Shown one piece after another: positions 1-4,357 of a DNA stretch of 4,357 nt; positions within the stretch are counted from its first letter, which is position 1, and each line of letters starts with the position of its first letter. The notes under the pieces were generated by a model, which was not told the origin of the DNA, ran no database searches, and saw nothing but the letters and a program-made list of their open reading frames with translations. Location of the stretch: positions 1-4,357 of the IMG/VR virus record IMGVR_UViG_2693429733_000010, one strand, 5' to 3'. Both the position numbers and the translations under genes were made by a program. This stretch comes from a virus. Its lineage: Duplodnaviria; Heunggongvirae; Uroviricota; Caudoviricetes.

Positions 1-26
1 AAAACACTATCAATAAGTTGGAGTCA

Positions 27-140
27 TTACCATTTTTTTGCTGTAGTCCAGTAAAAACCACCTTTAATTCCCAGGCGTTTTCTTACTTTGTCATTTTTTG
101 CTTCGCAATATAGTGCAAATTCTTCTTTATCAGTGCTCAT
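27..140 (-). CDS. small hypothetical protein (37 aa), distal end of the dicB-type operon
   Basis: ATG at 140..138, TAA at 29..27, bounded upstream by an in-frame stop. Translation MSTDKEEFALYCEAKNDKVRKRLGIKGGFYWTTAKKW. A GAGG lies about 10 nt upstream of the ATG (long spacer). Below the track's apparent ~60-aa cutoff, so found by manual translation. Same strand as the upstream operon. No recognisable motif. Confidence 0.3.
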   Translation of the reverse strand: MSTDKEEFALYCEAKNDKVRKRLGIKGGFYWTTAKKW

Positions 141-233
141 TATTGATAAACCTCATCACAGATTTAAGGGTGAACAAATCTCTGCCATTGCTGACATATA
201 AGAATGAAACTGGATATTTATTACGGTGCTGTT

Positions 234-422
234 TTAAAATCCTGCCGGGATTTCGTTATCCTGGTGAATAACTTTATCGACCGGATAACAGTTGCCTGGA
301 ATTTTCTGTTCGGTTGCTGCGGCCATACATTCCTGCATTGTTCTGTGAACACTGACTGCAATATCAACTGGCTCTCCGGAAACAAGAAAAACCGTCAGAA
401 TAAGTGCAAATACTGGATTCAT
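234..422 (-). CDS. ydfD: YdfD-like small protein (62 aa) with N-terminal hydrophobic segment
   Basis: Internal ATG at 422..420 of track ORF 234..476, preceded by AAGGA with about 8 nt spacer. Its ATG overlaps the TGA of the upstream dicB ORF (ATGA, minus-strand 422..419), implying translational coupling. The N-terminus MNPVFALILTVFLVSG is a hydrophobic segment. Size and position after dicB match the Qin prophage ydfD from memory. Confidence 0.65.
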   Translation of the reverse strand: MNPVFALILTVFLVSGEPVDIAVSVHRTMQECMAAATEQKIPGNCYPVDKVIHQDNEIPAGF

Positions 423-607
423 TGTGCACATCCTTTTGGCATCAGACGTAAACGGGCCAGCATTGAAACAATGCATACTTTATTTAATAACTCCCGTTCG
501 TGTTTTCTTTTGTTAATGGCCTCTTCAGTGAATACAGGATTACTGATAGTGACACCAATTTCAAAACAACCTTCAGACGTATTAACGTTTGGTAATAACG
601 TTTTCAT
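419..607 (-). CDS. dicB: DicB cell-division inhibitor (62 aa)
   Basis: Internal ATG at 607..605 of track ORF 419..712 (the track start at 712 is a GTG). SD GAGGG sits 7 nt upstream. Product MKTLLPNVNTSEGCFEIGVTISNPVFTEEAINKRKHERELLNKVCIVSMLARLRLMPKGCAQ is 62 aa, the length of E. coli DicB, and lies immediately downstream of DicF as in the Qin dicB operon. Confidence 0.8.
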   Translation of the reverse strand: MKTLLPNVNTSEGCFEIGVTISNPVFTEEAINKRKHERELLNKVCIVSMLARLRLMPKGCAQ

Positions 608-776
608 TATCGCGCCCTCAACAATGAGTTTTGTGATGCGGTGCCTGGTGCTTCCAGGTGACGTTAACCAGTTAACAATTAACGCCGGATACAGAGAATC
701 CACCCATAACACTGTTTTCGGTTTTAACTGTTCCGCGTGCGCTCAGCCGCATTCACCACATCACAAAATTCACTTT

Positions 777-834
777 AAAAAGGGCGGCAGAGCAGTCACG
801 GAGTAAAACTGATACCGCCAAACGTCACCAGAAA
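777..834 (-). ncRNA. dicF: DicF small regulatory RNA with 3' hairpin and U-tract
   Basis: Minus-strand sequence 834->777 reads TTTCTGGTGACGTTTGGCGGTATCAGTTTTACTCCGTGACTGCTCTGCCGCCCTTTTT. This matches the E. coli DicF sequence as I recall it, including the GGCGG...CCGCC terminal stem and T5 tail. Exact ends depend on processing. Confidence 0.85.
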
Positions 835-856
835 ATTGATAACAGAGGGCGTTGCA

Positions 857-1135
857 GCGGGGTTGTCACTTAAGCGTATGGTCAACCTGACAACCCGGTG
901 TCCTCAACGGGGAAGGAATAACCCCGCCATACTTACCGCCGCGCCATTTCGCGGATTGCCACAACCGGAAGCGCACGGTCGACGAAAATTTAACGACAGA
1001 CCATTTATGAACTAACAGCCTCGCCGTGCGCTTTCGCGTTATGCCCTGACTTTTCAGGGACATATCCTTTCAGTAAACTGTCAGTGCCGGATGCTCACCC
1101 GTGTCCGGCGCACGCACTCCACCTCACCCGTGGAG
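857..1135 (-). other. GC-rich, hairpin-dense untranslated region upstream of DicF on the operon strand (candidate processing or regulatory leader)
   Basis: Six inverted repeats are readable directly: GGGTTGTCA 860-868 / TGACAACCC 888-896; CGGGG 908-912 / CCCCG 922-926; CCGCG 939-943 / CGCGG 950-954; CCCTGA 1044-1049 / TCAGGG 1054-1059; GCCGGA 1086-1091 / TCCGGC 1104-1109; CTCCAC 1117-1122 / GTGGAG 1130-1135. No ORF with a credible RBS on either strand. Strand is assigned from the operon context. Confidence 0.4.
1094..1132. repeat. direct repeat of the 10-mer CTCACCCGTG (1094-1103 and 1123-1132), each inside a hairpin loop/stem
   Basis: Exact 10/10 identity, 29 bp apart, lying 36 and 65 bp upstream of the ATG of the plus-strand ORF at 1168. 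Confidence 0.5.
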
Positions 1136-1167
1136 AACTCCTTAATTACCAACCCTCAGGAGGGTGA

Positions 1168-1401
1168 ATGTTAAAATCAACTCTTATTGCTAAATGCCTT
1201 TATCAAAATCGCATGGTAAGCAGCATTTCAATAGGCGAGTCTGCAGTTAAAAGTATTTTCGAAGAGTACTTTCCCGGGCATGATTTTAATAAATGGAATA
1301 CCAAATTACCGCCAGCAGTTTCAACGCGTATTCTGAAAGCAACTGAAAGAGCAAGTACAATTCGCGTTAACTATTTCATTAAAGATTTGTGGGATCTTTG
1401 A
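1168..1401 (+). CDS. hypothetical protein (77 aa), plus-strand gene in low-GC cassette
   Basis: Track ORF. Strong SD AGGAGGG at 1157-1163 with 4 nt spacer to ATG 1168. AT-rich coding sequence. Convergent with the 135-aa ORF and overlapping it by 23 bp at the 3' ends. No recognisable family. Confidence 0.45.
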   Translation: MLKSTLIAKCLYQNRMVSSISIGESAVKSIFEEYFPGHDFNKWNTKLPPAVSTRILKATERASTIRVNYFIKDLWDL

Positions 1402-1786
1402 TATCCACAGAGCCTAAAGTATGTGCATATGGATGTGCTATTGTGCGCCCTCGCAGATTTGCATCATTTTCTAAATTCACTGAACGAAACAGGGCATCAA
1501 CAAGGCTCTGTACAATGCAAAGGCAATCGAAGACTGTCGCTGTTTCTGTTTTGATTGATGAAAGAACATGGCCATTCACGCAAACAGAAATTACCCGTTC
1601 ATTAACATCGCTTTCCTGCTTTTGATTATCAGAACCATATAGCCCAGAAAAAGCATTGCGCACATTACGAACCATATTATCGATGGTTTCTTTTTTGGTG
1701 TATGCCGGGTCAATTTTCACCAGACTATCACCGAGAGTCGTTGCAGCAATTGTCTGGATTTCTTTTGGTAAATCTTTAAATTCCAT
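1379..1786 (-). CDS. hypothetical protein (135 aa) in the leftward operon, low-GC
   Basis: Track ORF. ATG at 1786..1784 with GAGG 6 nt upstream. Lies 22 nt downstream of the stop of the 72-aa gene, so operon context holds. No TM segment or recognisable motif. AT-rich relative to flanks. Confidence 0.6.
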   Translation of the reverse strand: MEFKDLPKEIQTIAATTLGDSLVKIDPAYTKKETIDNMVRNVRNAFSGLYGSDNQKQESDVNERVISVCVNGHVLSSIKTETATVFDCLCIVQSLVDALFRSVNLENDANLRGRTIAHPYAHTLGSVDIKDPTNL

Positions 1787-1808
1787 TATTAGCCTCGTTG
1801 GTTAACCA

Positions 1809-2027
1809 TTAACGTGGGTATGTAATCATTCTGGCAATGCTTAATGCCGCTGCTTTTTCCAGATTGGTGATATCCTGCTCCAGAGCGGACAGATTTTCAG
1901 CCTGCTTAGCCCTGGCTTCATTGGCCCATTTCAGGTCCTGCGCAGCCTTAATTTTCTGGTGCATCCACTCATAAAGTTCATCATCGGTATAGTCTGGCGC
2001 GATGATGACGGGTTCTCGTTTCTGCAT
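1809..2027 (-). CDS. small operon protein (72 aa), YdfC-like by size and position
   Basis: Track ORF. ATG at 2027..2025 with SD GAGGA about 6 nt upstream. Third gene after the 51-aa and 42-aa genes, mirroring ydfA-ydfB-ydfC (51/42/72 aa) of the Qin dicB operon. Sequence identity to YdfC is not verified. Confidence 0.6.
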   Translation of the reverse strand: MQKREPVIIAPDYTDDELYEWMHQKIKAAQDLKWANEARAKQAENLSALEQDITNLEKAAALSIARMITYPR

Positions 2028-2056
2028 ACTGATTCCTCGCGGTGCTGCTTCGCTTA

Positions 2057-2185
2057 TCAGCCGTTAGATTTTGCCGAGCTGGAAAGCGCCTGTTTAAACT
2101 CACTGAAGCTGAGAGCTTCTTCGCCTTCGGCAAGGCCTTCGAAGTATTCTTCGTAAGCCTTTTCCATGATTGTGTCGAAATCCAT
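2057..2185 (-). CDS. YdfB/YdaG-like small protein (42 aa)
   Basis: Not in the track (under 60 aa). ATG at 2185..2183 with SD AGGTGA 5 nt upstream, TGA at 2059..2057. Translation MDFDTIMEKAYEEYFEGLAEGEEALSFSEFKQALSSSAKSNG. An in-frame upstream ATG at 2227 would give a 56-aa form overlapping the preceding gene. Confidence 0.6.
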   Translation of the reverse strand: MDFDTIMEKAYEEYFEGLAEGEEALSFSEFKQALSSSAKSNG

Positions 2186-2186
2186 A

Positions 2187-2342
2187 TCACTCACCTGAGT
2201 TTCTTTCCAGCCAGCGACGGGCACCATTTTCGGTTTTAAACGTTTTGCTTTTGGTATACGTCATCGCGGTAAACGTTCCATCCTGGTTAGGGAACACGCC
2301 GCACACCAGAGATTCGTTGTTGCCAAGATCGATAGTATCCAT
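2187..2342 (-). CDS. YdfA/YdaF-like small protein (51 aa)
   Basis: Internal ATG at 2342..2340 of track ORF 2187..2423, with GAGG about 5 nt upstream. Translation MDTIDLGNNESLVCGVFPNQDGTFTAMTYTKSKTFKTENGARRWLERNSGE. First gene downstream of the pL-like promoter. Confidence 0.65.
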   Translation of the reverse strand: MDTIDLGNNESLVCGVFPNQDGTFTAMTYTKSKTFKTENGARRWLERNSGE

Positions 2343-2522
2343 GTTGACCTCATTTCCCCTTAACGCCGGGGTAGCGGAACAAAAACCTGCTGCATAGTTA
2401 TTAAAGTTGAACCCTGCCGTCATGTTCTTACGCCTCGGGCTGGCTACTTAACCCCTGACCACTGTCTGGTAACTCGAAGTATTGCCCTGCATTCTGTGGG
2501 GCGGGGTGGGTTGACGCCTGAA

Positions 2523-2551
2523 AAAATAGCATCATTATTTTTTGATGTAAA
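2523..2551 (-). promoter_or_regulatory. pL-like leftward promoter: -35 TTTACA (2551..2546), 17-nt spacer, TG-extended -10 TATTTT (2528..2523)
   Basis: Minus strand reads TTTACA-17 nt-TATTTT with TG at -15/-14. Both hexamers overlap the two OL palindromes. Predicted start near 2516, leader about 175 nt to the ydfA-like ATG. Confidence 0.5.
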
Positions 2552-2565
2552 TAGCATCGCTATTG
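2524..2565. promoter_or_regulatory. OL-like operator pair: two 17-bp palindromic sites, centres 25 bp apart
   Basis: 2549-2565 AAATAGCATCGCTATTG (core ATAGCATCGCTAT is a perfect palindrome) and 2524-2540 AAATAGCATCATTATTT (15/17 to consensus). The same core recurs at OR. Confidence 0.7.
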
Positions 2566-2581
2566 TTTTTGTTGGGGCAAG

Positions 2582-2603
2582 AAAAAACCACCCTAAGGTG
2601 GTT
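2582..2603 (-). terminator. intrinsic terminator candidate after the toxin gene
   Basis: Minus strand: stem AACCACC / GGTGGTT (plus 2586-2592 / 2597-2603), 4-nt loop, then a T-run (plus-strand A6 at 2582-2587). Sits 17 nt past the toxin stop and just before OL. The stem is short, so moderate strength at best. Confidence 0.5.
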
Positions 2604-2619
2604 CTGTCGGCGGGAATAA

Positions 2620-2910
2620 TTAACTGTTTTTGCCTGGATACTGTCTTCGAGAATGCACAATATTTACTACTTCTATGCTTGATGCTGTTACTCGGTAAAG
2701 GATGATGTAGTTAGGATGAGTTACAATTTCACGAAGACCAAGAACTCGCTCGCTTGGAGGATACAGGTAAGGATGCTCTGTGAGCGGCAAAACGGATGTT
2801 TCAATTCGAATTTTCATTCTGCGTGCTGCCGCGGGATTTTCTTTAGCTATGTAGGCTACGATCTGGCGCAAATCATCACGAGCAGATGGTAGCCATAAAA
2901 CGGGTAACAT
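2620..2910 (-). CDS. parE: type II toxin, ParE/RelE family (96 aa), parE2-like
   Basis: Track ORF. ATG overlaps the antitoxin stop by 1 nt (minus strand TAATG at 2912..2908). Product is basic, about 11 kDa, consistent with the RelE/ParE fold. Lies downstream of a small acidic antitoxin-like gene. Confidence 0.85.
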   Translation of the reverse strand: MLPVLWLPSARDDLRQIVAYIAKENPAAARRMKIRIETSVLPLTEHPYLYPPSERVLGLREIVTHPNYIILYRVTASSIEVVNIVHSRRQYPGKNS

Positions 2911-3104
2911 TATTCACCTCTGTGAGTTGCAGCAGCAATTTGGGCAATAATTTGTTCCATTTCCGCCATTACCTCATCATGCGGAATCGCCGGGCGGGGA
3001 TCCGCGAGGCTTGCTGCTACTTTGGCCCGCAGCCATTCGTTGTAACTATTTTCTTGCTCAACTGTCTCAAATTCTGAAACCATTGGGGAAAGGACTGTAC
3101 TCAT
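2910..3104 (-). CDS. type II antitoxin (64 aa), PaaA2-like
   Basis: Track ORF. ATG at 3104 with SD GAGGAG about 9 nt upstream, only 19 nt after the repressor stop. Small acidic protein MSTVLSPMVSEFETVEQENSYNEWLRAKVAASLADPRPAIPHDEVMAEMEQIIAQIAAATHRGE. Matches the PaaA2 antitoxin size of the O157:H7 paaR2-paaA2-parE2 system from memory. Confidence 0.75.
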   Translation of the reverse strand: MSTVLSPMVSEFETVEQENSYNEWLRAKVAASLADPRPAIPHDEVMAEMEQIIAQIAAATHRGE

Positions 3105-3123
3105 TTTACATATCTCCTCTGAT

Positions 3124-3624
3124 TTAGGCGCGACGGCCTTTTTGTGCAGCTAACCACCGCGCAACCGTACGATCCATTGATTCTTTTTTATCTTTCATCT
3201 CCTGAAGCATGTGTTCTTGATCTTCTTTCGGAAAAGCTCTGAACGTATGGATTAAATCTCGTTCCATCGGCTCTACGGCAAACGGTAGTTCATCCTCTGT
3301 TTGTTCTGTGTCTGCTGGTAATGCGACTATGTTATCTTGCTGTGGTTCTCGACAATACATCCTTGCAATTTGCAGCAAATCTACCATGTCTGGCCTGATT
3401 GACTCAGGGGGAACTTTCAGTAAGCCAGCAAACTTTAGAACAGCCTCAAGGTTTAGTGGGGTTTGACCATTTAGGTAGTGACTTACCGCCCCTTGTGTTG
3501 AAAACCCCATAATTTCCGCCGCACGTTCCTGAGTCAATCCCAACTGAGATTTCTTTGCCATCCAGATTTCTTTCAGTCTTCTGGCGGCGTTGAGGTCGGT
3601 GTCTGACAATGATTTTCTTTTCAT
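3124..3624 (-). CDS. cI-like HTH (XRE-family) prophage repressor, 166 aa; PaaR2/RacR-like, no S24 peptidase domain
   Basis: Track ORF 3124..3654 begins at a GTG; the first ATG is at 3624..3622 (MKRKSLSDTDL...). HTH motif LTQERAAEIMGFSTQGAVSHYLNGQ. The C-terminal ~100 aa is acidic and lacks the GDSM-type serine motif of LexA/cI peptidases. Divergent from a cro-like gene across palindromic operators. Confidence 0.85.
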   Translation of the reverse strand: MKRKSLSDTDLNAARRLKEIWMAKKSQLGLTQERAAEIMGFSTQGAVSHYLNGQTPLNLEAVLKFAGLLKVPPESIRPDMVDLLQIARMYCREPQQDNIVALPADTEQTEDELPFAVEPMERDLIHTFRAFPKEDQEHMLQEMKDKKESMDRTVARWLAAQKGRRA

Positions 3625-3657
3625 ACATCCAATTCTAATAAGATTGCTAATCACTTT

Positions 3658-3686
3658 GAAATAGCATCGCTATTTACTTTTAAAAA
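3658..3686 (-). promoter_or_regulatory. PRM-like maintenance promoter candidate: TG-extended -10 TATTTC (3663..3658), weak -35 TTTTTA (3686..3681)
   Basis: Minus strand reads gaTGcTATTTC, embedded in the OR1 palindrome, the same motif as the pL -10. The weak -35 fits an activator-dependent PRM. Leader about 27 nt to ATG 3624. Confidence 0.35.
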
Positions 3687-3700
3687 TAACAGTGCTATTA
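3659..3700. promoter_or_regulatory. OR-like operator pair: 17-bp palindromes, centres 25 bp apart
   Basis: 3659-3675 AAATAGCATCGCTATTT is a perfect 17-bp palindrome. 3684-3700 AAATAACAGTGCTATTA matches it at 13/17. Same spacing and core as the OL pair. Confidence 0.7.
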
Positions 3701-3701
3701 A
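3673..3701 (+). promoter_or_regulatory. PR-like rightward promoter candidate: -35 TTTACT (3673-3678), 17-nt spacer, -10 TATTAA (3696-3701)
   Basis: Hexamers overlap OR1 and OR2 respectively, a mirror image of the pL/OL layout. Predicted start near 3708, upstream of the cro-like ATG at 3736. Confidence 0.4.
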
Positions 3702-3735
3702 TTATGCATTGGTAACACATCACATAGGGCGGATT

Positions 3736-3999
3736 ATGAATCTTGGAGAATATTTGCATCATTTTCATATAACCCAGAGTTCATTTGCTGAGATTGTTGG
3801 CGCATCCCAAGGGATGGTCAGCCACGTTATAACGGGGCGTGCAAAACTTACAGGAGAAAAAATATTACGTTGGTGTGAAGCAACGGGATGGGTGGTGACC
3901 CCACATGAGATTGACAGTAAAACCTACCCCAACCCAACTGACGGCTTGCCTGCTGAGTTTCAGGCTAACACACAACCATCGGCGGGGGTTGATTCATGA
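3736..3999 (+). CDS. Cro/YdaS-like small HTH regulator (87 aa)
   Basis: Track ORF 3709..3999 starts at a TTG; the first ATG is at 3736, preceded by GGG/GGCGG. HTH motif QSSFAEIVGASQGMVSHVITGR. Divergent from the repressor across OR. Confidence 0.8.
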   Translation: MNLGEYLHHFHITQSSFAEIVGASQGMVSHVITGRAKLTGEKILRWCEATGWVVTPHEIDSKTYPNPTDGLPAEFQANTQPSAGVDS

Positions 4000-4357
4000 A
4001 AATCAAGCATGAACACATCCGCATGGCGATGAAAGCCTGGGCGCATCCGGACGGTGAAAAAGTTCCGGCAGCTGAAATAACCAGGGTTTATTTCGAACTG
4101 GGAATGACGTTTCCGGTTCTGCATAACGACAGCAAGCACAACACGCTTTATCTCAACACCCAAAAGATTTTCCGTTGGCTGGATAAAGACACCCCTGACG
4201 CTGTTGAAAAAATTCAGGCGTTGTTACCTGCGATCGAAAGGGCAATGCCACCTCCGCTGGTGGCTCGAATGCGCAGCCACAGTTCAGCTTATTTTCGGGA
4301 ACTGGTGGAGACGCATGAACGACTGGTGAGAGACGCTGATGATTTTGTCGCAGTGGC
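3996..4357 (+). CDS. YdaT-like protein (proposed CII-like role), 5' partial, runs off window end
   Basis: ATG at 3996 overlaps the cro-like TGA (ATGA coupling). Open frame for 120 codons to the window end (MKIKHEHIRMAMKAWAHPDGEKVPAAEIT...). Absent from the track because no stop falls in the window. Position after the cro-like gene matches ydaS-ydaT. Confidence 0.7.
   Translation, partial: MKIKHEHIRMAMKAWAHPDGEKVPAAEITRVYFELGMTFPVLHNDSKHNTLYLNTQKIFRWLDKDTPDAVEKIQALLPAIERAMPPPLVARMRSHSSAYFRELVETHERLVRDADDFVAV

Follow-up and report, generated by a model that had tools for sequence, protein, structure and literature searches.

A covarying pseudoknotted RNA domain in the DicF precursor of a Qin-type prophage, with copies in other phages

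We analysed a stretch of 4,357 nt from a tailed-phage record (IMG/VR IMGVR_UViG_2693429733_000010, positions 1 to 4,357; Caudoviricetes), called the window here. The minus strand of 834-1154 is very likely the untranslated spacer of the early-left (dicBF) operon of a Qin-type prophage and a three-part precursor of the small RNA DicF. Two of its elements, a long hairpin and a pseudoknotted domain, are evolutionarily conserved RNA structures of the operon strand (Table 1). In the scheme that we propose, the spacer would be transcribed within a polycistronic mRNA, between the genes on the ydfC side and dicF. Its first part would be a group of distal simple hairpins (1044-1135), poorly conserved in detail. 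In the second part, RNase III would cut the 3′ arm of the long hairpin and leave a 190-nt pre-DicF with a 5′ monophosphate. The third part, the domain of four helices and a pseudoknot, would start 2-6 nt after this cut. A 17-nt A/U-rich single strand would come next, where a cut by RNase E would yield the 53-nt DicF, with a 3′ end formed by its own terminator. The domain may make the 190-nt form a discrete, stable intermediate, in that it would confine RNase E to the linker and hinder 5′-end-dependent access of this enzyme. The G-rich, tightly folded spacer may also keep Rho off more than 300 untranslated nt.

Table 1. Features of the DicF precursor region, in window coordinates; helices are written in the 5′ to 3′ direction of the minus-strand RNA.
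Feature	Position	Strand	Details
Hairpin Ha	1117-1135	-	stem CUCCAC/GUGGAG, loop GGGUGAG; carries one copy of the 10-mer
Hairpin Hb	1086-1109	-	stem GCCGGA/UCCGGC, loop CACGGGUGAGCA; carries the second copy of the 10-mer
Hairpin Hc	1044-1059	-	CCCUGA-AAAG-UCAGGG; 6-bp inverted repeat, in the minimum-free-energy fold
Long interrupted hairpin	966-1036	-	arms 1036-1019 and 984-966; inferred RNase III substrate
Predicted RNase III cut (5′ end of the 190-nt pre-DicF)	967-971	-	by length count only
Pseudoknotted domain	851-965	-	four helices and a pseudoknot; about 115 nt; covariance model R1
Helix P0	965-958 with 858-851	-	
Helix P1	954-950 with 943-939	-	
Pseudoknot	932-927 (GUAUGG) with 881-876 (CCAUAC)	-	6 bp
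Helix P2	926-922 with 912-908	-	
Helix P3	896-888 with 868-860	-	19-nt loop 887-869 (GGUUGACCAUACGCUUAAG)
Single-stranded A/U-rich linker	834-850	-	GCCCUCUGUUAUCAAU; predicted RNase E cut between 834 and 833
DicF sRNA with intrinsic terminator	782-833	-	RF00039, 76.7 bits, E = 2.5e-16; gathering score 48

Comparison with E. coli K-12, which the first-pass annotation had proposed as a check, identified the island. Between positions 780-1154 and the ydfC-dicF spacer in strains derived from K-12, identity is about 96%, and matches to a query of 780-1420 were present in 4328 of the 5426 complete E. coli genomes. The island and the K-12 spacer are orthologous; the island is on the operon (minus) strand and directly 5′ of DicF. 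The strain with an exact match shows the gene order ydfA-like, ydfB, ydfC, two extra genes, spacer, and dicB. This prophage differs from K-12 in these two genes (77-aa and 135-aa ORFs), inserted between ydfC and the spacer; the two spacers share their strand, their place ahead of DicF and dicB, and the long hairpin, linker, and DicF. Operator repeats at 2524-2571 and 3659-3706 point to an early-left promoter upstream on the minus strand. MG1655 has no annotated feature in the ydfC-dicF interval. Rfam scans of the whole window, the island, and related and divergent loci returned no family for the island: 834-1165 had no match at E values up to 10, and DicF was matched only next door. Thus, the island lies upstream of DicF and outside the RF00039 family model.

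In K-12, the operon transcript passes through the spacer, RNase III generates a 190-nt DicF species whose 5′ end is about 137 nt upstream of that of DicF, and the 53-nt DicF is made by RNase E (Faubladier et al. 1990; Ragunathan et al. 2023, PMC10448788). RT-PCR there spans ydfA-dicF, an internal promoter is absent, and in stationary phase the 190-nt RNA builds up as a stable species (PMC10448788). The known DicF activities all map to the 53-nt part (PMC5069750, PMC9438474). The island had been suggested to be the structured precursor from which RNase III and RNase E cut DicF, and the near-identical K-12 spacer with its published processing supports this view. We take it as correct because RNases III and E yield the 190-nt and 53-nt RNAs in K-12, and because the RNase III cut maps by length into a covarying hairpin. 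The precursor role is already known in itself; the window confirms K-12 biology in another prophage.

Counting 190 nt back from the 3′ end of DicF (782) leads to 971, or to about 967 if the U tail is counted; these cleavage coordinates are K-12 values transferred by length and are uncertain by about 5 nt. The count suggests that RNase III cuts within the 3′ arm of the long hairpin. This hairpin has 17-18 pairs, with a 10-bp perfect inverted repeat as its core, a conserved A-C mismatch (1034/968), and a bulged A at 979. Its apical part is variable, and the unpaired GUCGUUAAAUUU at 996-985 is conserved. Its conserved duplex spans roughly two helical turns, as expected of an RNase III substrate. 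The covariation check that had been called for gave a positive result among 39 distinct homologues: pairing is kept in 87.7% of cells, both partners change in four pairs, and the covariation score of 0.096 exceeds the 0.061 of shuffles, none of 500 reaching it, and that of slid partners, which give 0.040 at most. Compensated stems are found in loci L210 and L212 and in a Salmonella locus (L006).

The early-left RNase III sites of phage lambda (N leader and sib) are likewise long imperfect hairpins that are cut, as proposed here; however, they control N translation or int mRNA decay and not the release of an sRNA. RNase E prefers R-N↓W-U-U, and the site AUCAAU↓UUUC in the linker agrees with this preference. 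The 5′ end of DicF was set by the Rfam alignment and the MG1655 annotation. MicL, CpxQ, and SroC are sRNAs from 3′ UTRs or operon interiors, and neighbouring stem-loops guide their processing (PMC9438474). As with them, RNase E frees DicF from a longer mRNA beside structured elements, and in all of them an intrinsic terminator forms the 3′ end. Unlike them, DicF is also processed by RNase III, and between the cuts lies a large pseudoknotted domain that is conserved independently.

The first-pass annotation had described 840-1160 as a GC-rich island dense in hairpins. GC contents of 0.53-0.56 in the island and 0.37-0.49 in the flanks agree with the first half of this description. The 9-bp perfect inverted repeat at 860-868/888-896 was found as described; 26 nt separate the end of this stem from the 5′ end of DicF (about 25 nt had been given), because DicF is 782-833 of the minus strand. 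More perfect inverted repeats lie at 969-978/1024-1033 (10 bp) and 857-864/920-927 (8 bp), and 6-bp stems at 876/927, 1044/1054, 1086/1104, and 1117/1130. With 300 dinucleotide shuffles of 840-1160 as the control, the long stems are above chance: three stems of at least 8 bp were observed for 0.22 expected, and two of at least 9 bp for 0.06 expected, counts that 0 of 300 shuffles reached in either case. The description of the island is thus borne out; stems of 5-6 bp are without clear enrichment (P about 0.06-0.09). Folding of both strands as single sequences (782-1160) gave z = -3.1 for the minus and z = -3.5 for the plus strand.

For the pseudoknotted domain, the covariation check gave a strong signal. 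Among 31 diverse copies, 24 of the 33 pairs have changes in both partners, and the covariation score reaches 0.469; shuffles give 0.135, with none of 500 as high, and slid partners no more than 0.104. Domain cells are paired in 94.3% of cases in these copies and in 73.5% in shuffles; the pairing percentage is inflated, since the pair-count alignments were fitted to the model structure. An anchored analysis of stem diversity, unaffected by this fitting, finds at least 8 different stems for P2, at least 12 for P3, and at least 9 for P0. In 214 pattern-matching copies, the variable pseudoknot pair is U-A (120), C-G (72), or U-G (22), and two exhaustive deviant-base scans found no other base combination at this pair. 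The helices are variable and the core of the domain is near-invariant: GG(Y)AAG(Y)AUGGC, C(R)CC, and the 19-nt loop of P3, with the loop consensus GGUUGACCAU(R)CGC(Y)U(R)AG. Model R1 scores 169 bits on the window.

Two conserved G-U pairs in P0 form only in minus-strand RNA and become A-C mismatches in plus-strand RNA, which ties the fold to the operon strand. Minimum-free-energy folding of the 190-nt RNA by itself does not yield P0-P2, so thermodynamics alone fails to select the fold that covariation supports. Two further pairings were tried and, on inspection of the sequences, rejected. The 8-bp inverted repeat at 857-864/920-927, taken as an alternative helix, has no counterpart in phage P1 and competes with the covarying P2 and P3. 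An H-type pseudoknot between the P2 loop (UCCU) and a downstream AGGA is present in some classes only. We found no description of the domain in the full-text literature, as far as it is searchable; the K-12 papers cited here cover cleavage sites and RNA sizes, and not the conserved pseudoknotted fold or copies outside DicF loci.

The distal hairpins are far less constant. An exact direct repeat, CTCACCCGTG, had been reported there and is indeed present at 1094-1103 and 1123-1132. We consider it only marginal because 6% of shuffles give an exact 10-mer direct repeat. Its weight falls further in the comparison: the second copy matches at 9 of 10 positions in K-12, and both copies occur in 15 of 108 distinct homologous upstream sequences. 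The repeat is two similar hairpin loops that vary among homologues, and a role as a functional site was ruled out for lack of conservation. Both Ha (a perfect 6-bp inverted repeat) and Hb (also 6 bp) are in the minimum-free-energy fold. The Ha loop differs among homologues (GGGUGAG, GGGUCAG, and others), among which no covariation of Ha was seen, and the Hb loop reads CACGGAUAAGAA or CACGGGUGAACA in many of them; in locus L016, the stretch between both 10-mers is deleted. Hc is reduced to about 4 bp in K-12 (UCAGAC), and loci L023 and L016 carry CUCUGA/UCAGAG, one compensatory change that lends it weak support. The likeness of Hc (CCCUGAAAAGUCAGGG) to lambda boxB is superficial.

The domain is found in P1/P7, in lambdoid Stx and cdt phages, and in divergent metagenomic phages, and this shared presence marks it as a mobile RNA module of phage early operons. 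BLAST of two divergent members against named phages gave no match. The phage P1 record (NC_005856) annotates a 'dicF-like region' at 68791-68892, downstream of the ban promoters. This region contains P3 with the invariant loop; the full P1 domain covers 68723-68844 of the record and is followed by an intrinsic terminator. Its pseudoknot and P3 pairs show compensatory changes relative to E. coli; in the pseudoknot, P1 naturally pairs GCAUGG with CCAUGC. The P1 copy differs from that of the window in that the Rfam DicF model does not match it, its terminator and tail are different, and it is without the RNase III hairpin and without a clear P0. It also lies about 35-45 nt from a promoter, whereas the window copy is deep inside the operon.

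Salmonella has the long hairpin and DicF and no domain; P1, P7, cdtI, and pPE4 carry the domain and lack the long hairpin or a canonical DicF. Thus, the domain is neither needed for DicF nor specific to it. Its occurrence without DicF makes an independent function very probable. Tentatively, and with somewhat less than even confidence, we regard 851-965 as the K-12-type member of a widespread and so far undescribed phage RNA class, a four-helix junction locked by the pseudoknot, with its own function, in which DicF is one of several 3′ tails. Functions of this kind include, for example, making RNA polymerase terminator-resistant, blocking ribonucleases, and binding a protein or a ligand.

More specific proposals fare less well. 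By analogy with the put RNA of phage HK022, the domain could be a cis-acting processive antiterminator, a reading that we hold to be rather unlikely. The nascent-RNA fold would modify RNA polymerase for partial read-through of the DicF terminator and later ones; its output would be dicB and the recombination genes, and it would stand in for the N protein, which is absent here. Like the domain, HK022 putL and putR are structured phage RNAs of early operons, placed before terminators in phages without N protein. A terminator-like hairpin with a T-run follows the P3 loop by 60-105 nt in 12 of 12 enterobacterial sequence classes. The domain of P1/P7 stands about 35-45 nt after the Pban promoter, before a terminator and a long operon, and that of cdtI and pPE4 lies in the early-left operon leader, after the repressor gene. 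Neither an N-like gene nor a boxA was found in the window. In members with readable flanks, the domain is intergenic and co-oriented with the flanking genes, and its near-invariant loop and junction nucleotides suggest recognition by a macromolecule. However, put is about 70 nt long with two stem-loops and no pseudoknot (PMC9378689). No similarity in sequence or structure was seen: the best R1 score on HK022 24000-31000, with filters off, was 11 bits over 40 nt. Membership of the put family was rejected for this lack of model similarity and for the different build of the domain (about 115 nt, four helices, and a pseudoknot). In addition, the window domain is about 1.5 kb from the promoter, and several divergent members have no downstream terminator. 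A lambda-type nut site was also rejected, as 834-1160 holds no boxA (CGCUCUUA-like), matches elsewhere are at chance level, and the window has no N-like gene.

It is likewise doubtful that the domain is the body of a trans-acting non-coding RNA whose variable 3′ tail supplies base-pairing seeds. Such an RNA, the 190-nt 'long DicF' or the P1 transcript of about 190 nt from Pban to the terminator, would work by binding a protein of the host or the phage, or as a decoy. The similar length of domain plus terminator in E. coli (190 nt, from the RNase III site to the terminator) and in P1 (from promoter to terminator) fits this proposal, as does the stability of the 190-nt form in stationary phase. 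The 3′ tails and terminators vary between classes and the domain is conserved, and the downstream genes are unrelated across members. The confinement of known DicF activities to the 53-nt part speaks against it, and so do some divergent members that lie 15-70 nt before a start codon and have no terminator.

We consider it very unlikely that the domain is a ligand-sensing riboswitch aptamer with the DicF-type terminator as its expression platform. The architecture is aptamer-like, with variable helices, a conserved core of near-invariant junctions and loop, and a pseudoknot, and within the enterobacterial group a terminator is close behind. When the 190-nt RNA is folded alone for minimum free energy, GCGGCGG from the domain pairs with the 3′ arm of the terminator. 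However, this antiterminator pairing was ruled out, as it is not conserved. By sequence inspection, P1 has no such complementarity, and in locus L038 the terminator stem has become GGUGG/CCACC with the domain still GGCGG. The genes downstream (replication, recombination, HNH, Gp37/Gp68-like, small terminase, and dicB/kil) have no common function, and several members are without a terminator. Two other hallmarks of a riboswitch, a consistent functional class of genes and a conserved, mutually exclusive pairing, were not found.

That the island codes for a small protein, namely the 65-aa ORF at 866-1063 of the minus strand (phrog_8854), is hardly credible. The ORF matches phrog_8854 (E = 3e-29), and some phage records annotate a hypothetical protein there. 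It is not conserved in homologues, in line with the first-pass statement that the island has no credible coding frame. K-12, cdtI, and P1 have it broken or absent: the K-12 start codon is ATT and its frame meets a stop 61 nt upstream of the GCGG anchor of the domain (window 935), while from this anchor the frame has 6 open codons in cdtI and 17 in P1, where the start codon is missing. One-nucleotide indels and length variants are common in P2, the island substitutions compensate RNA pairing and are not codon-like, and Pfam gave no match. The island is non-coding, and repeated over-calling of an ORF where the RNA is conserved is the best explanation for the phrog_8854 family.

The plus strand had been offered as a leader or a set of regulator sites for the 77-aa ORF (1168-1401); that it is a promoter, operator, or leader of this ORF is extremely improbable, although the ORF starts 13 nt past the island with a good Shine-Dalgarno (AGGAGG) and belongs to a recurrent phage protein family (phrog_10348, E = 1e-47) that needs a promoter somewhere, because the ORF sits in the two-gene insertion missing from K-12, homology to K-12 stops at about 1154/1155 (13 nt before the ORF), thousands of genomes keep the island without the ORF, no sigma-70-like promoter was found on the plus strand of 700-1167, and the conserved G-U pairs of P0 would be lost in plus-strand RNA.

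The novelty is a strongly covarying pseudoknotted domain without an Rfam family, beside one of the oldest known sRNAs of the best-studied bacterium. The compensatory pseudoknot pairs are ready-made mutants. If the domain controls read-through or RNA stability, it would explain how dicB/kil and the recombination genes are expressed past the DicF terminator in prophages that have no N, and why a stable 190-nt form of DicF exists.

The gene set and the OL/OR-like repeats show that the window comes from a Qin-type lambdoid prophage and comprises its immunity region and early-left operon, with the minus strand as the operon strand. The operator-like repeats (AAATAGCATCGCTATT and similar) are presumably the OL and OR of the prophage. 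The PaaA2-type antitoxin and ParE toxin separate the repressor gene from the early-left promoter region. We also noticed a sub-threshold match (36.5 bits, gathering score 47) to STnc100, a Salmonella sRNA family (Rfam), in the dicF-dicB spacer (630-770, minus strand). STnc100-like matches also occur in pPE4, upstream of kil, and in P1 and P7, close to tciA/terB; the segment appears to be a further conserved RNA module in these operons.

Annotated features of the window and helices of the pseudoknotted domain
Feature	Position	Strand	Remark
HTH repressor gene	3124-3654	-	
PaaA2/ParE toxin-antitoxin pair	2620-3104	-	
Operator-like repeats	2524-2571 and 3659-3706		flank the repressor and toxin-antitoxin block
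DUF1391 YdfA-like gene, ydfB, ydfC	1809-2423	-	
135-aa gene	1379-1786	-	phrog_1363
DicF sRNA	782-833	-	Rfam, 76.7 bits
DicB gene	419-607	-	
P0	965-958 with 858-851	-	
P1 helix	954-950 with 943-939	-	
P2	926-922 with 912-908	-	
P3	896-888 with 868-860	-	the 9-bp stem of the first-pass annotation
Pseudoknot	GUAUGG 932-927 with CCAUAC 881-876	-	CCAUAC inside the 19-nt P3 loop

Performing a repeat analysis of the island upstream of DicF (840-1160), we found the inverted and direct repeats at the coordinates that the first-pass annotation had assigned to them. Perfect inverted repeats of at least 8 bp were in clear excess (3 against 0.22 expected from 300 dinucleotide shuffles); the 5-6 bp stems showed no clear enrichment over the same shuffles. 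The GC content of the island is 0.53-0.56, compared with 0.37-0.49 in the flanking DNA, and each of its two strands folds more stably than shuffles (z about -3). The corresponding ydfC-dicF region of K-12-derived strains exhibits 96% identity over 780-1154, and the K-12 homology ends at about 1154/1155. In MG1655, there is no annotation between ydfC (end 1649041) and dicF (start 1649382). Of 5426 complete E. coli genomes, 4328 contain a match to the query 780-1420.

The 77-aa plus-strand and 135-aa minus-strand ORFs constitute an insertion between ydfC and the spacer, found in 649 genomes. Relative to K-12, the inserted pair occupies 1155-1800, where the 77-aa ORF (phrog_10348) and the 135-aa ORF (phrog_1363) are convergent with a 23-nt overlap. 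The 77-aa ORF is thus inserted beyond the end of the homology, which removes the idea that the island is its leader or operator. A promoter-like site for the 77-aa ORF was also sought in the island and none was found.

DicF reportedly has an earlier study, that of Faubladier et al. in 1990, cited by later papers. The first-pass annotation suggested that the island may be a structured DicF precursor cut by RNase III/RNase E. This reading is correct and already known, because in K-12 the operon is transcribed from dicBp through ydfABC to dicF, RNase III generates the 5′ end of a 190-nt DicF species, the 53-nt DicF requires RNase E, and an internal promoter is absent (PMC10448788, Ragunathan et al. 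2023). It is textbook-level for the locus. Measuring 190 nt upstream from the DicF 3′ end (782), we infer an RNase III cut at ~967-971 (971 without the U tail, ~967 with it). At this predicted position there is a long interrupted hairpin (966-1036, minus strand) with a perfect 10-bp core (969-978/1024-1033), and the cut would fall in its 3′ arm. The hairpin is conserved in 39 distinct homologues, where 87.7% of cells are paired and 4 pairs are changed on both sides. Checking covariation, as the first-pass annotation had proposed, we obtained a score of 0.096; shuffles gave 0.061 (none of 500 reached the observed score), and slid partners did not exceed 0.040. In the stem, the homologous loci L210 and L212 carry CUACGCAG/CUGCGAUAG in place of CGGCGAAG/UUCGACCG, and Salmonella carries GCACACUCC/GGAGUGCGU. 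An A-C mismatch near the stem base is conserved, and the unpaired GUCGUUAAAUUU of the apical part (985-996, minus strand) is almost invariant, while the sequence facing it varies freely. Two natural deletion variants (L023 and L067) have lost this hairpin between two AACGCGAAA repeats. The DicF 5′ end lies within an A/U-rich single strand, AUCAAU/UUUCUGG (slash at the 5′ end), which fits the usual cleavage preference of RNase E. The minimum-free-energy fold of the whole spacer contains a predicted 13-bp G-U-rich long-range helix (1145-1157 with 830-842, minus strand) that would pair the 5′ end of the island with the sequence around the RNase E site.

Performing BLAST against phages, we found that only the DicF-proximal ~843-965 of the island recurs in other phages, including cdtI, Stx2c phages, 2H10, pPE4 (recorded as an Actinobacillus phage), P1, and P7. 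In P1 and P7 the copy closely follows the ban promoters and carries the annotation 'dicF-like region'. The helices of this domain (851-965, minus strand) were drawn by eye first and then by model. Pattern scans of viral contigs yielded more than 200 domain loci. The sole variable pseudoknot pair was U-A in 120, C-G in 72, and U-G in 22 of the 214 pattern-matching copies, with no other combination; the two scans aimed at deviant bases in this pair were exhaustive. L227, a divergent member found later, has a C-U mismatch there. P2 showed at least 8 different stem sequences. Scanning without the common P3 closing pair (viral contigs, then metagenomes) and then with R1, the covariance model of the domain, we recovered divergent members at 33-63 bits, in which all helices differ in sequence and the junctions and loop are nearly invariant. 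In a diverse 31-sequence alignment, which was fitted to the model, 94.3% of cells were paired (73.5% in shuffles), both sides had changed in 24 of 33 pairs, and the covariation score was 0.469, compared with 0.135 in shuffles (none of 500 reached the observed score) and no more than 0.104 for slid structures. An anchored, model-free analysis returned the same stem set, in which P3 occurs in at least 12 versions and P0 in at least 9. Most E. coli copies have two G-U pairs in P0, and therefore the domain structure belongs to the operon-strand RNA. No Rfam family matched the island or domain, and full-text searches of the reachable literature found no description of the fold. The pseudoknotted domain appears to be a new RNA family that lies within an already known precursor.

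The E. coli Qin-type loci combine distal hairpins, the RNase III hairpin, the domain, and DicF. Salmonella has the long hairpin and DicF without the domain, and P1, P7, cdtI, and pPE4 have the domain without the long hairpin, followed by other terminators that do not match the Rfam DicF model. A terminator lies 60-105 nt downstream of the P3 loop in 12/12 enterobacterial sequence classes; in several divergent members, the domain is located 15-70 nt upstream of a start codon instead. The neighbours, identified from translations rather than family searches, are unrelated (recT-like, replication, Rad52-like, HNH, Gp37/Gp68-like, and small terminase), and the domain always has their orientation in members with readable flanking genes. 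Being conserved independently, the domain seems to have a function of its own. Among the candidates for that function, a put-like antiterminator, after the HK022 RNA, is unlikely, the body of a trans-acting RNA is equally so, and a riboswitch is highly improbable.

Several loci show further arrangements. In a divergent group (L222, L235, L231, L227, and L228), the domain is flanked by an XRE-type HTH gene and a small-terminase-like gene, and a AGCGCUUUGAAAAAGAGCGCU hairpin directly 5′ of P0 is reminiscent of the E. coli RNase III hairpin. In L229, an abiF RNA motif (1721-1757; RF03085, 61.3 bits) immediately follows a divergent copy of the domain. In phage pPE4 (L014, 1600-1780), the segment formed by the P0 3′ strand, linker, and terminator is duplicated in tandem.

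A 65-aa minus-strand ORF (866-1063) matches phrog_8854 (E = 3e-29). We rejected it as a gene: K-12 has ATT in place of the start codon, neither K-12 nor cdtI nor P1 keeps the frame open, and homologues often carry 1-nt indels within it. For these reasons phrog_8854 is probably an artefact of ORFs mis-called on a conserved RNA, and the earlier statement that the island has no credible coding frame stands. Reading the sequence, we also noticed a candidate mini-ORF of 10 codons (GUG...UGA, 1095-1127, minus strand) spanning the distal hairpins Ha (1117-1135) and Hb (1086-1109), and a strong Shine-Dalgarno-like UAAGGAG (1138-1144, minus strand) 10 nt upstream of it.

The distal third (1044-1135) consists of three simple hairpins, and the 10-mer repeat is CAC+GGGUGAG common to two of their loops. 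These loops are variable, and both 10-mer copies occur in only 15 of 108 distinct homologous sequences, which speaks against the suggested regulator site. By chance alone, 6% of shuffles contain an exact 10-mer direct repeat. Deletions between the copies are found among homologues; L016 is a natural variant without the intervening segment. We have no evidence of a specific function of the distal hairpins beyond holding the spacer folded.

Taken as a whole, the island is very probably the DicF precursor spacer, processed by RNase III and then RNase E. RNase III would cleave the long hairpin to give the 190-nt RNA with the folded domain as its 5′ part, and RNase E would then cleave the exposed linker. 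The compact domain may restrict RNase E to the linker and slow 5′-end-dependent attack; this would account for the stability of the 190-nt form. The folded, G-rich spacer may also shield the long untranslated stretch from Rho. In summary, the observation stands, and its main interpretation, though correct, is not new; the added value is the pseudoknotted domain.

Follow-up and report, generated by a model that had tools for sequence, protein, structure and literature searches.

Two small genes, ORF77 and ORF135, make up a low-GC cassette in the dicB operon of a Qin-like prophage of E. coli. Comparison across genomes indicates that ORF77 and the C-terminal domain of ORF135 (the partner domain) form a convergent, overlapping pair which spans prophages of Beta- and Gammaproteobacteria and is not confined to dicB operons, the setting in which an earlier note on this DNA had described it. 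In E. coli and Salmonella, the place of the pair is a slot with at least six alleles, in each of which a common N-domain is joined to an unrelated C-domain and accompanied by a different convergent small gene; the one-off insertion envisaged in that note gives way to these alternative gene pairs. We propose that the cassette represents, for E. coli, a module of two genes, old and mobile, that belongs to the early regions of temperate phages.

Context and extent of the cassette

The window (the whole 4,357-nt stretch of viral DNA analysed here) comes from a Qin-like lambdoid prophage of E. coli, of which it covers the immunity and early-left region; the dicB (early-left) operon lies on the minus strand. 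Over positions 1100-1850 the DNA matches E. coli FDAARGOS_943 with 100% identity, and the annotation of that genome lists both ORFs as hypothetical proteins. The features that set the context are as follows.

3661-3698 and 2526-2563: operator palindromes (ATAGCATCGCTAT)
3124-3654: HTH repressor
2620-3104: PaaA2-ParE toxin-antitoxin pair
1809-2027, minus strand: ydfC, the upstream operon neighbour
1155-1789: variable cassette, a 635-bp block that the window has and K-12 Qin lacks, as seen on alignment with K-12, MS8324 and AVS0655
782-833, minus strand: DicF sRNA, downstream in the operon (Rfam RF00039, 76.7 bits)

The operon runs ydfA, ydfB, ydfC, then the ORF135/ORF77 block, DicF, dicB and a DUF1482 gene. 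ORF135 is the fourth operon gene in the window, downstream of the oL-type operators at 2526-2563, and ORF77 opposes the operon.

In line with the earlier note, K-12 Qin carries no such genes between ydfC and the DicF leader: in the alignment its flanks abut where the window has 1155-1789, and the boundaries of the block are sharp. The low GC content that the note had seen by eye was borne out by windowed composition. The cassette has 39.3% GC (GC3 about 0.30) and is distinct from its immediate flanks, which are GC-richer (48-49% with GC3 of 0.52-0.54 for ydfA, ydfB and ydfC; 54% for the DicF leader); dicB is likewise AT-rich (37% GC, GC3 0.30), and low GC is hence not peculiar to the cassette within the window. 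The block thus shows two marks of a moron, patchy presence among collinear relatives with sharp ends and a base composition unlike that of its neighbours (39.3% versus 48-54% GC, with dicB equally AT-rich). A moron-type insertion, as the earlier note put it, would suit ORF77, as a putatively independent, oppositely oriented unit, but not ORF135, which is an in-operon gene.

A full-length cassette is found in 643 of 5426 complete E. coli genomes, or about one in eight. Carriers include O157:H7, O26, O111, O145 and many porcine ETEC, and the cassette is also found in the temperate phage Evi (LR597642). From plasmids it is essentially missing (1 of 72,556 records). A 10-nt perfect inverted repeat flanks ORF135; such a repeat is close to chance expectation and the other alleles lack one, and we rejected it as a meaningful feature of the cassette.

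The two genes and their products

The two ORFs, each with the ribosome-binding site assigned to it in the earlier note, were confirmed, and on sequence criteria both are real genes, beyond chance ORFs. Their parts are listed below.

1158-1164, plus strand: Shine-Dalgarno sequence of ORF77, AGGAGGG, read from the sequence and kept in four alleles
1168-1401, plus strand: ORF77, 77 aa (RefSeq WP_000920491, hypothetical protein; phrog_10348, unknown function)
1379-1401: 23-nt convergent 3' overlap, TTA-N17-TGA, encoding the C-termini of both ORF77 and ORF135
1379-1786, minus strand: ORF135, 135 aa, a two-domain fusion (RefSeq WP_000394519, hypothetical protein; phrog_1363)
1382-1603, minus strand: partner domain, residues 62-135 of ORF135 (phrog_23433), related to stand-alone proteins elsewhere
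1622-1786, minus strand: 'MEFKDLP' N-domain, residues 1-55 of ORF135, common to all slot alleles and joined in them to unrelated C-domains
1794-1797, minus strand: ribosome-binding site of ORF135, GAGG (CCTC on the plus strand), read from the sequence

The ORF77 family comprises 159 representatives at 50% clustering, nearly all of them stand-alone proteins of 74-80 aa and almost never fusions, with the motifs M-x-K-S-T-x-I-A-x-C-L, F-P...W-N and F-I-x-D-L-W. Median dN/dS is 0.13 for ORF77 (0.11-0.26 for unsaturated pairs) and about 0.16 for the partner domain (unsaturated pairs), values which indicate that both are under purifying selection. AF2 models ORF77 as a compact, all-helical protein of five helices (pLDDT 97.1, pTM 0.86). 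No credible fold relative of this model was found in the PDB or BFVD, the latter giving only an uncharacterised homologue, and PDB sequence-profile searches returned no significant match. No transmembrane segment is predicted in ORF77 or ORF135 (the maximum 19-residue hydropathy of ORF77 is 0.59), and both proteins are predicted to be soluble. The N-terminus of ORF77 (LIAKC) might be taken for that of a lipoprotein or for a signal peptide; we rejected this reading because the segment has no hydrophobic core and is helical in the AF2 model. The name 'dGTP triphosphohydrolase', attached to ORF77 in the source, is unsupported for a protein of 77 aa with no fold match.

ORF135 consists of a resident N-domain of 55 aa fused to a mobile domain of 75 aa, a fusion newly recognised here. 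Matches of the N-domain to PHROGs 6937, 2151, 9419 and 33007 are confined to residues 1-55/72, and these families diverge past about residue 55. Relatives of the partner domain stand alone, as proteins of 75-90 aa with 35-39% identity, in prophages of Klebsiella, Serratia, Proteus and Photorhabdus. A profile search with this domain gathered 95 clusters across Enterobacterales, a few of which carry an N-terminal ClpX-type zinc finger, and the HMM also matches two Betaproteobacteria, Herbaspirillum and Burkholderia. In the AF2 model of ORF135 (pLDDT 71 overall, about 80 in the C-domain), the N-terminus forms a helical hairpin and the C-domain has a beta-beta-alpha-alpha order, the two being joined by a disordered linker (residues 49-61); no credible structural neighbour of this model was found. 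The O157:H7 copy of the cassette has an identical ORF77, and most of the change in its ORF135 falls in residues 8-31, where the N-domain is of an alternative allele. The position of the partner as a first early gene suggested an N-like antiterminator, a candidate dropped for want of an arginine-rich N-terminus.

The earlier note had recognised no motif in either protein, and database searches agree with it. Nothing significant was obtained from Pfam, NCBIfam or PADLOC for ORF77, ORF135 or the alternative alleles; more specifically, Pfam matched neither ORF77 nor 52 members of its family nor any slot allele, and PADLOC 2.0, which covers known and candidate anti-phage defence systems, matched neither ORF at E values up to 1. 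Both proteins fall in PHROG families of unknown function. The profile and structure searches that the note had called for (PDB and BFVD included) found no homologue with known function, and a literature search on the accessions and the ydfC-dicF region found no study of the two genes. Nor is conservation limited to one of the two ORFs, an outcome that would have counted against the note: both genes are conserved, and none of the other adverse results that it had named was obtained.

Leader, slot alleles and pairing across genera

Upstream of ORF77 lies a leader that outlasts changes in the gene behind it.

1084-1167, given here as read on the plus strand: structured leader sequence upstream of ORF77, 84 nt, with three predicted hairpins (1084-1111, 1117-1135 and, taking in the SD, 1142-1174)
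1051-1079, plus strand: candidate weak sigma-70 promoter for ORF77, TTTTCA-17-TAAACT, in our own reading; below the promoter-scan threshold

The leader is common to all six small-gene alleles, and K-12 Qin keeps it without a small gene. Its first element is the hairpin GTGCCGGATGC...GTGTCCGGCGC; a second hairpin and an anti-SD/SD pairing come next. There are two subtypes of this leader. Its predicted folding energy is -36 kcal/mol (z = -3.95; a second z value was -3.37). A related leader element precedes relatives of ORF77 in other genera lacking DicF. Given that K-12 retains the leader and that related leaders occur in these DicF-less genera, loss in K-12 is likelier than gain in the window, the direction assumed in the earlier note. 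K-12 has thus probably lost the cassette, deletion being a likelier account of its arrangement than an ancestral state.

A conserved structured RNA upstream of ORF77 was considered and rejected, as RNAalifold found nearly no consensus across genera (-2.2 kcal/mol) and Rfam gave no match. After this idea had failed, we turned to the string TGnTAnnnT, which is invariant in 19 of 19 non-E. coli leaders, about 35 nt before the ATG of ORF77, and which we read as the pattern of an extended -10 promoter element. The motif was not found in the window's E. coli leader. In a Salmonella allele, a -10-like TAAAAT lies at the same distance from hairpin 1 as the TAAACT of the candidate promoter. At another locus (L096), what we take for a terminator-like hairpin with a T-run abuts the TGnTAnnnT element. 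Scanning the window revealed no terminator directly after ORF77. As the early-left promoter cannot read ORF77, the gene needs a promoter of its own.

Directly observed is a polymorphic slot with at least six alleles, as follows.

In-operon protein 135 aa, small gene 77 aa: 23-nt overlap
In-operon protein 106 aa, small gene 91 aa (MS8324): 23-nt overlap
In-operon protein 201 aa, small gene 63 aa: 23-nt overlap
In-operon protein 208 aa, small gene 69 aa: 3' ends abutting
In-operon protein 186 aa, small gene 80 aa: 44-nt overlap
In-operon protein 133 aa, small gene 92 aa: 41-nt overlap

The six in-operon proteins have residues 1-50 in common and show no similarity beyond. The small genes of five alleles fall into PHROGs 10348, 18692, 2605, 4274 and 10133, one family each, and the 91-aa small ORF of MS8324 has only a weak match to 18692; the 91-aa and 92-aa proteins are the only ones detectably related to each other. 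The 201-aa allele, a common variant, consists of ORF135 residues 1-128 plus a further domain. It is paired with the 63-aa gene, so an intact and conserved partner domain can be kept where ORF77 is absent.

The survey took in about 100 loci with a relative of ORF77, of which some two-thirds are near-identical E. coli copies. Wherever the prophage locus is intact and no contig end interrupts it, ORF77 and a gene for the partner domain converge and their 3' ends overlap. This is the case in Klebsiella, Serratia, Proteus, Hafnia and Citrobacter. Most loci, including those of Klebsiella, Serratia, Proteus and Herbaspirillum, show an overlap of 23 nt; in some lineages it is 24, 26 or 51 nt. The Herbaspirillum pair (76 aa and 84 aa, 23-nt overlap, partner HMM E 5e-11) and the Burkholderia ambifaria pair (75 aa and 92 aa, 24-nt overlap, partner HMM E 4e-6) are each found in the immunity region of a prophage, with flanking DNA that is unrelated in other respects. 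Genes for RdgC, ParB-like proteins and exonucleases are among the neighbours of the pair.

Exceptions were Psychrosphaera, in which a relative of ORF77 stands alone and not in a phage context, Photorhabdus, with a frameshift in ORF77, and two truncated copies. In one case IS600 interrupts ORF135 and leaves ORF77 intact, and AVS0655 is without its small gene. Loss of a single gene is tolerated in both directions.

The operator repeats present in the cI-cro gap of Klebsiella, Serratia and Hafnia are found a second time immediately upstream of the gene for the partner. A promoter match (10/12) overlaps these repeats in Klebsiella, and a terminator follows cI in Hafnia. It follows from the recurrence of the operators that the partner opens the repressor-controlled early-left operon in all three of these genera.

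Possible roles and known systems

Strict co-occurrence, operon position and orientation are matters of direct observation, and the reading we tentatively prefer, at somewhat less than even chances, is that ORF77 and its partner are cognate antagonists whose expression falls in opposite phases (that of ORF77 in lysogeny, that of the partner in the lytic phase), with a role in exclusion with self-escape or as an antidote. ORF135, read from the repressor-controlled early-left promoter, would be silent in the lysogen and made at once upon induction or infection. ORF77, on the opposite strand, would be transcribed from its own promoter across the 3' end of its partner. One product would bind and neutralise the other; the small size and predicted solubility of the two proteins, in which no enzyme motif was found, fit action by binding. 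Expression would be mutually exclusive, with ORF77 made in the lysogen; when the early operon fires, antisense read-through over all of ORF77 would silence it and the partner would accumulate. The role might lie in phage-phage competition or self-protection, with ORF77 either an exclusion factor from which the partner lets the phage itself escape, or the lysogen's antidote to a partner that acts as an immediate-early, host-directed effector. Here we infer three things: lysogenic expression of ORF77, a physical interaction and the biological role.

Counted in favour of an antagonistic pair are the linkage, the position of the partner, the promoter element outside E. coli, the paired polymorphism and purifying selection. 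Counted against it are the absence of TGnTAnnnT from the window, the weakness of the candidate promoter, the 201-aa variant, the tolerated losses and the lone Psychrosphaera copy. One caveat for the cognate reading is that paired variation within E. coli could come simply from block exchange between conserved flanks.

An alternative that we regard as unlikely is that the genes are two functionally independent morons, adjacent only because the whole segment is passed on and exchanged by recombination between conserved flanks. With the leader as one such flank and the N-domain coding sequence as the second, cassettes could be swapped, the 201-aa variant has the partner domain without ORF77, Psychrosphaera has a lone ORF77 relative, and either gene can be lost. 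However, the genes are convergent and overlapping in Beta- and Gammaproteobacteria despite completely different flanks, and in every intact prophage locus examined, and such persistence is hard to explain without functional coupling. The second alternative is mainly regulatory: convergent transcription starting at the ORF77 leader would interfere with, or be antisense to, the early-left transcript and in E. coli would gate DicF and dicB, the proteins being secondary passengers. Since the slot has the early promoter on one side and the toxic dicF and dicB genes on the other, plus-strand transcription could affect how tightly these are silenced; moreover, the leader is strongly structured and stays constant while the coding content varies, to the point of being kept in K-12 with no small gene. 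This account is nevertheless rather improbable, for the length of the ORF77 protein is fixed across large distances with a dN/dS of 0.13, other genera have nothing DicF-like downstream, and RNAalifold revealed no RNA structure conserved across genera.

Early-left operons, that of lambda being the familiar case, are rich in host-takeover and anti-defence genes (Ral, Gam, Kil), and both of our genes might be lytic-phase factors of this kind, ORF77 having a separate early promoter. The place of the partner as first early gene and the nearby RdgC, ParB-like and exonuclease genes are in keeping with this. Yet ORF77 faces the strong early promoter, and its expression would be penalised just when the early operon is active; no similarity to known anti-defence proteins was found either, and we consider it improbable that both genes serve the lytic phase. 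Least credible, and very improbable, is a classical type II toxin-antitoxin addiction module, although the genes are small and adjacent, vary in pairs and sit on an element that already carries PaaA2-ParE. Its failure lies in gene orientation (convergent with a 23-nt overlap, and so not co-directional or co-transcribed), in family membership (no toxin or antitoxin family or fold match) and in tolerated disruptions, either gene being naturally disrupted while the other is intact; in addition, one of the genes is under the control of the prophage repressor.

Going beyond the antagonistic pair, the slot might be a second immunity layer of temperate phages, not recognised before and made up of allele-specific pairs of an immediate-early domain and an antisense-written inhibitor expressed in the lysogen. 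The overlap would hard-wire their exclusivity, and competition among phages would diversify the alleles, a process we liken to that seen in repressor and operator specificities. We hold this extension to be doubtful.

Among known systems, sieB/esc of P22 and lambda, with the sieB of Rac, is an early-left accessory gene with its own promoter in the lysogen, and the Rac sieB lies opposite the early operon. SieB is a membrane protein of about 160-190 aa, and Esc is an in-frame product of sieB that spares the phage encoding it. Like sieB, ORF77 lies within the early-left region and on the opposite strand in all loci, so that it is not read from the early-left promoter. Unlike SieB, ORF77 is a predicted soluble, helical protein of 77 aa with no similarity in sequence or fold, and its partner is a convergent gene; Pfam gave no SieB homology for ORF77 or 52 family members. 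Face-to-face promoters in the switches of P2 and 186 work by transcriptional interference and involve the repressor and Cro-like genes themselves. As in these switches, convergent units in the control region of a temperate phage could exclude each other here, but ORF77 and ORF135 are accessory proteins without a helix-turn-helix motif.

Polymorphic toxin-immunity loci (CdiA-CT/CdiI, Rhs) also join a conserved N-terminal part to unrelated C-domains, each with its own small gene. The slot alleles differ in being only 106-208 aa long, in lacking any domain for secretion or delivery as well as any known toxin domain, and in the placement of the small gene, which is convergent and mostly overlapping rather than co-directional and downstream. 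PaaA2-ParE (type II) is likewise a set of two small proteins on a prophage; ORF77 and ORF135 depart from such pairs in being convergent, in matching no toxin or antitoxin family and in that the two genes differ in their transcriptional control. BstA, a single protein of about 300 aa, provides prophage defence with cognate self-immunity through a DNA element, the aba antidote (PMC8585504). Our pair resembles BstA/aba in lying beside the prophage repressor and in the proposed logic, by which a factor expressed in the lysogen would be neutralised when the prophage goes lytic; it is unlike BstA/aba in comprising two small proteins, and neither ORF has a PADLOC match.

The closest arrangement is that of K-12 Qin, whose dicB operon runs ydfABC-dicF-dicB-ydfD (PMC5069750). 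The window has the same operon backbone, DicF, dicB and leader sequence, and K-12 differs in lacking the whole variable slot at 1155-1789. A published comparison of dicBF regions displays non-conserved genes in O157 prophages, without comment (PMC5069750).

Sister alleles occur in many more E. coli genomes, and every one of these proteins is a database hypothetical to which no family, fold or function is assigned; through the comparison, what were two anonymous ORFs become a defined system open to testing. If the members of each pair prove to be cognate antagonists, the repertoire of toxin-antitoxin, exclusion and self-immunity systems would gain a new architecture, and the allele diversity seen beside prophage immunity regions would be partly explained. 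In kind, the cassette is already familiar, an accessory cassette in a prophage early-region hotspot and possibly an antagonistic pair. What is new is the architecture: a conserved convergent overlap, an immediate-early partner, a common expression leader and exchangeable pairs of domain and small gene.

Convergent overlap and relatives of the two genes

The slot between ydfC and the DicF leader holds exchangeable allele pairs, each an in-operon protein with a convergent small gene. In three unrelated pairs the convergent overlap is exactly 23 nt (TTA-N17-TRA), and the overlap sequences are dissimilar despite their equal length.

Window 1379-1401: overlap of the 77-aa ORF77 (+) and the 135-aa ORF135 (-)
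L003 1823-1845: overlap in a second pair
L025 3584-3606: overlap in a third pair

ORF135 is interrupted by IS600 at about window position 1569 in E. coli O26:H11 FWSEC0001 (L004 about 1970-3230), where the adjacent ORF77 is intact. Some Citrobacter partner proteins, which share the C-terminal domain family of ORF135, begin with a C4 zinc finger of the ClpX type (PF06689) where those of E. coli have the MEFKDLP domain (L023 / L024 3001-3420; proteins P0119 and P0161-P0163). A lone ORF77 relative of 79 aa (43% identity) was found in a Psychrosphaera MAG (L015 4989-5228), flanked by genes for a PAS/chemoreceptor protein and a glycoside hydrolase; neither a partner gene nor phage context was found around it at this locus. 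The exact ORF77 sequence appears in one public source under the name 'dGTP triphosphohydrolase', which is implausible at 77 aa and which no search backs.

The small-gene leader and the ydfC 3' end

The leader upstream of ORF77 (window 1084-1167) is retained in K-12 Qin, where only about 100 nt separate it from the TGGCAATGCTTAATGCCG hairpin (L002 about 1480-1660). Both leader hairpins carry in their loops a perfect 10-nt direct repeat, CTCACCCGTG. The TGGCAATGCTTAATGCCG hairpin, followed by a T-run, is terminator-like and lies on the plus strand within the ydfC 3' end; a short RNA antisense to this end is conceivable.

1094-1103 and 1123-1132: CTCACCCGTG repeats
1832-1849 (+): terminator-like hairpin, TGGCAATGCTTAATGCCG plus T-run

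Immunity block and DicF surroundings

The cassette in the window matches that of FDAARGOS_943 (L001) exactly, and the immunity blocks differ (window about 2450-4357 compared): unlike that of L001, the window's block contains PaaA2/ParE and another repressor, which illustrates mosaicism immediately right of ydfA.

2526-2563 and 3661-3698: 13-bp palindrome ATAGCATCGCTAT, four copies
2620-3104 (-): toxin-antitoxin pair of PaaA2 (antitoxin, PF21217) and ParE (toxin, PF05016), directly downstream of the repressor
3124-3654 (-): HTH repressor

Two palindromes lie on either side of the repressor block, a copy number reached in 0 of 200 shuffles, and probably represent the operators oL and oR. The PaaA2-ParE pair takes the 'rex' position, with the repressor on one side and the early-left operators on the other. 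In a Serratia prophage, the corresponding interval holds a 307-aa gene (L009 4713-5636, -) with a match at E 1e-85 to PDC-S42, a candidate defence family in PADLOC; this gene directly adjoins the module of ORF77 and partner.

Between DicF and dicB, an Rfam match to STnc100 (window 630-770, -) is sub-threshold, at 36.5 bits against a gathering score of 47. The DicF precursor leader contains a hairpin, CCCTGA-CTTT-TCAGGG (window 1043-1061), whose operon-strand form, CCCTGA-AAAG-TCAGGG, bears a loose likeness to lambdoid boxB. The layout of the window's HTH repressor and PaaA2-ParE pair resembles the three-gene paaR-paaA-parE arrangement.

Follow-up and report, generated by a model that had tools for sequence, protein, structure and literature searches.

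Two mirror-image pairs of 17-bp sites as probable left and right operators in the immunity region of an Escherichia coli lambdoid prophage

The closest described counterpart of the locus considered here is the immunity region of the prophage CP-933P (Sp12) of E. coli O157:H7, which combines paaR2-paaA2-parE2 with ydaS-ydaT (Hallez 2010; Jurenas et al. 2021, PMC8630535; Prolic-Kalinsek et al. 2023, PMC9986795). In that prophage, PaaR2 and YdaS both give footprints on the intergenic region and each represses both PR and PL, while PRM is activated by low PaaR2, the locus is bistable and the paaR2 mRNA is leaderless by 5' RACE (PMC8630535). The binding site of YdaT has likewise been defined through footprinting (PMC9986795). 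The authors left undecided whether inverted repeats or pseudosymmetric 'operators' are the recognition units (PMC8630535), so that the analogy drawn below is not fully resolved even there.

The window, the whole stretch of 4,357 nucleotides, represents the immunity region of a lambdoid prophage from E. coli. Its minus strand carries a leftward operon in the order regulator-PaaA-ParE, in agreement with the RefSeq annotation of a 99.2%-identical locus: a 166-aa immunity repressor (3124-3624), a 64-aa PaaA-family antitoxin (2910-3104; PF21217, 3e-23; PaaA2 structure 3zbe, 1.4e-23) and a 96-aa ParE-family toxin (2620-2910; PF05016, 1.8e-17; ParE2 structure 5cw7, 6.7e-37). These gene identities agree with the preliminary description of the locus, which had placed the sites discussed below on either side of a repressor-toxin operon. 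On the plus strand, the first gene of the predicted promoter pR encodes an 87-aa Cro-like (YdaS-type) HTH protein (3736-3999; HTH_3 at 4e-4, under the Pfam cut-off), which is 38% identical to the HTH of the repressor (5e-7). It is followed by the gene for YdaT, the CII analogue (3996-4357; PF06254), which is truncated by the window end, and the ydaS/ydaT junction, a PRE-like region, contains an exact, unstranded match to the YdaT site, TTGATT-N6-AATCAA (3989-4006). The window also holds a leftward dicB-DicF-ydfCBA operon.

This layout is shared with CP-933P in the leftward repressor-PaaA-ParE and rightward YdaS-YdaT gene order, in a terminator after the leftward operon followed by a pL that drives the ydfA and dicB side, in the YdaT site at the ydaS/ydaT junction, in a predicted leaderless repressor start and in repeats at both OR and OL over promoters with matching -35/-10 elements. 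PaaA, ParE and YdaT are 75%, 67% and 79% identical to their CP-933P counterparts, the YdaT value being that for the PaaR2-type locus L006. The two regions differ in the proteins that read the DNA and in the DNA that is read: the window repressor has 166 aa and is lambda-CI-like, whereas PaaR2 has 123 aa, begins MQKKE and has an unrelated N-domain; the Cro-like proteins are not the same; and the operator consensus is GTTTAGTAA in CP-933P as against AAATAGC-N3-GCTATTT in the window. The PaaR2 consensus GTTTAGTAA is absent from the window repeats, and PaaR2-type repeats are present in L006. Four inverted repeats or three 'operators' are reported for CP-933P, whereas the window displays two clear dyads per operator. 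The preliminary description had offered the switch as a model without noticing this published precedent; on the comparison made here, the switch model itself is not new.

We found four related, unstranded 17-bp sites arranged as two pairs, which we consider very probably to be the operators in the immunity region of a lambdoid prophage, with OL1 and OL2 as the left pair and OR1 and OR2 as the right. On the left, OL1 (2524-2540; AAATAGCATCATTATTT; 17.75 bits) covers the -10 and OL2 (2549-2565; AAATAGCATCGCTATTG; 20.4 bits) the -35 of the predicted leftward promoter pL; on the right, OR2 (3659-3675; AAATAGCATCGCTATTT, i.e., AAATAGC-ATC-GCTATTT; 22.05 bits), which has the best consensus, covers the -35 of pR and adjoins the -35 of the predicted repressor promoter, while OR1 (3684-3700; AAATAACAGTGCTATTA; 18.5 bits) covers the -10 of pR. 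The positions of OL1, OL2 and OR1 are kept in related loci. The site centres (2532/2557 and 3667/3692) are 25 bp apart in both pairs, and the mirror-image stretches 2525-2564 and 3660-3699 show 78% complementarity across their 40 nt. The positions and spacing given in the preliminary description are thus confirmed, and lie far above chance: a pattern match allowing up to 3 mismatches returns three sites against 0.02 expected, the fourth having 4 mismatches, and a scan of the window with a symmetric weight matrix, its centre neutralised, places the four sites at 17.7-22.0 bits, as against 9.7 for the next-best position and shuffled-window maxima with a mean of 9.5 and a 95th percentile of 12.8. 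The description of 3659-3675 as a 'perfect palindrome' applies to its arms only; the perfect 7-bp arms AAATAGC/GCTATTT surround a non-self-complementary 3-bp centre, ATC, and the forward and reverse strands of the 17-mer differ at 3 positions.

OL and OR alike have two strong sites; neither flank of OL1/OL2 yielded a third site, and we found no other repeat family in the two control regions. A candidate weak OR3 (3636-3652, unstranded; TAATAAGATTGCTAATC), which the preliminary description had overlooked, occupies the interval that separates the -35 of the predicted repressor promoter from its -10, with its centre 23 bp from that of OR2 in a lambda-like geometry, and the stretch is kept in relatives save 2 bases. 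Its 7.05 bits fall in the chance range (~2.4 such scores expected per shuffled window), so that its support is positional and negative autoregulation is uncertain.

The predicted promoters fit the two site pairs as mirror images, as the preliminary description had proposed. Predicted pL (2523-2551, minus strand; 9/12, the reporting threshold of the scan) consists of -35 TTTACA (2551-2546), a 17-bp spacer, TGC and -10 TATTTT (2528-2523), with a start at ~2516 and its -10 and upstream TG inside OL1. Predicted pR (3673-3701, plus strand) consists of -35 TTTACT (3673-3678), a 17-bp spacer, TGC (3693-3695) and -10 TATTAA (3696-3701), with a start at ~3708; it matches 8/12, below the scan threshold, with a -10 that lacks the usual final T at position 6, and was read from the sequence as the mirror image of pL, being invariant in relatives. 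In both cases, the site that overlaps the -10 contains the TGCTAT extended -10 element within its promoter-proximal arm, which bears out the earlier claim that the operator core itself supplies this element. A predicted PRM-like repressor promoter (3632-3660, minus strand; 9/12) has -35 TTCAAA (3660-3655), a 17-bp spacer and -10 TAGAAT (3637-3632); its predicted start falls on or beside the A of the ATG at 3624, which points to a leaderless mRNA, in the geometry of lambda PRM. An alternative GTG start at 3654 (176 aa) was rejected, as the predicted promoter would fall inside the longer ORF; the ATG at 3624 is further favoured by the homology to lambda CI, which begins at residue 2, and by the 166-aa RefSeq annotation. 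A predicted intrinsic terminator (2580-2605, minus strand; a 9-bp stem then UUUUUUCUU; -15.1 kcal/mol, z = -2.45), kept in the related locus L002, closes the repressor-antitoxin-toxin transcript just ahead of OL2. A plus-strand promoter-like match over OL1 (2511-2538; 9/12) was discarded, being of a kind expected 6.8 times per window by chance and not kept in L002, and the conserved pL leader gave zero matches when it was scanned against Rfam with a permissive threshold.

The repressor looks, from its sequence, like a natural chimera of a lambda-CI-like N-terminal HTH domain and a PaaR/DicA-type C-terminal domain. Its residues 2-81 match residues 3-81 of lambda repressor (E = 2.9e-9), whereas its C-terminal 44 aa are 52% identical to PaaR2 (4e-15), to which the N-terminal DNA-binding part has no similarity. 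Pfam recovers HTH_3 alone (residues 27-74) and no S24 peptidase or self-cleavage C-terminal domain. The region resembling the C-terminus of DicA of Qin (E. coli K-12, DicA/DicC) is confined to residues 106-162 (7e-8), and against the DicA family PRK09706 the protein scores 32.4 bits, below the family cut-off of 101; the N-terminal domain is different. The cryptic prophage Qin further shares with the window the context of one prophage lineage, with ydfA-ydfB-ydfC-DicF-dicB downstream of the leftward promoter; it is not known to have a PaaA-ParE pair behind dicA.

With lambda, the window shares pseudo-symmetric sites of 17 bp, set 23-25 bp apart from centre to centre and in mirror orientation round the repressor operon, with O1 over the -10 and O2 over the -35 of pR and pL (predicted promoters in the window), and an OR2 centred at ~-42 from a weak leaderless repressor promoter, likewise predicted in the window. 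The repressor N-terminal domains are homologous, basic N-terminal arm included, and a non-regulatory 'passenger' operon lies behind the repressor, rexAB in lambda and the toxin-antitoxin pair here. Unlike lambda CI, the window repressor lacks an S24 peptidase and a RecA-cleavable C-terminal domain; the half-sites differ in sequence from those of lambda; there are two strong sites per operator rather than three (O1-O3); YdaT, which is unrelated to CII, takes its role; and pL in the window is not followed by an N gene. The best consensus is found in the -35-overlapping O2 sites rather than in O1 as in lambda, and the order in which the sites are filled may therefore differ.

The preliminary description had named the absence of the palindromes from equivalent positions in homologous immunity regions as grounds for discarding them. 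They proved conserved: in each of 46 related loci, with repressors 77-100% identical, exactly four sites reach 11 bits or more, and these form two pairs, each spaced by 25 bp, at positions equivalent to those of the window; across these loci the arms of OR2 are invariant while its centre varies. When the window is compared with the 77%-identical clade, whose overall DNA identity is 78.7%, the sites agree at 44/48 positions in their outer 6+6 bp as against 10/20 in the central 5 bp (Fisher p = 3e-4), and the recognition helices of both the repressor and the Cro-like protein are unchanged. Two other immunity types feature the same toxin-antitoxin pair, and at OR as well as OL each of them has repeats of its own that are unrelated to the rest; across the three types, PaaA/ParE are 67-86% identical, yet there is no relationship between their repressor N-domains, between their Cro proteins or between their repeat families, so that the operators change jointly with the DNA-binding domains of repressor and Cro.

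The repressor occurs in 71 of 5,426 complete E. coli genomes (~1%), including an O104:H4 strain, and a search of one genome per species gave zero matches. In a collection of sequenced phages we found no isolated phage with this immunity region; at the protein level, lambda cI matched best, at 31%. A scan of IMG/VR for AAATAGC-N3-GCTATTT was uninformative, returning >120 single scattered matches on unrelated contigs that are attributable to chance given the AT-rich 14-mer query, and the searchable literature yielded unrelated 10-mer matches alone for the operator strings.

Three other explanations of the sites can be weighed against these data. It is very improbable that the Cro-like YdaS or a host factor is their main or sole reader, with the 166-aa protein using other sequences; the Cro-like protein does have an HTH and must act in the same interval, and the precise recognition sequences of PaaR2 and YdaS were not separated in CP-933P (PMC8630535). 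[quoted passage not shown] We likewise regard as very improbable an inverted duplication of one promoter, with pL derived from pR, no repressor binding and the dyads incidental: the two 40-nt stretches are indeed complementary as whole blocks, spacer included, but each block has two copies of one 17-bp dyad, 25 bp apart, where a promoter needs none, the dyad arms are conserved among relatives while the centres change freely, and heteroimmune relatives have swapped both blocks along with the repressor and Cro DNA-binding domains. Also very improbable is autoregulation in the manner of classical type II systems, with the PaaA-ParE complex rather than the HTH protein bound to the palindromes, for although the sites flank a toxin-antitoxin operon and the PaaA-ParE complex is reported to repress the paaR promoter partly (review of Hallez 2010, PMC4803016), PaaA matches the toxin-binding PaaA2 family alone (Pfam) and PaaA2 is reported to have no DNA-binding motif (PMC8630535), one site pair lies past the operon terminator at a promoter facing away from the operon, and PaaA and ParE stay similar across the three immunity types with their unrelated repeats, which thus track the repressor and Cro DNA-binding domains.

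For the preferred reading, as left and right operators, we infer repressor binding, promoter activity, cooperativity, activation, looping and bistability along the following lines. Dimers of the 166-aa repressor would bind each 17-bp site via two AAATAG(C) half-sites, pairs of dimers would cooperate at sites 25 bp apart, and the bound protein would block RNA polymerase at pL and pR, whose -35 falls in O2 and whose TGnTAT extended -10 falls in the promoter-proximal arm of O1. Repressor on OR2 (~-42) could activate its own weak, probably leaderless promoter, which would drive the PaaA-ParE pair too, and self-control would potentially operate through this activation geometry and the weak candidate OR3. 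Bistability needs a Cro-like antagonist, which the preliminary model, with its single repressor, had left out; the product of 3736-3999, expressed from pR and having a similar recognition helix, would compete for the four sites, giving two mutually exclusive states. YdaT may add repressor expression via a PRE-like promoter at 3989-4006, and the C-terminal domain common to PaaR2, a reported octamer, may link OL and OR in a ~1.1-kb loop. As a further suggestion, which we put forward tentatively and think rather unlikely, this domain-swap repressor, a lambda-CI-type head with its basic arm on a PaaR/DicA-type oligomerisation tail, might with 2+2 strong operators act as one octamer that loops OL and OR around the whole toxin-antitoxin operon, jointly setting toxin-antitoxin expression and immunity; if so, the toxin-antitoxin pair, which at least three interchangeable cassettes have kept, would put a penalty on losing the cassette in which it resides.

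The same layout has been worked out experimentally in the sister prophage CP-933P, and the window is hence a new immunity variant whose operators reveal no new mechanism. It does provide a clean, previously unreported operator consensus, AAATAG[C/T]-N3-[G/A]CTATTT, and, its dyads being clearer than those of CP-933P, it could lend itself more readily to structural and biophysical study. A single toxin-antitoxin pair and a single C-terminal repressor domain recur in at least three heteroimmune cassettes with swapped DNA-reading heads and operators, and these cassettes constitute a useful natural experiment on the evolution of immunity specificity and on toxin-antitoxin stabilisation of the immunity region.

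The window covers the immunity region, together with the early-left part, of a lambdoid prophage of E. coli. Its positions 2450-4000 are 99.2% identical to a prophage in the chromosome of strain RMDEC465, and among 5,426 complete genomes of E. coli, 71 contain at least 80% of this interval. Read from its right end, the window displays a plus-strand YdaT gene, a CII analogue (3996 to the window end; Pfam PF06254), a Cro-like HTH gene (3736-3999, plus strand) and a 111-bp control region that separates the latter from the minus-strand gene for a 166-aa HTH repressor (3124-3624). On the minus strand there follow a PaaA-family antitoxin (2910-3104; PF21217, 3e-23; PaaA2 structure 3zbe, 1.4e-23), a ParE toxin (2620-2910; ParE2 structure 5cw7, 6.7e-37) and an intrinsic terminator (2580-2605; -15.1 kcal/mol). 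A second control region, to the left of the terminator, precedes the leftward genes ydfA (DUF1391), ydfB and ydfC, the DicF antisense sRNA (782-833, minus strand; Rfam RF00039, 76.7 bits) and, beyond it, the cell-division-inhibitor ORF dicB (419-607, minus strand). As in Qin-type prophages, DicF and dicB are located downstream in the operon of the predicted leftward promoter, pL. Two ORFs between ydfC and DicF, of 135 aa (1379-1786, minus strand) and 77 aa (1168-1401, plus strand), have no Pfam matches; the 99%-identical RMDEC465 prophage features other genes here, including a Rha-family regulator, and the pL operon is therefore mosaic at this point.

The two control regions contain four related 17-bp sites, OL1 (2524-2540), OL2 (2549-2565), OR2 (3659-3675) and OR1 (3684-3700), which are very probably the repressor/Cro operators of pL and of a predicted rightward promoter, pR. 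Three of the four lie within three mismatches of the best site, where 0.02 are expected. A symmetric weight matrix derived from the four sites, with its 3-bp centre neutralised, scores them at 17.7-22.0 bits and the next best position of the window at 9.7 bits, the maximum in shuffled windows having a mean of 9.5 and a 95th percentile of 12.8 bits. The sites stand exactly where the preliminary description had placed them, with the same 25-bp centre-to-centre spacing in both pairs, and the 40-nt blocks of the left and right pairs are 78% complementary, which makes the pairs mirror images. The "perfect palindrome" claimed for OR2 is perfect only in its 7-bp arms (AAATAGC/GCTATTT), as the centre, ATC, is non-self-complementary.

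A consensus promoter scan predicts pL on the minus strand (2551-2523; TTTACA-17-TATTTT with an upstream TG), with its -35 within OL2 and TGC-TATTTT within an OL1 arm. The mirroring pR on the plus strand was read from the sequence as TTTACT (3673-3678), a 17-bp spacer and TGC-TATTAA (3696-3701); it falls under the scan threshold because its -10 is without the final T. The proposal that the operator arm supplies the TGcTAT extended -10 is correct at the sequence level for both promoters, and this element is also kept in divergent relatives (e.g., TGG-TATTGT in the related locus L002). The scan further predicts a minus-strand repressor promoter (3660-3632; TTCAAA-17-TAGAAT) whose start would coincide with, or adjoin, the A of the repressor's ATG at 3624, leaving the mRNA leaderless. 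The centre of OR2 is at about -42 from this predicted start and that of a weak dyad at 3636-3652 (TAATAAGATTGCTAATC) at about -20; in lambda, OR2 and OR3 occupy these positions relative to the repressor maintenance promoter, PRM. By position alone, 3636-3652 could be an OR3, its 7.05 bits being within the chance range (about 2.4 such matches per shuffled window).

We compared 46 related loci with repressors 77-100% identical to that of the window (L001, L002, L004 and the IMG/VR loci L127-L169), and equivalent sites are present in these relatives; such conservation in homologous immunity regions was the condition on which the preliminary description had let its model depend. In a matrix scan of seven loci, two of them of 13.5 kb, every locus has four sites scoring 11 bits or higher, no more and no fewer, arranged as two pairs with 25-bp spacing at positions equivalent to those in the window. 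On the coordinates of the window, the relatives show hardly any change in the six outermost bases of the arms, and substitutions are concentrated in the central bases. The DNA of the window is 78.7% identical overall to that of the 77%-identical clade; within the sites, 44 of 48 arm positions and 10 of 20 positions of the central five bases are identical (Fisher p = 3e-4). Both clades have identical recognition helices, STQGAVSHYLNGQ in the repressor and QGMVSHVITGR in the Cro-like protein. The HTH regions of the two proteins are themselves 38% identical (E = 5e-7) with similar recognition helices, as expected if both read the same half-site.

Across E. coli prophages, the paaA-parE pair is found behind at least three kinds of repressors: the 166-aa kind of the window, a 133-aa kind in O157:H7, which is probably PaaR1 of CP-933M, and a 123-aa kind (MQKKE...), namely the PaaR2 whose sequence is given in PMC8630535. 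Among these types, PaaA and ParE show 67-86% identity, and the last 44-64 repressor residues are homologous, with a likeness to the DicA C-terminus too; the N-terminal DNA-binding parts, Cro-like proteins and repeats are all different. The repeats are AAATAGC-N3-GCTATTT in the 166-aa type, ACAATAAAAAACTGTT inverted repeats in the 133-aa type and TTTAGTAA/CACTAAAC in the PaaR2 type, the non-window types being those of the L003, L005 and L006 control regions; all three families have copies both in the repressor/cro interval (OR) and past parE (OL). Since the repeats differ along with the repressor N-termini and Cro while PaaA and ParE stay alike, they belong to the repressor/Cro specificity and are very unlikely to be sites of toxin-antitoxin autoregulation. 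The pL leader (2450-2513) is common to 1,930 of the 5,426 genomes at 93% identity or more without the sequence to its right, which places the mosaic joint at about 2513/2514, some 10 bp left of OL1. The exchangeable cassette thus has a sharp left edge, about where pL is predicted to start. As transcribed, this leader is rich in C (CCCACCCCGCCCCAC), and a scan against Rfam gave no hit. In a further locus, L171 (2321-3125; IMGVR_UViG_2778261447_000007), tandem repressor genes precede paaA-parE, the first PaaR2-like and 123 aa long, the second for another HTH repressor with the same C-terminal domain; together they apparently constitute a double-immunity cassette.

In CP-933P, the sister prophage of O157:H7, PaaR2 and YdaS footprint on the 97-bp intergenic region and both repress PR and PL, the latter located past parE2 and equipped with similar operators; PRM is activated by PaaR2 at low levels and a PRE-like promoter by YdaT, PaaR2 forms octamers and the locus is bistable (Jurenas et al. 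2021, PMC8630535). Its paaR2 is leaderless by 5' RACE and N-terminal sequencing (PMC8630535). The bistable switch put forward in the preliminary description is accordingly the published model of a sister cassette. An exact copy of the YdaT site TTGATT-N6-AATCAA, defined by Prolic-Kalinsek et al. 2023 (PMC9986795), is found at 3989-4006, at the ydaS/ydaT junction, and probably marks a PRE-like promoter for repressor establishment. The stretch around it (3980-4010) is 74% similar to 2502-2532, just left of OL1 (CGGGGTGGGTTGACGCCTGAAAAAATAGCAT), where a YdaT half-site might lie next to pL. The novelty of the window lies in the sequence of its operators and in the CI-like head of its repressor; we found no paper describing these in the searchable literature and no isolated phage bearing them in the sequenced-phage collection. 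Homology to the N-terminal domain of lambda CI spans repressor residues 2-81 and takes in the basic N-terminal arm, and Pfam finds no S24 peptidase; the protein is thus CI-like in its DNA reading, yet outside the self-cleaving CI/LexA family. Like PaaR2 (PMC8630535), it should lack a RecA response of the lambda manner.

The sites, their statistics and conservation and the identities of the genes are established by this analysis. By homology and from the CP-933P experiments, the likeliest mechanism is that repressor dimers would occupy the four dyads, cooperating within each pair, and occlude pL and pR, and that repressor on OR2 would activate the weak, probably leaderless promoter of the repressor-PaaA-ParE operon. 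The same sites would be contested by the Cro-like protein, YdaT would add establishment expression, and the resulting switch would be bistable. An OL-OR bridge via the shared C-terminal domain may occur, the OL-OR distance among relatives being 1,123-1,135 bp. The original observation is confirmed and its reading supported: the window is a heteroimmune variant of a known system, and its value is in a clear operator consensus and in a neat case of cassettes being exchanged around a toxin-antitoxin pair that stays conserved.

Follow-up and report, generated by a model that had tools for sequence, protein, structure and literature searches.

A PaaA-ParE-type toxin-antitoxin pair in the predicted repressor operon of a Qin/CP-933-like lambdoid prophage

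Introduction

In the cryptic prophage CP-933P of E. coli O157:H7, the paaR2-paaA2-parE2 genes are organised as an operon within the immunity region, with PaaR2 as the CI analogue (Jurenas 2021, PMC8630535), a term applied to it "despite lacking sequence similarity". The operon organisation has been demonstrated experimentally (PMC8630535, citing Hallez 2010), PaaR2 acts as repressor of PR and PL and regulates its own promoter PRM, and the paaR2 transcript has been mapped as leaderless, with a GATAAT hexamer 6 nt before the ATG (PMC8630535). The antitoxin PaaA2 is a degradation substrate of ClpAP and ClpXP, and a mini-F plasmid is stabilised by the paaR2-paaA2-parE2 locus as well as by ccdAB (PMC8630535). 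A reporter downstream of the toxin-antitoxin (TA) genes gave an appreciable signal in both states of the switch with no activation of the toxin, and the authors favour a role in addiction and genomic stabilisation (PMC8630535). A review adds that the paaR promoter is partly repressed by the PaaA-ParE complex as well. The literature further states that paaA2-parE2 "replaces rexA and rexB".

Canonical parDE systems (RK2, Vibrio, Caulobacter) have the ParE fold in common with this family, and their antitoxin has a ribbon-helix-helix DNA-binding domain. In lambda, rexAB is co-transcribed with the repressor and lies between the repressor and OL, while labile-antitoxin TA systems in other families can work by abortive infection. 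In the Qin prophage of E. coli K-12, no TA pair is known to follow dicA.

Here a stretch of 4,357 nucleotides from a tailed-phage record (IMG/VR IMGVR_UViG_2693429733_000010, positions 1 to 4,357), referred to as the window, was compared to these systems. A preliminary description of its sequence had proposed that a repressor, an antitoxin and a ParE-family toxin form one leftward transcription unit at the position of rexAB.

Results and Discussion

Locus architecture and conservation

The preliminary observation of the locus (Table 1) is confirmed in every detail. The antitoxin had been placed 19 nt past the repressor stop behind a Shine-Dalgarno sequence of its own, and this is exact, as the stop TAA occupies 3126-3124 and the antitoxin ATG 3104-3102, leaving a gap of exactly 19 nt (3105-3123) in which GAGGAG is read directly. 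The toxin ATG, described as overlapping the antitoxin stop, does so in the motif TAATG, where base 2910 is common to both genes and GAGGTG is found just upstream. The repressor start given here, yielding 166 aa, is that of the RefSeq annotation at an identical locus, while the mechanical open reading frame reaches a GTG at 3654.

Table 1. Positions of genes and candidate regulatory sites in the window
Feature	Position	Strand	Details
OL/PL	2523-2564	minus	candidate operators 2525-2539 and 2550-2564, 25 bp apart, overlapping the leftward promoter
PL-like promoter	-35 2551-2546, -10 2528-2523	minus	-35 TTTACA, -10 TATTTT
Terminator-like hairpin with U-rich tail	2579-2605	minus	predicted end of the leftward unit
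parE-type toxin gene	2620-2910	minus	96 aa; ORF call
paaA-type antitoxin gene	2910-3104	minus	64 aa; ORF call
Repressor-antitoxin spacer	3105-3123	minus	minus-strand sequence ATCAGAGGAGATATGTAAA; GAGGAG Shine-Dalgarno, 9 nt before antitoxin ATG
Repressor gene	3124-3624	minus	166 aa from ATG; ORF call
OR	3632-3701		candidate operators 3637-3651 (weak, OR3-like), 3660-3674 and 3685-3699
PRM-like promoter	-35 3660-3655, -10 3637-3632	minus	-35 TTCAAA, -10 TAGAAT
PR-like promoter	-35 3673-3678, -10 3696-3701	plus	-35 TTTACT, -10 TATTAA; hexamers read by eye
Divergent cro/ydaS-like HTH gene	3736-3999	plus	87 aa; Pfam HTH_3 4e-04; phrog_35 transcriptional repressor 8.1e-17
Candidate YdaT operator box	3989-4006	plus	TTGATTcatgaaAATCAA, perfect match; ydaS/ydaT junction (PRE region)
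ydaT-like (CII-analogue) gene	3996-4357	plus	truncated by window end; Pfam YdaT_toxin 5.3e-09

The module is common in Escherichia coli, a PaaA-ParE pair being present in 842 of 5,426 complete genomes, although its public annotation is restricted to "RelE/ParE toxin", "RelB antitoxin" or "hypothetical protein". Isolated phages give no useful comparison set, since among 50,697 phage records the toxin turned up at the protein level in a single one, that of phage Evi, where it is of the ParE2 type and unannotated. A megablast search of positions 2400-3800 against the phage collection matched only over the first ~114 bases, which represent the conserved PL leader. Among related prophage loci on viral contigs, the gene order repressor-antitoxin-toxin is kept in 80/80, as are the -1 (TAATG) overlap between antitoxin and toxin and a repressor-antitoxin gap of 17-29 nt; this recurrence argues that the geometry of the junctions is not due to chance. 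All three genes are under purifying selection, with dN/dS values of 0.05-0.07 (toxin), 0.07-0.09 (antitoxin) and 0.08 (repressor) that are approximate, as dS is near saturation (1.1-1.7).

The repressor, PaaA-type antitoxin and ParE-type toxin genes would thus constitute one leftward transcription unit, as the spacer is too short to hold a promoter plus an operator. It is highly improbable that paaA-parE is instead expressed mainly from a promoter of its own in the 3' end of the repressor gene, outside the immunity switch. The reporter signal found past the homologous TA genes in both switch states would be compatible with such a promoter, and the 3' part of the repressor gene, being the best-conserved stretch between repressor classes, could conceal one. 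However, a conserved stretch of the protein, under the selection noted above, accounts for this conservation, a promoter scan gave no promoter-like site at 3124-3330 on the minus strand, only the short spacer with its Shine-Dalgarno sequence separates the genes, and the homologous genes were shown experimentally to form an operon (Hallez 2010, cited in PMC8630535).

The proposed unit would stop just before OL/PL, at the hairpin AGAACCACC-UUAG-GGUGGUUUU (2605-2584, minus strand), which has a folding energy of -15.1 kcal/mol (z = -2.7; 2/200 shuffles fold as well). A terminator at this place had been noted before, and the hairpin with its T-run at 2605-2579 is indeed followed by two OL operators. 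A simple terminator scan missed this hairpin behind parE, as the longest stem takes up part of the T-run. Its stem is invariant and its loop variable among 24 distinct sequences of the same repressor class, and a hairpin is found at the matching place in the second O157:H7 locus (CP-933M-type) and in that of O104:H4.

The toxin and the antitoxin

The assignment of the toxin to the ParE family is borne out by a match covering the whole of the Pfam ParE_toxin profile (PF05016, E 1.8e-17, 64.1 bits against a cut-off of 23) and by a match of residues 1-93 to the PDB chain of ParE2 (5cw7_B, E 6.7e-37), while matches to the canonical toxins in PDB 3kxe and 5ceg are weak. The antitoxin matches Pfam PaaA2 (PF21217, E 3e-23, 81.9 bits against a cut-off of 27), NCBIfam NF050103 (E 3.3e-27) and the PDB structure of PaaA2 (3zbe, E 1.4e-23). 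In both proteins the pair resembles the second O157:H7 paralogue (86% identity for the toxin and 78% for the antitoxin) more than ParE2 (67%) and PaaA2 (75% over 56 aa), from which the antitoxin also differs in its C-terminal tail.

This second paralogue (here L002), its closest characterised relative, also has the TAATG overlap and is flanked by ydfA, ydaT and ECs1072, like the locus described here. Since O157:H7 has two copies and the other type equals the PDB ParE2 sequence, L002 would be the paaR1-paaA1-parE1 system reported on CP-933M. Its repressor of 133 aa belongs to a third N-terminal class, with ACAGTTTTTTATTGT-type operators.

Beyond PaaA2, Pfam detected no domain within the 64 aa of the antitoxin and hence no DNA-binding domain, in contrast to the antitoxin of canonical parDE. 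Without a ribbon-helix-helix domain, the TA complex is not expected to be chiefly responsible for autoregulation, and regulation would here be supplied by the separate repressor.

The repressor and its operators

The N-terminus of the repressor matches Pfam HTH_3 (E 8.3e-09), and residues 2-81 match the N-terminal domain of lambda CI (1lmb, E 2.9e-09). The match to full-length CI (3bdn, 236 aa) ends at residue 90, and Pfam gave no Peptidase_S24 match. Since the S24 autocleavage domain of lambda CI is missing, RecA-stimulated autocleavage would not be expected. Residues 106-162 instead match the C-terminus of DicA (NCBIfam NF007257, E 7e-08), restricted to profile positions 74-130 and with a score of 32.4 bits, far below the curated cut-off of 101 bits; the repressor thus shares ~57 C-terminal residues with DicA of Qin and differs from it in the N-terminal domain. 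The overall layout is a lambda-CI-like N-terminal HTH, an acidic linker and a PaaR/DicA-type C-terminal segment, the latter possibly having a role in oligomerisation.

The proposed comparison to PaaR2, PaaA2 and ParE2 holds for the toxin and the antitoxin, while the repressor is not homologous to PaaR1 or PaaR2 over its full length: only the C-terminal 44-64 aa align, with 52-56% identity to the repressors of both O157/O111 TA loci. PaaR2 is also shorter (123 aa), and its N-terminal DNA-binding domain is unrelated to the lambda-CI-like domain found here. In the related loci compared, the repressor N-terminal domains fall into three unrelated classes.

A search for AATAGC-N3-GCTATT with at most three mismatches gave nine matches against 2.0 expected, a number reached in none of 200 shuffles. 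Five of the nine are located at OL (2525, 2550) and OR (3637, 3660, 3685), although the OR3-like site, with three mismatches, could be a chance match. The half-sites are conserved while the centres vary (20-24 distinct sequences of relatives), and the OR promoter hexamers are all invariant or nearly so (20 distinct sequences). In CP-933P the operators are instead GTTTAGTAA repeats, and in the four loci compared the OR and OL operators co-vary with the class of the repressor N-terminal domain. Only 7 nt separate the end of the PRM-like -10 hexamer from the repressor ATG, so that the repressor mRNA would be leaderless, as mapped for paaR2. A promoter-like site inside the repressor gene (3537-3509), within its 5' portion, carries no weight by itself, as the scan gave four sites against 2.6 expected.

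The distribution of these operators bears on the relation between the repressor and PaaA. That the two represent the halves of an ancestral ParD-like antitoxin, in a self-contained TA operon residing in the prophage by chance, is hardly probable at all. Such an origin would agree with the absence of a DNA-binding domain in PaaA and with the presence of a regulator directly upstream at every enterobacterial locus, and it was raised, yet doubted, in PMC8630535. However, the lambda-CI-like N-terminus and DicA-type C-terminus give the protein the look of a prophage repressor, and its operators are also found at OL, past the TA pair, where they overlap the promoters of neighbouring phage operons. 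Also, 74 loci in other Proteobacteria encode an equally short PaaA (59-71 aa) paired with ParE without any PaaR-like, ydaS or ydaT gene, which indicates that the two-gene module also occurs by itself. The open reading frames upstream of these non-enteric pairs have little in common and for the most part seem to be spurious, without a recurring regulator among them.

The immunity region

The locus contains the immunity features of the CP-933P type, that is, divergent ydaS and ydaT, a TTGATT-N6-AATCAA box where these two genes meet, and repressor operators in OR as well as in OL. The cro/ydaS-like gene has a homologue in 80/80 relatives, although its product is only 29% identical to the CP-933P counterpart, and the ydaT-like product is 79-82% identical to YdaT of the O157, O104 and O111 loci. 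The YdaT box is alone not statistically strong, as with up to two mismatches allowed at least one match occurred in 75/200 shuffles, but its motif and position are those footprinted in CP-933P.

The correspondence to paaR2-paaA2-parE2 suggested in the preliminary description thus stands: besides the homologous PaaA and ParE and the CP-933P-type flanks, the three genes follow each other in the same sequence and direction inside a lambdoid immunity region at both loci, with the TA pair in the rexAB slot. Both systems also have a repressor with a conserved C-terminal segment and no S24 domain, ydaS-ydaT with the YdaT box, OR/OL, and a promoter so positioned that the repressor mRNA would lack a leader. 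As the operon in the CP-933P immunity region is published (PMC8630535), the verdict 'probably known rather than new' was justified. The locus is a further copy of an arrangement described for lambda-like prophages of E. coli, and its novelty is confined to the DNA-binding half of the repressor.

Proposed function

Taken together, the region very probably represents the immunity module of a Qin/CP-933-like lambdoid prophage, with the operon, switch and addiction role proposed here. Transcription of the unit would start at the PRM-like promoter, with the 5' end coinciding with the repressor ATG to within one base. The repressor is predicted to bind the 15-bp AATAGC-N3-GCTATT operators, three at OR and two at OL, and would thereby silence both the rightward cro/ydaS-ydaT operon and the leftward ydfA-ydfB-ydfC-dicF-dicB operon, the one expected under repressor control as in Qin. 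It would also set the level at which it and the TA pair are expressed, and the YdaT box at the ydaS/ydaT junction may provide a PRE-like second entry to the repressor-antitoxin-toxin unit. Activation of PRM, cooperativity and looping can only be extrapolated to this repressor, as it departs from PaaR2 in both its DNA-binding domain and its operators.

Judging from the homologue, PaaA would neutralise ParE by direct binding, and ParE would be a nucleoid-associated, SOS-inducing and probably topoisomerase-directed toxin. If the immunity region were lost, the labile antitoxin would no longer be made and the cell would be poisoned, which would stabilise the prophage or its immunity core. Since the antitoxin of the homologue is labile and ParE toxic, addiction is the most likely role of the pair; for this locus we infer co-transcription, a leaderless start, toxicity, antitoxin lability and addiction alike. 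In the best-matching E. coli genome, the module resides in a degraded prophage in which the Q gene and the terminase are frameshifted and the portal gene is split by an IS element. Toxin expression had also been proposed to be tied to lysogenic maintenance. This holds only in part, and the link between the lysogenic state and toxin action is weak, since the TA genes of the homologue are transcribed in both switch states without activation of the toxin.

The location of the TA pair may also suggest a Rex-like function. As in lambda cI-rexA-rexB, the accessory genes are found on the OL side of the repressor gene, between the two, and are co-oriented with a repressor homologous to CI in its N-terminal domain, and the OR/OL arrangement and leaderless repressor mRNA are analogous. 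A role in abortive infection or exclusion, with superinfection freeing ParE via shut-off of host transcription or loss of the antitoxin, would be in line with this position, with co-transcription with the repressor as for rexAB, with the abundance of the module and the purifying selection on it, and with the ability of labile-antitoxin TA systems in other families to act in this way. Such a role is nevertheless improbable. The toxin and the antitoxin show no similarity to RexA or RexB, Pfam giving only ParE_toxin and PaaA2, so that the map position alone is in common. PADLOC 2.0 returned no match for toxin, antitoxin or repressor at E <= 0.01, and the publications consulted report no phage-defence phenotype, the authors of the homologue study arguing for addiction and genomic stabilisation (PMC8630535).

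Implications

The discovery value of the locus is small, since architecture, regulation and addictive behaviour are published for a close homologue. However, the allele joins a PaaR-type C-terminus to a true homologue of the lambda CI N-terminus, so that the analogy of these repressors to CI is here backed by homology. A tentative and rather doubtful extension of the addiction role is that the repressor C-terminus, paaA and parE form a conserved addictive core, around which immunity specificity is swapped in two pieces (the N-terminal domain with OR and cro, and OL), with the joint inside the repressor gene. Heteroimmune recombinants retaining this core would then be favoured by the TA pair, and the window would be one of them, with a lambda-CI-type DNA-binding domain. 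If true, the TA pair would police recombination in the immunity region, as speculated by Jurenas et al. (PMC8630535). The three repressor classes with matching OR and OL around one TA core constitute a natural data set on whether the TA pair constrains such recombination.

Gene arrangement and protein identities

The coupling of repressor, antitoxin and toxin genes noted earlier is real and was interpreted correctly, and it belongs to the published paaR2-paaA2-parE2 system of prophage CP-933P. The three minus-strand reading frames proposed in the preliminary description are confirmed by the ORF list and the sequence, and so is their tight coupling: exactly 19 nt separate the repressor stop from the antitoxin ATG, with GAGGAG 9 nt before the latter, and the antitoxin stop and toxin start have one base in common (TAATG). 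The terminator that had been placed just before OL is likewise present, as a hairpin and U-rich tail with operators beyond. A simple terminator scan did not report it, because the longest stem takes in part of the T-run.

Features of the immunity region and its flanks, in window coordinates
Feature	Position	Strand	Remarks
Repressor gene	3624-3124	minus	166 aa from ATG; RefSeq uses the same ATG in an identical locus
Repressor residues ~100-166	3124-3330	minus	
Antitoxin gene	3104-2910	minus	64 aa
Toxin gene	2910-2620	minus	96 aa
Hairpin (9-bp), then U-rich tail	2605-2579	minus	directly 3' of toxin stop; dG -15.1 kcal/mol, z = -2.7 (folding)
OL near-palindromes	2550, 2525		
OR near-palindromes	3660, 3685, 3637		3637 weaker
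cro/ydaS-like HTH protein	3736-3999		divergent from repressor
YdaT box	3989-4006		perfect match; position as published for CP-933P (PMC9986795)
YdaT-family protein	3996 onward		divergent from repressor; cut by window end
Cassette	1155-1788		634 bp
Cassette ORF	1379-1786	minus	135 aa; phrog_1363
Cassette ORF, convergent	1168-1401	plus	77 aa; strong AGGAGG Shine-Dalgarno; phrog_10348
DicF small RNA gene, complete	782-833	minus	Rfam RF00039, 76.7 bits vs gathering score 48
dicB ORF	419-712	minus	last 62 codons match NCBIfam CellDivInhibDicB, 4.7e-38
Small ORF	234-476	minus	phrog_1092
Exonuclease VIII/RecE-like gene	27-140	minus	first 37 codons

The toxin covers the full Pfam ParE_toxin profile (1.8e-17) and aligns with the E. 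coli O157 ParE2 structure (PDB 5cw7_B, 6.7e-37), which bears out its earlier assignment to the ParE family. The antitoxin matches Pfam PaaA2 (3e-23) and the solved PaaA2 (PDB 3zbe, 1.4e-23), and no other domain was found in it. The repressor has a Pfam HTH_3 domain; its residues 2-81 align with the lambda CI N-terminal domain (2.9e-09) and residues 106-162 match the DicA C-terminus, well under the DicA family cut-off. In RefSeq, PaaA-type antitoxins appear as 'RelB family antitoxin' or 'hypothetical protein', and the repressor carries just the name 'helix-turn-helix domain-containing protein'.

The 15-bp near-palindrome AATAGC-N3-GCTATT occurs twice past the hairpin and three times between the repressor gene and the divergent cro/ydaS-like gene, with 9 matches overall against 2.0 expected, a count reached in 0 of 200 shuffles. 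A PRM-like -10 (TAGAAT) stops 7 nt short of the repressor ATG, which no Shine-Dalgarno sequence precedes; since the PaaR2 locus is alike, with GATAAT 6 nt before the paaR2 ATG, and the leaderless start of paaR2 was mapped experimentally (PMC8630535), a leaderless start of the window repressor mRNA is a reasonable inference. Counted from this predicted start, the three OR sites have their centres near -20, -43 and -68. Such a spacing presumably resembles the layout of lambda OR3, OR2 and OR1 relative to PRM.

Past OL comes the early-left operon of a Qin/CP-933-type lambdoid prophage, with ydfA (DUF1391), ydfB, ydfC, the DicF RNA, dicB and the beginning of an exonuclease VIII-like gene. The DicF gene, between ydfC and dicB in this leftward operon, is placed as in the Qin prophage. 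A cassette in this region is missing from the closest relatives (the E. coli FDAARGOS_944 locus L001, comparison loci L090 and L120, and others), where position 1154 abuts 1789; phage Evi has it, as do 677 of 5,426 E. coli genomes. The 3' ends of its two ORFs overlap by 23 nt, and neither ORF has a match in Pfam or NCBIfam.

Relation to known immunity regions

The immunity region of CP-933P contains paaR2-paaA2-parE2 as an operon. PaaR2, translated from a leaderless mRNA, is its CI analogue, with operators at OR and, past the TA genes, in an OL/PL region; YdaS corresponds to Cro, and YdaT, which activates a PRE-like promoter, to CII (Jurenas et al. 2021, PMC8630535). The YdaT site, TTGATT-N6-AATCAA, lies at the ydaS end (Prolic-Kalinsek et al. 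2023, PMC9986795). This literature (PMC8630535, PMC9986795) supports both the remark that the pair occupies the rex position and the suspicion that the system was known. For a Rex-like abortive infection exerted by the TA pair there is no evidence, and PADLOC was negative. In CP-933P the TA genes are transcribed in either state of the switch, with no activation of the toxin (PMC8630535); expression of the homologue in both states would suit a TA-specific internal promoter, but no candidate site for one was found.

The window was compared with reference loci from O111 (L004), from O104:H4 (L003) and with the other O157:H7 copy (L002); the toxin of L004 is the PDB ParE2 sequence, and its regulator includes MQKKE, the reported start of PaaR2. 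The window toxin is 86%, 89% and 67% identical to those of L002, L003 and L004, and the antitoxin 78%, 84% and 75%, respectively. O157:H7 has two paralogous systems, the antitoxins of which do not cross-neutralise (review, PMC4803016). The repressors are alike in a C-terminal segment only (52-56% identity over 44-64 aa; consensus roughly ELLQxFxAFPxEDQxxMLxExKxKKxSMxxxxARWLAAQKxRRA), and there are three unrelated classes of N-terminal domain, each with its own operator sequence at both OR and OL. Homologous across the classes are the TA genes and repressor C-terminus between OR and OL, as well as the flanks, with the PL leader and ydfA on one side and ydaT on the other. The window repressor is of the lambda-CI-like class, as is the O104:H4 copy (78% identical), and the sole distinguishing feature of the window copy is this lambda-CI-type DNA-binding domain joined to a PaaR/DicA-type C-terminus, with its own operators. 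Repressor residues ~100-166, common to the three classes and DicA C-terminus-like, may be the module for oligomerisation, as PaaR2 reportedly forms octamers (PMC8630535). Over 2211-4357 the window has matches at about 99% in other viral contigs, L085-L092. Against L001 there is a mosaic boundary at ~3996-4357: the immunity region is 99% identical, the ydaT-like product only 81%.

Conservation and distribution

A scan of viral contigs gave 80 loci, all of which have the order repressor C-terminus, antitoxin, toxin, the one-base antitoxin/toxin overlap, a repressor-antitoxin gap of 17-29 nt, and divergent ydaS-like and ydaT-like genes. Within the window's repressor class (20 distinct OR and 24 distinct OL sequences), operator half-sites, PRM-like -35/-10, PR-like -35 and terminator stem are (nearly) invariant, with variation in the operator centres and the hairpin loop, as would be expected of functional sites. 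For all three genes dN/dS is 0.05-0.09 (window versus O104 or O157 copies), an approximate value with dS near saturation.

Of 5,426 complete E. coli genomes, 842 carry the TA pair, 72 the window's repressor class at full length, and two the exact allele (99% identity). In one of these two the prophage adjoins a tRNA-Ser gene and shows clear decay: Q and the terminase gene are frameshifted, and an IS splits the portal gene. Among 50,697 deposited phage genomes only that of phage Evi encodes the toxin (ParE2 type, same gene order), and parE is unannotated in its record.

Among non-enteric Proteobacteria, a PaaA as short as that of the window lies next to ParE in 74 loci at 52-73% identity, including Bartonella, acetic acid bacteria, Acidithiobacillus, Comamonadaceae, Pseudomonas and others, and no PaaR-like, ydaS or ydaT gene and no conserved upstream or adjacent regulator was found at them. 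Many Alpha-, Beta- and Gammaproteobacteria have stand-alone paaA-parE pairs (comparison loci L005-L084), with antitoxins of 59-71 aa that lack a DNA-binding domain. The distribution speaks for the capture, in enterobacterial lambdoid phages, of a self-standing two-gene module behind a prophage repressor of DicA type, and against the repressor being a split-off half of the antitoxin.

Proposed function

In the CP-933P system, ClpAP and ClpXP degrade PaaA2, ParE2 triggers the SOS response, and the paaR2-paaA2-parE2 locus stabilises a mini-F plasmid (PMC8630535). From such homologues we infer the function of the window allele throughout, and addiction is the best-supported mechanism. The three genes would be transcribed leftward as a single repressor-controlled unit from PRM, and also from PRE under YdaT. 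SOS induction through repressor autocleavage would not be expected, because the S24 peptidase domain is absent from the repressor. ParE would be neutralised by direct binding of PaaA, which would itself be proteolytically labile; loss of the region would for this reason lead to death or growth arrest, and the immunity core of the prophage would thereby be stabilised.
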